Virus record (IMG/VR): IMGVR_UViG_3300011187_000003 | Span: 23,726-87,725 of that record | Direction: 5' to 3' (one strand) | Source of the DNA: a virus | DNA: 64,000 nucleotides | In this document: one piece after another, positions 1 through 64,000 of the stretch | Layout: each line of letters opens with the position of its first letter | Position numbering within the stretch: position 1 is the stretch's first letter | Notes under the pieces: generated by a model | Seen by the model: only the letters and a program-made list of their open reading frames with translations | Told to the model about the DNA's origin: nothing | Databases searched by the model: none | Made by a program: the position numbers and the translations under genes

Positions 1-6
1 AACTTT

Positions 7-252
7 TTATTTTACTTTAAATTTATCAAAGTTATTGCTTTCAAAGGTTTTGCCTATCAATTTATCTGTTCTATCTTTTACAGTACCTTTTTTGACAGAA
101 TCTCTTCTTGCACTATAACAATATCCTGTATCTAAAAATCTTATATTATAATACTTAATGCCATGCTTATTTTTTCTATCTATACTTAAAACTTTATAAT
201 CATTCCCACTCTTAGAGGTTTTTATTTTATCAGTTAAGTCATCTCCTATAAT
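7..252 (-). CDS. Small basic protein, probable ATT start; resembles N-terminal repeat of phage HNH/AP2-type DNA-binding proteins; may be truncated
   Basis: Open frame not in the ORF track (…DDLTDKIKTSKSGNDYKVLS…KLIGKTFESNNFDKFKVK*); AGGAGTG just upstream of ATT/ATA. Confidence 0.4.
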   Translation of the reverse strand: MIGDDLTDKIKTSKSGNDYKVLSIDRKNKHGIKYYNIRFLDTGYCYSARRDSVKKGTVKDRTDKLIGKTFESNNFDKFKVK

Positions 253-473
253 AAATCACTCCTATCATAAAGTTCTTCATCAAAATAAATCTCATTAATA
301 TCTTTTTCTAAAAGCTTGTGATATTCATCTTCCAGCTGGGCGTATGTATGTCTAGCATGCTCAACTTCTCCCCTTTTCTCTAAGAGATAGTCTTTAACTA
401 TTTGCTTCTTCTCATCATCAAGCGCATGCCTAACATCACTCATAACTGTTCTTGCTCTTACCATTAATACCAC
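246..473 (-). CDS. Hypothetical protein
   Basis: AAGGA RBS-like site; in operon context. Confidence 0.55.
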   Translation of the reverse strand: MVLMVRARTVMSDVRHALDDEKKQIVKDYLLEKRGEVEHARHTYAQLEDEYHKLLEKDINEIYFDEELYDRSDLL

Positions 474-476
474 TCC

Positions 477-1187
477 TTAAAGTTTATTAATATTTTTGTC
501 AACAACATCTGAAGGTAATAGCTTTAAAACCTTTTCAGCAACCATCTCAGTCCTCTGTACATCTCTTCTGCAGTGGGTGATTACATCATCAAGCTTACCT
601 TGTTCAATAAGCTCTTTAGTTTTAGCCCCATCTATGTACTCCTCTTGCTGGTAAGGGTCAAAGAAAAACTGGTAAACAGATTGTAAATCATTAGAGGAGA
701 TTGTTTTGTCCTCTTCATAATCTAACCAGTCAACATTTTTCATTTTAGTTAGTTTTTTATATGTTTTAGGTTTTGTGGTATACTCAACATCATTTGCTTT
801 TGCTAACTTTTTAACATCAGACGCTCTCAATCTTGACTTTGGCACAGGCTCAGTAACATTGGTGCTAGTATTAAAATACCTCTTTACGAGTGGGTAAATA
901 TCAATGTGATGTAAACCATCCATTGACCATTGTATCCCCTTTAAGCCTGCCTTAGTGCGCAAGAATGGGAAATCAAATCCTCCCTGATAATTCTCACCAT
1001 TGTAGGTAACCACCAAAGTATCCCATCTACTAAGCTGTGACATAAAATTCATTAACCCTTGAAGGGTAGTATTAATCTCATTAGCATTTCTTTTCCTTGT
1101 CACACTGCAAACAAAGTCATTGTCAATTGCTGATAGGCCAGTAGTTTCAATATCAAAAGTCGTTAAATTCCACCTTCCAAAACTCAT
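477..1187 (-). CDS. DEDD/RNase H-fold 3'-5' exonuclease (PolB-exonuclease/YprB-like)
   Basis: ExoI TFDIETTG, ExoII YNG…FDFPFL, ExoIII HC..DV; RBS AGGGGAG before MSFGRW. Confidence 0.8.
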   Translation of the reverse strand: MSFGRWNLTTFDIETTGLSAIDNDFVCSVTRKRNANEINTTLQGLMNFMSQLSRWDTLVVTYNGENYQGGFDFPFLRTKAGLKGIQWSMDGLHHIDIYPLVKRYFNTSTNVTEPVPKSRLRASDVKKLAKANDVEYTTKPKTYKKLTKMKNVDWLDYEEDKTISSNDLQSVYQFFFDPYQQEEYIDGAKTKELIEQGKLDDVITHCRRDVQRTEMVAEKVLKLLPSDVVDKNINKL

Positions 1188-1260
1188 CCTATCTCCCCTT
1201 TTCCTCTTACTATTATTATACACAAATCGTTATCTTTTTTCAACCATTATTTTACACTTA

Positions 1261-2208
1261 TTACAATTTATCTCTATTCTTGTAACATTTATCAAAAATA
1301 CTTTTATCTTCAATATCAGCAATGTCTTTGTATTCTTCAGGCAATTCTATTACTTCAACATTCATCAATGCCAGTATCTTTTTAATAGCCTTGTTTCTAC
1401 CATTCACACCTTCTTCATCTGAATCAAAGCATAGCACAGCAGTGCTTCCCAACTGTCTAAGTATCCATTTTCTCTCACCTAAGTCATTATTACCTAGAGC
1501 TACAGCATTTTTATAACCCCATTGAGCCAACCTCAGTACAGATTTTTCATCCTCAACAACAATCACTTCATTAGTATCTAGCTGGCTAACTCTATGTGCA
1601 TTATAAAATGTCTTTGCTTTACTGCCACCTTTTTTAGTTTTATACTTAGCATCATGCTCATCAGTAACATCTCTCCCAGCTACAGCAACTAAATCACCAT
1701 CAATATTACGCCAAGCAAATATTACTCTGTTGTGGAGGTCGTCAAAAGGGTCAGCACTATATCCCACATCATATTCTTCCAGTATTTCCTGCGAGAAGCC
1801 TTTGTCTAGCAGGTATTGGTGAGTATACTGTGAATACTCCTCAACAAGATTTTCATTAATGGTTTGATTATCTTCTTTGTCAACTAACTCTAGCAATGAT
1901 TCTTGAGTTTTGGTTTGGCTATCAAAAACTATTTTCTGATTACTAAAACTTTCTCCAGTGATTATCTCTACTGCTTCTTTAAAGGTCACACCCTCATATT
2001 CTCTAACAAAGTCTATGGTGTCACCACTTGCACCACAACCCTGACAATGATAAACATTCTTGTCAGTATTGATAAAGAGGGAGGGGTCATTGTCGTCATG
2101 AAAGGGACAAACAGCCTTATACTCATCCCCCATTGCCCTTTCTATATCTATGTATTGCTCAATCACTCCCTCAATTGCTATATCATTCTTTATTTCACTG
2201 ACCTTCAT
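1261..2208 (-). CDS. dnaG: DNA primase (CHC2 zinc finger + TOPRIM)
   Basis: CPFHDD.DPS…HCQGCGASGD; VVEDE and FDSDEEG TOPRIM motifs. Confidence 0.93.
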   Translation of the reverse strand: MKVSEIKNDIAIEGVIEQYIDIERAMGDEYKAVCPFHDDNDPSLFINTDKNVYHCQGCGASGDTIDFVREYEGVTFKEAVEIITGESFSNQKIVFDSQTKTQESLLELVDKEDNQTINENLVEEYSQYTHQYLLDKGFSQEILEEYDVGYSADPFDDLHNRVIFAWRNIDGDLVAVAGRDVTDEHDAKYKTKKGGSKAKTFYNAHRVSQLDTNEVIVVEDEKSVLRLAQWGYKNAVALGNNDLGERKWILRQLGSTAVLCFDSDEEGVNGRNKAIKKILALMNVEVIELPEEYKDIADIEDKSIFDKCYKNRDKL

Positions 2209-2210
2209 AG

Positions 2211-2567
2211 TTACACTCTGTCATTTACTTCAGGGTTTTTAGCAACATAGACTTTACTATTGAACTTAATTACCACTACATCACCTGAACGAACAGTCAT
2301 GTCTCCATCATGCTCATATGCCCTTGAGACCATACCATCAATCTCTTCATCACTAAGCTCAACACCAGTAACTGGTTTGAAATTATCAGGATACACATCC
2401 ACAGCCTCAACCTCTGGTACTTTGTACATGTTATCATCAGGGCTATTAATAAGGGATACTACATAATCATCTCCTTTATTATATTCTAACTTTGCATATG
2501 AACCTACTAGTTTTTTCCTAACATATGGTAAACAACTATCAACATCCTTAACCAAAACAACTCCCAT
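2211..2567 (-). CDS. Hypothetical protein
   Basis: AGGAGTG RBS; lies between helicase and primase. Confidence 0.65.
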   Translation of the reverse strand: MGVVLVKDVDSCLPYVRKKLVGSYAKLEYNKGDDYVVSLINSPDDNMYKVPEVEAVDVYPDNFKPVTGVELSDEEIDGMVSRAYEHDGDMTVRSGDVVVIKFNSKVYVAKNPEVNDRV

Positions 2568-2600
2568 ATATTATTCACTCCTCTTAGTATTATTTCACAT

Positions 2601-3995
2601 CTATTGTTCTACAAATAATAATCTTTCTTGGTCTAAATTCATCTCAATACATTCTCCATTGTTAGTGAAGTCATGCTCACTACCATGTCTATTTTTCTTG
2701 ATTACAAAAGCATAGTCACCCATCAATAAGTGTTCTTCTCTCTCTTCATTAGAGATTTTCTTTAAGATAGCATAAGCTGTTGAATGTCTCTCAATATCCT
2801 GTGATTCTGCAGAGAACATTTCCTGATATGTCTTTGCCTGACTAGCTGTTGCCACCCAAATACCTAGTGGGTCAGCGATATCTTCCTTCATTCTATTAAC
2901 AACATCACCTAACCAGTGGCGTAAAGCTTCATCACTGCCACCAAAGGCAGAACTACGCTTAACATAGTCCCAAACAAATCCTTGAATATCATATTTATTT
3001 TTGTAGTATCTAGCTCTACGAACAAGTTTATCTGCTGAGTATCCTCTAATTAAGTCTATGTAGATGGGGGATTCTTCAAGGGTTTTTACTGCATCAAGTA
3101 CTCTCTTCCTCATCTTTTCATTACCCTTCTTGTTATAAATACCATTCTCTATGTAGTTTGGTGGTAGGCCAGCTATCTCAGCTACCATTCTGTCTCTCTG
3201 CTCATGTTTAGGCATCTCATTAGCTCCCCAATATACTGGTTTACCATCATCAACACCAACTTTTTTAACTATATTCTTCAGCATGATTGATTTACCCACA
3301 CCAGTTTGAGCATTGATTATAAGGACACTACCATCTCTTAATAGCCCCTGTGAAAAGGTATCAACTTGTGGGTATGGTGAAGGCTGACCAGTAAATCCTT
3401 TATTGTTGACTTCTCTGCTTAGGTACTCATCCCTCATACCTTCAGCAATATGCTCTGCTTGGTGAGTTTGATTAGTATACTCATCAGTAACCTCAAGTGT
3501 TGTCCTCTCAGCAAGGCCTAATACTTCCTCTAAGCTCATCTTTTGATAATCCTGAATAAATTTATCCTTGAGATTATCATTCCTTGCTATCAAATCATTA
3601 ATAGCAACATCTTTCTGAAGGTCTTTTATGTACATATCTATACTACTAGGGTCAACATCAAGCTTCTTAAGTGTTCTTATGTATTTTGATATTGCCTGTT
3701 CAGCATTATCATTCTTGTCACCTAACTCTTCCTCAAAAATTTCTCTAACATTATGGAATTTATCTATATAATTAATAAGTGTTACTTCATCAAACCTACC
3801 ATGCTCCATATCTTTCTTTCTTGCTATGTAGTCCAGTATCTCAAACAATGACCTGTTGTACTCAACATCAGTGTACTTGTCAAAATCCTCTTCAGTTAAT
3901 TCAACCTGATAAATAAGTGGTGGATTCTGAGCAATACAAGCTAAGATGCTTTGTTCAATAATCTTAGTGTCTATTATCTCATCCTGCACAAACAT
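2601..3995 (-). CDS. dnaB: Replicative DnaB-like helicase
   Basis: Walker A AQTGVGKS, EM motif, VWDY Walker B, ASQ and KNRHG motifs. Confidence 0.9.
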   Translation of the reverse strand: MFVQDEIIDTKIIEQSILACIAQNPPLIYQVELTEEDFDKYTDVEYNRSLFEILDYIARKKDMEHGRFDEVTLINYIDKFHNVREIFEEELGDKNDNAEQAISKYIRTLKKLDVDPSSIDMYIKDLQKDVAINDLIARNDNLKDKFIQDYQKMSLEEVLGLAERTTLEVTDEYTNQTHQAEHIAEGMRDEYLSREVNNKGFTGQPSPYPQVDTFSQGLLRDGSVLIINAQTGVGKSIMLKNIVKKVGVDDGKPVYWGANEMPKHEQRDRMVAEIAGLPPNYIENGIYNKKGNEKMRKRVLDAVKTLEESPIYIDLIRGYSADKLVRRARYYKNKYDIQGFVWDYVKRSSAFGGSDEALRHWLGDVVNRMKEDIADPLGIWVATASQAKTYQEMFSAESQDIERHSTAYAILKKISNEEREEHLLMGDYAFVIKKNRHGSEHDFTNNGECIEMNLDQERLLFVEQ

Positions 3996-4003
3996 CCCTC
4001 CTA

Positions 4004-4435
4004 TTAAACTGTTTTTCCTTTTGAATATAAGATATATGATGTATTAATTGTAAAAAGGAGCATCAGATTTCTGTTAGATAATTTTCCAGAACCATCTAAG
4101 TGAAGCTCACAAAAACTATTTATCATAGAGGCATACTTCTTTTTGTCGAGCCTTCTTAGTTTATATGTTTTTTTAAACTGCAAGAAAAGCTCTATAATTT
4201 CTTGCTCATATAACCCTCTTTCTAGTAATAGAGAAATAATATCTTTATTGAAGCTTTGACATGTTGCAGTTATGTCTATATCAGCCTTAAGATACAAGTC
4301 TAAAAGAGTTTTATCTAAGCCTCTTACAACACTTGCTACCATCTCACTAGAGGTAGTTCTGTGTCCTAGCTCACCAAAATAACCTCTTAAAATATCAATA
4401 TAGTCATGTGTTAAGCTTCTTGTAGTGGTCATCAT
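4004..4435 (-). CDS. Hypothetical protein
   Basis: Start overlaps upstream stop; GGGGAG RBS. Confidence 0.65.
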   Translation of the reverse strand: MMTTTRSLTHDYIDILRGYFGELGHRTTSSEMVASVVRGLDKTLLDLYLKADIDITATCQSFNKDIISLLLERGLYEQEIIELFLQFKKTYKLRRLDKKKYASMINSFCELHLDGSGKLSNRNLMLLFTINTSYILYSKGKTV

Positions 4436-5070
4436 ATTTTACTCCCCTTCCTGTTTTGTTCCATTAATTTTGAGTGATAAGTAATTCTTCCCAGCACTTC
4501 CATAACATATTTTCTCCATCTCTCTTTATTTTCATCAACTGAAGGGTTGTTATAAGACATAATTGCAGTAAATCTATCCTTCTTTTGTTGTAGCTGGTGG
4601 TAGTAATAGTACACAGCAAGCTTAGCCTGAGTATTAGTATCTTCTGCAAGTAAATCTCTGTCGTATTTCCAGCCTCTGCTGTTAGCAATTCCTTTTGCTG
4701 TATTCCACTGCATAGAGAATACACCAAATGATGTACCATTATCTATATAATTATTATAATTGACAAAACCAGTCTCCAACTCAACAATTGCAAAAATATC
4801 CTTAGCAACTCTCTTATAATGAACTTCAGGGTACATATAATTTAGTTTTTTGCTCCACTCAATAATAGAATCAACCCTTTTTTGTGCCTGTTTAAATGTC
4901 ATAGCATCAGCTGTATCCAATTCAGGCCTATTTCTTACCCACTTATCATTGATAAACATTGCCCTCTTAATTCCAAACTCTCTAAAAGAAGCTGTTTGAC
5001 CCACAACTGTAAATATCAACACAAGCAATGCTAATAGGGCTATAGTTAACGCTTCCTGTTTAGATAACAT
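4432..5070 (-). CDS. Membrane-anchored lytic transglycosylase-like (SLT fold) protein
   Basis: N-terminal hydrophobic helix; AIVELETGF, SFGVFSMQ..TA and AIMSYN motifs. Confidence 0.7.
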   Translation of the reverse strand: MLSKQEALTIALLALLVLIFTVVGQTASFREFGIKRAMFINDKWVRNRPELDTADAMTFKQAQKRVDSIIEWSKKLNYMYPEVHYKRVAKDIFAIVELETGFVNYNNYIDNGTSFGVFSMQWNTAKGIANSRGWKYDRDLLAEDTNTQAKLAVYYYYHQLQQKKDRFTAIMSYNNPSVDENKERWRKYVMEVLGRITYHSKLMEQNRKGSKI

Positions 5071-5136
5071 AATATACCTCCTTATAATTTAAAGGGAGAG
5101 AAAGGCCTGTTTTGGCCTTCCTATCCCAATATGTAC

Positions 5137-6096
5137 TTACAGTAATTCTTCATATTCCTCTGACTCAATAATACCTTGGTAACTATCAATTTCCTCAATA
5201 GTTAACTCATTAACTTTTTCTTTGCCAAACTTCTTCTTCAGAATCTTTCTGCTTTCAGCTGGCTTAATGCCTGCATCTTTGATTTTAGAGATTAACTCTT
5301 TTTTCTTAGGCTTTTTGTCTTGCCTTTTGTAATAATCATCAATCATCTGCTGAGTTACACCTTGTTCTTCATTGTTTCTCTCAATGGCCTCATCAAAGGC
5401 TTCTTTTAGCTCATCAAAATCTAGGTCAATCTTATCTGTATTGAAGTCTAAGCGTGACCCTGCTTCCTGATGATTGGTAGGTCTAACAAAGAGCTTTCTC
5501 TGCCCTTCTTCATCAAAGTCAGCAAGTAAGAAGATGTCAGTCATATTCTTAAGGAACTTACCTGCTTTGCCACCTACATCTAAGTCAATCTTATTTTTCT
5601 CCCCACCTAAACCATCTTTCTCAGTGGTGGTTTTCATATGTGCTACAAAGATTACACCAAACCCATTTGATAAGAGTTTTCTAATGATACCTTCAACTTC
5701 ATCATTGACGAACCCCCAACCCTTACCAAAATCTCCTATATCAGCTGGAGAATCAACATTATATTTCTTTTTGATATAATCCTTAGCCAAATCATATGGC
5801 ACGCCAAATGGGTCGAATATGGCTGTTTTAAAGCCATATCCATCATTCTCAATAAACTCATTCACACCAGCCTTAAAAACTACCCATGCATGTTTATTTA
5901 ACTCATTTGATTTCTTCATTACATCAAACTCATGTGTTAATAGTCCTGATGTAGATGGTTCAAACTTAAAGTGGTATGGTTTTGGAAAGTCATTTGCTAG
6001 TGTAGTCTTACCAACCTTATTTCTACCTGTTATTACCCAAATATACTCTTCCATCTTTTGCTTTGGGATGGAAGGTTCTAAATCAAGAATACCCAT
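5137..6096 (-). CDS. AAA_24/Sak4-like ATPase (ssDNA annealing/recombination)
   Basis: Walker A GRNKVGKTT, GVIFVAH motif; adjacent to SSB. Confidence 0.75.
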   Translation of the reverse strand: MGILDLEPSIPKQKMEEYIWVITGRNKVGKTTLANDFPKPYHFKFEPSTSGLLTHEFDVMKKSNELNKHAWVVFKAGVNEFIENDGYGFKTAIFDPFGVPYDLAKDYIKKKYNVDSPADIGDFGKGWGFVNDEVEGIIRKLLSNGFGVIFVAHMKTTTEKDGLGGEKNKIDLDVGGKAGKFLKNMTDIFLLADFDEEGQRKLFVRPTNHQEAGSRLDFNTDKIDLDFDELKEAFDEAIERNNEEQGVTQQMIDDYYKRQDKKPKKKELISKIKDAGIKPAESRKILKKKFGKEKVNELTIEEIDSYQGIIESEEYEELL

Positions 6097-6161
6097 ATAT
6101 TTATCACTCCTATTTTTTTAATTTATAATATTATTTTACTACTCTTTGTTATACTTTACAT

Positions 6162-7082
6162 TTAATAGCCAGATTCAAAATTGTTATCAAAGCCATCTTC
6201 AAACCCACCTAACTCATCAACATCAGCCTGCTCATGCACTGTACCAATAAAGCCAACTTCAAGCTCATTTAAGTTACCTTGAACGATATCATACTTGTTA
6301 GTGATTACCTCAGTGTTGATATCACAGCCAACTGTAATATTATCATACTGCTTAATCTTATCATCAAACTGTTCAGCGATATCACCATATGCTACTAAGT
6401 GGAATAGCTCTAAGTTATATAATCCATCCTTAGCCTCATCTAGTTTCTCAGCTAGCATGTAAAGCTTCTTGATATCAGTGGTATCCTCAATCTTTTCTTT
6501 TAACCTAATGATTTCTGCATCAACATCATCATTTGTATCTATGTAGTATTCAACTTCATTAAGTAAGACTTCCTGTCTAGTCATATCATCATTGTTCTCA
6601 CCTTTTTCAACATCAAACTGGTCAAAAATACCAAGTGTGATTTCAGCTTTAGGGGTTTTTTCTTCAACTTCCTGACCTCTAACTTCTTTAACAAGGTTAA
6701 TCTCTTTAGTTACTACATCTCCTGAAAGTCTTGCAGTAGCCATTTCTTCAGAAGTTTCAGAGACCTTATCAATACCATATACTTTATTTTTTCTCTTGCT
6801 AATCATTCTATTAGCAATTCTTCTCTGCCAATCTCCATTGAACTTACTTTCATCTAGCTCTCCACTGATGCGATACTTATCACCATCTACAAGGCTCTTA
6901 AGGGCATCCTTTACAATACTAAGTGGTTTACCATTATCTTTCTTTTCCCACATCTGCACAGTAATATTATTACCATCTGCATTGAGTCTAACTTTGCCAA
7001 GTGGGGTACCAATATCTGTATTGTACCCAATATCCTCAACTGTTCCTACTACCTTTGCACTATTCCCAAATCTACTATCCAT
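6162..7082 (-). CDS. ssb: Single-stranded DNA-binding protein (OB folds, acidic tail)
   Basis: Beta-rich OB-like segments, C-terminal DELGGFEDGFDNNFESGY, next to Sak4-like gene. Confidence 0.6.
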   Translation of the reverse strand: MDSRFGNSAKVVGTVEDIGYNTDIGTPLGKVRLNADGNNITVQMWEKKDNGKPLSIVKDALKSLVDGDKYRISGELDESKFNGDWQRRIANRMISKRKNKVYGIDKVSETSEEMATARLSGDVVTKEINLVKEVRGQEVEEKTPKAEITLGIFDQFDVEKGENNDDMTRQEVLLNEVEYYIDTNDDVDAEIIRLKEKIEDTTDIKKLYMLAEKLDEAKDGLYNLELFHLVAYGDIAEQFDDKIKQYDNITVGCDINTEVITNKYDIVQGNLNELEVGFIGTVHEQADVDELGGFEDGFDNNFESGY

Positions 7083-7143
7083 TATTATCCTCTCCTTTAA
7101 ATAATTTTATTAAAAGACTTATGTACAAGAACATTTATGTTAA

Positions 7144-7169
7144 TCAGAGGGGAGGGTAGACCCCTCTGA
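7144..7169 (-). terminator. Stem-loop after the small ORF
   Basis: TCAGAGGGG…CCCCTCTGA 9-bp stem; weak U tract. Confidence 0.45.
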
Positions 7170-7173
7170 AGGC

Positions 7174-7344
7174 TTAACTGAGAACCTCAATTGCTTCTAA
7201 TAACTTCTCTTCTTCCTTATCTTCTATGTCCCCCCCAAATTTTCTCAGGGTCATTATACAAAACTCTTTGCATTGCTCAATTACTTTTGCTCCTAGTGAC
7301 CTATTTTCTGATAGGCAATTACATTTATCATCTTCTTTTTCCAC
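7174..7344 (-). CDS. Small hypothetical protein (56 aa, GTG start)
   Basis: AAGGAGTGG RBS, own promoter at 7417-7445, open frame VEKEDDKCNC…IEVLS. Confidence 0.55.
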   Translation of the reverse strand: MEKEDDKCNCLSENRSLGAKVIEQCKEFCIMTLRKFGGDIEDKEEEKLLEAIEVLS

Positions 7345-7486
7345 TACAGACCACTCCTTGTTGAGATTTTGTTGTATTTTTTATCATTTGTCCCCAATTT
7401 TACCCTGTCTAATATTATTATACAAGTGAGACACTAATTTTTCAACCAGATTTTGGGATTTTTTTTGAGAAATTTTTAATTAACTA

Positions 7487-8530
7487 TTATTTTTGGTTTA
7501 ATTTCCTTGCTCTGAGATGAGGGAACAGCTGTTTTTTACCTTCCACTCTGCTTTTTGCAAAGTCATCCAGTAATGTAAAGAAGTATCCAATATTAGCTCC
7601 TTTTTTAGCTGTCATCTCCAGTGCTTCAAAAACTAAGGTATTGTCAAAGTAATATCCAAAAGCTATCTCCATCTGTTTCAATGTTGGTAGCTGGCTAAAT
7701 GTTTTATCAAACTCTTTTATAAATTCTACACCTAGCTCCTCAGAAATATATTTAGGCAAGTTATCCACAAGCTGTTTAATTTTAATTTCAAACTCCCCTA
7801 GTTCTTTTTCTTTTTCTTTAATTCTTGTTAATAAAGAACTATGGTTCTTCTTTGTGGGGATGTTTTGACACAGTGCGAATACATCCCCCTGCGAATCTCC
7901 ACATGGGGAACTATTATCCCCCTGCGAGGATTCCTGTTGTGACAGTGTTCCATCCACTTTTTCATCTTTTTGGTCACATGGGGAACTATTATCCCCCTGT
8001 GATTTTGCCCCCTGTGGATAACTTTCAGGTGGAGACTCAATTTTACCCTGTGGATAACTTTCTTCTACATCATCTTCAGGGAATAAAGAGTAAAAAGAAC
8101 TGGTAAAATTACCTAACTTTTTTTCAAGAATTTCATCCCTTGCTTTTTTGTTAACATCCTCTCCCTTTTTATTCCTTTTAACAGGGAGTCTTTCATATGC
8201 TAATTCTTTAGTCCATAGTTTTCTTTTGGTATAGATGTAACCTTTCTTCACCAAAAATGGGATTCCTTTCTTTTTTATATAGCCTTTACTATACCCTGTT
8301 TCTTTTGCAATGGTTTTTCTACTGACCCAGCAAGTGCCATCTGCATCCATATGAAGGGCAAGGCAGATAAATACTGAGAGAGAGCAACCCTTAAGCTCAT
8401 TCAACTGTTGTTCTCTAAACAATGTATTAAGCTTAATATAAACATTCCTTGAGAACTCTTTATCTTGATTTAACCTGCCCTCTCTACCAAAGCTAACTGT
8501 AATATCTTTTTTCTCTGTCACTGGCATCAC
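7487..8530 (-). CDS. Replication initiator (N-terminal winged HTH, C-terminal DnaD-like) with internal iterons
   Basis: VFICLALH…CWVSRKTIAKETGYS HTH; EALE…YFFTLLDDF DnaD-like end; internal SQGD/PQG repeats. Confidence 0.75.
   Translation of the reverse strand: MMPVTEKKDITVSFGREGRLNQDKEFSRNVYIKLNTLFREQQLNELKGCSLSVFICLALHMDADGTCWVSRKTIAKETGYSKGYIKKKGIPFLVKKGYIYTKRKLWTKELAYERLPVKRNKKGEDVNKKARDEILEKKLGNFTSSFYSLFPEDDVEESYPQGKIESPPESYPQGAKSQGDNSSPCDQKDEKVDGTLSQQESSQGDNSSPCGDSQGDVFALCQNIPTKKNHSSLLTRIKEKEKELGEFEIKIKQLVDNLPKYISEELGVEFIKEFDKTFSQLPTLKQMEIAFGYYFDNTLVFEALEMTAKKGANIGYFFTLLDDFAKSRVEGKKQLFPHLRARKLNQK
7883..8062. repeat. Iteron-like direct repeats with DnaA boxes inside the initiator gene (putative origin)
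   Basis: CACATGGGGAACTATTATCCCCCTG at 7900-7924 and 7975-7999; CCCTGTGGATAACTTTC twice; DnaA boxes at 7761, 8013, 8049. Confidence 0.75.
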
Positions 8531-8594
8531 CTGCTTCCTTTTTTTAGCATCTCACTTGTTCTACATATTACTATATCAAGCACACTATAATTTA

Positions 8595-9182
8595 TCAAGC
8601 ATAACTAAGAATTTTTTTCAGTTTTTTCTTAATCTTTTTCATTCTCTTCCCAATTGCCTGATGTGTGATGCCTAGCCTTTTGCCAATCTCTTCATATGTG
8701 CATTGTTCATAGTAATAACATTCTAACACGAACAACTGTTCACTGTCAAGCTTATCCTTTAGGAAATCAACTACACTATTATTAAGAGCAGTGGCCTCTG
8801 TATCCTTATCTGATTCCACCTCTAATGTTTTATCATCCTCATACTCATAGTTCAAACTCAGACAATCATCAATAGCATCATTGCCTCTCTCTATGTAGTT
8901 AATCTTCCTAGATTCTAAAACATGCTTTAAATATGTATTAAATCTTGTTGACCTATTAGGATTATAATTATTGACACCAACTTCAATAGTCTTTAACATT
9001 AAATGTTGTAGTAGGTCATCATCTAAACCTCTCCTTGTTGTAGCAACCTGCTTGATAGTACCTATATTATTACTGATTATCTTATGCAACTCATCTCCAT
9101 CACCTGCTTTGGCCTTCTCCCAATTAACCTCCTTTTTTTCACTGTCAAATCTGTAATTGGACAAAGAGAAAACTTTACTCAT
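8595..9182 (-). CDS. Sigma-70 family RNA polymerase sigma factor
   Basis: Region 2 YNPNRSTRFNTY; region 4 HTH TYEEIGKRLGITHQAI. Confidence 0.8.
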   Translation of the reverse strand: MSKVFSLSNYRFDSEKKEVNWEKAKAGDGDELHKIISNNIGTIKQVATTRRGLDDDLLQHLMLKTIEVGVNNYNPNRSTRFNTYLKHVLESRKINYIERGNDAIDDCLSLNYEYEDDKTLEVESDKDTEATALNNSVVDFLKDKLDSEQLFVLECYYYEQCTYEEIGKRLGITHQAIGKRMKKIKKKLKKILSYA

Positions 9183-9215
9183 TTATTTTTTGCCCCCTCT
9201 TTTGATGCTATAATT

Positions 9216-9318
9216 ATGATACCACATTTGACACAGTTTGTCAAGTAATATTATAAATCTAATTTATTTCCATTTTTTTCAAACAATACTTGACAATTTT
9301 TATAAGTTATACTATAAT
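9216..9318. promoter_or_regulatory. Divergent promoters of the repressor/sigma switch with a palindromic operator candidate
   Basis: Minus TTGACA-17-TATCAT; plus TTGACA-17-TATAAT; TTGACACAGTTTGTCAA palindrome overlapping the leftward -35. Confidence 0.65.
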
Positions 9319-9390
9319 ATAGTTAAGTTGAATGAATCATCACAACACTTCAACAAAGTTCTACAAAGTTTTAAAAGGAGATGATTAACA

Positions 9391-9795
9391 ATGGCTATCC
9401 AAGAGAAGGTAGACCAAAGAAAATTAAATAAAGAGGAATTTGCCAAGCTAGTAGGTGAAAAGATTAAGTACTACAGAAATGAAAGTGGATTAACACTAAG
9501 AGGAATTGCTAGAAGAACTGAGTATACTGCAGGATATATAGGATTATTAGAAAAAGGTGAGGCAGTACCTAACAGTTATGTATTAGTCCAGCTAGCAGAT
9601 GTAATGGGTATTCCTATTAATTACCTCTTAGGACAGGATGATATCAACCATGAAAAAAATAAGCTCCAAGACCCTGTATTAACTAATCCTAAAAATGAAG
9701 AGTATATTAATGTTATGAAGTACTTAATCTCTAAAGGAATTTCTCCTGAAAAAATCAAGCAAGCCATTGAGTTTGTAGAGGGAATGAATAACTAA
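9391..9795 (+). CDS. XRE-family HTH transcriptional repressor
   Basis: IKYYRNESGLTLRGIA…YIGLLEKG..VP..LA..MG; only plus-strand gene in the left arm. Confidence 0.88.
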   Translation: MAIQEKVDQRKLNKEEFAKLVGEKIKYYRNESGLTLRGIARRTEYTAGYIGLLEKGEAVPNSYVLVQLADVMGIPINYLLGQDDINHEKNKLQDPVLTNPKNEEYINVMKYLISKGISPEKIKQAIEFVEGMNN

Positions 9796-9849
9796 TGAAT
9801 GTTAGTGGAGTAAAAAGAACAATGATGAATAAAAAGCCACCTGATTGAT

Positions 9850-9889
9850 AAAGGGATATACTCTATTATGAGTATACCCCTTATTTTTT
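9850..9889. terminator. Bidirectional terminator between convergent repressor and recJ
   Basis: GGGATATACTC…GAGTATACCC stem with T/A tracts. Confidence 0.6.
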
Positions 9890-11469
9890 TATAAAACTCT
9901 TTTTATGTAAACCTGAAGGTTTTTGTATCCATTCCATTCATTGATTCCTAGAGTACCAATAATTCCACAATTAAGCTGATGAAATTTATCTGACATTCCA
10001 AAACCTATAGCATCAATACCATCTATACTTGCTGATAAATGCTCTCCTCTGCTTCCTACTAACTCTTTACTACCTATTTCTCCAGTGATTTCAAACTTTG
10101 GAGTAGGATTACCTCTACCAGTAGGATTAAATACTTTTAAGTCATTAATTAAACTTAAGTTAATATCATCAGTTTCAATCTCCATATCAGCTTGCACCTT
10201 TTTGTAGCTTATATCTTTAGTATAATCAAGCATGTATTCTTTAAAGTCATCAATATTATCTTGCCTAATGGATAGGCCACAAGCGAACTTATGCCCTCCA
10301 AAGTTTTCTAAGTATGTATCAGCTGTTTTAAGTGATTCATATATGTTTAATGGTCTTACTGAACGACCACTACCTTTACAATTACCATCCTCATCAGGCT
10401 CACCAATCACAATAACAGGTAGATTTAATTTTTCCTTGATATCTCCTGCTACTAGTCCAACTACACCAGCTGGAATGTCCTCTTGAACGATTATAATATT
10501 ATCATGTTCATTTGTTTTCTTAAGCGCACTCTTAAGCGCTCTCTTAGATATCTCTTTCCTTCTCTCATTAATATTTCTAAGCTCTCTTGCAGTAGAACTA
10601 ACATCTAGCTGGCCTGATAAATACTCAAAACCTTTTTGATTCTCACTCAATCTACCTTGAGCATTAATCAGTGGAGCTATTTGGTAACCAATCTTACCTG
10701 CAGTTATATCTCCTATCTTTTTATTCTGTACATTAGCCAGCTCTCTAAGTGGCTCCATAGGATTACTGTTAAATTTCTTTAGCCCTTCAGCAACTATAGC
10801 TCTGTTGTCGTCTCTTAGAGGCACCACATCAGCCACTGTAGCAAATGCTACAAGGTCTAATACCTCATAAAACTCTTCCTTGAGCAGGTGCCTTGCAACC
10901 ATCCATGCTATACCTGCACCACAGTACTCAGTAAACTCTAAGTCACCACTCTCTACCTTTAAATCAACAAACTCAGTACCAATTGATTCTTCAGCTTCAT
11001 GGTGGTCTATTACTATCACATCAATACCTTCTTCTTTTAATTGTTTTATGTATTCCCAATCACTAATACCACAGTCAACTGTGATAACTAAATCTTTACC
11101 TTGTTCTAATATGTAATCAACTACCCTCTGAGAAAGGCCATAACCATCCTTAAACCTACTGCTAATCATACCCTCTACATTATCTGCCCCTAACTTTTCA
11201 AGCATCTTATAGAGGATTGTCGCACCTGATGTACCATCTACATCATAATCACCATAGACAAGAATCTGGCTTTGGTATTCTAGATGCTGAGAAATTATCG
11301 CCTCTATTCTATCAATATTTGGTATATTATTAGTGTCCTGTAGGTTATCTATGCTAGGGTGAAGAAAATTTCTAAGCTCAGAATAAGAAGAAGCAAGCCC
11401 TCTTTTTTCTAAGAGCTTACTTATTATTTCATCAAACCCAAAATCATCTAAGACTTCTTGTTCTTTCAT
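9889..11469 (-). CDS. recJ: ssDNA-specific exonuclease RecJ
   Basis: YGDYDVDG, TVDCG, IDHH, ATVADVV, GSGRS and FGGH motifs. Confidence 0.95.
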   Translation of the reverse strand: MKEQEVLDDFGFDEIISKLLEKRGLASSYSELRNFLHPSIDNLQDTNNIPNIDRIEAIISQHLEYQSQILVYGDYDVDGTSGATILYKMLEKLGADNVEGMISSRFKDGYGLSQRVVDYILEQGKDLVITVDCGISDWEYIKQLKEEGIDVIVIDHHEAEESIGTEFVDLKVESGDLEFTEYCGAGIAWMVARHLLKEEFYEVLDLVAFATVADVVPLRDDNRAIVAEGLKKFNSNPMEPLRELANVQNKKIGDITAGKIGYQIAPLINAQGRLSENQKGFEYLSGQLDVSSTARELRNINERRKEISKRALKSALKKTNEHDNIIIVQEDIPAGVVGLVAGDIKEKLNLPVIVIGEPDEDGNCKGSGRSVRPLNIYESLKTADTYLENFGGHKFACGLSIRQDNIDDFKEYMLDYTKDISYKKVQADMEIETDDINLSLINDLKVFNPTGRGNPTPKFEITGEIGSKELVGSRGEHLSASIDGIDAIGFGMSDKFHQLNCGIIGTLGINEWNGYKNLQVYIKRVL

Positions 11470-11521
11470 TTTACTAATACCATCCCTTCCTTATTTGCAA
11501 AAATCCAATATTTGAAAATAA

Positions 11522-11782
11522 CTAAATAATCAAAGCGTTTTCTACTCTCTCCATATCTTCACCTAAAATGGTAACAATACTCATTGTCTTATTGTTCATT
11601 GTAAAAATTAATGAACCAATACCACTCTTAAAACATAGATAGCCATCAGTAAACCTATTTAACTTTATAGTTTTATATTTATCATGGAGAAGATAGGCCA
11701 GCTGGTCAGTAGATATATCTCTGTCATCCAGCCTATCCTCAGCATGGTCAGTTAACTTAACATGAATATCATTAATCTGCAT
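11522..11782 (-). CDS. DUF4258/RelE-like small protein
   Basis: LTDHAEDRL..R.I start and C-terminal IVT strand. Confidence 0.5.
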   Translation of the reverse strand: MQINDIHVKLTDHAEDRLDDRDISTDQLAYLLHDKYKTIKLNRFTDGYLCFKSGIGSLIFTMNNKTMSIVTILGEDMERVENALII

Positions 11783-11797
11783 TGCGATTACCTCCTT

Positions 11798-12685
11798 CTA
11801 AAAACTTAACGAATTAACCTGCTTCTTCTTCTTCTTACTATCAACATGAGTATAAATCTGTGTAGTAGCAAGGTCAGAATGTCCTAGTATCTCCTGTAAA
11901 GCCTTGATATCTTTAGTCTTTTTATAGAACAGAGTACTGAAAGTATGTCTAAGCTTATGTGGGGTAATTCTCTTATTAATATTAGCTTGATTAACATAAG
12001 CTTTAACCAGCCTCTGTACAGTCCTCTTACTCACAGCATTTCCCCTATTAGACAAGAATACAGGCTCTTTATCTTTCTTGTAGCAGGTACCTCTTTCATT
12101 ATTAATGTAATCAACCAAGTATTCCTTAGCCTTATCATGTAGTGGGACAACTCTGTCCTTATTGCCCTTACCTTTTTCAACATCAATAACACCATTACTA
12201 AAGTCTATGTTATCAAGGTCTAAACTACATACCTCACTTACTCTCAATCCTGAGAAGGTCATTAAATAAACAATGGCTTTGTTCCTCTTAGGAGACCTGC
12301 TGTCATCACCATCAACAGCCTTAAAGAATTGCTTAAGCTCATGCTCATCCATATACACTGGCTTCTTATTGCTTCTCTCTTTAACTTTTTCTAAACCTGT
12401 AGCTGGAGAAGTTAGAATTTTGTCCTTATCTTCAAGGTAGCTGTAGTATTTTTTAATAGAGTACATCTTCCTGTTTCTTGTGGATGATGCATTGTTTTGA
12501 TTAACATAATTTAAAAACTCATTAATCTCCTTTGCAGAATAGCTCTCGTATTCTGCATCACTGCTGTTATGAAAGTTTATAAACTGCTTAATATCATTAG
12601 AATAATTCTCTGCAGTCAACTCACTATGTCCCCTCTCAGTAATAAGATAATCTTTGAAATTCTGAATAGTCTTAGAAAATTTCAT
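11798..12685 (-). CDS. xerC: XerC/XerD-family tyrosine recombinase
   Basis: SGLRVSE, KGKGNKDR, TPHKLRHTF, LGHSDLATTQIYTH. Confidence 0.9.
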   Translation of the reverse strand: MKFSKTIQNFKDYLITERGHSELTAENYSNDIKQFINFHNSSDAEYESYSAKEINEFLNYVNQNNASSTRNRKMYSIKKYYSYLEDKDKILTSPATGLEKVKERSNKKPVYMDEHELKQFFKAVDGDDSRSPKRNKAIVYLMTFSGLRVSEVCSLDLDNIDFSNGVIDVEKGKGNKDRVVPLHDKAKEYLVDYINNERGTCYKKDKEPVFLSNRGNAVSKRTVQRLVKAYVNQANINKRITPHKLRHTFSTLFYKKTKDIKALQEILGHSDLATTQIYTHVDSKKKKKQVNSLSF

Positions 12686-12763
12686 TGTTTATTACCTCCT
12701 CTTCATTTGTTAAGTTTATTATACCATCCATAATATTACTTGTCAAGGATTTTTTATAATAAT

Positions 12764-13291
12764 TTACATTTGTAATACATTAGAAAAATATTTCAGCTGT
12801 TCTTTAATTTCCTGAGATTGTCTATCAAATAATTTATAGGGTTTTAGTACACCAACAATCTTACCATCATCAATGATTGTTAGTACCTCACTGTTCTCTT
12901 TGTATCCAAATTCCTTGTTCTCAAATATCTTAAGATAGTTACTATTAATACAACCAAACCTATTACCTGCAATAAATAATGGATTACCCTTAAAGGATAT
13001 TTCAGTAACAGTAGCTGAGTTATCACTGCTTGCAGGTGTACCAAGCGTTTCTGCAGTAGGATTATATTCATTCTCCTCTGCATCATACTTAATAGCATCA
13101 CCTATCTGTAGAGTAGGAGCCTCAGCTCTTTTTTTATACCCACTCCATTTGTTAATGAATGTCTTATATCCTTCTAAGTCTAGCTTAAGCATCAGGATTA
13201 AGTCACTCACTAAGAACTCATCATCAGCAGGGCGTTCAATCCACAGCCTGCCAGTCTTATTAAAAGCTTGTGCAATCTTTTTGTGCTTCAT
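12764..13291 (-). CDS. Hypothetical protein
   Basis: GAGGAGG RBS and promoter at 13313-13341. Confidence 0.65.
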   Translation of the reverse strand: MKHKKIAQAFNKTGRLWIERPADDEFLVSDLILMLKLDLEGYKTFINKWSGYKKRAEAPTLQIGDAIKYDAEENEYNPTAETLGTPASSDNSATVTEISFKGNPLFIAGNRFGCINSNYLKIFENKEFGYKENSEVLTIIDDGKIVGVLKPYKLFDRQSQEIKEQLKYFSNVLQM

Positions 13292-13328
13292 TTTTTTCCC
13301 TCCTCTACTATTATTATACACATCTAAG

Positions 13329-13712
13329 CTAATTTTTTAAACCAATAATTGAATTAAATTTTATTTTTTCTTTGAGATAGTTAATCATCTTATCATCAGG
13401 GTAGTTTTTATCATAATATTCCAGCATATTCTCTACCTCACCAGCTGTTACTTGAGCTAAGAATTGATTAGCCCTCTGCTTAAATTGCTCTACTTCAAAA
13501 TCATTATGTTCTTTGTCACCCTGAAATTTAAACTTCTTTTCACATAGATTAAACCTCCAATAAAATAGAAGTGTATCAATTGCATCATAAAAGCTAACAG
13601 TATTGATATTGGTACCCTCATCTGCATAGACTTCTTCAAGGCTAAAGTCAGTTCTTTTTACCTGTGGAGAGTTTTTAAATCTTATAAGCTTACTTCTCCA
13701 TCTACTTTGCAT
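13329..13712 (-). CDS. Hypothetical protein
   Basis: ORF with RBS, translationally coupled. Confidence 0.6.
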   Translation of the reverse strand: MQSRWRSKLIRFKNSPQVKRTDFSLEEVYADEGTNINTVSFYDAIDTLLFYWRFNLCEKKFKFQGDKEHNDFEVEQFKQRANQFLAQVTAGEVENMLEYYDKNYPDDKMINYLKEKIKFNSIIGLKN

Positions 13713-13891
13713 TATTTATCATCCCCTTCTATAGTTAAGTTATAGTCAACTTCATCCCTAATACCTTCTATTTCAGTAATCTCCCCATCTCTCTCCTCAA
13801 CTTCCTTGGTATCAATGTCACCTAATTCAAAAGATGCTGTCACCTCTGCATCATAACCACCATTATCATTTTTGGTTAACTTAATATCCAT
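13712..13891 (-). CDS. Small acidic hypothetical protein (59 aa)
   Basis: AAGGAG RBS, MDIKLTKNDNGGY…; fills operon gap. Confidence 0.6.
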   Translation of the reverse strand: MDIKLTKNDNGGYDAEVTASFELGDIDTKEVEERDGEITEIEGIRDEVDYNLTIEGDDK

Positions 13892-13906
13892 TATTATTAT
13901 CTCCTT

Positions 13907-14242
13907 TTATTTATCATACTCATTTAATCCTAAGCTAACATCCTCCAGTTTTTGAAGCAGGCCAAAATACTCTTTTGTGTCAAGTTCTTTATTATTGAAT
14001 TGTTCAGTAGCACAATTACCTATAGTTTCAAATGCATTATAAACACTCATTTCAGCAAATATATCTTTAATCTGCCCCTTATCATCTTCATAAAACTCAC
14101 AGGCCAGACTCCACCCTTCCTCAATTATGCTCTTAGCCTCAGCATAAGATATATCATACTTTTGTGCATATTCTTTAGCCTTACCCTTTCTTATCTCTTT
14201 AAAGGTAGCCTCTAACTCTTTAACTTTATTAGGTTTCTTCAT
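13907..14242 (-). CDS. Hypothetical protein
   Basis: AGGAGGAG RBS. Confidence 0.65.
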   Translation of the reverse strand: MKKPNKVKELEATFKEIRKGKAKEYAQKYDISYAEAKSIIEEGWSLACEFYEDDKGQIKDIFAEMSVYNAFETIGNCATEQFNNKELDTKEYFGLLQKLEDVSLGLNEYDK

Positions 14243-14267
14243 TATATCTCCTCCTATAATATATTTT

Positions 14268-14561
14268 TTATTCCATATACCTATCTAGTCCATCTATCTT
14301 AATTATAGCTTGCCAGCTGACATACCATTCATAGAGTTCCTTCTCATTACTGACTAAATACTGGCCTTCAGTGGAACCAACATCAAGCAGGTCATAGCTT
14401 CTACCTATCTTCCCATAGAATAAGCTTCCCACCTTATCTACCTTATGGTAGATATGGTCATAAAACTCATCTCTGTCTAGGTCTTTTGGTAGCTGGTCAC
14501 CTAATGTATCATCCAAAAACTCTGCCCCATCATTGTAATATTTCATGTTAACTTCCTTCAT
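14268..14561 (-). CDS. Hypothetical protein
   Basis: GAGGAGG RBS, coupled. Confidence 0.6.
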   Translation of the reverse strand: MKEVNMKYYNDGAEFLDDTLGDQLPKDLDRDEFYDHIYHKVDKVGSLFYGKIGRSYDLLDVGSTEGQYLVSNEKELYEWYVSWQAIIKIDGLDRYME

Positions 14562-14962
14562 TATTTATTACCTCCTCTAGTTAGTCCCATAATTGAACGC
14601 CTAACTCTAATAGCTTGCTCAGTCCTCTCTAGTAAATCAGCTATCTTCTTGTCCTCAACTCCTTGATTATATAGAAACTCAAGTAATCTCATATCCTTGC
14701 TAGTCCAAATAAACATGTTCCTACTATCAGTAAACTTACTATCAGCATCAAACTTAATAGCATAACCTGTCGTATTACTGAAGATTACTGTTAAGTCATC
14801 AACTGTTTTTAAATCCTCTAAATACCTAAACACAGTTCTCCTGCAAACACCTAAGTATTCAGCTATCTCCTCAGCAGTCAGTGCAAGGTTGTTATTGATA
14901 TAATCTATCATCCTTAACAACCTTACAAACTTTTTCTCTAAGCGTTTATCCTTCATAGCCAT
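14561..14962 (-). CDS. Double-HTH DNA-binding protein (HTH_11-like N-terminus)
   Basis: LTAEEIAEYLGVCRRTVFRYLEDL; second HTH WTSKD…IADLLERTEQAI. Confidence 0.7.
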   Translation of the reverse strand: MAMKDKRLEKKFVRLLRMIDYINNNLALTAEEIAEYLGVCRRTVFRYLEDLKTVDDLTVIFSNTTGYAIKFDADSKFTDSRNMFIWTSKDMRLLEFLYNQGVEDKKIADLLERTEQAIRVRRSIMGLTRGGNK

Positions 14963-15344
14963 ACACAGTCTTGTAGCTTACCCCCTCTTCAATATCTTTT
15001 AAGCAATCACCATCTGATTTATATATTTGACCTATTGAGTGATATTGGTGTTTGTCCTTGCTAGATTGCATATAGATTGTCCAAAAACGACCTGTATATT
15101 GCCCCTTAACTTCAGACTCTAATACATAACTTTTTTCATCTTCACCCCAATTGATGAGCTTGTACACCTTGCCATCAATAGTTTTTGTGTTATCATATCC
15201 CCCCATATAGAAGTCAGGGTCATCAATGATATCTACCTCTGCTATCACATACTTAGGCTGTTCACCTTCAAAATGGAAGTCCCTCTTGTAATCACTAATG
15301 TCAGCATCCTTAACATAATCAAACAGGTTATCAAATAATTTCAT
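14946..15344 (-). CDS. Hypothetical protein
   Basis: AGGAGGT RBS. Confidence 0.65.
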   Translation of the reverse strand: MKLFDNLFDYVKDADISDYKRDFHFEGEQPKYVIAEVDIIDDPDFYMGGYDNTKTIDGKVYKLINWGEDEKSYVLESEVKGQYTGRFWTIYMQSSKDKHQYHSIGQIYKSDGDCLKDIEEGVSYKTVYGYEG

Positions 15345-15396
15345 TTTATTACCTCCTAAGTTTTTTTGGTCACTCTGCTTTTAGACTGTTGCTGTT

Positions 15397-15882
15397 TTAG
15401 ATATGGAGAATATTCTTTCTGAGCAAGAAGTTAACTGCACCTCTTACACTATCAAAGTCAACTTCTTTTTTCTTTTCTCCATTTACATACTTATTATAAT
15501 ACACTTTGTCACTACCTACAATTTTTACCTCAAGTACTTTGTCATGCCCCCTGTTGTCATTATACTCAAACCTATACTGCTTATTGTTCATCAGCTCCTC
15601 CATTATTTGTTTTGCTTTAATCTTTTGATACTGACTCTTATAGTCACTGAGCTGTCCATACTCCATATGAGTAGTGAAGTCCCTCATCTTATCTATGTCA
15701 TCATCATCCCACATCCTGTTGCCACCATCAGTCCACTTAGGCTCAGGAACTAGCCTGCCCATACCAACCTCTTTACCTTTTCTACTTAATACATCCCATT
15801 TATGAACAGTCAGTTTAGTAACACCTACAAGCTCTGCTGTTTCATTTATAGTATAATACCTTCTACCATCTATTACTTTCAT
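15397..15882 (-). CDS. MerR-type HTH DNA-binding protein
   Basis: YYTINETAELVGVTKLTVHKWD…P..TDGGNRMW…DI. Confidence 0.7.
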   Translation of the reverse strand: MKVIDGRRYYTINETAELVGVTKLTVHKWDVLSRKGKEVGMGRLVPEPKWTDGGNRMWDDDDIDKMRDFTTHMEYGQLSDYKSQYQKIKAKQIMEELMNNKQYRFEYNDNRGHDKVLEVKIVGSDKVYYNKYVNGEKKKEVDFDSVRGAVNFLLRKNILHI

Positions 15883-15985
15883 TATTTATTACCTCCCTTT
15901 CATTCTACTTGTTATAATAACATATCCAGTATAATATGTCAACCTTTAATTTGGATTAATTACCTCTGTTATTAGAGTGTTGCTG

Positions 15986-16618
15986 TTAAGCAAAATCAAG
16001 GTTATTAAATAGCTTTTGTGCTTGCTCCATTGATATCATATCACCAGCATGCTCCATTAGGCCATTGCTTTCAAACTCATTGCCATAAAAACCAAAGCAG
16101 GAGTCAATTAACTCCTTTTCTGTATGTCCACAATGCTCACAGGCCTCTTTTTTAAAGAGTTCAAACCCATATACTTTACCCTGAAGGTAATTGTTATAAG
16201 TTTTAACTTCTCCTTTTAACATTTTTCTAGTAAGCTCCAAAGTATCCTCTGTTATTTCATCTGTCATAAACCATTCTTTAATATCTTCATAAGTAGCATA
16301 GATAAACCCAATCTCTCCTGAATCCCACTCAGCATGATGTGCTCTGCCTACAAATGATTTAGTATCCATTGCTAGCTGGGAATGGTCATAGAGGTATAGA
16401 GGCAGAATAACAGCTTTCTCAGGCTCTTCTACCTGATGTTCTATTTCCCCTTGCCAACTACCTTCTTTACCTGTAGCCTGTGCATCCCCTAAGTCATATC
16501 TTTTATGCTCACACACCATTGTTCCTAAGTTATCCCACTCTCTAGGGGTTTTAGCATGCTCATCATTATATATCTCCAGCATTAAATCCTCTGTCTTTGC
16601 TTTATATACTTTTCTCAT
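15986..16618 (-). CDS. Conserved-looking acidic phage early protein
   Basis: PREWDNLGTM, LPLYLYDHS, WDSG.IGF, DSCFGFYG motifs; GAGGAGG RBS. Confidence 0.7.
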   Translation of the reverse strand: MRKVYKAKTEDLMLEIYNDEHAKTPREWDNLGTMVCEHKRYDLGDAQATGKEGSWQGEIEHQVEEPEKAVILPLYLYDHSQLAMDTKSFVGRAHHAEWDSGEIGFIYATYEDIKEWFMTDEITEDTLELTRKMLKGEVKTYNNYLQGKVYGFELFKKEACEHCGHTEKELIDSCFGFYGNEFESNGLMEHAGDMISMEQAQKLFNNLDFA

Positions 16619-16641
16619 TATTTATAACCTCCTCAAGGTTT

Positions 16642-16713
16642 TTAATTCCAGTAACTGCTTTCACCTGACAACAAAGCTGATATCAGGTACATTATATCAT
16701 ATAAATTTTGCAT
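16642..16713 (-). CDS. Possible 23-aa mini-ORF with hairpin-sequestered RBS
   Basis: GAGGGGCTGATATCAG-ATG…; MQNLYDIMYLISALLSGESSYWN*. Confidence 0.3.
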   Translation of the reverse strand: MQNLYDIMYLISALLSGESSYWN

Positions 16714-16735
16714 CTGATATCAGCCCCTCTCTGTT

Positions 16736-17221
16736 TTACTCTTCTTCTTTATCATGCCATTGAAGGCCTCTTGCTTCATAAAGTGGTGTCCAGTGATGGG
16801 AATAAAAGTCATAATCAGCACCATCAATACCAAAGTATAGAGTGCCTGTTTCAATAAATTCATATACCCTGAACCCACACTGCTTCATGATATCAATGTT
16901 TTCTCTAGCCCATTCCTCATCGAACCCTGAACCAAATGTCCACAGCGTACCCCACATAGGGAGGAATGAATCAGGCTCATCATAAAGGTCATCAATGTCA
17001 ACCTCAACCTCCCCTTCTACTATTGCCTTATCTCCACTAACCTCCATTACTTCAACCTTGCGCTGAAGCTCATTGCTCCAAACATAATCTCCTTCTACAA
17101 TAACACTTCTAGTTAACTCATAAAATGAATCAATATTATTTTTAAGCACACTCTCAATCAAACTGTATTCTACTGCATCAAACCCATTTGCCCACTCTCT
17201 AACTGCATCTTTTTTATCCAA
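16736..17221 (-). CDS. Hypothetical protein (TTG start)
   Basis: PMWGTLW and FGIDGADYDFY..HW motifs; promoter and RBS. Confidence 0.7.
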   Translation of the reverse strand: MDKKDAVREWANGFDAVEYSLIESVLKNNIDSFYELTRSVIVEGDYVWSNELQRKVEVMEVSGDKAIVEGEVEVDIDDLYDEPDSFLPMWGTLWTFGSGFDEEWARENIDIMKQCGFRVYEFIETGTLYFGIDGADYDFYSHHWTPLYEARGLQWHDKEEE

Positions 17222-17300
17222 AGTTATAACCTCCTCAAGGTTAATGTCTTATTAACTTCACTATAATTATTATAACATAATCACTATACCATGTCAAACA

Positions 17301-17645
17301 TTAATTAACATGTTTTTGATATGATTCTTCAGGAATAAAAATCTTTCTTGCTAAGATAACATCCTGATTAGTAGGCTTCCTTCTATCTCCAGCCACATAG
17401 CACTCAACAATAACTCTGTCCTTCTCTGTCCTGAAGTTATCTAAGTAGTCCTCAGTCTGCTCTTTAGTAGGCAGTACATGGATGCCTGTTACATAGTATC
17501 TATCATTACCACCATCTCTACCCCACCTAATCTCTGCCTCATACCATCTATTAGGGAGCAGTGTTCTGTTCCTGTTAATCCCCTTAAATAAATTTTTAAG
17601 TTTATCATCTTTCCTTAACATTATTTTATATGCTTTTTGAATCAT
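17301..17645 (-). CDS. Hypothetical protein
   Basis: GAGGAGGT RBS; preceded by a long structured leader. Confidence 0.65.
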   Translation of the reverse strand: MIQKAYKIMLRKDDKLKNLFKGINRNRTLLPNRWYEAEIRWGRDGGNDRYYVTGIHVLPTKEQTEDYLDNFRTEKDRVIVECYVAGDRRKPTNQDVILARKIFIPEESYQKHVN

Positions 17646-17654
17646 ATGTATTTA

Positions 17655-17778
17655 CCTCCTCTGTCGTATTTGAAGGCCACACTGTTAGGAGCTTATAACC
17701 CCTAACAGTAAGGAGCTGACACATCTATATAGCAAGGAGCTGATTTCTCACTACTTTGTGGCCTTATTACCTTCACTA
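17655..17778 (-). ncRNA. Structured leader/sRNA with repeated anti-RBS motif (TC)AGCTCCT
   Basis: Promoter 17784-17812; 9-bp closing stem AAGGCCACA/TGTGGCCTT; motifs at 17734-17744, 17710-17719, 17687-17693. Confidence 0.55.
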
Positions 17779-17840
17779 ATTATATTGTATCAAGCATGGT
17801 ATAGTTTGTCAAGTCATATATGGAATTTATTAAAATTATT

Positions 17841-18248
17841 TTATTCTCTTCTCTCAAACTGTAACCTGAAGTCACCTTCAAAGATAAACATAATATACAC
17901 ATCATCATTATTGATGTTTAAGTTTTCATTTAAGTATTCACTTGCTACATCTACAAGTCTATTGCTCCAGTAAATGTGCTCTTCAAGCTGTTCATGATAT
18001 CTATCCTCATCCACTTTAAACCCAAACATCTCTAAGGCCTCTTTGACTAAGTACTGCCCTGCTCTGTCAGGCACTAGTATATCAATAACACCTACTTTTC
18101 TATCATCAATATCAGGGTAGATTTCCAAATCATTTTCTGCTCTGTTATTTACTTCTTCTTCAACACTTTCCCAATAAAAATTATCATCTAAGTGATTCTT
18201 TACCTGCTTGTCAAACTCTTCCTTAGTTAACTCTGTTACATCTGTCAT
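17841..18248 (-). CDS. Acidic hypothetical protein
   Basis: Promoter and GAGGAGG RBS. Confidence 0.65.
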   Translation of the reverse strand: MTDVTELTKEEFDKQVKNHLDDNFYWESVEEEVNNRAENDLEIYPDIDDRKVGVIDILVPDRAGQYLVKEALEMFGFKVDEDRYHEQLEEHIYWSNRLVDVASEYLNENLNINNDDVYIMFIFEGDFRLQFERRE

Positions 18249-18331
18249 ATTATTTTTACCTCCTCAATTTTTTATCTTCACTATTAATAGTATAACAAAT
18301 ACATAACATGTTGTCAAGTAATATATCAAAT

Positions 18332-18460
18332 TTATTCCAAAAACAACAATGGAATCCAGCACACCACAACAACAATAAAGAATGTTAAGCTGTCTGTCAT
18401 TGACAAGCTTGTCAGTCCACCTATAGCAAGCAATAAGAACATGTTAATGTAATAAGTCAT
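18332..18460 (-). CDS. Small membrane protein (42 aa)
   Basis: GGAGGGGG RBS; two hydrophobic stretches. Confidence 0.5.
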   Translation of the reverse strand: MTYYINMFLLLAIGGLTSLSMTDSLTFFIVVVVCWIPLLFLE

Positions 18461-18549
18461 GTAATCCCCCTCCTTCGATAGAGGCCACTCTCAGGCCTCT
18501 TAGAAGCTTTGATAATATCTCTCTCCTTCATGTACTCTACATCTAGTTT

Positions 18550-18789
18550 TTATCCCCAATACGCTTTGACATAATCTTTAAACACCTTATTTGCATCTTT
18601 CCTTGTTGTAACTTTAGTCTTATACTTGCTAATCTCTGCAATAGCCTCTTTGCTCTCATTATCCTCATAAACCCTTATCTCAGCCACCGTCAATGAGTTT
18701 TCTTCTTCATATATTTGATATACTTCCTCAACCTCTATGTCAGTATTGTTTAATAAGTGTTGGCGTACAATCTCTGTTAATCTTTGCAT
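18550..18789 (-). CDS. Hypothetical protein
   Basis: AGGAGGT RBS. Confidence 0.6.
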   Translation of the reverse strand: MQRLTEIVRQHLLNNTDIEVEEVYQIYEEENSLTVAEIRVYEDNESKEAIAEISKYKTKVTTRKDANKVFKDYVKAYWG

Positions 18790-18795
18790 ATTTTA

Positions 18796-19014
18796 TTACC
18801 TCCTATAGTTTTCCTTTTGAAGATTTGGGTAAAAAGGTTTAGCTTTATTGAATGTTAGCTTGTCCCCATGAGTTTTAACAAACTCATCTGAGCCAACACC
18901 CATGTAAACTGCCTTCATACCAAATGCATCCTGAGTTAATACAAACTTAATTATACCTCTATCCTCAGTCCCTTTAGGTGCTAGTGGGCTGTCACTATCA
19001 ATAACTTTATTCAT
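18796..19014 (-). CDS. Hypothetical protein
   Basis: Promoter and AAGGAGGT before MNKVIDS. Confidence 0.6.
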   Translation of the reverse strand: MNKVIDSDSPLAPKGTEDRGIIKFVLTQDAFGMKAVYMGVGSDEFVKTHGDKLTFNKAKPFYPNLQKENYRR

Positions 19015-19092
19015 ATTTATTACCTCCTTAATTGATTCTAAACTTAGTATAACACAACCAGTACATGTTGTCAAACAATATATCAAATTATT

Positions 19093-19806
19093 TTAAAAAT
19101 ACAAGTGACTGTAAAACTCTATCTCATGCTTGTTACCTTCAACATCTACAAACCATACCTGTTCACTCCCAACATCTATTTCTATTTCCTCACCTTCAAA
19201 ATCAAACTCAACATCTCCACCACCACGAAAATTATAACCTGCATTTTCTGAACAAGCAGTGCCTACTCCATCTATATTAGCACTAACATCCCTAAGACCC
19301 ATTAAGAAGTAGTCAAATGCAGGGAGCTTAAAGATAACAGGCTTAGTATACCCTCCACGAATGTCGCATCCATTGTGGATGGACAAGATGATATACTCTG
19401 CATCATAGAAATCATCATCATATGGTATAACAAACTGTATATTTTGGTCAAGTACACATTCTTGATTATAAGTATTGCGCACTAACTTATTATCTGCCAG
19501 CTGGTCAGCAAATGTCTCCATATCTGCTAAGTATGAATCCTCTGAATGTTCCATATACTGCTCAAACTTTTTGTTCATTTTTTCAGCATCCTCATCAAAC
19601 TCTAGCATGTTGGTCAGGTAATGATAGACAGGTACATGAAATAGTAACTCATCCTCAAAGTAATCTATCTTTATCTCAGGCTCATCCTCAAAGTCTTTAC
19701 CTTGATTCTCCTCCCAATGTCTACCATATACACTGCCTGAATCTAAAAAGTGACTGCCTGTGTTTTTTGTTAGCATATCCTTTACAGTATCCTTAATATC
19801 CATCAT
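19093..19806 (-). CDS. Conserved-looking acidic phage early protein
   Basis: MLT.NTG.HFLDSG..YGR.W and IH.G.DIRGGYT.P motifs. Confidence 0.7.
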   Translation of the reverse strand: MMDIKDTVKDMLTKNTGSHFLDSGSVYGRHWEENQGKDFEDEPEIKIDYFEDELLFHVPVYHYLTNMLEFDEDAEKMNKKFEQYMEHSEDSYLADMETFADQLADNKLVRNTYNQECVLDQNIQFVIPYDDDFYDAEYIILSIHNGCDIRGGYTKPVIFKLPAFDYFLMGLRDVSANIDGVGTACSENAGYNFRGGGDVEFDFEGEEIEIDVGSEQVWFVDVEGNKHEIEFYSHLYF

Positions 19807-19922
19807 AATTTTTACCTCCTAATTTTTTTGGTCAACTTAACTTCACTAATAATAGTATAACAGTTATGTAATATCATGTCAAGGGTAAATTCAAATTTAT
19901 TTTACCCTTGACAAAATCTTTG

Positions 19923-20576
19923 TTAGAGCAGGCTGTTTAAGTAATCACCTAAACCTATTTCTTGAATCTTATTATTGCGCTCAAAATCAATCTCATAGTT
20001 ATTGAGCTGTTCAGGCTCATTTGCTTCAGATTCTAACCAATTCTCCATTACTTGTTTTTGGTGATAGCCTCTACCTTTCTCCAGCTTTTCTCTAATCTTT
20101 TTTCTAATTTTTTCTCTTGCAGATGGATAATTATCAACGACACAATCTGTTAATACATCACCTTTATTATCCCTTGCAATGTAGCGCTTATATTTATCAG
20201 GCTTTAGCTGGCCAGCATCAACTATCTTATAGAGCCTATCATCATGTACAACTACATTAAAACGCTGTTTAGTCTGCAGGTAATTAAGTAAAGTCATATC
20301 ATTGCAATCATCATAGCTTTGAAACTCATCATCAATAGATGCTTCTGCAATTTTATTAACTGCAAAGTTTAATCTTTTAACATCCCTGTACTCACCACGC
20401 TCTAAGCTATAGCTCCAGCCATACCAATTATCACTATTGTTACCACTCTGTAAAGTAATCTTGCCTGCATTTCTGTATTCCCCATCAAGTCCTTCCTTCA
20501 CATACAGTAAAATACTAACACTCTGAAAACTGCCCTCATTTCTAACATCAGTAACTCTTAACCCTACATATTTCAT
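19923..20576 (-). CDS. Hypothetical protein
   Basis: Promoter and GAGGAGGT RBS. Confidence 0.65.
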   Translation of the reverse strand: MKYVGLRVTDVRNEGSFQSVSILLYVKEGLDGEYRNAGKITLQSGNNSDNWYGWSYSLERGEYRDVKRLNFAVNKIAEASIDDEFQSYDDCNDMTLLNYLQTKQRFNVVVHDDRLYKIVDAGQLKPDKYKRYIARDNKGDVLTDCVVDNYPSAREKIRKKIREKLEKGRGYHQKQVMENWLESEANEPEQLNNYEIDFERNNKIQEIGLGDYLNSLL

Positions 20577-20789
20577 ATAATTATTACCTCCTCAAAATTT
20601 TGTGTTTTAACTTCACTAATTAATATGATAACACAACTAATATACTATGTCAAGAAAAAATTAAAATTAATCTGTAATTAAAATATAGTCATCCTTAATT
20701 ATTACCTCCTAATTTTTTGTGCCTTTCAACCTCACTACAATTAGTATAACATAATCATTATAGTATGTCAAGAAAAAAATAGAATTAAT

Positions 20790-20876
20790 TTATAAAGGTA
20801 CTTGCGCCAGCTACAGAACAAGTACCTCTACATTATTTTATATCAATTAAAGGAGCTGATGCTTCAATTGATTACT
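20790..20876 (-). ncRNA. Candidate ~90-nt trans-acting anti-Shine-Dalgarno sRNA
   Basis: Promoter TTGACA(20911-20906)-17-TATACT; 5' hairpin AUCAAUUGAAG-[CAUCAGCUC]-CUUUAAUUGAU; 3' hairpin AGGUACUUG…CAAGUACCU-UUAU; no RBS on the transcribed strand. Confidence 0.65.
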
Positions 20877-20924
20877 AATAATAGTATAGCAAACTTAATA
20901 ACACATGTCAATGATTAATTATAA

Positions 20925-21110
20925 ATTATTACTATTACTATTGTTATTATTATTATTAAGTATATTATTAATAAGGTTATTAGAAGTATTATTAAGTATA
21001 TTGTTATTAATGTTATTAAGTATATTATTAATAAGGTTATTAGAAGTATTATTAAGTATATATTATTTATTACTATTGTTATTATTATTATTAAGTATAT
21101 TGTTAATACT
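20925..21110. repeat. AT-rich low-complexity tract with a near-perfect 60-bp tandem duplication
   Basis: 20941-21000 vs 21001-21060 differ at 2 positions; TTATTAAGTATA subrepeat. Confidence 0.9.
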
Positions 21111-21387
21111 TTTTTGTTACTATTTTTATTATCTTATTAGGAATATGTTTTAGGAATCTTATTAGTAGTTCTTAACTTCAAGTACAAGTTCAAATTCTAT
21201 TAATTAAAGCAAGTTAAAACTTAGTTTTGTTAGTGGTAAAATATAAATTAATTAAATTAAAAGTATTCTGATAATTATAACCCTAGCTGGCAGGTCTTGA
21301 ATTTAAAAGCTCTGTCGTATTTCAGTAGTTTTCTGTTAAAATAAAAAAGAGCGTCGTATTTCAGAGGTTCGCTGTTATAAATATGTA

Positions 21388-21440
21388 ACGCGCACATACA
21401 CACACACGCGCAGGCGCGCACACACGCACACACACGCGCG
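21388..21440. repeat. Alternating purine-pyrimidine (CA/CG) tract, Z-DNA prone
   Basis: ACGCGCACATACACACACACGCGCAGGCGCGCACACACGCACACACACGCGCG. Confidence 0.9.
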
Positions 21441-21469
21441 ATTATATCACAAATCACATTGAATGTCAA
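21441..21469 (-). promoter_or_regulatory. Consensus sigma-A promoter firing into the RY tract
   Basis: TTGACA-17-TATAAT with extended TG. Confidence 0.75.
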
Positions 21470-21503
21470 GTAATATATCAAATTCTTTATATTTTTAATT
21501 GTT

Positions 21504-21545
21504 TGAATTGTGTACACAATTCACCTGTGGATAACTTTATCCACA
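21504..21545. promoter_or_regulatory. Perfect 20-bp palindrome followed by an inverted pair of DnaA boxes
   Basis: TGAATTGTGTACACAATTCA at 21504-21523; TGTGGATAA 21526-21534 and TTATCCACA 21537-21545. Confidence 0.75.
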
Positions 21546-21899
21546 AACTATACCAAACTACTAAAGATTAATTATATAATCAGATCAAAGTTATAGCTAC
21601 TCCACATAAAAATCTATATTTTACAGAATCTACCATTTTGGTATAAATTACCAAAGCAGGTAGTCTTTTAAGATATACTATAATCTTACAAAAATCAGGC
21701 TCCTTTTTTTAACATAGAAGTCCCAAGAAAAAGATGGCCATATTTAATTATCAATGTTCAAATCTTCAAGGTTCAATAATACAATAACACAAAAAAATAA
21801 TATCGTCAAATTTAACTTTTCCCTTGACAAAGTATATCAAGGCTGATATAGTATTAAGTAGTAAGACAGAAAAACAAAAAATTAAAGGAGCTGAGGCAA

Positions 21900-22175
21900 A
21901 TGTTAGATATTAAAATTTCAGGACATGCAAGCAGTCAGGCCAGCGACAGACATTTAAAAAAGCAGTCATTATTAAATATTATATTAGAGCTTAAGCAGGC
22001 AGATTTTAACGAATTTATAAATTCTAAATATATATATGCTTGCTTAAGAGACAGGCAGAAAAAAGAGTCTGTAGTTATTGCAGTTAATAACTCTACAATT
22101 ACTATTGTAACAGTAATTAACAAAGTTATGCGCTGTAATAACTACCCTGATACGATAATAATAAATGTTAAATAA
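21900..22175 (+). CDS. DUF4258/RelE-like small protein
   Basis: ISGHA..QA.DR and ITIVTVI; AAAGGAGCTGA RBS. Confidence 0.55.
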   Translation: MLDIKISGHASSQASDRHLKKQSLLNIILELKQADFNEFINSKYIYACLRDRQKKESVVIAVNNSTITIVTVINKVMRCNNYPDTIIINVK

Positions 22176-22299
22176 AATTTGACAAAGTATAATGAATCTG
22201 ATAACATGTTAAATAGTGAAGATGAAAAACATTAAATATTAGCTTGCTCAAAGGCCTGAGAAGGCCTGAGAAGCAGGCTAAAAAAAGGAGCTGATATTA

Positions 22300-22548
22300 A
22301 TGGATAAAAAATTAAAAGATGTTGAGAAGCTGGCAGATGTTGAAGAGGCAGGCACTAAAGTAGTAAGTAATTGTTTTAGTATCACAGCAATTGTTGATGG
22401 TTTAACAGAATCAGTTTTTTATCAGTATAATGGAGCTTTAACAGGTGATATCAAAAAAGCTAAAATTAAATATAATTCATTTACTGGAGCGCCTTATTTT
22501 ATAGATGATAGACAAATAAAACATGAATTATGTAAATTTATTAGCTAA
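22300..22548 (+). CDS. Hypothetical protein
   Basis: AAAGGAGCTGAT RBS. Confidence 0.65.
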   Translation: MDKKLKDVEKLADVEEAGTKVVSNCFSITAIVDGLTESVFYQYNGALTGDIKKAKIKYNSFTGAPYFIDDRQIKHELCKFIS

Positions 22549-22566
22549 AAAAAGGAGCTGATATTA

Positions 22567-22641
22567 ATGAATAAAAAGAAGCGCTTGCAGATTGATTTTA
22601 TTGCAGAGGATGCAGAAAATTTATTAAATAATTCTAATTAA
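22567..22641 (+). CDS. 24-aa mini-ORF
   Basis: Same AAAGGAGCTGATATTAATG start context as 22300. Confidence 0.4.
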   Translation: MNKKKRLQIDFIAEDAENLLNNSN

Positions 22642-22720
22642 TTCTTGACAAAGTATAATAGAGCTGATATAGTATTAAGTAGTAAGACAGAAAAACAAAA
22701 AATTAAAGGAGCTGGTTAAG

Positions 22721-23050
22721 ATGATTATTACTTTTAACATTCCAAAGCAGGACAACGACAAGAATAAATTTGACGACAGCAAGCTACAAGGTTATATCAA
22801 GCAGGTATGTAAAGTGACTGGTGGCACTACCACCTATCAGGCCAAAGGTCAGTATATAATGGAATCTGGCAAGATGACAAGCGATAATAATTATATGGTT
22901 AAAACAAGCACTGATTCAAGGCAGGACTTGCAAGAAGTTAAAAGAATAATTGCAGGCATGGCCAAAGATTTAAGTCAAGAATCAATCTATTTTGAAGTGC
23001 AGCAGGCAGATGTTGAGTTTATAACTGCTGACATGAATCAGGCAGTATAG
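22721..23050 (+). CDS. Ferredoxin/PII-like small protein (DUF3574/phage SAM-lyase-like pattern)
   Basis: GG.T…A.G.Y…and L.QESIYFE motifs; promoter and RBS. Confidence 0.45.
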   Translation: MIITFNIPKQDNDKNKFDDSKLQGYIKQVCKVTGGTTTYQAKGQYIMESGKMTSDNNYMVKTSTDSRQDLQEVKRIIAGMAKDLSQESIYFEVQQADVEFITADMNQAV

Positions 23051-23184
23051 TCAGATCAAAAAACAGGCCTTGTAAAAGAGGCCTGATAAAAAATAATTCT
23101 AATTATTATTTGACAAAGTTTAATGCATCTGATATAGTGTTAAGTAGTGAAGATGAAAACAAAAAATTAAAGGAGATGATAATT

Positions 23185-23463
23185 ATGAAAACAAACGACA
23201 AAAAAATTGAATCTATTGAAGGCCTGCAGGATGCAATTAAGGACTTGAAGAATCAGGACATTTATTTGATTGAAAATGTGGAGCTTGAAGCAGGCGACAT
23301 CTATCAAGTTTTAAAAGATGTTGACATTGCAGATCAAAGATATATGGAGACTTTAAAAGATACAGTAGAGTTTTACGCAAGACCTGAATGGGACAGAGAT
23401 AAAAAAATTTATCCTGCAATCTGGATTAATCCAACATCTGAAAAGTTAGTATTTGAGTATTAA
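23185..23463 (+). CDS. Hypothetical protein
   Basis: Promoter and AAAGGAGATGAT RBS before MKTNDK. Confidence 0.65.
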   Translation: MKTNDKKIESIEGLQDAIKDLKNQDIYLIENVELEAGDIYQVLKDVDIADQRYMETLKDTVEFYARPEWDRDKKIYPAIWINPTSEKLVFEY

Positions 23464-23613
23464 AGGTTAAAAAATATCAGGTCTGCAAAAATCAGGCCTG
23501 ATAAAAATAAAATAAAATTTAAAATAATTCTTGATATTACTTGACAAAGTATAATAAACTTGTTATACTATAGATAGTGAAGATGAAAACAACACAAAAA
23601 AAGGAGCTGGTTT

Positions 23614-23880
23614 TTGATGATTAAAAGAAAAGAATTAATTAAACTTGTTGAGGAGAATAAAAGAGAAAAAAGACAAGAAAAGTGGATGATAATAGAGAAG
23701 TGCGAAGCACTTACAGAAAAGAGAAAAAGAGGCAATTTAATAGCTGAAAGTATCATTGAAATTCTAAAGCAAGGTAATGACTTTTATGCGAGTGAAGTTA
23801 ATAACTCAAAAAATAATTTGAGATTCGTTTTGAATATATTGGATAACAAAGATTATATAATTGATATTGACAAAAAATAA
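23614..23880 (+). CDS. Hypothetical protein
   Basis: Promoter and AAGGAGCTG RBS. Confidence 0.6.
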   Translation: MMIKRKELIKLVEENKREKRQEKWMIIEKCEALTEKRKRGNLIAESIIEILKQGNDFYASEVNNSKNNLRFVLNILDNKDYIIDIDKK

Positions 23881-23953
23881 TTATAATTATCAGGCCTTGT
23901 AAAAGAGGCCTGATAATTATTAAATAACTTAGATCAAAACCAATTAGGAGCTG

Positions 23954-24235
23954 ATGCAAATGGAGAAAAAAATTAAAAAGATGCAAGAATTTTTTGAAGG
24001 CAGAGAAGTTAAGGTAACAGGCTGGAGTGAAGACACCACTAAAGAGATGGTGATGGAAGTAGAGAACAATAAAGAAACGATAACTTTAAAAGATTCTAAC
24101 AGTCAAATTTTTTTATTAGTTAGCAAAAAAGCACTTGACAGAATTGATATTTTAGAACACTTAAGAGAAGGCAAAAAAGCAAGCATTCTAATCTATGGTG
24201 ATGGTATCACAGTTTATGTTCAAACAATAAAATAA
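23954..24235 (+). CDS. Hypothetical protein
   Basis: AGGAGCTG RBS. Confidence 0.6.
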   Translation: MQMEKKIKKMQEFFEGREVKVTGWSEDTTKEMVMEVENNKETITLKDSNSQIFLLVSKKALDRIDILEHLREGKKASILIYGDGITVYVQTIK

Positions 24236-24323
24236 TCAAATAGCAAGGCCTGAAAAAAAGGCCTTGCTTCTATCTTAAAGAATCAGATCAAAGTTAATAA
24301 GTTAAAATAATATTAGTCAATTC

Positions 24324-24353
24324 GCTTCAAGCTTAAGAGCTTGGAGCTTTTTT
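24324..24353 (+). terminator. Rho-independent terminator
   Basis: GCTTCAAGCT-TAAG-AGCTTGGAGC-TTTTTT. Confidence 0.7.
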
Positions 24354-24900
24354 GTATTTATACCATGTAACTATATTATTAAAAGCTATATAGAAGCGCT
24401 AAGAAGCTCATTAAGCACTTTTAAGCGAATCATGGTATTATGAGGCCTTGAATAAATAAAAGGCCTTAAATAACTATTTAAATCTTTATAAGGTGCTATA
24501 TAATTATAATATACATATTATATCAATAATAGCATACTATCATATATTAGAACCTTATAAGAGGCCATGAGAAGCGCTTTAAATAGCTTGCAGTTATATA
24601 TACATATTAATAGGCCTGCAGTAACTAAAAGCTTTATATGGAGCTTTTAGCGCTTTTTGAGACCTGCAGCACTATTAAGTATAGTACTACTAAAACTATT
24701 TGAATTAATTTAATATATAGCTTGACAAAGTATAACTAAAGCCTTATAATGGTACATAGTGAGACAGGGAAGAAAAAAGAGTGCTGGCAAAACTTTTTAA
24801 AAAATATCAAATAAAGCTTGACAAAGTATAACAAACTTGTTATTATGTTAAGTAGTGAGGGACACAAAAGAACAACAAATTTTAAAAGGAGATGATAATT

Positions 24901-25047
24901 ATGTTTTATGTTGGATGGGAAGAATTGAAGAGCTGGAAACCAGAGCTAACAGAGAAAGAAGCAAAGAAGCAAGCAAGGCAGATTGACAAAGATTGCGTAG
25001 AGCTGGAAAGAGAATTAAGAGAATCAGGAGAATACGAAAACTTATAA
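24901..25047 (+). CDS. Small charged protein (48 aa)
   Basis: Promoter 24818, AAGGAGATG RBS, MFYVGWEELKSW…. Confidence 0.55.
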   Translation: MFYVGWEELKSWKPELTEKEAKKQARQIDKDCVELERELRESGEYENL

Positions 25048-25112
25048 GAATCAAAGGCCTTGTGATAGCAAGCAAGGCCACAATATAAAAAATTAAAAGG
25101 AGCTGATAGAAG

Positions 25113-25385
25113 ATGAATAATATTGATAAAATAGCAAAGTTTTTTGAGGAAAGAGAAGGCAAAGAATTTATAGAATTAGGATATAATCAAGGTAAAAGAT
25201 TAATAGATTTTAGCTTTAAATTAGATAAAATTAATCGTAAAAGAGAAACAAGAATAAAATTAATATTAAATAATAATGAGCCACAAAGGTTTGTAGAATC
25301 AAATATTAAAGAACTATATAGTGGTGATTATTTGCTAAAAATTGAGCTTATAAATGGTCTGATTCTTAGAATTATTAAAAAATAA
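25113..25385 (+). CDS. Hypothetical protein, N-terminus similar to 23954 gene
   Basis: KI..FFE.RE shared with 23954; AAAGGAGCTGAT RBS. Confidence 0.6.
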   Translation: MNNIDKIAKFFEEREGKEFIELGYNQGKRLIDFSFKLDKINRKRETRIKLILNNNEPQRFVESNIKELYSGDYLLKIELINGLILRIIKK

Positions 25386-25401
25386 AACTAAAAAGCCTGA
25401 G

Positions 25402-25507
25402 TTATCCACAAGCTCAGGTTTAAGTTATCCACATTTGAGAGAGAGTTATCCACAATATTAAGTTAGTTATCCACAGGAAAGAGAGAATTATCCACAAGTT
25501 ATCCACA
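25402..25507 (+). repeat. Six co-oriented consensus DnaA boxes (TTATCCACA)
   Basis: Starts 25402, 25425, 25446, 25467, 25488, 25499; AT-rich tract follows. Confidence 0.9.
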
Positions 25508-25624
25508 AAACAAATGATAAATTATAAATAAATGATAAATAATAAAATTTATATGAATTAAAAAACGAATTTCAACACTCCCCTGTTACTATAAAATTTT
25601 TTTCTGATTCTGGCCTGATTGTTT

Positions 25625-25652
25625 TTGTCGTATAATACAGATTATAAGACAA
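25625..25652. other. dif-like Xer recombination site 1
   Basis: TTGTCGTATAA-TACAGA-TTATAAGACAA (11-6-11). Confidence 0.55.
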
Positions 25653-25989
25653 AACATCCACGAAGCCTGCCATGACAGGAATGGTGAGGGGTGTCGATTC
25701 AAGATAGAAAACCAAAAAAAAGAAATAGAAGGAAGAATAGGTTTTTGCACTCCCCTACCAACTCCTCTAATATCTATCCCTATAAGACTCTAGATACCAA
25801 CGACTCTAATTTGGCACCCTATACCTTTTTAATTAGTTAACTTTAATATTTGCCCCTATTGAGTCCTAATCACTAACCTCTCTAAGGTATATCCCTACCC
25901 CAACCTATATTAGGGGGTGTCAAATAATGCTTGACATATAATATTATATTATGTATAATAATAATAGAAAATTAAAGGAGGTATTGATA

Positions 25990-26403
25990 ATGAAAGATGT
26001 AGAGTATATTTATAATTACTTTAAGGAACTGTCACCAATATGTTTACCTAACACCACATATATTGTAAAATACAATACTATCTTACATGAAGCTAAAAAA
26101 GCAAAACTCATTGAGATTAAAGAAAACTGCCTTGCTAAGTGGTTACCTAAGAATGGTAGAGATATTGACTTTTATGATGATAATATTATTACTTTCAGCT
26201 CCTTTTACGCCTTTGGGTACTTAACCTATACATATCATAACTACGACCATGTTGATGATTTAATCTTATCAGGATTTGAACAAGGGGACTTTGATAATTA
26301 TAAGATTTATGATAAACAATCAAACAGCAGTAATGCTAGTTCAGCTGGAGATATGAGAGAACAATGTACTTGGGAAACTTTCTCAACCCCACAACCATTT
26401 TAA
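25990..26403 (+). CDS. Hypothetical protein
   Basis: Consensus promoter 25931-25959, AAGGAGGT RBS. Confidence 0.6.
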   Translation: MKDVEYIYNYFKELSPICLPNTTYIVKYNTILHEAKKAKLIEIKENCLAKWLPKNGRDIDFYDDNIITFSSFYAFGYLTYTYHNYDHVDDLILSGFEQGDFDNYKIYDKQSNSSNASSAGDMREQCTWETFSTPQPF

Positions 26404-26493
26404 AAATCAGATAAGGGGGGTGGAAATAATTTAAGATTTTAGTTACAATTTTTCACTCGCATGTGTATAATAATAATGAAGGAGGTGATAGCA

Positions 26494-26655
26494 ATGCTGT
26501 TCCTAAGAGGTATCTCAGTTGGAATAATGATTGGGGTTATAATCTACAAACTCTTTGACCAAGATAGTAGAGAATTTGAGGAAGAAATATATGAGAATGG
26601 CTACAGTGATGGTTATGAAGATGGTTACTATAAGAGTGACTATAAATACTCATGA
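26494..26655 (+). CDS. Small membrane-anchored protein
   Basis: TM helix plus GY.DGY repeats; AGGAGGTG RBS. Confidence 0.55.
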   Translation: MLFLRGISVGIMIGVIIYKLFDQDSREFEEEIYENGYSDGYEDGYYKSDYKYS

Positions 26656-26668
26656 GGAGGTGATAGCA

Positions 26669-26992
26669 ATGAATGAAGTTGAAGAGGTTCTTAAAGATGG
26701 TAGGAACAATATTAATGATAAGTTTCTTGACACCAAACAAGTTAATATTATCAACCAAGAAGCCTTAAATACAGGTGATTGTATCAAAGTTAGAATTAAC
26801 TCTAATGATGGTGAGGTTAGAAATGTTATTGTACGATATACTGATGAAGAGGGAGTCCATTGTATAGACCTAAACTCAAGGAGGGACAGTAAAACATTCG
26901 CTATTCTTGCTAAATACTTGGCTAATGGCAATGTTGAAATATTAGATATAATGAGGGAAGGGGGGAACAGTAGATGGATAAAGAAGGAGTAA
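26669..26992 (+). CDS. Hypothetical protein
   Basis: AGGAGGTGATAGCAATG start context. Confidence 0.6.
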   Translation: MNEVEEVLKDGRNNINDKFLDTKQVNIINQEALNTGDCIKVRINSNDGEVRNVIVRYTDEEGVHCIDLNSRRDSKTFAILAKYLANGNVEILDIMREGGNSRWIKKE

Positions 26993-27162
26993 TCCAAGTA
27001 CTAGAAGCTTTTATTTTAGAGATTGAGAATGATGAGATTGAGGTTTCTAAGATTGAGAAGCAAGATACTGAAAAGTACAAAGAGAGCTTTAGTGGTACAG
27101 AGACCTTTCATAATAAGAAATTTATATTTGAGATGAAAGGGTCTTACAACCTAGAAGAATAA
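26974..27162 (+). CDS. Hypothetical protein
   Basis: Coupled ORF with G-rich RBS. Confidence 0.55.
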   Translation: MDKEGVIQVLEAFILEIENDEIEVSKIEKQDTEKYKESFSGTETFHNKKFIFEMKGSYNLEE

Positions 27163-27242
27163 AAAAAAAATCAAATTATCTCTTGACAAAAGGTGTTATA
27201 GTATGTATAATTATAATTGCAATGTGAAAGGGGAGATAAAAA

Positions 27243-27517
27243 ATGTTTGAAGAACTTGATAAGATAATTGAGGAAGCCAAAACTGTGGCTTTGAAATTGA
27301 TGAAGTATCTAGGATTACTCGTAAAAACAGCAGACTATCCAATAAGCCACAGGTTAGCATGATATATGTAACTAAAGAGATTCAGGATAAATATGAGGAA
27401 AAGAAACAAGAAGCAAAAGAGAAATACAAGCACATTAAGAAAAGTATAGAGGATAGCTTAAAACCCCCTAAAACAAACGCTATTCTCCATCATTATGACC
27501 TAGCTGGAGACAAGTAA
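27243..27517 (+). pseudogene. Frameshifted small gene (one A missing near 27280, or assembly error)
   Basis: MFEELDKIIEEAK continues as NCGFEIDEV… in the -1 frame; promoter 27183 and RBS. Confidence 0.45.
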
Positions 27518-27528
27518 GGAGGGTTAAT

Positions 27529-27645
27529 ATGTTTGCAGTATTTATTACAATTTATTTATTAATACTAAGTATGTTTCTTGGGATTCCTCCAATTTTTATC
27601 CTGTTTTTAATATTATTAATTGTTCTTATCCCACCATTAAGTTAG
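27529..27645 (+). CDS. Small hydrophobic protein (38 aa)
   Basis: AGGAGGG RBS; wholly hydrophobic. Confidence 0.45.
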   Translation: MFAVFITIYLLILSMFLGIPPIFILFLILLIVLIPPLS

Positions 27646-27652
27646 AGTATTT

Positions 27653-27690
27653 GGTTGAAAAATATCGCTATTATGTGTATAATAATAATA
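27653..27690 (+). promoter_or_regulatory. Second (middle-type) promoter class GGTTGAAA-17-TATAAT-AATA
   Basis: Same pattern at 32759 (+), 1215-1245 (-), 7417-7447 (-); variant at 13313-13343 (-). Confidence 0.7.
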
Positions 27691-27722
27691 GAGAGTGATA
27701 AATAATAATTAACATTTAAGGA

Positions 27723-27956
27723 GTGATAACTTTGCCAATAACAACTTCTAGTAGGAGAGTGTACTTTACAGAAGAAGCTACAGATAAAGAAGCAAAAGAT
27801 ATTAAAGATATGTTTGATGATGAAGGCTACCTTTTAGAAAGTGACTTAGATGACCCAGCTAGGTATATTGTAGTTAGAGGGGCTCAAAGAGAGTTATTAA
27901 AACTAGATTTGATTTCACCAACTCTTAGTAAGATTAAAGTAGTTAAACCACTATAA
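27723..27956 (+). CDS. Hypothetical protein
   Basis: AAGGAG RBS (true start may be TTG a few codons in). Confidence 0.55.
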   Translation: MITLPITTSSRRVYFTEEATDKEAKDIKDMFDDEGYLLESDLDDPARYIVVRGAQRELLKLDLISPTLSKIKVVKPL

Positions 27957-27965
27957 AGGAGGCTA

Positions 27966-28102
27966 ATGATGTATAAGAAGATATGCCCTGAATGTGATAG
28001 TGCATCTTATAGCAGTGGCAAAAAGGTGAATGGATTTGTCCTTATTGTGATGAAGATATAGGTGATATAGAAGTTGAAAGAACAAAAGAGGATGGTGATT
28101 AA
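27966..28102 (+). pseudogene. Zinc-ribbon mini-gene broken in an A-run at about 28020
   Basis: CPEC and WICPYC halves lie in different frames across GGCAAAAAGG. Confidence 0.55.
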
Positions 28103-28105
28103 TAT

Positions 28106-28411
28106 ATGGTAATTGTCTTAAGTGCGCTAGGTATTGCTGTACTACTCCTGTTAGGTAATAACATAAGCAAGCTTAAAACCTATGAATGTTTGGGGTGTGG
28201 TTATAAAGAGTCACTAAGTAGATTCTTTACTAGGCATATTCCTTTTGGTAGCCAAACTATTTGCCCTAAGTGTCATAGTGAAAAAGTTTACCTTGTAGGT
28301 GAAGCTCGCAAAAAGAAAATAGATGAAATATTTGAACAAGAAAAAGATAGTGGAAGAGTAAAAAGAGGTAGTACAGTAGGAAGGAGTATTAATTTTGATA
28401 GTAGACAATAA
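28106..28411 (+). CDS. Membrane-anchored zinc-ribbon protein
   Basis: N-terminal TM; CLGC…CPKC. Confidence 0.6.
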   Translation: MVIVLSALGIAVLLLLGNNISKLKTYECLGCGYKESLSRFFTRHIPFGSQTICPKCHSEKVYLVGEARKKKIDEIFEQEKDSGRVKRGSTVGRSINFDSRQ

Positions 28412-28817
28412 AAAGATGAGATGTGTCAAGTGTCCAGCTACAGATGAGTGGCAGTTACTTAAGGAATGTTTAGGTTGTGGAGCCTCTGACCAAATACTTA
28501 GTGGTGAAGAGGGTAAGTTTGAGTGTAACTATAAAGAAAAACAAAAAGAATACCTAGAGGAAGATATCCATGACTATATTATGGATGAGATGGGTATTGT
28601 AGAACTTGATGACTATGTAGATAAAAAAGTTAGAATGGAATTTGAGCAGTTAGGCGATACCTGTTTTCGCTATGACCCTGAAGAAGTTGAATTAACTGAT
28701 GAACTACTTGACTACATGATAGAGTTATCTGAAACCACTAATGAACTTGAGTATAGACTAGAAGCTGATGGTGATGATGTTATTTCCAAAAGAAGGGGTA
28801 CTTATTACAACACCTAA
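28395..28817 (+). CDS. Cys-rich acidic hypothetical protein
   Basis: CVKC, CLGC; AAGGAG RBS. Confidence 0.6.
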   Translation: MIVDNKKMRCVKCPATDEWQLLKECLGCGASDQILSGEEGKFECNYKEKQKEYLEEDIHDYIMDEMGIVELDDYVDKKVRMEFEQLGDTCFRYDPEEVELTDELLDYMIELSETTNELEYRLEADGDDVISKRRGTYYNT

Positions 28818-29121
28818 AAAATTTGATATGCTTGATTTTATCAATAGGCGTAGAAAGCAGATACTTGTACATAGTTGTGTTTATTATCGCTTTGGTACAA
28901 GTATAATCAGTGATGATAAGTTTGACACTTGGGGTTACCAGCTGGTAGATGCTGAACTGTCACATCCTAAGTTGGCTGAAAAAGCTGACTACCATGAAGT
29001 ATTTAAGGACTTTGATGGTAGCACAGGGTACTATCTTCCAATAGGTGAACCTGAGATAGTTAACATTGCTCATAGGTTAATAAAAATGAAGGAGGACAAT
29101 TATGGAGGAAATTTCAGATAA
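28768..29121 (+). CDS. Stand-alone NAD-dependent DNA ligase N-terminal (domain Ia-like) protein; real start probably downstream
   Basis: LVHSCVYYR…IISDDKFD…L motif. Confidence 0.65.
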   Translation: MVMMLFPKEGVLITTPKKFDMLDFINRRRKQILVHSCVYYRFGTSIISDDKFDTWGYQLVDAELSHPKLAEKADYHEVFKDFDGSTGYYLPIGEPEIVNIAHRLIKMKEDNYGGNFR

Positions 29122-29878
29122 AGAAATCTATAATAATTCAATGAGTAAGTCAGTGCTTGATAAGATGTTTTTCCTTGATAAAGTCCCTGATAATATAGCA
29201 ATCCTAGATTGGGGATGTGCAGATGGGACACTGCTTAAAGAGGTTATGAGGTTTTTCCCTGAGAATGAATATTTAGGGTATGATATTGATGAAGATATGT
29301 GCAAAAAAGCTATGGATAATATTGATGAAGAAGTATTTATTGGTTGGGATATCAATAATATCTTTAGAATAATAGCTGATGAATATCCTGACAAAAAAGT
29401 AGTAGTTAACCTTTCTTCAGTAATCCATGAGGTCTACAGCTATAGGAATACTGAGGAAATAGATGCCTTTTGGGAAGATGTATTTCAGCTGGCAGATATT
29501 GTGGTTATCAGAGATATGGTTTTTAGGCAGTCAATGGATAGAAATGCCTGCCCTAATGATGTAAGAAAAATACGCTCCAATGCTGACAGAAGATATCTTC
29601 AGGATTTTGAGAGTATTGAAGGGTCAATCACCAACAACAAAAATTTGATTCATTATTTAATGAAGTATAGATACAAGGATAATTGGGAAAGGGAAGTTAG
29701 GGAGAATTATTTCCCACTTTCAAGAGAGCGACTGGATAGAATTATACCTAGTAATTTTAAAATTAGGTATGATAGCATGTTTGCACTACCTTATACTCAG
29801 CGTAGAGTTGAGGAAGATTTTGGGGTAGAGATTAAAGATGACACACACTTGAAATTAATATTAGAAAAGGATGGTTAG
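29102..29878 (+). CDS. Class I SAM-dependent methyltransferase
   Basis: ILDWGCADG, GYDI, LSSVIHEVYSY, IRD motifs. Confidence 0.8.
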   Translation: MEEISDKEIYNNSMSKSVLDKMFFLDKVPDNIAILDWGCADGTLLKEVMRFFPENEYLGYDIDEDMCKKAMDNIDEEVFIGWDINNIFRIIADEYPDKKVVVNLSSVIHEVYSYRNTEEIDAFWEDVFQLADIVVIRDMVFRQSMDRNACPNDVRKIRSNADRRYLQDFESIEGSITNNKNLIHYLMKYRYKDNWEREVRENYFPLSRERLDRIIPSNFKIRYDSMFALPYTQRRVEEDFGVEIKDDTHLKLILEKDG

Positions 29879-30290
29879 AATGTATGAATATAAAGCAGTT
29901 GTAGAGGATGCAATTGATGGAGATACCATTGATGTAAAGGTTGACTTGGGGTTTTCCATATTTAAGAAGGCAAGGTTAAGGTTAAATGGAATAGATACTC
30001 CTGAGACTAGTAGATGTAGCAAAAAACAGGAGAGAGCTGGAGAATTGGTTAGTAAATTTGTTGAGGATATTTTATTTGACAATAAGCTGGTATATATCAC
30101 TACCCATAAAAAGGGTAGTTTTGGTAGGTACCTTGCAGATGTTTATATTCCTAATCTTGATAAATCATTTAACCAGTTTCTTTATGATGAAGGGTATGCT
30201 ATCAAGTATGGTAGGCATACTGAATGGAAAGGTAAAAAACTTAATAAAATTATAGAAGAGTTATCATACCTAGAAGATAAGGAGGAGTAA
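29871..30290 (+). CDS. Thermonuclease (SNase) family protein
   Basis: IDGDTI, RLNGIDTPE, FGRYLA motifs. Confidence 0.88.
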   Translation: MVRMYEYKAVVEDAIDGDTIDVKVDLGFSIFKKARLRLNGIDTPETSRCSKKQERAGELVSKFVEDILFDNKLVYITTHKKGSFGRYLADVYIPNLDKSFNQFLYDEGYAIKYGRHTEWKGKKLNKIIEELSYLEDKEE

Positions 30291-30291
30291 C

Positions 30292-30495
30292 ATGAATAGT
30301 GATACAACTGAAGATGTGGTTAGAAATTTGACTGTCAATGTTGAATATAAAACTTGGTTTGATGATTACTTAAATGACTTAGAAGGTATGGCTAAAAACT
30401 TACTTCGCTCAGGAGTGCCTAAAGCTAAAGTGAAAAAGATTGTAGCCATGAACATAAAAGAAGTAGCCCCTGAAGCAACAGAGGTTAGGTTTTAA
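30292..30495 (+). CDS. Hypothetical protein
   Basis: AAGGAGGAG RBS. Confidence 0.55.
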   Translation: MNSDTTEDVVRNLTVNVEYKTWFDDYLNDLEGMAKNLLRSGVPKAKVKKIVAMNIKEVAPEATEVRF

Positions 30496-30989
30496 TGATT
30501 TACTTAATTGCTGATACTCATTTTGGTCATAAAAATATTATAGAGTATGAAGATAGACCCTTTGATAATATAGACGATATGGATAGTGAGCTGATTAAAA
30601 GGTGGAATAGCGTGGTTGATGAAAATGATTTAGTCTACCACTTAGGTGATGTATTTCTTTGCAACACTGATAGACAGTTCAAGATATTTAACCAGCTAAA
30701 TGGTACTATTCATTTAATCAGAGGGAATCATGACAAGCAAACTAAAACTAAATTAGTTGATAGGTTAGGTTTTGAGAGTGTTAGAGGCCAATATCAGCAC
30801 AAAGGCATGCTGTTGACACACAAACCTAAAGAAGATACAGGGATATTTAATATTCATGGTCATTCACATAGTAGAAGGAAAAAAGATGCTAGTCACTTTT
30901 GTGTTTCAGTAGAGGAGAATAACTATACTCCAGTTAGTTTCAGAAGAATTTTAGCATACAAACATGCACAATATTTTAATTTTAGATAA
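30495..30989 (+). CDS. Calcineurin-like metallophosphoesterase
   Basis: DTHFGH, HLGD, GNHD, HGHSH. Confidence 0.9.
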   Translation: MIYLIADTHFGHKNIIEYEDRPFDNIDDMDSELIKRWNSVVDENDLVYHLGDVFLCNTDRQFKIFNQLNGTIHLIRGNHDKQTKTKLVDRLGFESVRGQYQHKGMLLTHKPKEDTGIFNIHGHSHSRRKKDASHFCVSVEENNYTPVSFRRILAYKHAQYFNFR

Positions 30990-31001
30990 AGGAGGGAGAT
31001 A

Positions 31002-31280
31002 ATGGAAATACCAATTGATGACGACCTGTACATAAAGGATAACAATTTAAACATTTCACTTGCTAAATACAAAGGGAAAGATAAAAAAGGTCAGGATAAA
31101 TGGGAGTACATAGCTCATAAGCGTAGTATCAGTTCAGTTCTAAGGTCTTATAGGTATTACATAGTAAGAACCTGTGATGCAAAAAGCTTTGGTGAATTAA
31201 GGGAAGTATTTTTAAGAACTGAAGAGGTTATCCAAAGTATTGATGATAAGTTAGATGTAGAATTATCATTAAAGGAGTGA
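31002..31280 (+). CDS. Hypothetical protein
   Basis: AAGGAGGG RBS. Confidence 0.6.
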   Translation: MEIPIDDDLYIKDNNLNISLAKYKGKDKKGQDKWEYIAHKRSISSVLRSYRYYIVRTCDAKSFGELREVFLRTEEVIQSIDDKLDVELSLKE

Positions 31281-31537
31281 TTAAAATGGCCAAATGTCCA
31301 GTATGCAAGAGTGAACTTGATGGTGCTGTAAATCAATATAATGGCACTTTGATTGAGGAATTTCAAGATTGCCCTGAGTGTAGTTATGAATATGATTTTG
31401 TCTATGGAGCTGAAAGATATAGGGTAGATGGCAAGACTTTTGTTTGGCCTGATGTAACAGATATCCCCTTAGAGGAGCAGAAAGAAAAAGACAAAGCTAT
31501 TGCTTATGCAAGGAAGAATTATAACTCAAATAATTAG
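31277..31537 (+). CDS. Zinc-ribbon protein
   Basis: CPVC…CPEC. Confidence 0.6.
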   Translation: MIKMAKCPVCKSELDGAVNQYNGTLIEEFQDCPECSYEYDFVYGAERYRVDGKTFVWPDVTDIPLEEQKEKDKAIAYARKNYNSNN

Positions 31538-31545
31538 GCAGGTGA

Positions 31546-31728
31546 TTGTGTATTAGTTGGAATGACTATCACAGGGAAGTTAATGAAAAACACGCTAAGT
31601 TTTTAATCAGTATTGGTAAGGTAAATAGCATTTTAGATGACTGTCCTTATTGCCAGCTACCAATAGCTGACTGTAGACACTGGACAGAAGAGGCTAAGTT
31701 ACAACTGAAGGGTGGTAAGTATTTATGA
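31546..31728 (+). CDS. Hypothetical protein
   Basis: CPYC motif; operon context. Confidence 0.45.
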   Translation: MCISWNDYHREVNEKHAKFLISIGKVNSILDDCPYCQLPIADCRHWTEEAKLQLKGGKYL

Positions 31729-31881
31729 TTTGGGTGATTGGGAACCATTATCTCAAGGGTAGAATGGCAATACCTATAGATGAAGATGATGATATACATG
31801 AAGTACATAAAGAGCTAAAAAAGAAAATGAAGGTAGAAGATATTGTTAGAACAGACCATGAGCTAAAGGAGGAGTTAGACA

Positions 31882-32085
31882 TTGAGAGTTAGTAACGATT
31901 TATTAAAAAAGATAGTGCTTGCCTTAAAAGATGGCAATATTGAAGAAGCTTTAGAGTTATCTGAAGATGTACCATTAATTATAGATGTAAATACTGATGA
32001 ATGGGAGTTTGCTGAAGGCAATGTACTTACATTAAATGACCTAACAGAAACTTTAATCAAAAGGGAGGAAAATAAGCGTGGATAG
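31882..32085 (+). CDS. Hypothetical protein
   Basis: AAGGAGGAG RBS, TTG start. Confidence 0.55.
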   Translation: MRVSNDLLKKIVLALKDGNIEEALELSEDVPLIIDVNTDEWEFAEGNVLTLNDLTETLIKREENKRG

Positions 32086-32335
32086 CGAAACAATTCTTGA
32101 CTTAATAAAAAAAGAGCTTGACACTTTCAAAGAGACATACCCTAATAATGAGCCTGCTATAATTATGGGGAATAGTACATATAAAGTTTTCTTAGAAGAG
32201 TCTCAAAGAAGGCTTATGAGTGATGATATAAATGTTGCTCATGAGCCAATCACAAATTATTTGGATTGTAAGATATATGTTGTTGATAGAGATAGTTACT
32301 TAAATATTTTAAAGGAGAGTGATGTAGTTGGGTAA
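32078..32335 (+). CDS. Hypothetical protein
   Basis: GGGAGG RBS. Confidence 0.55.
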   Translation: MDSETILDLIKKELDTFKETYPNNEPAIIMGNSTYKVFLEESQRRLMSDDINVAHEPITNYLDCKIYVVDRDSYLNILKESDVVG

Positions 32336-32481
32336 GAAGAGCTATAAATGCCCTAGATGTGGTTCAATGTATCCTAGAAGAGTATGGAAAAATGCAAAGA
32401 GCATATATGGTACTTTTTATTTCTGCCCTGATTGTGAGACCAAACACCACTGGAATGACCTAAGAGTGGTGAGGCCTAAAG

Positions 32482-32727
32482 ATGTATAAACAACTAGAAT
32501 CTGATTTTACAAAAGACAAGATAGAGGATGGGGAGATATGGATAGTTGACTTGATGACAGCTATTTTTGGGGATAGAACTACAGCTAGAAAAATGATTAA
32601 AGATGAAGAGTTAGAGATTACCCTTAACAAAGAGCCATTGCCAACTAGGATAGATACAGATATTGAGATACAGCATAGTGATGTTGTGGGGATTAGAGAC
32701 CACAATGTAAGAATTATGCTTAAATAA
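32482..32727 (+). CDS. Hypothetical protein, possibly S4-like RNA-binding fold
   Basis: RTTARKMIKD…ITLN…DVVGI pattern. Confidence 0.45.
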   Translation: MYKQLESDFTKDKIEDGEIWIVDLMTAIFGDRTTARKMIKDEELEITLNKEPLPTRIDTDIEIQHSDVVGIRDHNVRIMLK

Positions 32728-32804
32728 ATGTAAATTATTACAAAGAATCTTTAGTAATGGTTGAAATTTTATACTCAAATGTGTATAATAATAGTAGAAG
32801 GGAT

Positions 32805-32834
32805 AAAAAGAGCAGGGAAACCTGTTCTTTTTTT
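32805..32834 (+). terminator. Terminator-like hairpin immediately after promoter 32759
   Basis: AAGAGCAGG-GAAA-CCTGTTCTT-TTTTT. Confidence 0.65.
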
Positions 32835-32873
32835 ACCATCATTCTTAGTAATACTTTACAGTGGGGGTGATAT

Positions 32874-33491
32874 ATTATTAAAAATCAGTTAGATGATATT
32901 GATATCAGCCTTAATAAGTTTGAAAAAGAGCTGAAGTATATAGAAACACCTGATACAACATCAAGGGCAGAGCTTACTGAAAGAAATGGCTTCCCTTACA
33001 TAAATGAAACACTAATGGAACTATTGATTGAGAATCAGAAAGTACCATCACCCTTCGATGTGTTTGTTCGATACTTACATAATAATGAGGGTGACTACAA
33101 TGTCAAAGAAGCTTTAGGTAGAGGGTTTAAACGCCAACTAAGAGACAGAGTTTACAGGGCTTATTACTCATTAATAAGGGAGATTCACTTCGCAATGATG
33201 CTTAGTGATTTAGACTTAAAGGTTGTTTACAGCACTGAGATAGACTTGGATAAAGGTATTGATGTGTTGATTGACAATCAAGGAATTACATATGGTTTAC
33301 ATTTATTTTTAGATAGTAAGAGAAGCATTCAGCATAGGCAAAGAAAAAAGAGGTCAGAGTATGATGTTGATGTCTCAATTGAAGTACCATTCACAAGTGG
33401 TAGAGCAGTTGGGGGTTTTGACCTTTATACTACTGAGTATATTGTTGATGTGCTGGAAGAAATAATTAAATATCATGGAAAGGTGGCATAA
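32874..33491 (+). CDS. TaqI-like PD-(D/E)XK nuclease (probable ATT start upstream of the track ATG)
   Basis: RVYRAYYSLIREIHF…DLDKGIDVL…GLHLF; frame open back to 32871 after GGGGGTG. Confidence 0.55.
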   Translation: MIKNQLDDIDISLNKFEKELKYIETPDTTSRAELTERNGFPYINETLMELLIENQKVPSPFDVFVRYLHNNEGDYNVKEALGRGFKRQLRDRVYRAYYSLIREIHFAMMLSDLDLKVVYSTEIDLDKGIDVLIDNQGITYGLHLFLDSKRSIQHRQRKKRSEYDVDVSIEVPFTSGRAVGGFDLYTTEYIVDVLEEIIKYHGKVA

Positions 33492-33494
33492 TAT

Positions 33495-34046
33495 ATGCAA
33501 AAAGTTGTTGCTATTGGTGGTCATGCTGAACATGGCAAGGATACATTGGCAGATATGATAAAAGAAAAATTAGAAGAGAAGGATGAAGAGGTTGCAAGGT
33601 ATGCTTTTGCAGAGTCCTTAAAAATGATTGCAGAATCTATATTTGATTGGGATGGGAGCAAAGATAAATATGGTAGAACCCTACTGCAAGAGTTGGGTAG
33701 TTTTGCAAGAGAATATATTGATGAAGACTTTTGGGTAAAAGATGTAGCTGAACAGATTGATGCTTTTAAAAATGCAGTTGACTATCATCTTATCTCAGAT
33801 TTAAGATACCCAAATGAAGCAGAGTATTTTAGGGAGAATGACTATGATAACTTAATAGTTAAAGTAACTAGATTGGATGAAGATGGTAATCTTTACTCAA
33901 ATTCCCTCTCAGGGGAGCAGAAGGAGCATCACAGTGAAACAAGCATTGACCTTATTGATTATGACCTACATGTAGTTGCTGACTCGCTAGACACCCTTGA
34001 GGAGTCTGCAGAAAAGATTACAGAGATGATAACTGAAGGAGAGTAA
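33495..34046 (+). CDS. Deoxynucleoside monophosphate kinase
   Basis: GHAEHGKDT P-loop, FAESLK, R.LLQ.LG, ISDLRYPNE, H.SE. Confidence 0.85.
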   Translation: MQKVVAIGGHAEHGKDTLADMIKEKLEEKDEEVARYAFAESLKMIAESIFDWDGSKDKYGRTLLQELGSFAREYIDEDFWVKDVAEQIDAFKNAVDYHLISDLRYPNEAEYFRENDYDNLIVKVTRLDEDGNLYSNSLSGEQKEHHSETSIDLIDYDLHVVADSLDTLEESAEKITEMITEGE

Positions 34047-34050
34047 TAGT

Positions 34051-37000
34051 ATGAGTAAATTTATTCACTTACATAATCATACAGCTAGAGGGTCACTTCT
34101 TGACTCTATGGTAAATACAGAAGAGCTGGTGAAAAAGGCTAAAGAACACGACATGCCAGCTATAGCAATCTCTGACCATGCTACTTTATCATCTTTTGTA
34201 AGGTTTTATAAAGTTTGCAGAGAGCATGATGTAAAACCCATCTTTGGTGTAGAGATGTACATGGTAGATAACATAAATATTAAAGATAAAGATGAAAAGA
34301 AAAACCACTTATTGTTGTTGGCTAAAAACAAGAAGGGTCTTAAAAACTTATTTAAGCTTATCACAATAGGTAATAAGCACTTCTACAAAAAGCCTAACAT
34401 AGATTTTGAGACATTAAAGAAACATAAGGAGGGCTTAATCGTCTCTTCTGCATGTCTAGCTGGTAAGGTTTCACAGCTGGCATTGAGTGAGCAATATAAT
34501 GAAATGGAAGAGGCTATCAAGAAGTATAAAAATGAGTTTGGTGATGATTTCTATTTGGAAGTTATGGCTAATAAGATGGATGACCAAATTCAAGCCAATA
34601 AAGTGATTGCTACTGCAAGCAGGAAATTTAATATGCCAACAATTGCTACAAATGACCTACATTATTTAGAGAAAGATGATTATGAGACTCATGATGTGTT
34701 GTTGGCTGTCCAAACTCGTGCAAAACTAGATGATGAAGATAGGTTCAGATTTTCAGCTAATGAATTTTACTTCAAGGATTATGAGGAAATGAAGCAGGGG
34801 TTATTCAATGGTGAAGAGCAGTTTAATGGTTTCGCTGAACAAGCATTAGCCAACACCCTAGAAGTTGCTGAGAAGATAGAGAAGTTTGAAATACAGTTAG
34901 GTCAAACTAATTTCCCTGAGTATGAAGTGCCTGAAGGGTATGACCCTGATAGTTACCTAAAAGCAGTTACCCATCACAGATTAAAAGACCTTGTGAATAA
35001 AAAGGGAGTTGACTATGAGGAGTATAAAGAAAGGCTAGAGTATGAGCTAGACATAATCATAGAGAAGGGTTTTTCTACATACTTTTTGATTGTAGCTGAT
35101 GTAATAGGTTGGGGGAAGAAAAATGATATCCTATTCAATTTTGGCAGGGGGAGTGCTGGTTCAAGTCTTGCTTCTTACCTGCTAGGAATAATTGAAATTG
35201 ACCCTATAAAATATAACTTGGTATTTAGTAGATTCTTAAACAAAGAGAGGGATTCTGACCCTGATATTGATATAGATACAAGCAATGAAGATAGAGAAAG
35301 AATTATTAATTACCTGCAAGAGAAATATGGTAAAGAGTATGTAGCACAGATTTGTACTTTTGGTACTATGTCAATGAAGGCTGTAATCAAAGATGTTGGT
35401 AGAGTAATGGGAATAGACTTTGACATTCTCAATGATGAAATTGTGCCTCTCATTGATGATGATGCAGATGGCTTACAAGATGCCTTAGACCAAAGCTATG
35501 AGCTACAGAAGTATAAAGAAAGATATCCTGACTTATTTAAGCATGCATTAAAACTTGAAGATATGCCTAGACATTTCAGTAAGCATGCAGGTGCAGTTGT
35601 TGTCTCACCTAAGCCAATTACTGACATAGCACCATTGTCAAAGGTTAAAGGTGACATGATAACTCAAACTGAGATGCATGACTCTGAGGATTTAGGGATG
35701 CTTAAGATTGACTTCTTAGGGTTAAAAACCTTAGACCTAGTTAAAACTACAATTAAGTTTGTACATAATAGAGATGATTTAGATAAGTTTGATTGGATTC
35801 CAACTACAAAGAATCTAAAGAACATAAATCTTGAAGATAAAAATGTTTATGAAGGTATTTATAAATCAAAAGATGTGAGTGGGGTTTTTCAGGTAGAGTC
35901 AGATTTATATAGACAGTTGCTTGACAAGATGCAACCTGAAAGCTTTGAGCAAATAATAGCCTTACTTGCTATTGGTAGACCATCAATACTACAGGCTGAC
36001 CTAGACCAAACTTATATTGATAGGTTACATGGTCGTGAAGAGCCAGAGTATCCTCATCCTGATTTAAAGGAAGCTTTAAAACCTACATTTGGTATTATGC
36101 TTTATCAGGAGCAGGTACTTGAAACAGCTAGGACTATTGCAGGCTTTAGTTATGGTGAGGGTGATATTTTACGCAGATTGATTGGGAAAAAGAAGCCTGA
36201 AAAACTAAAGAAAATGAAAGATAAATTTGTGAGTGACTCAATAGAGAATGGGTACACAGAAAAATTTGCCAATGAGATATTTGAGCTAATTGAATACTTT
36301 GCTGGTTATGGATTTAATAAATCTCATTCAACAGCCTATGCAAAGTTAAGTTATGTGACAGCATACTTAAAGCACTACTTTTCAACAGAGTTTTACGCTT
36401 CATTATTAACACTGGAGTCAGATAAGTCTCCTAAAGATAGTAAGATGAATCAGTACATAAGTGAGTGCTATCAAAAAGAGATTGAGATTAAACCTCCACA
36501 TATTAATAAAAGTGCTGAAGATTTTAATGTTGTGGATGGAATTATTCGCTTTGGGCTTAGGAGTATTAATCATGTTGGTGACTCAGCTCTTGAAGTTATC
36601 ATGGAGAAGAGACCATTTGATGATTTCTTAGACTTCTATGAAAGAACAAACTCAAGAGTGGTCAATAAGACTGTAGTTGAAGCATTACTGAAGTCAGGAG
36701 CTTTTAACTGGTGTGATTATGACAGAAATAGATTAATCCATTGCTATTATGAGTTAAGAGACAATGATATGGTTCAACAGTATTTAATTCCACAATTTGA
36801 GCCAACTACAAAAAAGGATGTAATGATGTATGAAAGAGACTTGCTAAGCTTTTCAATCACCCATCCTTCTAAGTGGGAACAGGCTCAAACTGGAGATAAA
36901 ATACTTTATGAAGGAACAATAAGAAACTATAGAGGTCACACTACAAAGGGTAATCATCAGATGGCATTTTTTGACTTAGAGTTTGATGGTGGCATTGTTG

Positions 37001-37122
37001 ATGTGGTTGTGTTCCCTAAGAGATTTTATAAATACAGAGAGAATTTAGAGAATAATAAAGATATTAAAATACTGGGAGAAAAAACAGAGAATAACTCATT
37101 AAAACTAATTGGGGTGAAGTAA
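34051..37122 (+). CDS. dnaE: DNA polymerase III alpha subunit
   Basis: PHP HLHNHT..GSLLD, GRGSAGSS, PDIDID, HAGAVV, KIDFLGL, YGFNKSHS. Confidence 0.97.
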   Translation: MSKFIHLHNHTARGSLLDSMVNTEELVKKAKEHDMPAIAISDHATLSSFVRFYKVCREHDVKPIFGVEMYMVDNINIKDKDEKKNHLLLLAKNKKGLKNLFKLITIGNKHFYKKPNIDFETLKKHKEGLIVSSACLAGKVSQLALSEQYNEMEEAIKKYKNEFGDDFYLEVMANKMDDQIQANKVIATASRKFNMPTIATNDLHYLEKDDYETHDVLLAVQTRAKLDDEDRFRFSANEFYFKDYEEMKQGLFNGEEQFNGFAEQALANTLEVAEKIEKFEIQLGQTNFPEYEVPEGYDPDSYLKAVTHHRLKDLVNKKGVDYEEYKERLEYELDIIIEKGFSTYFLIVADVIGWGKKNDILFNFGRGSAGSSLASYLLGIIEIDPIKYNLVFSRFLNKERDSDPDIDIDTSNEDRERIINYLQEKYGKEYVAQICTFGTMSMKAVIKDVGRVMGIDFDILNDEIVPLIDDDADGLQDALDQSYELQKYKERYPDLFKHALKLEDMPRHFSKHAGAVVVSPKPITDIAPLSKVKGDMITQTEMHDSEDLGMLKIDFLGLKTLDLVKTTIKFVHNRDDLDKFDWIPTTKNLKNINLEDKNVYEGIYKSKDVSGVFQVESDLYRQLLDKMQPESFEQIIALLAIGRPSILQADLDQTYIDRLHGREEPEYPHPDLKEALKPTFGIMLYQEQVLETARTIAGFSYGEGDILRRLIGKKKPEKLKKMKDKFVSDSIENGYTEKFANEIFELIEYFAGYGFNKSHSTAYAKLSYVTAYLKHYFSTEFYASLLTLESDKSPKDSKMNQYISECYQKEIEIKPPHINKSAEDFNVVDGIIRFGLRSINHVGDSALEVIMEKRPFDDFLDFYERTNSRVVNKTVVEALLKSGAFNWCDYDRNRLIHCYYELRDNDMVQQYLIPQFEPTTKKDVMMYERDLLSFSITHPSKWEQAQTGDKILYEGTIRNYRGHTTKGNHQMAFFDLEFDGGIVDVVVFPKRFYKYRENLENNKDIKILGEKTENNSLKLIGVK

Positions 37123-37349
37123 TGGAAGAAGAAGAGCTTGAGAATCTTGAGTACAATATTTATGAAGATATTATAGAGGATGCTAATAATGGAGATGAGA
37201 TTGCTTCTTCAAAAATGGTTGCAATCCAAATTGGTAATTTTTATCAAACGCTCCTTGAAGAAGGAGTGGGTGAAAACTTAGCCTATGAGTTAACATTTAT
37301 GTTTGCTAGCCAGCTTATGGGTGTGGAAGATGATGGTATTCCATTCTAA
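37122..37349 (+). CDS. Acidic hypothetical protein
   Basis: Coupled to dnaE; ends DDGIPF (SSB-tail-like). Confidence 0.55.
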   Translation: MEEEELENLEYNIYEDIIEDANNGDEIASSKMVAIQIGNFYQTLLEEGVGENLAYELTFMFASQLMGVEDDGIPF

Positions 37350-37359
37350 ATAATGGATA

Positions 37360-37387
37360 ATGTCGCATAATATAAATTATATGGACA
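37360..37387. other. dif-like Xer recombination site 2
   Basis: ATGTCGCATAA-TATAAA-TTATATGGACA (11-6-11), intergenic. Confidence 0.6.
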
Positions 37388-37632
37388 TTTAAAATTGATG
37401 TTTTATAACTCAAGTTAGCATTATTAAGATATAGGGAGGATTAGAGAGCCTCCCTCCCCTTGATTTTATTGAATGTGAACTATTAAATAAATCAGCTTAA
37501 TCTTAGCTGAGAGCTTCTCAAGTGCTAAGAGAGTTTATAATTAGGTTATAGGGGAAAAATTAATATAAATGTGAATAAATAAAATACATAGTACAGTAAT
37601 AAGTTTTTAATAATAATAAGAGGAGAGATAAG

Positions 37633-37824
37633 ATGTCAAAAATAGCAACATTATTAATACTTGCACTTCAAGTTATGGGTAGCCTTTCTCTTTTGGGGAA
37701 AGCTGTCACTGGTGAGAGAGAGTACAAACATAAAGACTCTTCTGACTTTTATGCTGAATTTATAGTTAGTTTACTTTGGATAGCTTGGTTGGTAAATATT
37801 GCCAGCAAGCTTCAATACATATAA
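37633..37824 (+). CDS. Small membrane protein (2 TM)
   Basis: GAGGAG RBS. Confidence 0.55.
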   Translation: MSKIATLLILALQVMGSLSLLGKAVTGEREYKHKDSSDFYAEFIVSLLWIAWLVNIASKLQYI

Positions 37825-37836
37825 GGGGGGTAATTA

Positions 37837-38472
37837 ATGGCAACAGAGGTAAAACCACAAGCAGAACTATTAGATTATTTAGGGGATTCAGAATTAAATG
37901 TGGCAACATCAGCTAGGTTAACTCATTCTGATAAATCACCTGAAGAAATAAAAGGAGATATGAGTGAAGAGACAAAAGAGAGAATGGTCAAGTATATGAT
38001 TGAGCTAGGACATGATTCAACATTAGAAAATTCCTTCTTTTACTTTAAGATTAGATGTTCTAGGGTTGCTAGTCACCAGCTAGTGAGACATAGAATAGGG
38101 GTGAGCGTGGCACAGCGTAGTCAACGCTATGTAGAAGAAGATGATTTTGAGTTTATTGTTCCACCAACAATTAAAGGGAATAAAGCAGAATATGAAATGT
38201 TTATAGACCATATGGAATATAGTCGTAACCTCTATCAGCACTATAGAAGTGTTGGTATTCCAAAGGAGGATGCAAGGTTTATTCTGCCACAAATAGCAAC
38301 CTACTTAACAGTAGGGTTTAACGCTAGAGCATTGAGACATTTTCTAAAGTTAAGACTTGATAAAACAGCTCAATGGGAAATTCGCCAGCTGGCAGAACAA
38401 ATACTGAAGCAAGTTAAAGAAGTAACACCAAACTTATTCCATGACCTTGAATTACAGGAGGAGAATAATTAA
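37837..38472 (+). CDS. thyX: FAD-dependent thymidylate synthase
   Basis: SRVASHQLVRHR…QRSQRY, EDARFILP, AQWEIR. Confidence 0.95.
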   Translation: MATEVKPQAELLDYLGDSELNVATSARLTHSDKSPEEIKGDMSEETKERMVKYMIELGHDSTLENSFFYFKIRCSRVASHQLVRHRIGVSVAQRSQRYVEEDDFEFIVPPTIKGNKAEYEMFIDHMEYSRNLYQHYRSVGIPKEDARFILPQIATYLTVGFNARALRHFLKLRLDKTAQWEIRQLAEQILKQVKEVTPNLFHDLELQEENN

Positions 38473-39618
38473 ATGGGGCAAAAAACATATACAGTCTTAG
38501 ACACAAGTGTTCTTTTAGATAATCCTAATGTTTTATATGAAGTAGACAATCCACTCGTTCCATACTGTGTTCTTAGTGAGGTTGATGACAAAAAGACTCA
38601 TAAGTATGTTGGGTTTAAAGCTAGAGAAGTTGTTAGAACTATACTAGGCTCAGATAGGATTGAATGTACTGAGCTAGATGTATCTGCTAAAGAAACAGAT
38701 GATAGATTAGTTAGAGTTTCAATTGAGGACAACATGAGAATTATTACTAATGATGGCGCATTGCATATGAAGGCAGTAGCAATTAGTGGAGATTCTACAT
38801 ATTATGACTTAGAAGATGTTGAGCAATATACAGGAGTGAAAAAAGTTTCATTCCCTGCAGAAACAGTTAATAGATTGCACGACAACCATCAGGCAAGTAA
38901 TCCTTTTGATGATTTATATCAGAATCAATTTGTAACAGATGGAAGGATGATAGCAAGGCACTATGAAGATGTCTTATATCTTGTAGGGAGGAATACAACA
39001 GTCAGAGGTATTAATGCTTTAAATGATAGGCAGTTAATGGCAACAGATTTAATTTACGACCCACTGGTAACAGTTGTGTCTATGCTAGGGTCAGCTGGAA
39101 CAGGTAAAACTAGCTTGGCTATTAATGGAGCTATGGACTTAGTTCAGAGTAACTCTTTTGAAAAGATAATCATAAGTCGACCCAAAATACAAAAAGGTGT
39201 CAATGAAGAAAAGCTAGGGTATTTATCAGGTGGTATTGAGGAAAAGTTATCACCATTCCTACAGCCATTCTTTGATAACCTAAGTAAAGATAATAGTCTT
39301 AACCTAATTGAAACTGAGCCACTTAGTATGGTGCAAGGTAGAGACTTAGAAAATAGTATTTGGATAATCACAGAGTTTCAGGATGTTAGACCACAAGATG
39401 TAGATGGTATTGTGGAAAGAGTTGGAAAAGGAAGCAAGTTAATTGTAGAAGGTGATATCAACCAAACATCAAGAAGCTACTTAAATAAATTTAATAATGG
39501 TTTGCTGTTTTTGGCAAATAACCTAAAAGAATCAGAGTTAACTAGTACAGTAACATTGGATGAAGTAATGAGAAGTGAGACAGCTAAGTTAGGTAAGCAA
39601 TTAAGGGAGTGTAGATAA
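38473..39618 (+). CDS. phoH: PIN-domain PhoH-family ATPase
   Basis: VLDTSVLL PIN; GSAGTGKT, LGYLSG, QGR, GD..Q. Confidence 0.88.
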   Translation: MGQKTYTVLDTSVLLDNPNVLYEVDNPLVPYCVLSEVDDKKTHKYVGFKAREVVRTILGSDRIECTELDVSAKETDDRLVRVSIEDNMRIITNDGALHMKAVAISGDSTYYDLEDVEQYTGVKKVSFPAETVNRLHDNHQASNPFDDLYQNQFVTDGRMIARHYEDVLYLVGRNTTVRGINALNDRQLMATDLIYDPLVTVVSMLGSAGTGKTSLAINGAMDLVQSNSFEKIIISRPKIQKGVNEEKLGYLSGGIEEKLSPFLQPFFDNLSKDNSLNLIETEPLSMVQGRDLENSIWIITEFQDVRPQDVDGIVERVGKGSKLIVEGDINQTSRSYLNKFNNGLLFLANNLKESELTSTVTLDEVMRSETAKLGKQLRECR

Positions 39619-39782
39619 TGTTTAAAATACTTTTATCGTTAATTAGTTATACAATTGAAGGTGGATTTTTTACTTTGGTCGCTATGTCTATTACACAGGG
39701 TGACTGGTGGTATACATTCAGCTTCTCCACTTTATTAGTCTTTTGGTCAATTGCAATTTATTTTGCAATCACAGGGGAGTAG
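39618..39782 (+). CDS. Small membrane protein (54 aa)
   Basis: Coupled, two hydrophobic stretches. Confidence 0.45.
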   Translation: MFKILLSLISYTIEGGFFTLVAMSITQGDWWYTFSFSTLLVFWSIAIYFAITGE

Positions 39783-39791
39783 ATATTATAA

Positions 39792-40364
39792 ATGACTGAG
39801 ACAGGAGAGATTATAATAGATATAAAAGAAAATGGAGAAAATCGTTACAATGACCTATGGGAACAAGTTAAGAGGTTAGTTTTTAGTATTGCCTTTGACT
39901 ACGCAAGGAAGTATGATTTTGAGTTTGATGATGTGAAGCAAAATGCTTATATAGCTTGGAAGAGTTTGTCAGAAGGTTTTAGTATGAATAAGATGACAGA
40001 AGGGAACATTGAATCCAACTACATAAGTTACATAAATAAGTATTTACCTAAAAGACTACATAATTATGCTGAAGATTACTCAATGTTTAATGATTGGAAG
40101 ATTATGTCTTATGACCAATTTAGTGACCCTTGCTTCCTTTCAGATGAACTTGTTGATGAAGGACATGGGGAATTAGATGATACAGTTATAATGACCATTG
40201 AGAATAACCTAGATAAGTTGACTGAGAAAGAAAAAGAAACTTACTTCTTGCTGAAGGAAGGATATAGGCAGGTGGATATTGCAAATAAATTAGACTTAGC
40301 AAGGTCTACAGTCCATGCTCGCAAAGAAAGATTATTTAAAAAAGTTAAAAAGATTGCAATGTAA
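39792..40364 (+). CDS. Second sigma-70 family sigma factor (late?)
   Basis: FDDVKQNAYIA region 2; LTEKEK…GYRQVDIANKLDLARSTV region 4; precedes the virion operon. Confidence 0.75.
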   Translation: MTETGEIIIDIKENGENRYNDLWEQVKRLVFSIAFDYARKYDFEFDDVKQNAYIAWKSLSEGFSMNKMTEGNIESNYISYINKYLPKRLHNYAEDYSMFNDWKIMSYDQFSDPCFLSDELVDEGHGELDDTVIMTIENNLDKLTEKEKETYFLLKEGYRQVDIANKLDLARSTVHARKERLFKKVKKIAM

Positions 40365-40500
40365 TGTCTAACAAAAGTCAGGCACCCCATGTTGTATGTT
40401 AGTGAAATTTGACAGCGATATATCGCACCAACTAAAAAGGGTGCTAATATACAAAAATAGATTATATATAATGTAGAGTTTTTTAAGAAGTAACTATGGA

Positions 40501-40536
40501 GAGAGTAAGTTAAAGAAAACACTTACTCTCTTTTTT
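40501..40536 (+). terminator. Rho-independent terminator
   Basis: GAGAGTAAGT…ACTTACTCTC-TTTTTT. Confidence 0.7.
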
Positions 40537-40581
40537 ATAATATTAAAGTTTTCAGAATATTAAAATAATTGAGGTTAAAGT

Positions 40582-40974
40582 ATGAATAGCTTTAATGGGA
40601 ACATGGCTGAAGTTACATTTTTAAAGCAAACAATGGAGAAAGGTTATACAATATCTAAGCCTGTAGTTGGCGAATATAAGTATGATTTCATTGTGGATAG
40701 CCATAAACTATATAGAGTACAAGTAAAGTCAACAAATAATTTTTCAGAAAGAAATTCTCGCTATAAGGTAAATGTAGCTTATGGTGGAGATACTAAGAGG
40801 GTTTATACAGCTGACCAAATAGATATATTTGCAATCTATGTGAGGGAAAGAGATGAGTGGTATTTGATGCCAGTTAATGATGTAAACACTAAAACTCTTA
40901 ACCTATACCCACATAGAGAGAGCAATGGTACTTTTGAAAAGTACAAAAATAAATGGGATATTTTCTCAAGGTAA
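40582..40974 (+). CDS. PD-(D/E)XK endonuclease (group I intron-associated/PDDEXK_5-like)
   Basis: G..AE…YDFIVD…RVQVKS…Y…IDIFA. Confidence 0.8.
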   Translation: MNSFNGNMAEVTFLKQTMEKGYTISKPVVGEYKYDFIVDSHKLYRVQVKSTNNFSERNSRYKVNVAYGGDTKRVYTADQIDIFAIYVRERDEWYLMPVNDVNTKTLNLYPHRESNGTFEKYKNKWDIFSR

Positions 40975-41030
40975 GGTGATTGTTTTTGGCGTTTTCTTCA
41001 TGGAAATATAAGAAGTATAAAGAGGATGTA

Positions 41031-41777
41031 ATGAGTGATGAACTTATTGCAGATGCTTTGGAATTACTCAAAAAAAGATATGACAAAATGGCTAATTGGT
41101 TACAGGAGAATGACCCTGTAGATAAATGCCCTGAGTGTTCCTCTACTGAGATAAAGTATGTGCATGATGGAGCTATCTGTAAAGAGTGTGACCATAAGAT
41201 TAACGAGAAGGTTCCTTATCCTGTGAAGGGTGGAGTTGTCGCTAGTCGTAAGATGGAAAGCGTAATTAAAGAGGTATTCGCTAGTCGAATGGAAGAACAG
41301 CGAAGAACTGAAGAGCCTCCTGAAGATGCTTTAGCCAGTATGCCTTTTGAGATAGAAGGGTTTGATACTGGAGAGTACACTGAGGAGCAGGTCAGATACC
41401 TCAACAAAAGATATAAGACTCTACTTCAAGAGAACAATATCCAAAATGAAGTTGATAAGTTTTATGTACGCTCTTTGGTAGTTAGGGAATTAAAACTAAT
41501 GATGCTAGAGAGAAGAGATGCTGTCAAAGGTGATGTTGATAGTATGGATATCAAAAGGCAATATAAGATTTACAATGATTTATCAGATAAATTAAAAGCT
41601 AATCGTTCTTCTCGTTCAGATACTGAAGAGGAAAGCTTCTTCTCAGATATGGAAGATATGCTGGAAGAAGAAGATATGGAAGATATTCTTGCTCAATACA
41701 ATAAAGAAGAAGAAGCAAGAAAAGAATATAGAGAGAAGGCGAAAAAGAGAAAAGAGGAAGTAGGAAATCCCTACTAA
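41031..41777 (+). CDS. Putative terminase small subunit (zinc ribbon)
   Basis: CPEC…CKEC; immediately upstream of TerL. Confidence 0.5.
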   Translation: MSDELIADALELLKKRYDKMANWLQENDPVDKCPECSSTEIKYVHDGAICKECDHKINEKVPYPVKGGVVASRKMESVIKEVFASRMEEQRRTEEPPEDALASMPFEIEGFDTGEYTEEQVRYLNKRYKTLLQENNIQNEVDKFYVRSLVVRELKLMMLERRDAVKGDVDSMDIKRQYKIYNDLSDKLKANRSSRSDTEEESFFSDMEDMLEEEDMEDILAQYNKEEEARKEYREKAKKRKEEVGNPY

Positions 41778-41795
41778 GAAATGTGGTGATAGGTA

Positions 41796-43448
41796 TTGAA
41801 GGATGATAAAAGAAAAGAAGTATATAAATTAATAGAGGCATCCAAATATAATCCTGTAATTGGAGCAGAGAGGTTACTTAATCTTGACCTTCCATACCAT
41901 CAGCAAGACATGCTCAAGAGAGGATGGACTCACAAGTTCCCTATTTACTTGTGTAGCAGGCGTACTGGAAAGACATTTGTAATGGCTATTATGAGTGCCT
42001 TGAAAGGTAGTTTGTATCCTCAAATAAAGATAGGAATTGTTGCTCCTGTATTTAGACAGGCTAAAACAGTTTTTCTTGAGATAGTTGACCTTATTAAGCG
42101 AAGCCCTTTTTTGCAGGCTCAAATAGATGGTGAGCCAAAAAGAGGAGCTTCAGAGTGGACTATTTCATTTAAGAATGGAAGTATTATTACAGCACTTCCA
42201 TTATCAGATAATATTCGTTCAAAAGGATTCAACTTCATAATCATTGATGAGTATGGTTATGGAGATAATATGAATCAGATGGTAGGAAGAATTATTGAGC
42301 CTATGGTTTTTACAAAAAGAGAGATTAAAGTAAATGGTGATGTCCACCCTACAGACATAGGTAACCAACTACTAATTGCTTCTACAGCAACTTTTAAATT
42401 TAATGATTACTACAAAAAACTTAAAGAGTATGAAGAAAAAATGGATGAAGGTAAAGACCAATATGATATTATTTCATATGACTACAGAGATGGTCTTGAG
42501 TCAGGAATATTTGAGAAAGAGCAGGTTATTGAAAAGTTTGAGAATAGTGATAGCCTAACACAGAAGATGGAGTACTTAAATATATTCCCTGATGATGAAG
42601 GTTCATTCATTAGCTATGAGCTACTACAGAAATATGCAATAGATACTGAGGAACAAATAATTAAAGATGAAGATGGAGAGGTTAAAAATGTAATCCCTCC
42701 TAAGACTCAAGTAGAGTTTGAGCAGGAAACTGATGAGCAGGGCAATCCAACACATGAATATATATTGGCATTTGATGATGCTGATGTTGGAGATAACTTT
42801 GCAATAGCAATGATTAAGATGGATGGAAGCACCAAGAGAATTGTAAGAATTGTTGCTATGAACAGTGTGCCTATTCAAGAAAAGATAATAAAAATTAGAG
42901 AACTTTTAAGGCATTTTAATATTGCTCGTATTGTTTGTGACCAAAGACATAAAAATATTAAAGATAACTTAGCAAAACCATATAGATACTCTGATGGAAG
43001 CAAAGGCAAAATCATCTTAGACAGAGATGACCTAGAGCAAGAGAAATATGTAAATAGAGAATATCCTAATACAGATACAGAAAAACTTATAAAGGTACAT
43101 AACTTTGCAGGCTCGACAAATGAAATGAGAGCCAAGCACCTATTAGGTGAAATAGAGAATGGTAGAGTTAAATTCCCAGCTCCTGTTGGAGCAAAATCAA
43201 AGCAAGAAGAAGATACTATTGAAGAGTTTAAGAAAACATGGTCAGAGATAGCAAGTATTCAAGCGACCACAAATGGGAAGTATATCAAATTCTCAACTCC
43301 ATCTAGGACAATGAAAAAGGATAGATGGACAGTAACAGAGCTTGGAGTTTATATGGCAGATGAATATCAGAAAGAATCCACCAAAAGAAACAATGATGTT
43401 TACATGGGTGGATGGAACACTGGAAACAGAAGAGGGGGTGTCATTTAG
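41796..43448 (+). CDS. terL: Terminase large subunit
   Basis: SRRTGKT Walker A, IIDE Walker B, ASTA, nuclease AFD and KKDR. Confidence 0.9.
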   Translation: MKDDKRKEVYKLIEASKYNPVIGAERLLNLDLPYHQQDMLKRGWTHKFPIYLCSRRTGKTFVMAIMSALKGSLYPQIKIGIVAPVFRQAKTVFLEIVDLIKRSPFLQAQIDGEPKRGASEWTISFKNGSIITALPLSDNIRSKGFNFIIIDEYGYGDNMNQMVGRIIEPMVFTKREIKVNGDVHPTDIGNQLLIASTATFKFNDYYKKLKEYEEKMDEGKDQYDIISYDYRDGLESGIFEKEQVIEKFENSDSLTQKMEYLNIFPDDEGSFISYELLQKYAIDTEEQIIKDEDGEVKNVIPPKTQVEFEQETDEQGNPTHEYILAFDDADVGDNFAIAMIKMDGSTKRIVRIVAMNSVPIQEKIIKIRELLRHFNIARIVCDQRHKNIKDNLAKPYRYSDGSKGKIILDRDDLEQEKYVNREYPNTDTEKLIKVHNFAGSTNEMRAKHLLGEIENGRVKFPAPVGAKSKQEEDTIEEFKKTWSEIASIQATTNGKYIKFSTPSRTMKKDRWTVTELGVYMADEYQKESTKRNNDVYMGGWNTGNRRGGVI

Positions 43449-43451
43449 ATA

Positions 43452-44843
43452 GTGGCAGAAAATGAAGTTAATGAAGAAGATACAAAAGTAGCAATGGGGT
43501 CTTTTAATCATTACGACATGAACATGGAGGATTATGAACAACCCTCTTTAACTGAAATACTTAGACCTAAGCGTAGAAAAAAGAAGCTTGAAAAAGCTAG
43601 AGACTATGTTTGGACAAATGGTTTGCTGTTCAGAATTATAAAGCTCAAAGTTGATTTCGCTTCAGCTGGCCTACAACCAGTACATGAAGATGAAGAAGTT
43701 GAGCAGTTTTACAAAGACATTTATGAAGAAATAGATATTGACCAATTTGTTCGCAATGCTGTGTATGAACATGAGGTAGTTGGCGAATGGTACCCCTACT
43801 ACACATGGGAAGATGGTAAACCAACAAATATTTCACTGCTAGACCCTGATTTAGTTGAAGTTGACAAAGTGTTTGATAAAGACATTTTGTATATGAAACC
43901 ACCTAGTGGTTTGCAAAGAGCATTGAATAATTTTAGTGATTTGTCAGCTAAACAAAAGAGAGATATTAAAAAGAGAGTACCTAATGGAGTACTTAAGAAG
44001 TGGAAGAATGGAGAGACAGTTCCACTAAGTGAGGAAAATGCTAGAAGGTATTATAATCTTAAATCTGATTATGATAAATATGCTCACTCTCCAATTGAGC
44101 CTATTTTCAATGACCTTGAAATTTACAAGACTTTACAGGAGGCTGACTATGCAACAGCTAAGAAGTTGAAGCAGTTAATCCTACATGTTCGTGTAGGTGG
44201 CAAAGATTACAATGATGGTCAACCTGTTGATAAGGATTTAATTGACCAAACTATTAATATGTTCAATAACCCTTCTAAAAACATGGAAGTATTCACACAA
44301 TATTTTGTGGATGCTGAGTACATTATTCCTGATATGGATGTATTTACAGAAGATAAATATGCTAATGCAATTAGTAATATTGTCAACTGGTCAGGGGTTA
44401 ATGTGATGGTCGAACAAGGTGGAAGTTACTCTCAAGGATATATAAAAGTTAAGGGCTTAAAACAGGCTGTAAACAATGCTAGAAAGGCTGTAAAGAAAGC
44501 TCTTAATGACTTAAATAAATTAATTGCTGAAAAGAACAATCTAAAGTATTATGGGAAGCTAAAAACTCCTGATATTAAATTTAGCAACAATGCATTAAAG
44601 GACGATAAAGAGGTTAGGCAAAGCGTTCAATTCCTTTACAAGCATGGGATTCTTAGTGCTGACGATACACTTGATGCATTTGGTTATAGTATGGATAGAC
44701 AGATGAGAAAGAAAGAGGATGAAGAGGAGTATGAAGATTTAATAAGGATTCCATTTGAGCCTAGTCAGGGCTTAGTGGGAGAAGAGGAAATTCCTAATAA
44801 TCAGAATAATAACCCACAAGATAACAATCAACCAAGACCTTAG
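43452..44843 (+). CDS. Portal protein
   Basis: Follows TerL, 463 aa, LDP..V and GILS..T motifs. Confidence 0.75.
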   Translation: MAENEVNEEDTKVAMGSFNHYDMNMEDYEQPSLTEILRPKRRKKKLEKARDYVWTNGLLFRIIKLKVDFASAGLQPVHEDEEVEQFYKDIYEEIDIDQFVRNAVYEHEVVGEWYPYYTWEDGKPTNISLLDPDLVEVDKVFDKDILYMKPPSGLQRALNNFSDLSAKQKRDIKKRVPNGVLKKWKNGETVPLSEENARRYYNLKSDYDKYAHSPIEPIFNDLEIYKTLQEADYATAKKLKQLILHVRVGGKDYNDGQPVDKDLIDQTINMFNNPSKNMEVFTQYFVDAEYIIPDMDVFTEDKYANAISNIVNWSGVNVMVEQGGSYSQGYIKVKGLKQAVNNARKAVKKALNDLNKLIAEKNNLKYYGKLKTPDIKFSNNALKDDKEVRQSVQFLYKHGILSADDTLDAFGYSMDRQMRKKEDEEEYEDLIRIPFEPSQGLVGEEEIPNNQNNNPQDNNQPRP

Positions 44844-44864
44844 AATAAGGGGGTGAGATAACAG

Positions 44865-45974
44865 TTGAAACTTAAGACAAAGAGTTTAAAGGCAAAAGTT
44901 ACTAACATCAAAACTACTACTGCCAGTAGTAAAGAGGGCAGTTACGACAAAATGTATATTACATTCAACTTACTCCACACCCTTCCAGTTGTCAATGCGA
45001 ATGGTAGCACATTTGACCCTGAAGCAACACAGAAAGCTGTTGATACAGTGGTAGATGGGTACTTAAACATTGAGCATCTGCAAGGTTTTAATGTTGGTTC
45101 AGTTGTAGAGGCTGAGTATAAAACCAACGATAATGATGTTGGGTATATTGAATGTTTAGGTGTAGTTTGGAAGAGTAGCCTGAAGGAGTACCAAGTAAAC
45201 CCTCAAGAAATATTAGATGGTAAGTTTGATATTTCAATGGAGGTTGCTTACACAGACTTCTATTTCTTACATGGTGATGAGAAAAAATTAGCTGATGGGA
45301 ATGAGCATTTAGAGAACTACATAGGTGAAGAGTTTGAAGATGAAGAAGTAGTTGAAGTGATTAAGCCTTTAGAGTTAAAAGGTGGTGCATTAACTGAAAC
45401 ACCAGCTGATAAAGGTGCAATCATAAAAGATGTTAGAGCTAAAGTTGCAAGTTTAGACAAAGATGATGATGGCGATAATGACGACAATACCTTAAAAGGA
45501 GGCAATCAAGATATGTTTAAAGAGTTTGAAACAGAAGAAGAGTATAATCAACACTTAGAAGATGTAAGACAAGGTTATGCAAAGGTAGAAGATATTCTAT
45601 CTAAATTCCCTGAAGATTTACAAGGTGATGATGTAGAAGATGTTGTTGAGGAAGTTGCTGGTTTAAAGAGTGACCTTAAAAAAACACAGGCTAGTTTTGA
45701 AGAGTATAAGAAAGAAGTACTGTTCAAAGAGAGAAAAGCTTCTTTAGAAGAAGTTGATATTGAGGTAGTTGAAGAGGATAAAGAAGAAATTATCAATATG
45801 TCAGAAGCTACTTTTGATATGCTTGTTGAGTCTAATAAAGATAAGTTAGACCAAGTAAATGAGAGCAATGCTTCTACTAATGATGACAGTGATGAAGGGA
45901 AGCTTGATGCAAACATTCAGCAGTCTTTCAGTAATGAAGATGTTGATGTAGATACAGCTGTTGATAGTCTTTAA
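44865..45974 (+). CDS. Prohead protease-scaffold
   Basis: NANG…EH…VG…ISMEV protease-like N-terminus; acidic helical C-terminus. Confidence 0.7.
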   Translation: MKLKTKSLKAKVTNIKTTTASSKEGSYDKMYITFNLLHTLPVVNANGSTFDPEATQKAVDTVVDGYLNIEHLQGFNVGSVVEAEYKTNDNDVGYIECLGVVWKSSLKEYQVNPQEILDGKFDISMEVAYTDFYFLHGDEKKLADGNEHLENYIGEEFEDEEVVEVIKPLELKGGALTETPADKGAIIKDVRAKVASLDKDDDGDNDDNTLKGGNQDMFKEFETEEEYNQHLEDVRQGYAKVEDILSKFPEDLQGDDVEDVVEEVAGLKSDLKKTQASFEEYKKEVLFKERKASLEEVDIEVVEEDKEEIINMSEATFDMLVESNKDKLDQVNESNASTNDDSDEGKLDANIQQSFSNEDVDVDTAVDSL

Positions 45975-46006
45975 AAATAATTTTAAAAATAAGGAGTGAA
46001 TAAATA

Positions 46007-46498
46007 ATGAAAGAAATGAGAACAGCGTTTGAATTTGGATTTAGTATAAAAGGCAAAAGAAGAGGAGATGTAGGAGAGGACTTAGTTGGTATCTTTAAGG
46101 CACCTGCTGATATGGCTACTCCTACTTACGAAGGTACTCCTCTTGATATTGATACTGCTAATGATGGATATGTAAAAGTTACTGCAGATGGTGAGAGACC
46201 TGAGTTTCTACTTACTTCAAGAGTTAATGATGCACTGGAAGACATTCATATGTATGAAGGTATTATTAAGCTAGATGAAACACAGCCTGATGAACCTGTA
46301 ACAATGGTTAGATTTAAGAAGGGTGCTATTATTAGAACTGCACTTATTAAAGATGGTTATACTCCAACAGCAGGAGATGAAGTATACTATGAAGCTGGTG
46401 AGCTGACAGATACTGACCCAACTGGAGATACCTCTGGTGTAGTTGTTGGTGAAGTTAAGCAAGTTATTGATGGAAGAGTAAGAGTACTTTTAAAGTAA
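46007..46498 (+). CDS. Head decoration/cement protein
   Basis: Between scaffold and MCP; GD.VY…G.V beta pattern. Confidence 0.55.
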   Translation: MKEMRTAFEFGFSIKGKRRGDVGEDLVGIFKAPADMATPTYEGTPLDIDTANDGYVKVTADGERPEFLLTSRVNDALEDIHMYEGIIKLDETQPDEPVTMVRFKKGAIIRTALIKDGYTPTAGDEVYYEAGELTDTDPTGDTSGVVVGEVKQVIDGRVRVLLK

Positions 46499-46550
46499 AC
46501 AATCAGAATATTATAAATATTAAATAAATTTCTAAGGAGGAATAATTAAA

Positions 46551-47618
46551 ATGAGTAAAATTAAAACAAGATTAGCAAATAACCAAGATAGACTTGAAGG
46601 AAAAGCAAAAGCTAAAAAAGAAAGAGAAGAGAAAGCAAGCAGAGAAGATAAAGTAAAAACTCTGAAGGCTATGGCTGATGACAAAGATTTACAGACCCAG
46701 TTTGCAAGTAAGATTGCAGATAAAACTTCTGTAGGTATTGAAGGTCAGCTAATATTTTCTGATTTTCTAAATATGGGAACAATTGATACAGGTGAGCCAC
46801 TAATTTATACATTAGATGAACCTGTTGATAGAGCTTCTATCAATGAGATTTCCATGCAAGGTGGTAGACCTCGTGAGTCCATTGTCCAGAACGCTGACTA
46901 TGTAAGAGTTAATCCTTACCTAGTAAGTTCTCCTGAAGTTTCCATGAGCAAGTTCTCCTTAAGACAGGGTGATATCTCTGCTAAGGATAAAGCTCTTAAG
47001 AGACTTGAGAAAGCTGAAGCAAAAATGATGGATGAAGATGCTAAAAGCTTACTTGATGGTGGAATTACCACTGACTTTGCTGGCGTTGATGGGATTCATA
47101 TTGATGACAATGTAACTGAGTTCCCTGCAGGAAACAATAAAGATATGTCAGCTCAGGGTGGAATCACAATGGATATATTAAAAGAAATTGCTAGACATTC
47201 CAACCTGATTGGAAAGCGCATAAGAAATGTATATGTTCCATCCACAAGACTTACTGATGTTTGGGACTTCATGAGCTTACCAGCTGGATATGATGATGGC
47301 AGTGGTGTTGATGCAGATACTGTAGTCCCACAAGCAATGCATGAGCAGATTGTTCGTACAGGTACACTGAAGAATATCTTTGGTTATGATATGAATCTTA
47401 TTCCAGTAAATACTCTTAATGGAGACCCTAATAATGGAGATGTAAACATTTGGGTATCCACAACTGAGCCTGCTGGAGAGTACAGAGAGATTCCTAAGTT
47501 TACTAATACATACAATGATGAAGATGCAAAGCGTTTATACTTCACATTGAATAAAGCAATCGCTATGTTCCAAACTCCAAACCAGCGTCTAAATTATATG
47601 AAGATTCAGATTGCATAA
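46551..47618 (+). CDS. Major capsid protein
   Basis: 355 aa, AAGGAGG RBS, canonical position, terminator follows. Confidence 0.75.
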   Translation: MSKIKTRLANNQDRLEGKAKAKKEREEKASREDKVKTLKAMADDKDLQTQFASKIADKTSVGIEGQLIFSDFLNMGTIDTGEPLIYTLDEPVDRASINEISMQGGRPRESIVQNADYVRVNPYLVSSPEVSMSKFSLRQGDISAKDKALKRLEKAEAKMMDEDAKSLLDGGITTDFAGVDGIHIDDNVTEFPAGNNKDMSAQGGITMDILKEIARHSNLIGKRIRNVYVPSTRLTDVWDFMSLPAGYDDGSGVDADTVVPQAMHEQIVRTGTLKNIFGYDMNLIPVNTLNGDPNNGDVNIWVSTTEPAGEYREIPKFTNTYNDEDAKRLYFTLNKAIAMFQTPNQRLNYMKIQIA

Positions 47619-47636
47619 ATAAATAATTAAATAATA

Positions 47637-47667
47637 ATACAGGGGGAGTAATCTTCCTGTATATTTT
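47637..47667 (+). terminator. Terminator after MCP
   Basis: ATACAGG…CCTGTAT-ATTTT. Confidence 0.5.
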
Positions 47668-47685
47668 AACAAAGGAGAGGGTAAC

Positions 47686-48093
47686 ATGAAAGTAAAGTTA
47701 TTTGAAGATGTAGCACCACCATTTATAGGTGGAGTTGAGTGTAACCATGATGAAGAAAAAGAAATTAAAAATACAGACCACCTTAAGCATTATATTGAAA
47801 AAGGTGTAGATATCAGAGTTTTAGAAGATGGTGAGTACATCAAAGGTGAGGAATACTTTAGTGAAGATAAAGAAGAAAAAGAAGTAAAAACAAAAAAGGT
47901 TACTTCTGGAATTAACACTTTAGATTTTGAAGAAATTTTTGATGGTCACTGGAAAACTCAAGTAAAAGAAATTAAAGAAATTGAAGATGTAAAGTTAGTT
48001 GAGAAAGCTATTGAGTACACTGAAGCAAATGATGTGTCAGACACAGTTGCTGAAAAAGCTAAAGAACATCTTGAAGATTTAAGAGAAGAATAA
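47686..48093 (+). CDS. Hypothetical head-associated protein
   Basis: Position after MCP; RBS. Confidence 0.55.
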   Translation: MKVKLFEDVAPPFIGGVECNHDEEKEIKNTDHLKHYIEKGVDIRVLEDGEYIKGEEYFSEDKEEKEVKTKKVTSGINTLDFEEIFDGHWKTQVKEIKEIEDVKLVEKAIEYTEANDVSDTVAEKAKEHLEDLREE

Positions 48094-48107
48094 GGGGGTG
48101 TTAGGAT

Positions 48108-48551
48108 ATGACCCTCATTACAGATAGCATATTACCAAAACTTCGTAGAGCGATTGATGATAACGAAGAACCATATGCTATGGCAGACTCTTTACTAATA
48201 GAATACATAGAAGATGCAATAGATGGTATTAGGCTTGATTGGACTCATGACTATGTAGTAGATAGAGAAGCTCATAGTATAGAGCCTGATGTAGAACAAC
48301 ATCATCAAGTACTATTTGCTTTGAGAGCTAAACTAGACATCTTAGAGAGAAACTCAGATATCACAATTCGTACAAACTCTGTTGATGTTGTGCAGAAAGA
48401 TATAACTAAGAAGAATGTTAAACAAAGACTACAGAGAGCAATTAACAACTTAATAGCTCGTGAATGTATGGGCGTTGCTCAAGATGAATTTGATGATTTA
48501 GATAATTACTTAAGGATAGGGGGATTATGGTATGGCTACTATGAAGGATAG
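48108..48551 (+). CDS. Head-tail adaptor
   Basis: LRRAIDD…D..L..YIEDA helical pattern; position. Confidence 0.55.
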   Translation: MTLITDSILPKLRRAIDDNEEPYAMADSLLIEYIEDAIDGIRLDWTHDYVVDREAHSIEPDVEQHHQVLFALRAKLDILERNSDITIRTNSVDVVQKDITKKNVKQRLQRAINNLIARECMGVAQDEFDDLDNYLRIGGLWYGYYEG

Positions 48552-48807
48552 AGAACAAAAAGCGTTAGAGGAAGCTTTTGAATTAGACAATAAGACAATC
48601 TCAGTATTGCTCGCTAACCACAACAGTAAGATGAAGATGATTAAGAATGATATGGTGACATCTTTAGATTTACTAGATGGTGTTGCTGAGGGTAATATTA
48701 CTCAAAAAGAGTTGCTGAGAAAAAAGATTTTAGATAATTATAACGACCTGATTAGAGAAAATTTATCTCTAATTGAGGAGTTAACAGAAATATTAAAAAA
48801 GGAGTGA
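48532..48807 (+). CDS. Hypothetical protein
   Basis: Coupled ORF. Confidence 0.55.
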   Translation: MATMKDREQKALEEAFELDNKTISVLLANHNSKMKMIKNDMVTSLDLLDGVAEGNITQKELLRKKILDNYNDLIRENLSLIEELTEILKKE

Positions 48808-48815
48808 ACTAAATA

Positions 48816-49259
48816 ATGGCTTTTACAGATGTATATGATAGTTCAGAAATAGTTGTCGAAGTAGGGCAATATGATACAGATTCATGGAATTACACTACTA
48901 TTGCTTATCGCAGAAGTTTAAGTATTGATAAGCCTGATAATACTCGTAATGTTCATGACAAACTTAGTTTCAAAGGGAAAAAACTAACTAGAGGAGATAA
49001 TACTTTAAGTATTTCCCAAGAATTTCAAGGATTTGGAGAAGGCATTGAGCAATTCCAACAAGCTAATGGCCTCATAGTAAAGGTTAGTGTTCAGCCACAT
49101 GATGGTAGCACACCTAATGAGCCTGTACATTACTTTACTAATTGGTGTACAATTCCACTTTCCTATGGTGAGTTCTCTGATGAAGGCGAAGTTGATGTTA
49201 CTTTAGAAGGTGATTTTGACGAAGAGGTAACTGAAGAGCCTGCAAATGATTCATTTTAA
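48816..49259 (+). CDS. Putative major tail tube protein
   Basis: Beta-rich, acidic, 147 aa, followed by a strong terminator. Confidence 0.45.
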   Translation: MAFTDVYDSSEIVVEVGQYDTDSWNYTTIAYRRSLSIDKPDNTRNVHDKLSFKGKKLTRGDNTLSISQEFQGFGEGIEQFQQANGLIVKVSVQPHDGSTPNEPVHYFTNWCTIPLSYGEFSDEGEVDVTLEGDFDEEVTEEPANDSF

Positions 49260-49303
49260 CCAATAGTTATTAGGTAAGGTAGGATAATTTAATTTATTTG
49301 CTG

Positions 49304-49338
49304 AGTGCATAGTATCCTACCTAACTATGCACTTTTTT
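49304..49338 (+). terminator. Terminator with competing upstream pairing
   Basis: AGTGCATAGT…ACTATGCACT-TTTTT. Confidence 0.7.
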
Positions 49339-49363
49339 ACTATAATTTAAGGAGGAATATTTA

Positions 49364-49675
49364 ATGGAATTAACAGTACAAAATGAAGGCACAGTAACTT
49401 TTGAATCTGCTAGCACAGATGGAGATAAGTTTAATAATAAAGTAAAAAGGAAAGTACTTGCAAAGAATGATGGGGCATCTCCTGTTGATGTAACAGTAGT
49501 TGCTCAAGAGCCTTGTCAGCTTGGTGAGTTACATGATGAGGTAATTACAGTACCAGCTGGTGATACAGCAATATTGCCTGAATTGCAAGATAAATTCTAC
49601 ACAGATGACTTAGGCTTCACACATCTTGACTATTCAGACAAAACAAGTCTTACAGTAGCTGTGATAGATGCTTAA
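49364..49675 (+). CDS. Small beta-sandwich virion protein
   Basis: A…GD.F.N…N…VT…VPAG pattern. Confidence 0.55.
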   Translation: MELTVQNEGTVTFESASTDGDKFNNKVKRKVLAKNDGASPVDVTVVAQEPCQLGELHDEVITVPAGDTAILPELQDKFYTDDLGFTHLDYSDKTSLTVAVIDA

Positions 49676-49692
49676 GAGATGAGGTGGTTTAA

Positions 49693-50454
49693 TTGGCACA
49701 AGCAGAAGTACTTAGTGGTTATGATGGGAGAATTTACTTAACCACTAAGCAATCACAAAGCTCGACTTTTAGTATAACAGATAATAGTACCATAACAATT
49801 GATAACTCAGATAACACTAGAGAGTTGCTTAAGATAACAATAACTCCATCTACTACAACTAATATAACCTTTAACAGTATTACTGATGGAGTATCAACAG
49901 TAGCCTCAAGTGGAATTACATTAACAGAAACTGATGATTTAGTTTTAGACTTTAAGAATCAGGTATATACCAAAAATGGTACTAGAGTTTCTGATTTAAC
50001 CTTTAGTAACAAAAGAATAGCACTTCAGAAAGATACCAGTCAAGATTTAACCATAGATGGCAGTGGTTATATTGACATAATTGTTGAGTATGAGGGTTAC
50101 AATACTGATGAAGAGCTTAGTTATGTTGAAAGTTTTAGTTTAGATTACTCAGTAAAAACCTCCCATAAAAAAGGGTATAAGAATAATAAGAATATAACAA
50201 CTAATTTTGAGGGGGAACAATATGATGTTAACATTAGCAAATTTACTATCTCAGAGAGATTTTTACAAGGAATACTGGATGGGAGAAAACACAGAGTCAG
50301 ATTTGATGTAGATAATCCAGCAACAGGAGACAATATGACACATACTTTATTAGATATAGTGTTTGAAAGCTATGGTTATGGCTTTACAGCACCTGATGAA
50401 ATCATGATGGAAGATATTCAGGGTAGTGCAAAAGATTTAATTTTTAATAATTAA
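49693..50454 (+). CDS. Tail-tube-like protein with inserted beta domain
   Basis: LSGYDGRIY start, tube-like C-terminus; directly precedes the chaperone. Confidence 0.45.
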   Translation: MAQAEVLSGYDGRIYLTTKQSQSSTFSITDNSTITIDNSDNTRELLKITITPSTTTNITFNSITDGVSTVASSGITLTETDDLVLDFKNQVYTKNGTRVSDLTFSNKRIALQKDTSQDLTIDGSGYIDIIVEYEGYNTDEELSYVESFSLDYSVKTSHKKGYKNNKNITTNFEGEQYDVNISKFTISERFLQGILDGRKHRVRFDVDNPATGDNMTHTLLDIVFESYGYGFTAPDEIMMEDIQGSAKDLIFNN

Positions 50455-50476
50455 CTAAAAAATAGGAGTGGTTAAA

Positions 50477-50962
50477 ATGGCAAAAAAGGTAGCAGAAGTT
50501 TGGGATGAATTAGAAGGCGCAAAAGCAGAGTTAAAAGAAGATGTAGATATTAAGATTGGTGAAAAAGAAGTAACACTTGAAGTTAAGTTAGTAGAACTTG
50601 ATGAGATTCAAGAAATAAATGAGTACTATGATGAAGGTAATTATATTAAAAAACCTAAGATTCAGGTACCAACCAATGAAGGCAAGAAGAATATTGAAGT
50701 CCCAACAGATGAACAAAAGTATCAGAGATTCAACACTCATAAAAAAGCTAAAGAGTGGGCTAAGAAAATTAATAAGCAGAGAAACTATCATATGGCCTAT
50801 GAGTTTTTAGCTGATGAATATAAACCTGCAGACAATGTTGAAGATGGTATTGAAATGCTAAAAGAAAGATTAAGATATTCTGATATCATAAATATTGTGC
50901 AAACTGGATTCGATATTAATGGATTTGGGAAGCAATTGGGGAAGCAAAATCAAGACTCCTAA
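50477..50962 (+). CDS. Tail assembly chaperone (gpG-like)
   Basis: Slippery GGGGAAG near the 3' end with an open -1 frame. Confidence 0.7.
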   Translation: MAKKVAEVWDELEGAKAELKEDVDIKIGEKEVTLEVKLVELDEIQEINEYYDEGNYIKKPKIQVPTNEGKKNIEVPTDEQKYQRFNTHKKAKEWAKKINKQRNYHMAYEFLADEYKPADNVEDGIEMLKERLRYSDIINIVQTGFDINGFGKQLGKQNQDS

Positions 50963-51159
50963 GTGATGATAATACCACAGGAAAAATAGAAAATGGTGTC
51001 TCTTTAAGATACCAAGTACTTACCATTTGGGAGAATTATGGTTATACCCCTGATGAGTGGGAAGAGATTGACAAAAAGACAAAAATGGACTTGCTCGCAA
51101 AGTTAATCTTAGACAATGAAAGAGAGGTAAGGGTTAAAGAGAACATGAAAGAATCATAA
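50938..51159 (+). CDS. -1 frameshift extension of the chaperone (gpGT-like)
   Basis: 73 open codons with no start before the final 24 codons: …WENYGYTPDEWEEID…. Confidence 0.7.
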   Translation, partial: GEAKSRLLSDDNTTGKIENGVSLRYQVLTIWENYGYTPDEWEEIDKKTKMDLLAKLILDNEREVRVKENMKES

Positions 51160-51206
51160 CCATGTTCTCTTTTTCTATATATTTTGAGCTTCACAGGAGG
51201 TCAAAT

Positions 51207-51593
51207 ATGATTACTGAATTACAGAAAAAACATGCTCAGAAAGAAGTTAATAGAGCTTTAAAAAATACATACATAGACTTTAGATATAAAGAGGGAGGTT
51301 TTGAATCATCCTTTGAGCAAGAGGCTCCTTCAGGAATGTCTAGCTGGCAAGAGATTGGATGTACAATTGACAATATCTCACAGGTAAACCAAAAGAAATA
51401 TCCATTTGCAGAGGTATCAGAGGGGGATATCGTGGTTTTATTGCCAGCAGATACTAAACTTCCTTTAGATAAACAAAGCTATGAAATCGACTATAAGGGT
51501 AGTGTATATAAGTGTGAGTCAAAGCCTTATCCTTATGATGTAATACAAGATGTCGTGCTTTCATATGCACTGGTAGGTGAGCTAAATGCTTGA
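51207..51593 (+). CDS. Head closure (stopper)-like protein
   Basis: AGGAGG RBS; I.Y.G..Y beta pattern. Confidence 0.45.
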   Translation: MITELQKKHAQKEVNRALKNTYIDFRYKEGGFESSFEQEAPSGMSSWQEIGCTIDNISQVNQKKYPFAEVSEGDIVVLLPADTKLPLDKQSYEIDYKGSVYKCESKPYPYDVIQDVVLSYALVGELNA

Positions 51594-52209
51594 TTTTGAT
51601 GATAGTGAGCTAGATGACTTTATAGATAATATTAGCAGTACTGTAAAAAATGATAGCAAGCTAGTTGATAAGTGGAAGAATATCTTATATGTAGATGCTA
51701 ACCTATTATCGTTCTTGAAAATGAATATTGGTTCAGAGGTATATGGTCAAAGTACTGATAATCCTGATGCAGTAGCTGTTGACCCAAATTCAAGTGACCC
51801 TACACCAAATGTAATGTATCACAGAACTGGTGACTTGATGAGGTCAGCAAGGCTTAAGATGACTGATAGAGGCTTAGTGCTGTATATGGACAATGATTGG
51901 TTAGGAGACCAACCACAGGCTAGCTTATCAGCTACACAGCAGATATCAGAAGGATATAGCTGGAGAGATGAGTATGGTGAAGTTCTACCATCTTTTGGTG
52001 AAGCAAGAGATGCACATCAAGGTGATGGTTATGCTATTGATGTAGAGGAAGGTAGAAGCTTCACAAATGAAAGTGTCTTAGGTACATTTGGGGCAGAGAT
52101 ACCACCTAGACCATATATGAAAGTTACATTTCAAGAATTACCTAAGCGATTAGATAGAATGGATAAGAGTAAGATTACAGATATTTTAATAAAGGAATTA
52201 ATTAGTTAG
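51586..52209 (+). CDS. HK97 gp10-like tail completion protein
   Basis: RTG.L.RS, YA..VE.G and PRPYM motifs. Confidence 0.65.
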   Translation: MLDFDDSELDDFIDNISSTVKNDSKLVDKWKNILYVDANLLSFLKMNIGSEVYGQSTDNPDAVAVDPNSSDPTPNVMYHRTGDLMRSARLKMTDRGLVLYMDNDWLGDQPQASLSATQQISEGYSWRDEYGEVLPSFGEARDAHQGDGYAIDVEEGRSFTNESVLGTFGAEIPPRPYMKVTFQELPKRLDRMDKSKITDILIKELIS

Positions 52210-52219
52210 GAGGGATTAA

Positions 52220-52693
52220 ATGGCCTATAAACAGATTGACCCTGCTGACATTGTAAATGATGCAGAGTTTAATTTAAAAGAATTAATAGAGCAGGAGTTT
52301 GATGCACATTATGTATTCGAAATGGAAGAGTCTTACAACGCTGTAGACTCTGAGCCATATAAACCTGTATTTTATTTTCAGTTTGGAGATACAAAACCAA
52401 TAAAGAGAAATGTAATTATCAATGAAGAAGGAGCAAGGGGAGATAAGATATCTCTTCAGTATATTGTTTTTGTTTTACTTAATGACGATTATAACCCTGA
52501 TATTAAAACTAAAAGGGATTTGAATAGAGTTTCTAATGATTTTGTAGATACAGTAGATATTAAAAAAGAAAAATTGTTAGAATATTTTGATAGCTTTAAT
52601 TTAAGCACACAGGTTGATGGGTCAGTAAAAAGCCCTGAAGGATTTACAGTTAATAAGCACATGTTAAGTTTAGTTGTCAACAAGGAGAGGTAA
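52220..52693 (+). CDS. Tail terminator-like protein
   Basis: Position after gp10-like gene; size. Confidence 0.45.
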   Translation: MAYKQIDPADIVNDAEFNLKELIEQEFDAHYVFEMEESYNAVDSEPYKPVFYFQFGDTKPIKRNVIINEEGARGDKISLQYIVFVLLNDDYNPDIKTKRDLNRVSNDFVDTVDIKKEKLLEYFDSFNLSTQVDGSVKSPEGFTVNKHMLSLVVNKER

Positions 52694-52739
52694 CAATAGG
52701 AAGGGGGTTCGACATTCCTTGTAATAGGAGGTACACAAA

Positions 52740-55700
52740 ATGGCAGATTATGGATTAAATATTGACATACGATTTACAGATTCATACAAGAAAGATTTGC
52801 AAAAACTTCAGTCAGGACTTCAGGATATTCAGCAAGAATTTAAAGATATTAATAATGTTGCTAAACAGCTAGATAATGCTGTTGGTAGTAGCACGAAACA
52901 AGCTAGTAACTCATTAAAAAAGCTTGACAAAAGACTTGCTGAAGTAGAACAACAAACCAAAGAATTAAGTAATCAAAACAAAAACATGAGTGCTTCTATG
53001 GATAAGCATGAAAAGGGAGTAAACGACTTAAGCTCTGACTATGGTAAGTTAGAAAAGCAGTTAAATGATACCCAGAAGGAACTAAGTCAGTTAGAGAGAC
53101 AACAGGACAAAGTTAACAAAACCTCCAGTAAGGCCTCAAGTAACTTAAGTAAAACCAACAAGTCTATAGACGAATACTCTAAAAAGACAAAAAAGGCCAC
53201 AGCAGATACTAAAAGTTGGCAGAGTAGAAACTCTGAAGCAATGGGTATAGCTGTTCGTAGTACTGCGATATGGGGCGTTGCTACAACAGCAATTTATGGC
53301 ACTAAGAGAGCCTTAGAAGCCACTGCAGATGCTATGGCTCAAATAGATGAGCAAATGGTTGGAGTTCAGAAAGTAATGGGTGACAGAGTAGAGGACTTCC
53401 AAGAGATGGAGAAAGCTAGTGCTAGATTAGGTATGGAATATGCTAGAACAATACCTAAAGTTATTGAGCAGATGGAAGAATGGGGTCGTCAAGGTAAAAG
53501 TCAGGCAGAAGTTATTCAATTGACTGAAGCTTCACTACTATCTGCTAATGCAACCAATATTAAGTCAGCTGACTCAGTTAGCTACTTAGTTTCAGCAATG
53601 ACTCAGTTTAATATTAGCGCAGATGATTCTATTATGATTATTGACCAGTGGAACTCTGTTGCTAACAACTTCGCAAATACCACAGCAATAGACTTAGCTG
53701 AAGCTATGAAAGAAGCAGGTAAGCCAGCTGAGAACTTAGGATTAGAGATGCATCAGTTAATTGGTCTTACTACTGCAATGGCAGAAGCTACAGCTAAAAG
53801 TGGTAACAGATTAGGTCGTTCACTAAGAACAATGTTTGCTAATATGTCAGAAACAACTGGTAGTATAGAAACTTACATAAATGGCTTCGAAGAATGGTTG
53901 GCCACTGCAGAAGATATGGATGGGAAAGAGCTTGATATTTCTATTCGTACTAGTGAAGGCGAATACAGAAATATGTTCAATGTTCTTAAAGACCTATCAG
54001 GCGAATGGGAAAACCTAACTGATGTACAGAAGTCTCAAGTATCTAACTTAGCTGGTAATAAGCGTAGGTACTCTGACTTCCTGTCAATGATTGAGAACTT
54101 TGATACTGCAGTAGATGCATCAGCACAGGCATTAAACTCATTTGGGTCTGCCTTAGATGAGAACGAAACCTATATGCAGAATATACAAGCACAGATTGAC
54201 CAAGCCAAAACAGCCTTCCAGAGTTTAGCCTCGACAATTAAAAACATTGGTGGTAAAGAGGTTATGGTTGGTCTTGCAAATGCAGTTGAAGGTTTATTTA
54301 AAAATATCCAGTATACTATTGAAGGGCTTAAAAATGTTAAAGGTATTCTTACTGCAGGATTAGGTATAACAGCTATGGTTGGAATTATCACCAACTTTAC
54401 AACTGCTGTTCAAGGTTTAACTGTTGCTATGGGTGGTCTTAAAGTCGTAATGACTGCTATATCAGCACATCCAATTGTAGCAACCTTAACAGCTATTACA
54501 GCTGGAGCATTAACCCTTGCAAATGCTATTGGTCGTTCTAAGGATGTTGCAGAAGAGTACAAAAGAACCAATCAGCAACTTAATGAAGTTTTACAAGGTA
54601 GCACTGATATCAGCTACAATCAGGCTACTGGACTACAAAAAACAATTGGTAAATTTAATCGACTCATCAGTGTAGCAGAAGATTCAAAGGCAATTTGGGG
54701 AGCAGTAGGGCAAGAAATTAGCAGACTCCAGTCTAATTTTGGTAAAGTTAGTGCAGAGTTTTCTGTTAAAGGCATAAGAGCTTTCAATAAAATGGAAGAG
54801 AACATGAATGGCCTTATAGATAAAGCAAAAGAGCTCCCTGATGCGTTCCCTAAGATTGATGAGATTATGAACCAAGAGGGACTATCAAAAGAACAGAAAA
54901 TGTTCCAAGGTTATAGGTATGCCAAAGGAGTTGTAGGAGACTTAAATCAAAAGCTTTTAGCTACTATATCCATAGGTGATGAAGTTGGAGATATCGCATC
55001 TAAAACTGGTAAAGAGTTTGCTAACTCTACCTTTAAAGCAGGTAAGGAAATACAAAGTAGTTTAATTGATAAGGTTATAGACTTAAGGGAGCAACTAGAA
55101 AAAACATTTGATGTAAATTATTACCAAGACTTCTTTGCTAGAGCTAGAAATACATTTGATTTAATGAGTGATGTAGAGTTTGAACAAGCCCAACTTCAAA
55201 ACTTTGAGCAAAGAGTTAGTAGCATAGAGGGTTTGTACCAAGAAATCCAGATGATGGAAGATAGTGTAAAGTCAGGTGATGTTGAAAAAGACCAGCTAGT
55301 TGGCATGCTTGATAGTAGGATTTCTGAAACAAAAGCTGGTAAACAAAGACAAATACTTCAAAAGATTAGAAGTGAGATAAGTATGATGCAAGACCCTATG
55401 GAGATTTGGAAAAGTCTTTCAGATGATGTTTGGAGTAGTCTTAAGGGAAATTATGACCAGCTAAAAGACATTAGAGATGAAGTAAAGGCTATAGAGAGCC
55501 AAGCTCAGTTTGGTGATACTCGTGAATCCTTATTGGGGACTAATCTTTCAAGTCTAACCAGCACTTCTGAAGTCGATACCTTTATTGGTAATATTCAATC
55601 TGCAATAGATAAGGGATTAAAAGAAGGTTATGATGTTTCCCTACTAAGGTCATTGGTTAATGATGCAAAAGAACTGAAGGATACCCTTGAATTTGAAGAT

Positions 55701-57692
55701 AGCTCCAAAAACTTTCTAAACCAAGACTTCAGTTCTGTCTCAGGTGCTATTACAGGCCTTAAGGAAGCAGGCAAATTGGTTTCTAAAGGCAAAGGTTTAG
55801 GAATGAATGTACAGCCCTTACTTGACTTCATAAATAAGATAGAAGGTAAAAAAGGCAATCTTTTTCAAGGTCTTATTGAACCTTCTGAAACTCAAAAACA
55901 GGTTAAATACTTTGAGGGTCTTAGCCAAATAATTAATTCTGAAATGCCTAGTGGGCTAGAGCAAATTAAAAGTCGCAGAGAAAGAATATCTGACCTACTA
56001 AAGAAAGCTAATGAGTATGGTTGGGAAGGAAAAGAGCGACTTGAAGAGAGATTGAAGCTACTTAATAAAGAGTATGAGTCTCAAAGAAGAATTAATAAAA
56101 TAAGGAAGCAAGGTGAAGAAGAAGCTAAAAAAAGAGATGACCTCATTGGTCAATACCAGTCTCATATGGATGATAGGAGGACTAAAGAAGAAACCATACA
56201 AGACAAGATAACAGGGCTTCGCTCAAAGCTTAAGTATGGTGGATATGATGAAGGTCAACAGTTAATGATTCAAGACATGATAGACAACTATGAGTCTGAC
56301 CTTGACCAGCTAGAGCAGAGTCAAGAGGATAGTAACTTTGTAGATAAGATTAATAGCTCTCTTGAAAAAACAGATGAGCTTATTAGTAATCTTGATGTTA
56401 GCAGTATAGCTGGAGTCGTAGATAGACAGGATGCAATTACAAAAATCCATAAAAGATTAGGTACTTTAAATACTATGGATGTAAGTGATGCTAACATGGA
56501 TAATAAAAATGTCCAAGAAGCTATGAAAGAATTTGGTATGGATAAGAAAGAGTTGCAGAAATTCATGAAGCAACTTAGAACAGGTATTCGTGATACTAAA
56601 GTTGCATGGGCTAAAGCTGTAGCTGGTGGTGTCAAAGAAGGCCTTAAAAATGCTGAATTTGATACATTTACTTCTAAGTTAGGTAGCACTTTAAGGGCCA
56701 CACTATCTACAGTATTTGGAAGTGATGATTTAACTAAGTCCCTTGAAACACTATTGTCCACTGATAAAAGTGTAGGAATGTTTGAAGGTATCGACTTAGG
56801 CAAAACTGCTAGTGATTCAATTATGGCAGGAGCTAAAAGTTTCGCTAGTGGTTCCAGTATTGGTGACTCACTAATGACAGGTATAGGTACTGCATTAGGA
56901 GGGCCTGTTGGTGGCGCTATTGGTGGAATGGTAGGCACTGTCTTTGGTCTAGGTGACAAAGATGGTTTAGATGATAAAAAGAAAGCTGACAAGATTAATG
57001 AGAATCTAAAGAAAACCAGTAAGAGTATGAAAGAATTTGGTATGACATACGACTATATAAAAGCTTCTTCAGAGGATGAAGCAGGATTCCTTGAAGGTCT
57101 TTTTGGTGGAGAAGATTGGGATACTAATAATCTTGAAAAAGCCAAAGAGGACTTGGAAAACATGGATGAACTTCTGCAATCTGCAAAAGGTACATTTGGA
57201 GACTTAGGCTCATCCTTTAAAAGCAATCTTCTCAATTCATTAAACTATTCAGACTTTAAAGCCTCATTTGACCAAGATATAGGTAAAGCACTTGAGAACT
57301 CCTTAGTTGAATCAATGGTAACATCAGGAGTAATTGGTGAGCAAATAAAGAAGTTAGCAGGTAAGATTTCGCTTGCAACTGAAGATGGGGTTATGTCTGA
57401 AGAAGAGATGAAAGGAATTAAAAAGCAGTATAAAGATATGGAGAAAGATATGTCTACTGCCTATGAAACCCTTGAAGACCTTAGAGAAGGTTCAGATATT
57501 GTAGATGACAGTTCACTTAATGCAAGTGTTGATAACAGCTATGAGGCAGGTTCAACCAGCAACATCACTTATCATCAAAGATTTGTAGTAGAAGCAGGAG
57601 CTATGATGGGTGATAGAAATGATGCTGAATCTTTTGCTGAAATGATTGAGCCTTATATCTCAGAAGTAATTGAAAGGAATCAAGGAATTTAA
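52740..57692 (+). CDS. Tape measure protein (TP901-type core)
   Basis: 1650 aa helical; core A…L..A…G.SLRT.F…W..L…Q; Gly/Ala-rich TM-like segments. Confidence 0.9.
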   Translation: MADYGLNIDIRFTDSYKKDLQKLQSGLQDIQQEFKDINNVAKQLDNAVGSSTKQASNSLKKLDKRLAEVEQQTKELSNQNKNMSASMDKHEKGVNDLSSDYGKLEKQLNDTQKELSQLERQQDKVNKTSSKASSNLSKTNKSIDEYSKKTKKATADTKSWQSRNSEAMGIAVRSTAIWGVATTAIYGTKRALEATADAMAQIDEQMVGVQKVMGDRVEDFQEMEKASARLGMEYARTIPKVIEQMEEWGRQGKSQAEVIQLTEASLLSANATNIKSADSVSYLVSAMTQFNISADDSIMIIDQWNSVANNFANTTAIDLAEAMKEAGKPAENLGLEMHQLIGLTTAMAEATAKSGNRLGRSLRTMFANMSETTGSIETYINGFEEWLATAEDMDGKELDISIRTSEGEYRNMFNVLKDLSGEWENLTDVQKSQVSNLAGNKRRYSDFLSMIENFDTAVDASAQALNSFGSALDENETYMQNIQAQIDQAKTAFQSLASTIKNIGGKEVMVGLANAVEGLFKNIQYTIEGLKNVKGILTAGLGITAMVGIITNFTTAVQGLTVAMGGLKVVMTAISAHPIVATLTAITAGALTLANAIGRSKDVAEEYKRTNQQLNEVLQGSTDISYNQATGLQKTIGKFNRLISVAEDSKAIWGAVGQEISRLQSNFGKVSAEFSVKGIRAFNKMEENMNGLIDKAKELPDAFPKIDEIMNQEGLSKEQKMFQGYRYAKGVVGDLNQKLLATISIGDEVGDIASKTGKEFANSTFKAGKEIQSSLIDKVIDLREQLEKTFDVNYYQDFFARARNTFDLMSDVEFEQAQLQNFEQRVSSIEGLYQEIQMMEDSVKSGDVEKDQLVGMLDSRISETKAGKQRQILQKIRSEISMMQDPMEIWKSLSDDVWSSLKGNYDQLKDIRDEVKAIESQAQFGDTRESLLGTNLSSLTSTSEVDTFIGNIQSAIDKGLKEGYDVSLLRSLVNDAKELKDTLEFEDSSKNFLNQDFSSVSGAITGLKEAGKLVSKGKGLGMNVQPLLDFINKIEGKKGNLFQGLIEPSETQKQVKYFEGLSQIINSEMPSGLEQIKSRRERISDLLKKANEYGWEGKERLEERLKLLNKEYESQRRINKIRKQGEEEAKKRDDLIGQYQSHMDDRRTKEETIQDKITGLRSKLKYGGYDEGQQLMIQDMIDNYESDLDQLEQSQEDSNFVDKINSSLEKTDELISNLDVSSIAGVVDRQDAITKIHKRLGTLNTMDVSDANMDNKNVQEAMKEFGMDKKELQKFMKQLRTGIRDTKVAWAKAVAGGVKEGLKNAEFDTFTSKLGSTLRATLSTVFGSDDLTKSLETLLSTDKSVGMFEGIDLGKTASDSIMAGAKSFASGSSIGDSLMTGIGTALGGPVGGAIGGMVGTVFGLGDKDGLDDKKKADKINENLKKTSKSMKEFGMTYDYIKASSEDEAGFLEGLFGGEDWDTNNLEKAKEDLENMDELLQSAKGTFGDLGSSFKSNLLNSLNYSDFKASFDQDIGKALENSLVESMVTSGVIGEQIKKLAGKISLATEDGVMSEEEMKGIKKQYKDMEKDMSTAYETLEDLREGSDIVDDSSLNASVDNSYEAGSTSNITYHQRFVVEAGAMMGDRNDAESFAEMIEPYISEVIERNQGI

Positions 57693-57704
57693 GGAGTGAT
57701 TTAG

Positions 57705-58067
57705 ATGGCTAATAATAATTATGTACAAATTAACAATATATTTTTGGAGCCTACTGATTATAGTAGTGAATTGGTGGAGATAGGTAACACAAGGAGGACT
57801 CCATCAGGCCATTCTTACACTCAAACATCTGCGAAATATAAGACATTTAGTTTGACCATAGAGGGGGTTTCCCCTTCTATGCACTCAAACTTATTATACT
57901 TAACCTCATTAAATAGAGCTTTTGAGGGGAGTGCAGAGGATTTGAGTTTTACTGACTATAATGGCAACAGTTACACAGTTGGTATTCCAGTAGGTGGCTA
58001 TAACTATTACATAGAATCAGGCAAGGAAGAGAAATATACATGGGAATTAACACTAGAGGAAGTTTAA
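57705..58067 (+). CDS. Distal tail protein (Dit)-like
   Basis: Directly after TMP; P..Y…RT..G…L.L.EV. Confidence 0.6.
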   Translation: MANNNYVQINNIFLEPTDYSSELVEIGNTRRTPSGHSYTQTSAKYKTFSLTIEGVSPSMHSNLLYLTSLNRAFEGSAEDLSFTDYNGNSYTVGIPVGGYNYYIESGKEEKYTWELTLEEV

Positions 58068-58078
58068 GGAGGTAAGTT

Positions 58079-61000
58079 ATGAAGGATATTAATAGTACAT
58101 TGTTAGATGCTTTACTTAGTAATAATGTAAATATAGATTTTAAAACTTTTATTAACTTCAATGATGATAATGTACTATCAGCAGATGAAGATGTATCACA
58201 ATACATAGAATCAGTTAAGGTTAGCAAAAAGACTGAGGGAAATATAGGTACTAGCATAACAGATGAAGCAACTATTACTTTAGATAACTCTGACAATAGA
58301 TTTTCACCAAAGAATCAAAGCTCAGAATATGCAGGTAATGTTGTACCAAACAAATACACAAGAATTGAAGCAGGGATACCTAGTAATGTTGCATTACTTT
58401 TTGATGGTGAACTGCAAGACATAAGGCCTAATTATGACAATAGTAAAGTCTCTATGAAAATTAAAGATATAACAAATAAACTAAAGAATATTAAATGCCC
58501 TGACAAGTTCTATGAGGAAGAATATAGAGAAGATATCATCAAAGATTTACTGGATTATGCTGGTGGTGTTTATACATCAGATAGTATTGATAGTACAAAC
58601 TCAAAGGTTAGTGCATATTTTAAGGGTGAGACAGTTTGGAGTGCAATACAGAAGTTGTCAAAGTCAGTTTGGGGTAGAGTTTTTGTTGAGGATGGAGTTA
58701 TTTACTTTAGGACTAGACTTTCACCTGAATATACTCAAGAAAAAAATATAGTAAAAACTTTAGATAATACAGATTATTTTAAGGTTAAAGAAAATTACAG
58801 TAGTAAGGAAGTTTACAATGAGGTTACTGTAAAATCAACACCTTATAAACAAAGGTCAGAAAGACAGGTTTGGCAAGCAAGTAGTCAAGATACAAGTGTT
58901 TCTGAGCAATATAATATCTCTCACATAGACTCAAAACAACTCCAGCTAACAGAGACTGTAGATGGTAATGTTCAAAATACAACTAATGTTCCAATAACTA
59001 ATGGGTCTTTAATGGTAGCTGATAGAACAACTGGTATTGAATATACTGTAGAGAATGGTGGCCTTTCTGTTAATAACTCAACTGGCCTAATAACATTTAG
59101 TGATAACAATGATTATCCTGTGCCTTCAGGAACAGGTATCCTAGATGTGAAGTACAGTTTTAATATTAGTATATTAGAGCCAAATAAAAGCAGAAACTTT
59201 ATTATTAATCTTGACCACCCTACTACAAACTTAAGCAACATGCATTGTACTGTAGAGAATTTAACTGACAATGTAGAGCTTATTCCTCATGGGGCAGATA
59301 GGACTATTACACTAGGTCGTAACCAAAGTGAAACAATTTCAATTGATGAACCACATACATTGTCGTGGGAGGTTGATTTCCAAGAGGGAGCTGACCATGA
59401 TAACTATTCAGGTTCTTATACTTTTGCTGAAGGAGAAATGGGAGATTATACCATAACAACTTCCACCTCTACAGATTTTGATACATGGCCTGATGATGAT
59501 GATGCACAGCAAAGCTTTTCTATTAAAGGGTCAGCTGGTACTATTGCTAGCAAGAGTTGGAGCGATAGAGAATGGAGGATGGAAACTCCAGTAACAATGA
59601 AGTTAAAAGTTTCCTATACCCACTATGAATACGAAGAAATTTTACCACCTAATCCTGATGTAAAGACTAAGCCTGAGATAAAAAGTGACAAACAAACCAT
59701 AGAGGTTCAGATTGACAACAACTCTAGTAAAAGAGTTAGACTTCATGGGTACAGGAAAGATAAAGAAGATACTACTGAGGAAATGTTGCTATTTGGTACT
59801 CCATATACTAGGGAAGACGAAATGGAGTATACAGCTGTTGATGATGAAAGTAAACAGCAATTTACTGTAAGTACTATGGGTGAAATTCAGAATGACTTCT
59901 TAGCAACTAACTCTGATATAAAGAAAATTGCAGACTATTTACTGTATCAATATTCCACACCTATGACAACTTTAGAGTTAGAATGTAAACCAATGCCTGA
60001 TTTAGAAATCATGGATAAGATTCAGGTGATTCAAGAAGATAGAGATATTGATGATGTATTCTTTGTAAAAGAAATAAGTTATAAGTACTCTAAAAATGAT
60101 GTACTATCTATGAGCCTTAAATTAAGACAGGCATATCAAAGTGAGTTTGTCTTTGAAGATGATGGAAGCTACTCCATTCCTGATGGTGGTGATGACCATT
60201 CTGTCACAAAACCACAGTCTATTAGTGTGCTTAATGCTAATACTATCTCTGCATCTGTTTATGGTGATAATAAAATAAGAATTACTTGGAAAAATAACAG
60301 AGAGTATGGACTTAGCCACTACAATATTTACAGAAAAGACCCAAATGATAATGTATTTGTTTATATTGGACAATCTAAAAAAGGTAGTTTAAGATATATT
60401 GATTCAGGCCTTGACTACAACACCACTTATGAATACAAAATAACAGCAGTTGATAAAGCAAATGTAGAATCAGATTTAAGTAACTCTGTAAGTGCTACTA
60501 CTAAATTAGCAAATACACCACCTGCACCTAGCTTTGAAGGTACATCATTTACTGACAGAGCAGTAATAAATTGGTCAGAAATAGATGAGGCAGATAAATA
60601 TGAATTACGAACTGACACTAACTTTGGGGTGTTTGATAGTGGTGTAGTATATAGGGGGAAAGAACTAAGTACTATTACCTACCCCACCAACAGAAATGTA
60701 ACTTATTACTTAAAATCTATTAACGACAACGAAAATTATAGTAGTAGTTATGCTACTATAAATGTAGAGAATACAGCGCCACCTGCACCAACAGCACCTG
60801 AAATTACAGAGTTTTTTGAAGGGTTGTGGATAAGTGTAAATGGTGTAAGTGACAATGATATTCAAGGATATAATATCTATATTACTGATACTGAGGCTAA
60901 CCAAACAGAGACTGTATCTTTAGCAACAGCCTCTAGGGTAACTTATAAGGCTAACCCTAATCAAGAGCTTTCTGTTAAGGTAACAGCTTTTGACTCATTT

Positions 61001-61546
61001 GGGGAAGGAGCTAGGTCAAGTGCTGTTCAGGGTAAAACTAGAAGCATTGATGATGTACATCAATTTGGTCTTAAGTTTAGACCTCCTGAGCTTGTAGATA
61101 CTAAACCTACTCTTCCTGATAACTTATTCCCTGAAGGGGCAACTATTTATAATACCTCAGATGATACTCTTTATAAAAACATTAATGGTAGCTGGAGTAC
61201 AGACTTGGGCGAAGATGAGTATCAAAAGATATTGGTAGGAGTTGTTGAAGCAGGTGCTATAGGAGTTAAACAATTAGAGGCTGAAAGCATTACAGCTGAT
61301 GCAGTTGGTACTAATCAAATAATTACTGACTTGGCTAATATTAATGATGCTGTAATTGATGAGCTAAAAGTTAGAAGTATTACATCAGATATGATTACAG
61401 TAGGAGCAGATACGACCTATGAGGCAGGATATAACCCTTATGAAAATAGTAAGCAAGCAGTTAAGATTAAGCCTCAAGGTGCAAAACTTTGGCACTTTGA
61501 TAAACACTTTACATCGACACAAGGAGAAATGATAACAATAACTTAA
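58079..61546 (+). CDS. Tail tip/baseplate hub protein with fibronectin type III domains
   Basis: ITLDN.D..FSP N-terminus; FN3 W…YNIYR…Y.D..L…Y.Y.ITAVD…ES; IT..I repeats. Confidence 0.75.
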   Translation: MKDINSTLLDALLSNNVNIDFKTFINFNDDNVLSADEDVSQYIESVKVSKKTEGNIGTSITDEATITLDNSDNRFSPKNQSSEYAGNVVPNKYTRIEAGIPSNVALLFDGELQDIRPNYDNSKVSMKIKDITNKLKNIKCPDKFYEEEYREDIIKDLLDYAGGVYTSDSIDSTNSKVSAYFKGETVWSAIQKLSKSVWGRVFVEDGVIYFRTRLSPEYTQEKNIVKTLDNTDYFKVKENYSSKEVYNEVTVKSTPYKQRSERQVWQASSQDTSVSEQYNISHIDSKQLQLTETVDGNVQNTTNVPITNGSLMVADRTTGIEYTVENGGLSVNNSTGLITFSDNNDYPVPSGTGILDVKYSFNISILEPNKSRNFIINLDHPTTNLSNMHCTVENLTDNVELIPHGADRTITLGRNQSETISIDEPHTLSWEVDFQEGADHDNYSGSYTFAEGEMGDYTITTSTSTDFDTWPDDDDAQQSFSIKGSAGTIASKSWSDREWRMETPVTMKLKVSYTHYEYEEILPPNPDVKTKPEIKSDKQTIEVQIDNNSSKRVRLHGYRKDKEDTTEEMLLFGTPYTREDEMEYTAVDDESKQQFTVSTMGEIQNDFLATNSDIKKIADYLLYQYSTPMTTLELECKPMPDLEIMDKIQVIQEDRDIDDVFFVKEISYKYSKNDVLSMSLKLRQAYQSEFVFEDDGSYSIPDGGDDHSVTKPQSISVLNANTISASVYGDNKIRITWKNNREYGLSHYNIYRKDPNDNVFVYIGQSKKGSLRYIDSGLDYNTTYEYKITAVDKANVESDLSNSVSATTKLANTPPAPSFEGTSFTDRAVINWSEIDEADKYELRTDTNFGVFDSGVVYRGKELSTITYPTNRNVTYYLKSINDNENYSSSYATINVENTAPPAPTAPEITEFFEGLWISVNGVSDNDIQGYNIYITDTEANQTETVSLATASRVTYKANPNQELSVKVTAFDSFGEGARSSAVQGKTRSIDDVHQFGLKFRPPELVDTKPTLPDNLFPEGATIYNTSDDTLYKNINGSWSTDLGEDEYQKILVGVVEAGAIGVKQLEAESITADAVGTNQIITDLANINDAVIDELKVRSITSDMITVGADTTYEAGYNPYENSKQAVKIKPQGAKLWHFDKHFTSTQGEMITIT

Positions 61547-61560
61547 AGGAGAGGATAATA

Positions 61561-61959
61561 ATGGCATTACATTTTTATCATGATTCAGGAGCAACTAATT
61601 TAGTTGAGGCAGGAGATGTTGACCATGAAAGAAAGGCAGAACCTGCTGGAAATACAGTGACGATTGAACAGCAACTATACATTGGCAGTGATGATATTAA
61701 TTTAACTTATGAAAATGTAACAGTAAGCTCAGCAAATGACTTTGATGGTACCACTACAGCAGGTGAGATTGATGTTGAATATGCTTTAGATAGTGGTGGT
61801 TCAGCAGGTACTTATAACCAGAGTTTAGATATGGCAAACCAAGATTTTGACCCTGCAACACCAATTTGGAGAAAAATTACAGCACCTAGTATTACAGATG
61901 CTTTTAAAATTAGTAATATAGAACATCACATAGATAATTATGACGAATATGTTAAGTAA
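61561..61959 (+). CDS. Tail-associated hypothetical protein
   Basis: AAGGAGAGG RBS; P.WR motif. Confidence 0.55.
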   Translation: MALHFYHDSGATNLVEAGDVDHERKAEPAGNTVTIEQQLYIGSDDINLTYENVTVSSANDFDGTTTAGEIDVEYALDSGGSAGTYNQSLDMANQDFDPATPIWRKITAPSITDAFKISNIEHHIDNYDEYVK

Positions 61960-61978
61960 AGAAAGGAGTTGGTAAGGT

Positions 61979-64000
61979 ATGTCTATAAGTTATGACATAA
62001 CAAGCAGGAACTGGGATAACACAGATGTAGGTGTAAATATAACAGATGATGATGGGTTTAATGGGATTAAAGATATAGATAATGATAATGCTAGTTTTAG
62101 TGAAGGAACTCTGACTGATGTAGTGGCAGTTGATGATAGTTTACAACTTGCTAATAATTATGCTTTAAGTTTTGATGGTATTGATGATTATGCAGCTATT
62201 AGTAATGGTTCATTTTTAAATTTAAATACAGCTACTATTGAAATTGAAACATATATTGATAGAACATTAAATTCTGAAAAATTAAGTATAATAGCTGATA
62301 CTTGTATATATACTGGTGCATCCAAAGGTGGTTGGGTATTAGCTTTAGATGATAGAGATGCTAGGAATTATCATTTTAGGGTTGGAGTACAAGATTCAAC
62401 TAGTTGGATTATTGATTTACAGACAGAATTAGTTGACTATTTTCCAACTGCTAAAATTTATAATATTGTTTTAGTTTTCAAAGATAGTGATTACATTTCA
62501 ATCTTCGTAGATGGTACTGAAGTTTATACAACTATGATAAGTACAACACCTGTATCAAGTGGCTTAGATTTATCATTAGGAGGAGTGTCTGATAATTGGT
62601 TTTTAAAATGTCAGATGAATTATTTCAGAATATGGAATACAGCTAGAACACAAACTGAAATACAAAACAATATAAACACAGAATTAATAGGTAACGAAAC
62701 AGGGCTAGTAGCATATTACAAAATGGACACAGGAACAGGTACAACACTAACTGATTATGCAGGGACTAATGATGGAACAATTTATGGCTCTAGCTGGGTT
62801 GATGATTATACACCACAAGGCAACAGAATAGCACCACAACTAGACCTATCAACAATAGACGTTGTTGATAGTAGTGTAATAAGTTGGAGTGAAGCTCTTA
62901 ATGAAAATTTATTTACAGATAGTGATTTTGATGATGCTGTAAACACTTGGAGTGCAGAAATTCAATATGATAATGGAGGTGCAGTTGATAACGGTAGATA
63001 TGGGGCAGATACAAGTACATGGGGCTTCTATCAAGATGTTTTTATATCTGAAGGATATAGATATAAAATTAGTGGTTATGTGAGAATGCCTTCTAACAAT
63101 GCTGATGTAAGAATCAGCTTGGATTCGACGGATTTGGGGCAGGCTTATGTAGATACTAATGGTGAGTGGACATATTTTGAATATATATCAGGAGTTGCAG
63201 AATCATCAAGATTAGAACGAATACATATTCTTGATAAAAGTAAGAGTGGGAATGAAGTTCAAGCAGATAAATTTTATATTGAGAAGTTAGATATCCTCAA
63301 TATCAACATAGAAACCTCAGTTGATAATCAATCAACTTGGCAGACAGTAACAAATGGAGGTTCAATACCTAATATAAGTGGTGCTAGTACCCTTGATGTA
63401 AGACAAACCCTATCAACTGATGATACCACAGTCACACCAGTTTTAGAAAGCCTCACAGTAGAAGTTGAAACTCCTATCCAACATAACTGGAGTCTAGATA
63501 CCTCAACTCCATCTTCTTGGAATGATGTGAGCAATCCACTAACTCAATCATCAGAAGGTGAGTGGTATTTGCACACTAGGCATTTTGAGGACAACAATCC
63601 AGTTACTGAATATACTGGAACTTATAATATAGATAAAACACCACCAGCTGTACCAAATGTTAACTTGACTAATAACACATCCCATTCATTCAGTTTAGAT
63701 TGGACTAATGATGACAGCTTAAGTGGAATTGACTATGTTGAATTATATGCTAAAACTTCAGATGGAACTGTAATTGATATAAATGGTGATAGTAATACAG
63801 AAGATTATATAACCTTAACAGCTACTGATGATACATACACAGTTGATGGGTTATCAGAATACTCTGACTATGACTATAAAGTAATTACCTATGATAAAGC
63901 AGGAAATTCATCAGCTGATGGTTTTTATACCATGACTACAGATGATATTACTGAGCCTGTAATTGGCTACAATGTAAACTCTACTAGCTGGCAAAACACT
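61979..64000 (+). CDS. Receptor-binding/tail fibre protein, LamG + carbohydrate-binding + FN3 domains (runs off the window)
   Basis: YALSFDGIDDY…RIWNTARTQTEI…GLVAYYKMD LamG; NLFTDSDFD CBM-like; IDKTPP…FN3. Confidence 0.75.
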   Translation, partial: MSISYDITSRNWDNTDVGVNITDDDGFNGIKDIDNDNASFSEGTLTDVVAVDDSLQLANNYALSFDGIDDYAAISNGSFLNLNTATIEIETYIDRTLNSEKLSIIADTCIYTGASKGGWVLALDDRDARNYHFRVGVQDSTSWIIDLQTELVDYFPTAKIYNIVLVFKDSDYISIFVDGTEVYTTMISTTPVSSGLDLSLGGVSDNWFLKCQMNYFRIWNTARTQTEIQNNINTELIGNETGLVAYYKMDTGTGTTLTDYAGTNDGTIYGSSWVDDYTPQGNRIAPQLDLSTIDVVDSSVISWSEALNENLFTDSDFDDAVNTWSAEIQYDNGGAVDNGRYGADTSTWGFYQDVFISEGYRYKISGYVRMPSNNADVRISLDSTDLGQAYVDTNGEWTYFEYISGVAESSRLERIHILDKSKSGNEVQADKFYIEKLDILNINIETSVDNQSTWQTVTNGGSIPNISGASTLDVRQTLSTDDTTVTPVLESLTVEVETPIQHNWSLDTSTPSSWNDVSNPLTQSSEGEWYLHTRHFEDNNPVTEYTGTYNIDKTPPAVPNVNLTNNTSHSFSLDWTNDDSLSGIDYVELYAKTSDGTVIDINGDSNTEDYITLTATDDTYTVDGLSEYSDYDYKVITYDKAGNSSADGFYTMTTDDITEPVIGYNVNSTSWQNT

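Follow-up and report, generated by a model that had tools for sequence, protein, structure and literature searches.

The 5' leader of a leftward early gene in an uncultured phage contains a 93-nt structured insert that may act as an anti-ribosome-site RNA, pairing with the ribosome-binding sites of the early genes coded in the opposite direction. We place the probability of this reading, a leader-borne regulator that is c4-like in action and lies outside the c4 family, at approximately 0.4. The insert itself is a real, non-random, structured element.

A long leader in the leftward early array

The window, that is, the whole 64,000-nt stretch of DNA analysed, comprises bases 23726-87725 of an 87,725-bp phage record with direct terminal repeats. 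Its GC content is approximately 34%, and the sequencing runs carrying sequence of this phage are labelled as lake-water or salt-lake metagenomes; none of the 24 runs listed is an RNA run, which has no bearing on expression. Phage genes in the window encode a DnaE-type polymerase, RecJ, DnaB, a Xer-type recombinase, PhoH, and a T4-type terminase; the gene for a ParM/Alp-like protein lies outside the window in the same record. Between approximately 15.9 and 25.9 kb, two arrays of near-consensus promoters diverge, in which each promoter leads through a short leader and a ribosome site into a small orphan gene. The left arm around the element is coded leftward throughout, and family searches with the neighbouring proteins returned only weak matches or matches of unknown function. 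The early cassettes are reshuffled often, with joints at promoters and one empty cassette of four codons.

Ten leftward promoters were listed. Seven of them lead to a gene after a leader of ~20-50 nt, two (at 20911 and 21469) each drive a gene-less RNA, and only the promoter at 17812-17784 has a leader of ~132 nt, which bears out the long promoter-proximal leader described in a first-pass annotation of this DNA. A TAGTGAAG start box follows seven of the ten promoters, and TAGTGAGG follows one more. The leader is probably transcribed from promoter 17812-17784, with a start near A17777 that we infer from the -10 box and the TAGTGAAG box. The features of this unit are as follows.

17784..17812, minus strand: sigma-70-type promoter TTGACA-17-TACAAT with an extended TG, 11 of 12 consensus matches
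17646..17777, minus strand: predicted 5' leader of ~132 nt, its start near A17777 deduced and not mapped
17673..17765, minus strand: structured insert of 93 nt, closed by AAGGCCACA/UGUGGCCUU, fold z -4.30
17734..17743, minus strand: seed 1, UCAGCUCCUU, 11 nt with the preceding A, opening cost 5.0 kcal/mol
17710..17719, minus strand: seed 2, UCAGCUCCUU, opening cost 2.1 kcal/mol
17681..17709, minus strand: sub-hairpin of 13 bp including G-U pairs, with seed 3 in its 3' arm
17693-17687, minus strand: seed 3, AGCUCCU, fully paired, opening cost 10.7 kcal/mol
17663..17671, minus strand: AAAUACGAC box directly 3' of the insert, kept in the related locus L059
17655..17661, minus strand: ribosome site GAGGAGG of the downstream gene (leftward dialect), which pairs poorly with the seeds
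17301..17645, minus strand: orphan gene of 114 aa, 3' of the leader in this genome, ATG at 17645

The AAAUACGAC box occurs four times in the window against 0.09 expected, always on the minus strand, and two further copies lie at 21314 and 21353, within a gene-less RNA. Searches assigned no family to the 114-aa protein, which forms a single 90%-identity cluster of 12 members.

Fold of the insert and accessibility of the seeds

The 93-nt insert folded alone had a minimum free energy of -36.0 kcal/mol, and none of 200 shuffled sequences was equally stable. When the flanks were included (141 nt), the z score was only -1.75, and 13 of 200 shuffles were equally stable. The first-pass annotation had described a perfect 9-bp closing stem. 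The nine pairs between AAGGCCACA (17765-17757) and UGUGGCCUU (17681-17673) are perfect on paper, but the minimum-energy fold contains 8 bp of this stem and 13 bp of the sub-hairpin because the two share U17681.

The two 10-mers and the third AGCUCCU inside the sub-hairpin were confirmed at the positions previously assigned to them. The seeds follow one another at a start-to-start spacing of exactly 24 nt, where Tandem Repeats Finder calls no repeat. The assumption that both 10-mers are probably unpaired proved half right, seed 1 having a mean unpaired probability of 0.49 and seed 2 one of 0.42. The core of seed 3 had an unpaired probability of 0.0. The idea of a multivalent RNA thus fared poorly, since seed 3 is buried and seed 2 carries two substitutions in L059. 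Full sequestration of the seeds, which the annotation had held to speak against an antisense role, applies to seed 3, whereas seeds 1 and 2 are partly open.

The seed word is overrepresented in promoter-proximal non-coding RNA

The 7-mer AGCUCCU was counted 21 times in the window, compared with 9.97 +/- 3.21 times in shuffled sequence, and the 10-mer with at most one mismatch 23 times, compared with 5.59 +/- 2.41; no shuffle among 100 reached either count. On the leftward-sense strand of window positions 1-21500, the exact 10-mer was found three times, and the expectation for these 21.5 kb was 0.003 under independent bases and 0.006 under a first-order Markov model. C makes up only 12% of the leftward-sense strand. 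Two of the three copies lie in the leader, and the third lies in a gene-less RNA at ~20850. The 7-mer occurs four times on the same strand and interval against 0.63 expected, and all four copies are inside the leader or the ~20850 RNA, both promoter-proximal and non-coding. As a control, the mirror words ACCTCCT, CACCTCCT, and CACTCCTT of the other site dialects were found 0-1 times on the sense strands. The results agree with the earlier claim that recurrence in a second non-coding place is not due to chance, and it is chiefly because the seed recurs at this second, independent location that the anti-site idea deserves to be taken seriously for this phage.

A manual comparison of the 24-nt units of seeds 1 and 2 revealed that the cores are identical at 10 of 10 positions and that the flanks agree at 5 of 14. 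Judged from the sequence, such identical cores in divergent flanks point to selection on the core.

The 10-mer is present nine times in the whole genome of 87.7 kb and in both orientations: five copies are ribosome sites, three are in the two RNAs, and one is within a coding region. These nine copies in either orientation, together with the regular 24-bp spacing of three of the sites, would also fit a site in double-stranded DNA that a phage or host protein recognises. We consider such a site highly improbable. The coding-sense copies all lie ~5-10 nt before a start codon, as ribosome sites do; the word forms no palindrome and no pair of direct repeats; a spacing of 24 bp does not correspond to a helical repeat; and no candidate binding protein was found.

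The plus strand of the region carries three GGA or SD-like motifs, and an RNA from that strand with AAGGAGCUGA repeats could be imagined as a sponge for CsrA-like proteins or ribosomes, an alternative that the first-pass annotation had itself raised. The left arm shows no strong plus-strand promoter close to the element, the nearest candidates matching only 9 of 12 consensus positions, neither plus-strand copy has a start codon at SD distance, and the whole arm is coded leftward, so this explanation appears hardly tenable and is the least probable of those weighed here. The comparison with CsrB/RsmZ-type RNAs likewise yielded three GGA motifs on the plus strand only and no Rfam match.

The second seed location is a separate predicted transcription unit.

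20790..20911, minus strand: promoter-driven gene-less RNA with AUCAGCUCCUUU, a reading of the sequence

In this companion RNA, AUCAGCUCCUUU is flanked by two arms that could form a 7-bp stem, as read from the sequence. The companion and the leader have the strand, the seed word, and the predicted targets in common. However, the companion stands free as a promoter and hairpin with a single seed, whereas the leader contains a three-copy insert inside an mRNA leader, and only the core word is alike in the two. The plus strand of the companion matches the site context 21880-21897 at 17 of 18 positions (family D10), and its seed copy could be a relic by descent from a rightward SD context.

Relics of this type are central to the main competing explanation. 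It holds that the hairpin or structured insert itself is selected and acts on its own mRNA through stability, processing, or protein binding, and that the seeds are leftovers of an inverted or duplicated ribosome-site fragment and have no function in trans. The match at ~20850 argues for this explanation, as does the frequent reshuffling of cassettes, which makes such debris plausible. Nevertheless, a relic origin fails to account for exact 10-mer cores in flanks that agree at so few positions, and it leaves unexplained why the leftward-sense C-rich copies are confined to promoter-proximal non-coding RNA. Moreover, the leader seeds share just 10-11 nt with any SD context. We rate this explanation as rather unlikely, and further evidence bearing on it comes from the strain comparison below.

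The seeds are complementary to the ribosome-site dialect of the rightward early genes

Most rightward early genes have the ribosome site AAGGAGCUGA, to which the seed UCAGCUCCUU is exactly complementary. Seven of the nine rightward early ORFs at 21900-25113 use AAGGAGCUG(A/G) or UAGGAGCUGA: AAGGAGCUGA serves ORFs 21900, 22300, 22568, and 25113, AAGGAGCUGG is present at ORFs 22721 and 23617, and UAGGAGCUGA at 23960. The remaining two, 23185 and 24901, are the only rightward ORFs with AAGGAGAUGA. Among the 13 leftward rows at 15344-20576, GGAGGU(A/U)A occurs in 10, and the rightward form was found at no credible start. The late genes mostly have AAGGAG(G)UGAU. The ParM-like gene also has the private site of the rightward type, and a strain-specific cassette at a loose end in run X7 has the same AAAGGAGCTGAT.

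The 16S tail of Bacillus subtilis is given as GAUCACCUCCUUUCU in the available part of one source (PMC5427494). The seed AUCAGCUCCUU reads as the 16S 3' tail (AUCACCUCCUU) with a single C changed to G, the tail being that of B. subtilis, which may differ from the host's. The rightward sites differ from the ideal site by the corresponding substitution of C for G. The predicted targets of the seeds are the following.

21885..21894, plus strand: site of gene 21900, AAGGAGCUGA, opening cost 0.6 kcal/mol
22285..22294, plus strand: site of gene 22300, exact complement
22552..22561, plus strand: site of the short ORF at 22568, exact complement
22706..22715, plus strand: site of gene 22721, AAGGAGCUGG, one mismatch
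23601..23610, plus strand: site of gene 23617, one mismatch
23945..23954, plus strand: site of gene 23960, UAGGAGCUGA, one mismatch
25097..25106, plus strand: site of gene 25113, exact complement

Predicted duplexes of seeds 1 and 2 with the rightward GCUG sites ranged from -16.4 to -22.1 kcal/mol, whereas those of the 16S tail with the same sites ranged from -11.2 to -12.9 kcal/mol. On the leftward sites the order was reversed, with -8.8 to -10.5 kcal/mol for the seeds and -12.9 to -13.6 kcal/mol for the tail; both tail values were calculated with the B. subtilis sequence, which may differ from that of the host. By predicted energy, the seeds thus outdo the 16S tail on rightward sites and fall short of it on leftward sites. 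The target sites cost 0.6-5.7 kcal/mol to open, and co-folds with three target leaders gained -13.7 to -15.5 kcal/mol, always through seed 2. On these modelled energies, binding of the rightward sites by seeds 1 and 2 is energetically feasible. Pairing of the seeds with the SD of their own downstream gene, GAGGAGG, was predicted at -8.3 to -11.6 kcal/mol in one calculation and at -8.8 to -9.9 kcal/mol in another.

The same pairing could operate in the reverse direction, with the leader as a sensor: abundant rightward mRNAs would bind the seeds, refold the leader, and alter the translation or decay of the downstream gene, or both partners would be degraded together. The pairing energies are equal to those of the main explanation, and in the minimum-energy structures of the co-folds, binding of a target opens the closing stem and the freed GCCUUC pairs with the gene's own GGAGGU. 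However, in the leader on its own the SD of that gene is already mostly unpaired (probability 0.49-0.70), and the predicted switch is not conserved, as the downstream SD and its spacing differ in L059. The switch is also based on single minimum-energy structures. A sensor is therefore an improbable reading of the leader.

Variation of the leader among strains

The scan of the metagenome collection returned L059 as the sole locus, a mosaic from a strain 98-99% identical to this phage, with single blocks at 95.7-99.2% identity to the window. It is without two of the window genes and the predicted target region, and in it the leader and the 114-aa gene are separated by an additional gene, which encodes a 140-aa DUF7447 protein. 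The promoter is identical, with no differences between 18265 and 17716, and the L059 leader shows four substitutions, at 17716, 17712, 17680, and 17679. Seed 1, seed 3, and the AAAUACGAC box are unchanged. G17716A and C17712T turn seed 2 into UCAACUCUUU, so that this seed is lost and its predicted duplexes are weakened to -7.0 to -12.7 kcal/mol. With 17680 G>A and 17679 T>A, the closing stem loses three of its nine pairs, six contiguous pairs remaining, and the inner hairpin grows from 13 to 17 bp. The fold had a z score of -4.23 in L059, where the stretch folded was shifted by 4 nt.

Selection of the hairpin itself, with the seeds as relics, draws support from these data: the fold is significant in both strains, and two of the four L059 substitutions lengthen the hairpin to 17 bp, and seed 2 has disappeared. 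That a ~95-nt species is cut out of the leader, as first proposed, is possible but unsupported; cleavage at the closing stem is made less plausible by the drop of this stem from nine to six contiguous pairs in L059.

Two of the four substitutions are also synonymous in a frame that begins at ATG 17723 and would encode a 33-aa peptide. This frame is open in both strains and comprises 35 codons in L059. That the leader serves to encode this peptide seems very improbable: the ATG has no preceding ribosome site, the frame crosses the start of the next gene, and four substitutions are too few for a judgement.

Within an 855-nt aligned block of L059, 10 mismatches were found, and 4 of these fall within the ~110-nt leader, which gives no sign of special constraint. 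On this sequence comparison, conservation of the leader appears neither unusually high nor unusually low. The 114-aa gene is more diverged in L059, with 19 mismatches in 437 nt.

The metagenomic runs revealed a similar exchange of neighbours. Contigs of runs X5, X7, and X13 carry the same 480-nt insertion as L059, and X2 has the arrangement of the window. In X13, position 17823 is joined to 18329, which removes the upstream gene. The leader region of X5, X7, and X13 shows 2-3 differences each, as counted in pieces. The promoter-leader unit is kept in all four runs and in L059, and the genes on both sides vary. A unit that is kept while both of its neighbours change appears to be a cassette head of its own. 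The leader had been tied to gene 17301-17645, and this holds in the present genome, but the DUF7447 gene is the commoner partner and follows the leader in L059 and in three of the four runs.

More distant relatives were compared at their early ends. G001 is 61% identical in the capsid protein and 65% in DnaE, and G002 is 58% identical in the capsid protein. Neither has such a promoter (strict scan) or the SD dialect (relaxed scan and SD listing) at its early end; G001 has a single CAGCTCCTT, which serves as an ordinary SD, and G002 has none. Conservation of the element thus points both ways: seed 1 and the promoter are kept in L059, but seed 2 is lost there and the system is missing from G001 and G002. 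Capsid alignment identified further relatives, P0014-P0017, with 66-79% capsid identity, and a near-identical 22-kb fragment that does not include the early region. The genome collection yielded one contig, from a Bacillota MAG, which at 46% capsid identity is too distant for comparison. No close relative was found among cultured phages by megablast of 17000-19000 or by tblastn with the capsid protein, and the RecJ query gave only matches of <=33% identity in cultured phages. Searches of IMG/VR with the 114-aa, 237-aa, RecJ, and L059 DUF7447 proteins returned no relatives, and neither the exact hairpin word nor the rightward promoter-to-SD pattern had a match in that database. A search of IMG/VR for two seeds within 8-30 nt retrieved 57 stretches, all of which were chance matches unrelated to the phage; blastn of these stretches gave nothing, and tblastx gave one 94-aa match of 34%, in L030.

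Comparison with known regulators

The c4 RNA of the immI operon of phages P1 and P7 is a leader-borne phage RNA that pairs around a ribosome-binding site and blocks translation; its complementary stretches are short and probably displayed in loops, as described in the accessible parts of two sources (PMC12197685, PMC8198154). The present element resembles c4 in being a phage leader insert with short, exposed complements of ribosome sites, here in silico. Four ribosome sites in the window have an exact 10-11-nt complement in it, and for three more the complement has one mismatch. The phage also resembles P1 in its plasmid-style functions, which comprise the ParM/Alp-like gene, the Xer-type recombinase, and the DnaA boxes recorded in an earlier note. 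However, c4 acts downstream in its own operon, whereas the predicted targets of the leader are seven cassettes of the opposite arm. Rfam 15 gave no match in the window at gathering scores, and relaxing the search to E values up to 10 for 17500-17950 yielded two chance matches only, SNORD31 and MIR408. Rfam includes a c4 model. Processing of c4 depends on RNase P, and ARAGORN detected no tRNA or tmRNA and nothing tRNA-like. Given the lack of an Rfam match and predicted targets that lie outside its own operon, the leader element is not a member of the c4 family.

RsaE/RoxS, RNAIII, and LhrC are small RNAs of low-GC Gram-positive bacteria with C-rich or UCCC motifs. They are free-standing host RNAs that present CCC/UCCC loops to generic sites. 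The leader is similar to them in having several pyrimidine-rich stretches per RNA that face the G-rich sites of several mRNAs. In contrast to these RNAs, its word imitates 10-11 nt of the 16S tail except for one letter, is matched to a private dialect, and resides within an mRNA leader. No Rfam match links the leader to this type, and its motif is GCUCCU, not UCCC. T4 RegA is a protein that represses a set of early messages by occupying their ribosome-binding regions. The likeness to RegA lies in the functional idea of early shut-off; for the present phage, an RNA is proposed, with specificity provided by base pairing.

Proposed function

RNA-RNA pairing is the reading that we favour because of the exact cores in unrelated flanks, their location and strand, the class-specific complementarity, and the predicted energies. 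The 93-nt insert in the early leftward leader would act as a regulator at the RNA level. Seeds 1 and 2, being accessible, would base-pair with the rightward early SD dialect, AAGGAGCUG(A/G), and so keep the 30S subunit from these sites; a like effect on rightward sites is proposed for the gene-less RNA at ~20850. As the C-to-G change in the seed is matched by the G-to-C change in the site, the phage RNA should out-compete the ribosome only on the rightward class, and the GAGGAGGUAA sites of the leftward genes would be left alone. We infer the pairing of seed and site in the cell, the lowered translation, and the direction of control. Consensus promoters of the early type precede both the leader and all of its targets, so a temporal switch is not obvious.

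A more far-reaching version is an orthogonal circuit, in which a private one-letter variant of the ribosome site marks the rightward early block and mimics of the 16S tail hold that block down. The mimics would be a free small RNA and a multi-seed mRNA leader, both with the compensating letter, and the circuit could be an RNA immunity system similar to immI in which the dialect provides the specificity. We regard this version as doubtful. If true, a single-letter change in ribosome-binding sites would set one gene class apart, and RNA copies of the ribosome's own anti-site with the compensating change would control it, which would amount to a compact, programmable, and orthogonal translation switch. 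Such a system would do with RNA what RegA does in T4 and would broaden the c4 principle of P1/P7, and it would mean that mRNA leaders, besides free small RNAs, can carry regulators of this type. With regard to immunity, plasmid-style genes have been noted in this phage, namely the ParM-like gene with its private site, the Xer-type recombinase, and the DnaA boxes.

Cassette shuffling between strains

Comparison of the strains of four lake runs revealed that they are distinguished by the gain or loss of whole cassettes (window 16177-25400), and that the joints between strains coincide with the repeated promoters and leaders or fall close to them. Example joints on contigs from the four lake runs were as follows:

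17823>18329
18513>18801
16621>17224
22276>22544
19019>19812

The gene behind the studied leader, the minus-strand leader of about 132 nt, differs in this manner. In most strains, this leader is followed by a gene for a DUF7447 protein (E 2e-16; positions 1255-1678 of L059, a metagenome contig from a closely related strain), which is missing from the genome studied here (G000), and the junction lies within ...acagag/gagg.... The cassette differences among strains are a shuffling system, and we liken it to the exchange of promoter cassettes in T4-type phages.

Leftward cassettes and a repeated 9-mer

A word count in the window identified the 9-mer AAATACGAC in four copies against 0.09 expected, all on the minus strand:

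4660-4668, minus, AAATACGAC
17663-17671, minus, AAATACGAC
21314-21322, minus, AAATACGAC
21353-21361, minus, AAATACGAC

Three of the four copies lie in leftward non-coding RNA: one at the end of the studied leader and two in the transcript that the perfect promoter 21469-21441 drives, which carries no gene. No complement of AAATACGAC was found across the genome. An alternating purine-pyrimidine (CG/TG)n tract of approximately 52 nt (window 21380-21432, minus strand) begins immediately downstream of the sole leftward promoter matching at 12 of 12 positions, and no gene lies behind it. At window 20680-20771 on the minus strand, a promoter and a ribosome site are followed by an ORF of only four codons (MTIF) and then by the next promoter; this looks like an emptied cassette.

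Counterparts on the rightward side

Among the rightward cassettes, only that of promoter 22179 has a long leader (about 90 nt), which mirrors the long leftward leader 17777-17646:

22208-22299, plus, long leader with two copies of GGCCUGAGAA

Both copies lie within a possible AGCUUGCU/AGCAGGCU hairpin. We also observed a near-copy of the seed, the word complementary to the private ribosome site, with one added G:

21691-21710, plus, AUCAGGCUCCUUUUUUU

The first of the rightward promoters lies just downstream of this near-copy, whose complementarity to the site region 23596-23615 is 85%. No convincing promoter was seen for the near-copy itself.

Plasmid-style genes and the DnaE of a relative

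Outside the rightward block, the private site AAGGAGCTGA is used by the ParM/Alp gene only. This gene and a recombinase gene were located as follows:

G000:C1:11046-12077 (outside the window), minus, ParM/Alp actin-like protein of 343 aa (ALP_N, E 1.2e-17)
window 11798-12685, Xer-type recombinase

Together, the two genes hint at a plasmid-prophage lifestyle.

In the distant relative G001, whose capsid identity is 61%, the DnaE match (G001:C1:11148-14660; L063, L065) falls in two separate stretches of one open frame of 1196 aa, compared with a DnaE of 1023 aa in G000. The split possibly reflects an intein or another insertion.

Follow-up and report, generated by a model that had tools for sequence, protein, structure and literature searches.

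A short folded RNA that carries no gene, read leftward from a near-consensus promoter of an uncultured phage, is a candidate trans-acting anti-Shine-Dalgarno (anti-SD) RNA. This is our preferred explanation, which we put forward tentatively. In the proposed mechanism, a host-type early promoter (P1) would drive leftward transcription of the short, gene-less folded RNA. Its loop CAUCAGCUC, extending by strand invasion into CUUUAAUUG, would pair with the extended SD variant AAAGGAGCUGAU(G/A). The targets would be seven of the nine small rightward early genes at 21.9-25.4 kb, together with an actin-like gene in another part of the genome. Base-pairing would mask the SD sequence and exclude 30S subunits, and genes with AGGAGGU or GGAGUGAU would escape. 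Because hairpins are predicted at both of its ends, the RNA may outlive the mRNAs and accumulate. The outcome would be that translation of the first-expressed genes is shut off as a class and with a delay, and two 10-mer copies in a leader at 17.7 kb may join the same pool.

The analyzed window of 64,000 nucleotides runs from base 23726 to base 87725 of an IMG/VR virus record that is 87,725 bp long and has a direct terminal repeat of 123 bp. The DNA runs in which this phage occurs are lake-water and salt-lake metagenomes, and RNA runs make up none of the 24 runs listed. A megablast search against 50,697 phage records gave no match, and the best identity of the large terminase is 27.7%, to Bacillus phage Stahl; judged by these comparisons, the phage is novel. 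Among its gene products are a DNA polymerase, a DnaB-like helicase and a RecJ-like nuclease. Transcription is laid out divergently from about 21 kb, with genes of the minus strand on the left and those of the plus strand on the right. Arrays of small genes open both arms, and a near-consensus sigma-70-type promoter precedes most of these genes. The promoter scan of 17000-27000 returned 17 sites scoring at least 11/12, and the terminator scan of the region returned eight sites.

Promoter P1 and the predicted RNA

The preliminary description of this locus had reported a near-consensus leftward promoter that is followed by neither an AGGAGG ribosome-binding site (RBS) nor a gene, and both parts of that statement were borne out. 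Repeat family D2 unites P1 and six more leftward promoters (60% identity). Those six have AGGAGGT and an ORF downstream, unlike P1, for which no AGGAGG was found downstream and no minus-strand ORF of at least 30 aa between 20577 and 21274. The features of the locus are as follows.

20883 to 20911, minus strand: promoter P1 (TTGACA, 17 nt, TATACT, extended -10 TG), 11/12 in the promoter scan
20790 to 20876, minus strand: predicted non-coding RNA of about 87 nt, from its fold, no ORF and no Rfam match; 3' end uncertain
20842 to 20872, minus strand: predicted hairpin 1, an 11-bp stem (one G-U pair) that displays the seed; -8.3 kcal/mol alone
20844 to 20861, minus strand: putative seed CAUCAGCUCCUUUAAUUG, with the loop at 20853-20861 and the remainder as 3' arm
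20791 to 20832, minus strand: predicted hairpin 2, a possible weak terminator, then UUAUAAAUUAAUU; -20.4 kcal/mol alone

Transcription would start 7 nt past the -10 hexamer, at 20876. Folding of 20877-20770 (108 nt) gave a minimum free energy of -29 kcal/mol (z -4.51), and none of 200 shuffled sequences was as stable. This fold recovers the 11-bp 5' stem, the AU-rich linker joining the two hairpins and the 3' hairpin that had been described. The loop of hairpin 1 has 9 nt and an opening cost of 0.56 kcal/mol; together with the 3' arm it forms the reverse complement of CAATTAAAGGAGCTGATG. The anti-RBS sequence is thus carried by loop and 3' arm as first reported, but only CAUCAGCUC is presented in the loop, and CUUUAAUUG lies outside it as the paired 3' arm. 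Partial invasion of the weak, AU-rich stem of hairpin 1 is predicted to cost 4-9 kcal/mol.

The 3' part of the RNA is less well defined. The 9-bp core ascribed to hairpin 2 is present, but the folding program draws it with extensions as 15 pairs. In hairpin 2 the loop is large and the U tract is interrupted, and this hairpin is missing from the eight sites of the terminator scan. The short U run described earlier is a poor one. Because the terminator is doubtful, a discrete RNA of about 90 nt is not assured, and transcription may read through into the next cassette. The gap from the hairpin 2 region to the next promoter is only 19 nt. Behind that promoter (P2, 20771) stands an 'empty' cassette, consisting of a perfect RBS and MTIF-stop, an ORF of 4 codons. 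In a 317-nt read-through transcript, the predicted opening cost of the hairpin 1 loop is unchanged. A cmscan search of 15000-28000 against Rfam (E up to 1) returned only an unrelated sub-threshold match at 25051-25104.

Ribosome-binding sites of the rightward block and predicted pairing

Seven of the nine genes of the rightward block use AAAGGAGCTGAT, and the other genes use AGGAGGT. The block sites, with their match to the RNA and the net predicted pairing energy where given, are listed below.

21880 to 21894, plus strand: RBS of gene 21900-22175, 15-nt match, -15.2 kcal/mol
22284 to 22295, plus strand: RBS of gene 22300-22548, 12-nt match, -10.3 kcal/mol
22551 to 22562, plus strand: RBS of the 24-codon ORF at 22567, 12-nt match, -7.3 kcal/mol
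22701 to 22714, plus strand: RBS of gene 22721-23050, 14-nt match, -11.9 kcal/mol
23165 to 23180, plus strand: RBS of gene 23185-23463, GGAGATGAT variant with one mismatch, -7.2 kcal/mol
23600 to 23609, plus strand: RBS of gene 23614/23617-23880, 10-nt match, -9.7 kcal/mol
23946 to 23956, plus strand: RBS of gene 23954-24235, 11-nt match overlapping an ATG, -16.2 kcal/mol
24885 to 24896, plus strand: RBS of gene 24901-25047, GGAGATGAT variant with one mismatch, repeat families D6 and D8
25096 to 25107, plus strand: RBS of gene 25113-25385, 12-nt match, -12.0 kcal/mol

Complementarity to the RNA is perfect over 10-15 nt at seven of these nine early-gene RBSs and has one mismatch at the other two. 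All of the matches first claimed (15, 14, 12, 12, 12, 11 and 10 nt, plus single mismatches at 23165 and 24885) were therefore reproduced. In all nine cases the RBS lies 9-10 nt from the start codon. The recurrence of the site is not random: AAGGAGCTGA has eight copies in the window against 0.16 expected, and none of 100 shuffles reached eight. Compared over the whole 87.7-kb record, GGAGCTG precedes seven of the nine genes at 21.9-25.4 kb, and AGGAGGT has 19 minus-strand copies, 14 of them ahead of left-arm starts. From 25969 on, AGGAGGT or GGAGTGAT is again the site of right-arm genes. The identity between the RNA and the target units ends at 18 nt (17/18 against 21880) with unrelated flanks (D16); since the homology is limited to this length, the candidate RNA is not a long duplicated segment.

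Predicted pairing was scored for 115 start regions (-45 to +20), comprising 114 genes called by a simple SD-based rule and the 24-codon ORF at 22567. All 7-22-nt stretches of the RNA's 5' part served as windows, and the score was the best total obtained by adding the cost of opening both RNAs to the duplex energy. A ranking by whole-RNA duplexes was dropped in favor of this windowed version, as it gave long, loop-ridden duplexes with opening costs of up to 30 kcal/mol. The top seven of the 115 start regions have GGAGCUG in every case, with scores between -16.2 and -9.7 kcal/mol, compared with a median of -3.0. The third best (-15.1 kcal/mol) belongs to the actin-like gene, which lies beyond the window (G000:C1:11046-12077, minus strand). 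No left-arm start of the AGGAGGT type is among the best 25 of the 115, in agreement with the original expectation that the leftward AGGAGGT genes pair poorly. As a model result, this energy ranking largely repeats the complementarity; what it adds is the openness of the loop and the cost of stem invasion.

A second antisense site was found in the left arm.

17646 to 17778, minus strand: leader of gene 17645-17301, after the promoter at 17812-17784, with two copies of UCAGCUCCUU

These copies, at 17743-17734 and 17719-17710 on the minus strand, are AAGGAGCTGA at 17710 and 17734 when read on the plus strand. Both lie 34-67 nt past the promoter in a non-coding leader of about 130 nt, and no start codon follows either copy at RBS distance. 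Their flanks are unlike each other and unlike those of the RBS units. As a control, repeated extended-RBS 9-mers were collected from other phage loci, where they are common (38 rows); non-RBS copies of such 9-mers number 0-1 in 37 of the 38 rows. The predicted opening costs of the leader motifs are 4.97 (first) and 2.15 kcal/mol, with a median of 3.51 for the 10-nt windows of the leader. The structure of the leader is not unusual overall (z -1.71), and a closing stem around the motifs is seen in the centroid structure. The modelled exposure of the motifs is only partly confirmed.

The block site differs by one base from the long form AGGAGGTGAT, which the phage uses at 26480 and 26655 (D17) and which we take to be complementary to the entire 16S rRNA tail. 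Being one base off this form, the tagged sites should still bind ribosomes via AAAGGAG and UGAU, and the RNA seed would resemble a 16S tail carrying the matching single change. A more far-reaching idea, which we regard as speculative and rather unlikely, is that this one-base SD variant (GGAGCUGAU, against GGAGGUGAU at 26480 and 26655) tags the first genes. RNAs that mimic the 16S tail with the matching change would then outcompete the ribosome at those sites only. Such a natural 'orthogonal' SD/anti-SD pair would act as a translational timer, with a left-arm sRNA and an mRNA leader silencing the right arm. P1 and its proposed targets share a promoter class, so the sequence itself gives no temporal logic, a point against the preferred reading.

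The stoichiometry is also worth recording: one RNA gene and two leader copies would face nine strongly promoted targets, which likewise speaks against the preferred anti-SD reading.

Other phages, strains and rival explanations

Close relatives of the locus were sought in several ways. Megablast of 19800-22600 against the phage collection returned nothing, the exact 24-nt hairpin string had no match in viral contigs, and no relatives of the 217-aa neighbor protein were found. A DNA polymerase search recovered one identical fragment (L002), which ends short of the RNA locus. From the 237-aa neighbor, 80 loci in viruses and 80 in metagenomes were reached, with identities of 46% at most, and a GGAGCTG RBS block was present in none of them. 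The 83 stretches returned by a dual-motif scan were mostly repeats within coding sequence. Among them, a family with a tandem repeat of 24 nt between genes resembled the locus but was rejected, as it has no GGAGCTG RBS partner and its other copies are coding.

An unrelated phage record of 98 kb (G001), reached through a gapped pattern scan, has 49% G+C in the stretch examined, no DNA-polymerase match and only a marginal terminase match. RGGAGCTGA has ten forward matches in this record, of which nine are AGGAGCTGA in an early-type promoter array; eight sites scored as RBSs of ORFs of at least 30 codons. On the reverse strand (98 kb, in a record 57% complete) there were no copies, and the two controls gave one each. 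The variant is thus used there without an antisense copy, and the tag is not private to this gene block, contrary to what had been claimed. Judging from these sequences, the RBS variant clearly has its own reasons to exist. Since the record is 57% complete, a partner RNA may be missing from it. If the idea of an orthogonal pair were right, the tag in an unrelated phage would mean that the address is reused across phages. As for the class-wide shut-off proposed at the outset, the open loop and the selective predicted pairing stand; the 'private' tag does not, and the terminator is doubtful.

Strains of the phage were compared through contigs of four metagenome runs, for the differences and pieces listed. 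One contig of the near-identical strain X2 covers 17000-20915 with three differences (18924, 18993 and 20391), none of them in the RNA. At the first target of the same strain, AAATTAAAGG is replaced by TTTAAAAAGG, whereby the AATT flank is lost and the match shrinks from 15 to 11 nt. As the flank has changed with the RNA unchanged, the outer pairing seems unconstrained, and the part demonstrably conserved in X2 is the core alone, the RBS itself. Contigs of runs X5, X6 and X12 match the window to 20714 and then diverge from it. In the bin 20804-21120, X5 has no cover and X6 and X12 have little, which has no bearing either way. Cassette-sized skips between strains were seen from 22276 to 22544, 17823 to 18329, 19019 to 19812 and 23096 to 23936, with their ends within repeated RBS, promoter or terminator sequences. 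Strain contigs also have a 480-letter insertion at 17646/17659. Repeated promoter and stem-loop flanks surround small ORFs (families D2, D3, D9 and D15).

Because strain indels fall at repeated cassettes, an orphan promoter beside a scrap of RBS is a serious rival, even if on balance we consider it unlikely. The locus would then be a by-product of cassette shuffling, in which a leftward promoter and a rightward-type RBS fragment were joined by illegitimate or repeat-mediated recombination, and the RNA would have no regulatory role. The many cassette-sized indels ending in repeats fit this well, as do the empty P2 cassette that adjoins the locus and the 24-codon remnant after the RBS at 22551. 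T4-type phages swap genes via comparable promoter/stem-loop cassettes (PMC2839356, PMC4122927). However, the homology to the rightward units spans just the 18 nt of D16 without flanking similarity, and chance fails to account for an 11-bp stem that places the anti-RBS in a loop or for a second strong hairpin (z -4.51). Nor does shuffling explain why another leader contains two further antisense 10-mers whose flanks differ. An accident should carry flanking homology, and it leaves the stem and loop placement and the two extra antisense copies unexplained; for these reasons the anti-SD RNA is ranked first.

The remaining alternatives appear less probable. The weak terminator and the location of the other two copies, certainly within an mRNA leader, would suit a leader element rather than a free sRNA. 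Transcription from P1 would then pass through hairpin 2 into P2/P3 and lead to mRNA-mRNA cross-talk with right-arm messages, or to weak cis pairing with the left arm's AGGAGGU sites. The loop is equally open (0.56 kcal/mol) in the 317-nt transcript, in keeping with this version. We consider it improbable, given that hairpin 2 is very stable (-20.4 kcal/mol) and followed by a U-rich stretch, that a promoter only 19 nt on suits a separate unit, and that AGGAGGU pairing is poor, with no left-arm start of that type in the best 25. Seven plus-strand copies of AAGGAGCTGA lie about 17-70 nt downstream of listed promoters in either arm, and a site read by a protein would account for this spacing. The reader could be a DNA-binding regulator near the early promoters of both arms or an RNA-binding factor like RegB or RegA, and the minus-strand RNA would be irrelevant. 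T4 RegB reads GGAG with a 3' extension in early start regions (PMC3014915), and in G001 the tag occurs with no antisense copy. An RNA-binder would, however, need plus-strand transcripts from the left arm, where the best plus-strand promoter scores 9/12, and a protein reader gives no role to the hairpin context and the 18-nt extension of the match. In addition, none of ten scanned proteins (those of the nine named ORFs read rightward between 21900 and 26403, plus a 114-aa leftward protein) rose above threshold for a nuclease or repressor family; gene 21900-22175 had a sub-threshold DUF4258 match (19.6 bits, cut-off 25). Altogether, a protein reader seems quite improbable. The least probable reading by far is that the plus-strand sequence is a working RBS, either of the 19-codon ORF from ATG 20859 or of 16 codons from TTG 20868. 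It fits the block RBS consensus and an open frame follows, but the distance from GGAG is only 3 nt to the ATG and 12 nt to the TTG, instead of the 9-10 nt seen in the nine block genes, and the AAAG of the site would be buried in a stem. No good plus-strand promoter was found upstream. The preliminary description had pointed to this ORF as a possible user of a stray RBS; the spacing and the missing promoter disfavor it.

Comparison with known systems

Returning to the anti-SD RNA, its anatomy as read from the sequence is clear, and its interpretation is built on one genome. One of the closest likenesses is the c4 RNA of phages P1 and P7, which is processed from its target's own operon transcript and controls the icd-ant operon for immunity. 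Loops of c4 pair around the RBS of a phage mRNA and block translation (PMC12197685). To that extent, both would be small structured phage RNAs with a loop complementary to the RBS of an mRNA encoded elsewhere. The predicted RNA differs from c4 in having a promoter of its own, in being encoded in the opposite arm and in addressing seven to nine separately transcribed genes, and the locus had no match to the Rfam C4 covariance model.

C-rich-loop sRNAs of Firmicutes, such as RsaE/RoxS and RNAIII, form a further group for comparison. The LhrC sRNAs of Listeria have a hairpin with loop A and a terminator hairpin, and a CU-rich motif in loop A pairs with AG-rich SD sequences and blocks translation without Hfq (PMC8079631). 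The candidate shares with LhrC an arrangement of two stem-loops and several predicted SD targets. LhrC is a host stress regulator with short UCCC motifs and flexible flanks, whereas the phage RNA would be a 9-18-nt exact mirror of one SD variant, directed at the phage's own genes in a lytic-type phage. No UCCC motif is present in the candidate RNA, and Rfam indicated no relation to LhrC or RsaE-type sRNAs.

Cuckoo RNAs of Alphaproteobacteria (CcsR/alpha-r14) consist of 2-4 adjacent hairpins, each displaying CCUCCUCCC (PMC4615179). A repeated anti-SD-like motif is the common element, with three copies in the phage. The motif and the host group are different, and cuckoo RNAs are chromosomal, whereas the phage copies are spread across two transcription units. 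The PeSL cassettes of T4-type phages are also similar, in that small early ORFs are flanked by near-identical promoters and hairpins with strain indels at those places (PMC2839356, PMC4122927). This likeness concerns the neighborhood rather than the RNA, and the present phage is not T4-like.

Strong sites of T4 RegB share GG*AGRAYARAA (PMC3014915). There too, a phage function inactivates a temporal mRNA class through the GGAG of the SD sequence and a 3' extension; in T4 the reading is done by a protein nuclease with the aid of S1, while the proposed reader is an RNA and cleavage is not implied. From these comparisons of sequence and structure, the candidate RNA is outside the c4, LhrC, cuckoo and RegB families. 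A limited literature search, which is not proof of absence, found no lytic-phage RNA that addresses a gene class via an RBS variant. Should the preferred reading hold, early shut-off in this phage would be RNA-based and class-specific, addressed by an RBS variant and not gene by gene, so that a whole gene set would be timed by one 90-nt RNA. It would also offer an orthogonal RBS/repressor pair for Gram-positive synthetic biology. Set beside the known systems, it would be the RNA equivalent of T4 RegB and a relative of c4 with a simpler layout.

The tagged ribosome-binding site within and beyond this phage

Outside the tagged block, the nine small rightward early genes at 21.9-25.4 kb, the ribosome-binding site (RBS) GGAGCTGATG was found only ahead of an actin-like gene, which also ranks among the top three predicted targets of the candidate anti-SD RNA driven by the leftward promoter P1:

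G000:C1:11046-12077 (coordinates of the whole record; outside the window), minus strand: gene for an actin-like protein encoded by the phage (Pfam ALP_N, 1.2e-17; MreB-like_C, 3.2e-12)

Across the whole record, many middle and late genes carry GGAGTGAT as their RBS, that is, the long SD minus its fifth base, and the RBSs of this phage therefore form a series, GGAG[G/C/A/none]TGAT.

An array of approximately 20 small genes was also observed in an unrelated 98-kb phage record (G001:C1:76000-95000, locus L290). Each of these genes has TTGACA / TGnTATAAT and the common leader ACATCAAAAGCA. Nine of them carry AGGAGCTGA as their RBS, and the others mostly AGGAGGA. No reverse-strand copy of AGGAGCTGA is present in this 98-kb record, which is 57% complete. 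Besides, a family of phage contigs with ~38-40% G+C contains two to three tandem 24-nt intergenic repeats:

L303 6980-7053, also in L368, L316, L362, L295, L326, L367 and L343: tandem 24-nt repeats containing UCAGCUCCUUUAAU

The UCAGCUCCUUUAAU of these repeats is the same 14-mer as in the seed of the P1 RNA. The repeats adjoin, on its upstream side, a gene with a canonical RBS, and the GGAGCTG-type RBS was not found in four records of this family.

Promoters without genes and possible origin features

Left of the divergence lies an 'empty' cassette (20680-20771, minus strand), in which promoter P2 (TTGACA-17-TATACT), together with a perfect AGGAGGT RBS, drives nothing but the ORF ATG-ACT-ATA-TTT-TAA. 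Strain contigs from three lake or salt-lake metagenome runs (X5, X6 and X12) match the window as far as 20714 and diverge beyond it. Another leftward promoter (21469-21441, minus strand; 12/12 consensus) has no gene downstream within 21270-21469. The first ~50 nt of its transcript would be alternating CG/TG (21389-21437), which is odd for a region of 30% G+C, followed by two CTGAAATACGAC repeats, the second of which shares the 13-mer AAATACGACAGAG with the leader at 17.7 kb (17646..17778, minus strand). Such an RNA may belong to an origin or an R-loop, or may represent a further non-coding RNA.

The stretch 20918-21120, which separates P1 from the rightward block, is AT-rich, with 12-bp periodic repeats in 10 copies of a 60-nt register, and may act in an origin as an unwinding or bending element. 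DnaA-box consensus sequences lie at both ends of the tagged block:

25423-25497: four copies of the DnaA-box consensus TTATCCACA, with 21-bp spacing
21521-21545: inverted pair of the same consensus at the opposite end of the block

The right arm and cassette shuffling between strains

Gene 21900-22175, with which the tagged block opens, has a sub-threshold match to DUF4258 (E 0.0011; 19.6 bits vs a cut-off of 25). Gene 25951-26403 contains, in its coding sequence at 26170-26207, a 38-nt stretch that reads UCAGCUCCUUUU in the plus-strand mRNA. Its complementarity to the RBS and start codon region of gene 25113 is 71% (repeat family I5), and for 19 nt of it the complementarity to two further RBSs, at 22283 and 22550, is 89%; these matches may be due to chance.

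Within 17000-26500, strains in four lake metagenome runs are separated by cassette-sized insertions and deletions, with promoter, RBS and AGGCCT-hairpin repeats at their boundaries. Such modular shuffling is similar to that of PeSL cassettes in T4-type phages, although the present phage is not T4-like.
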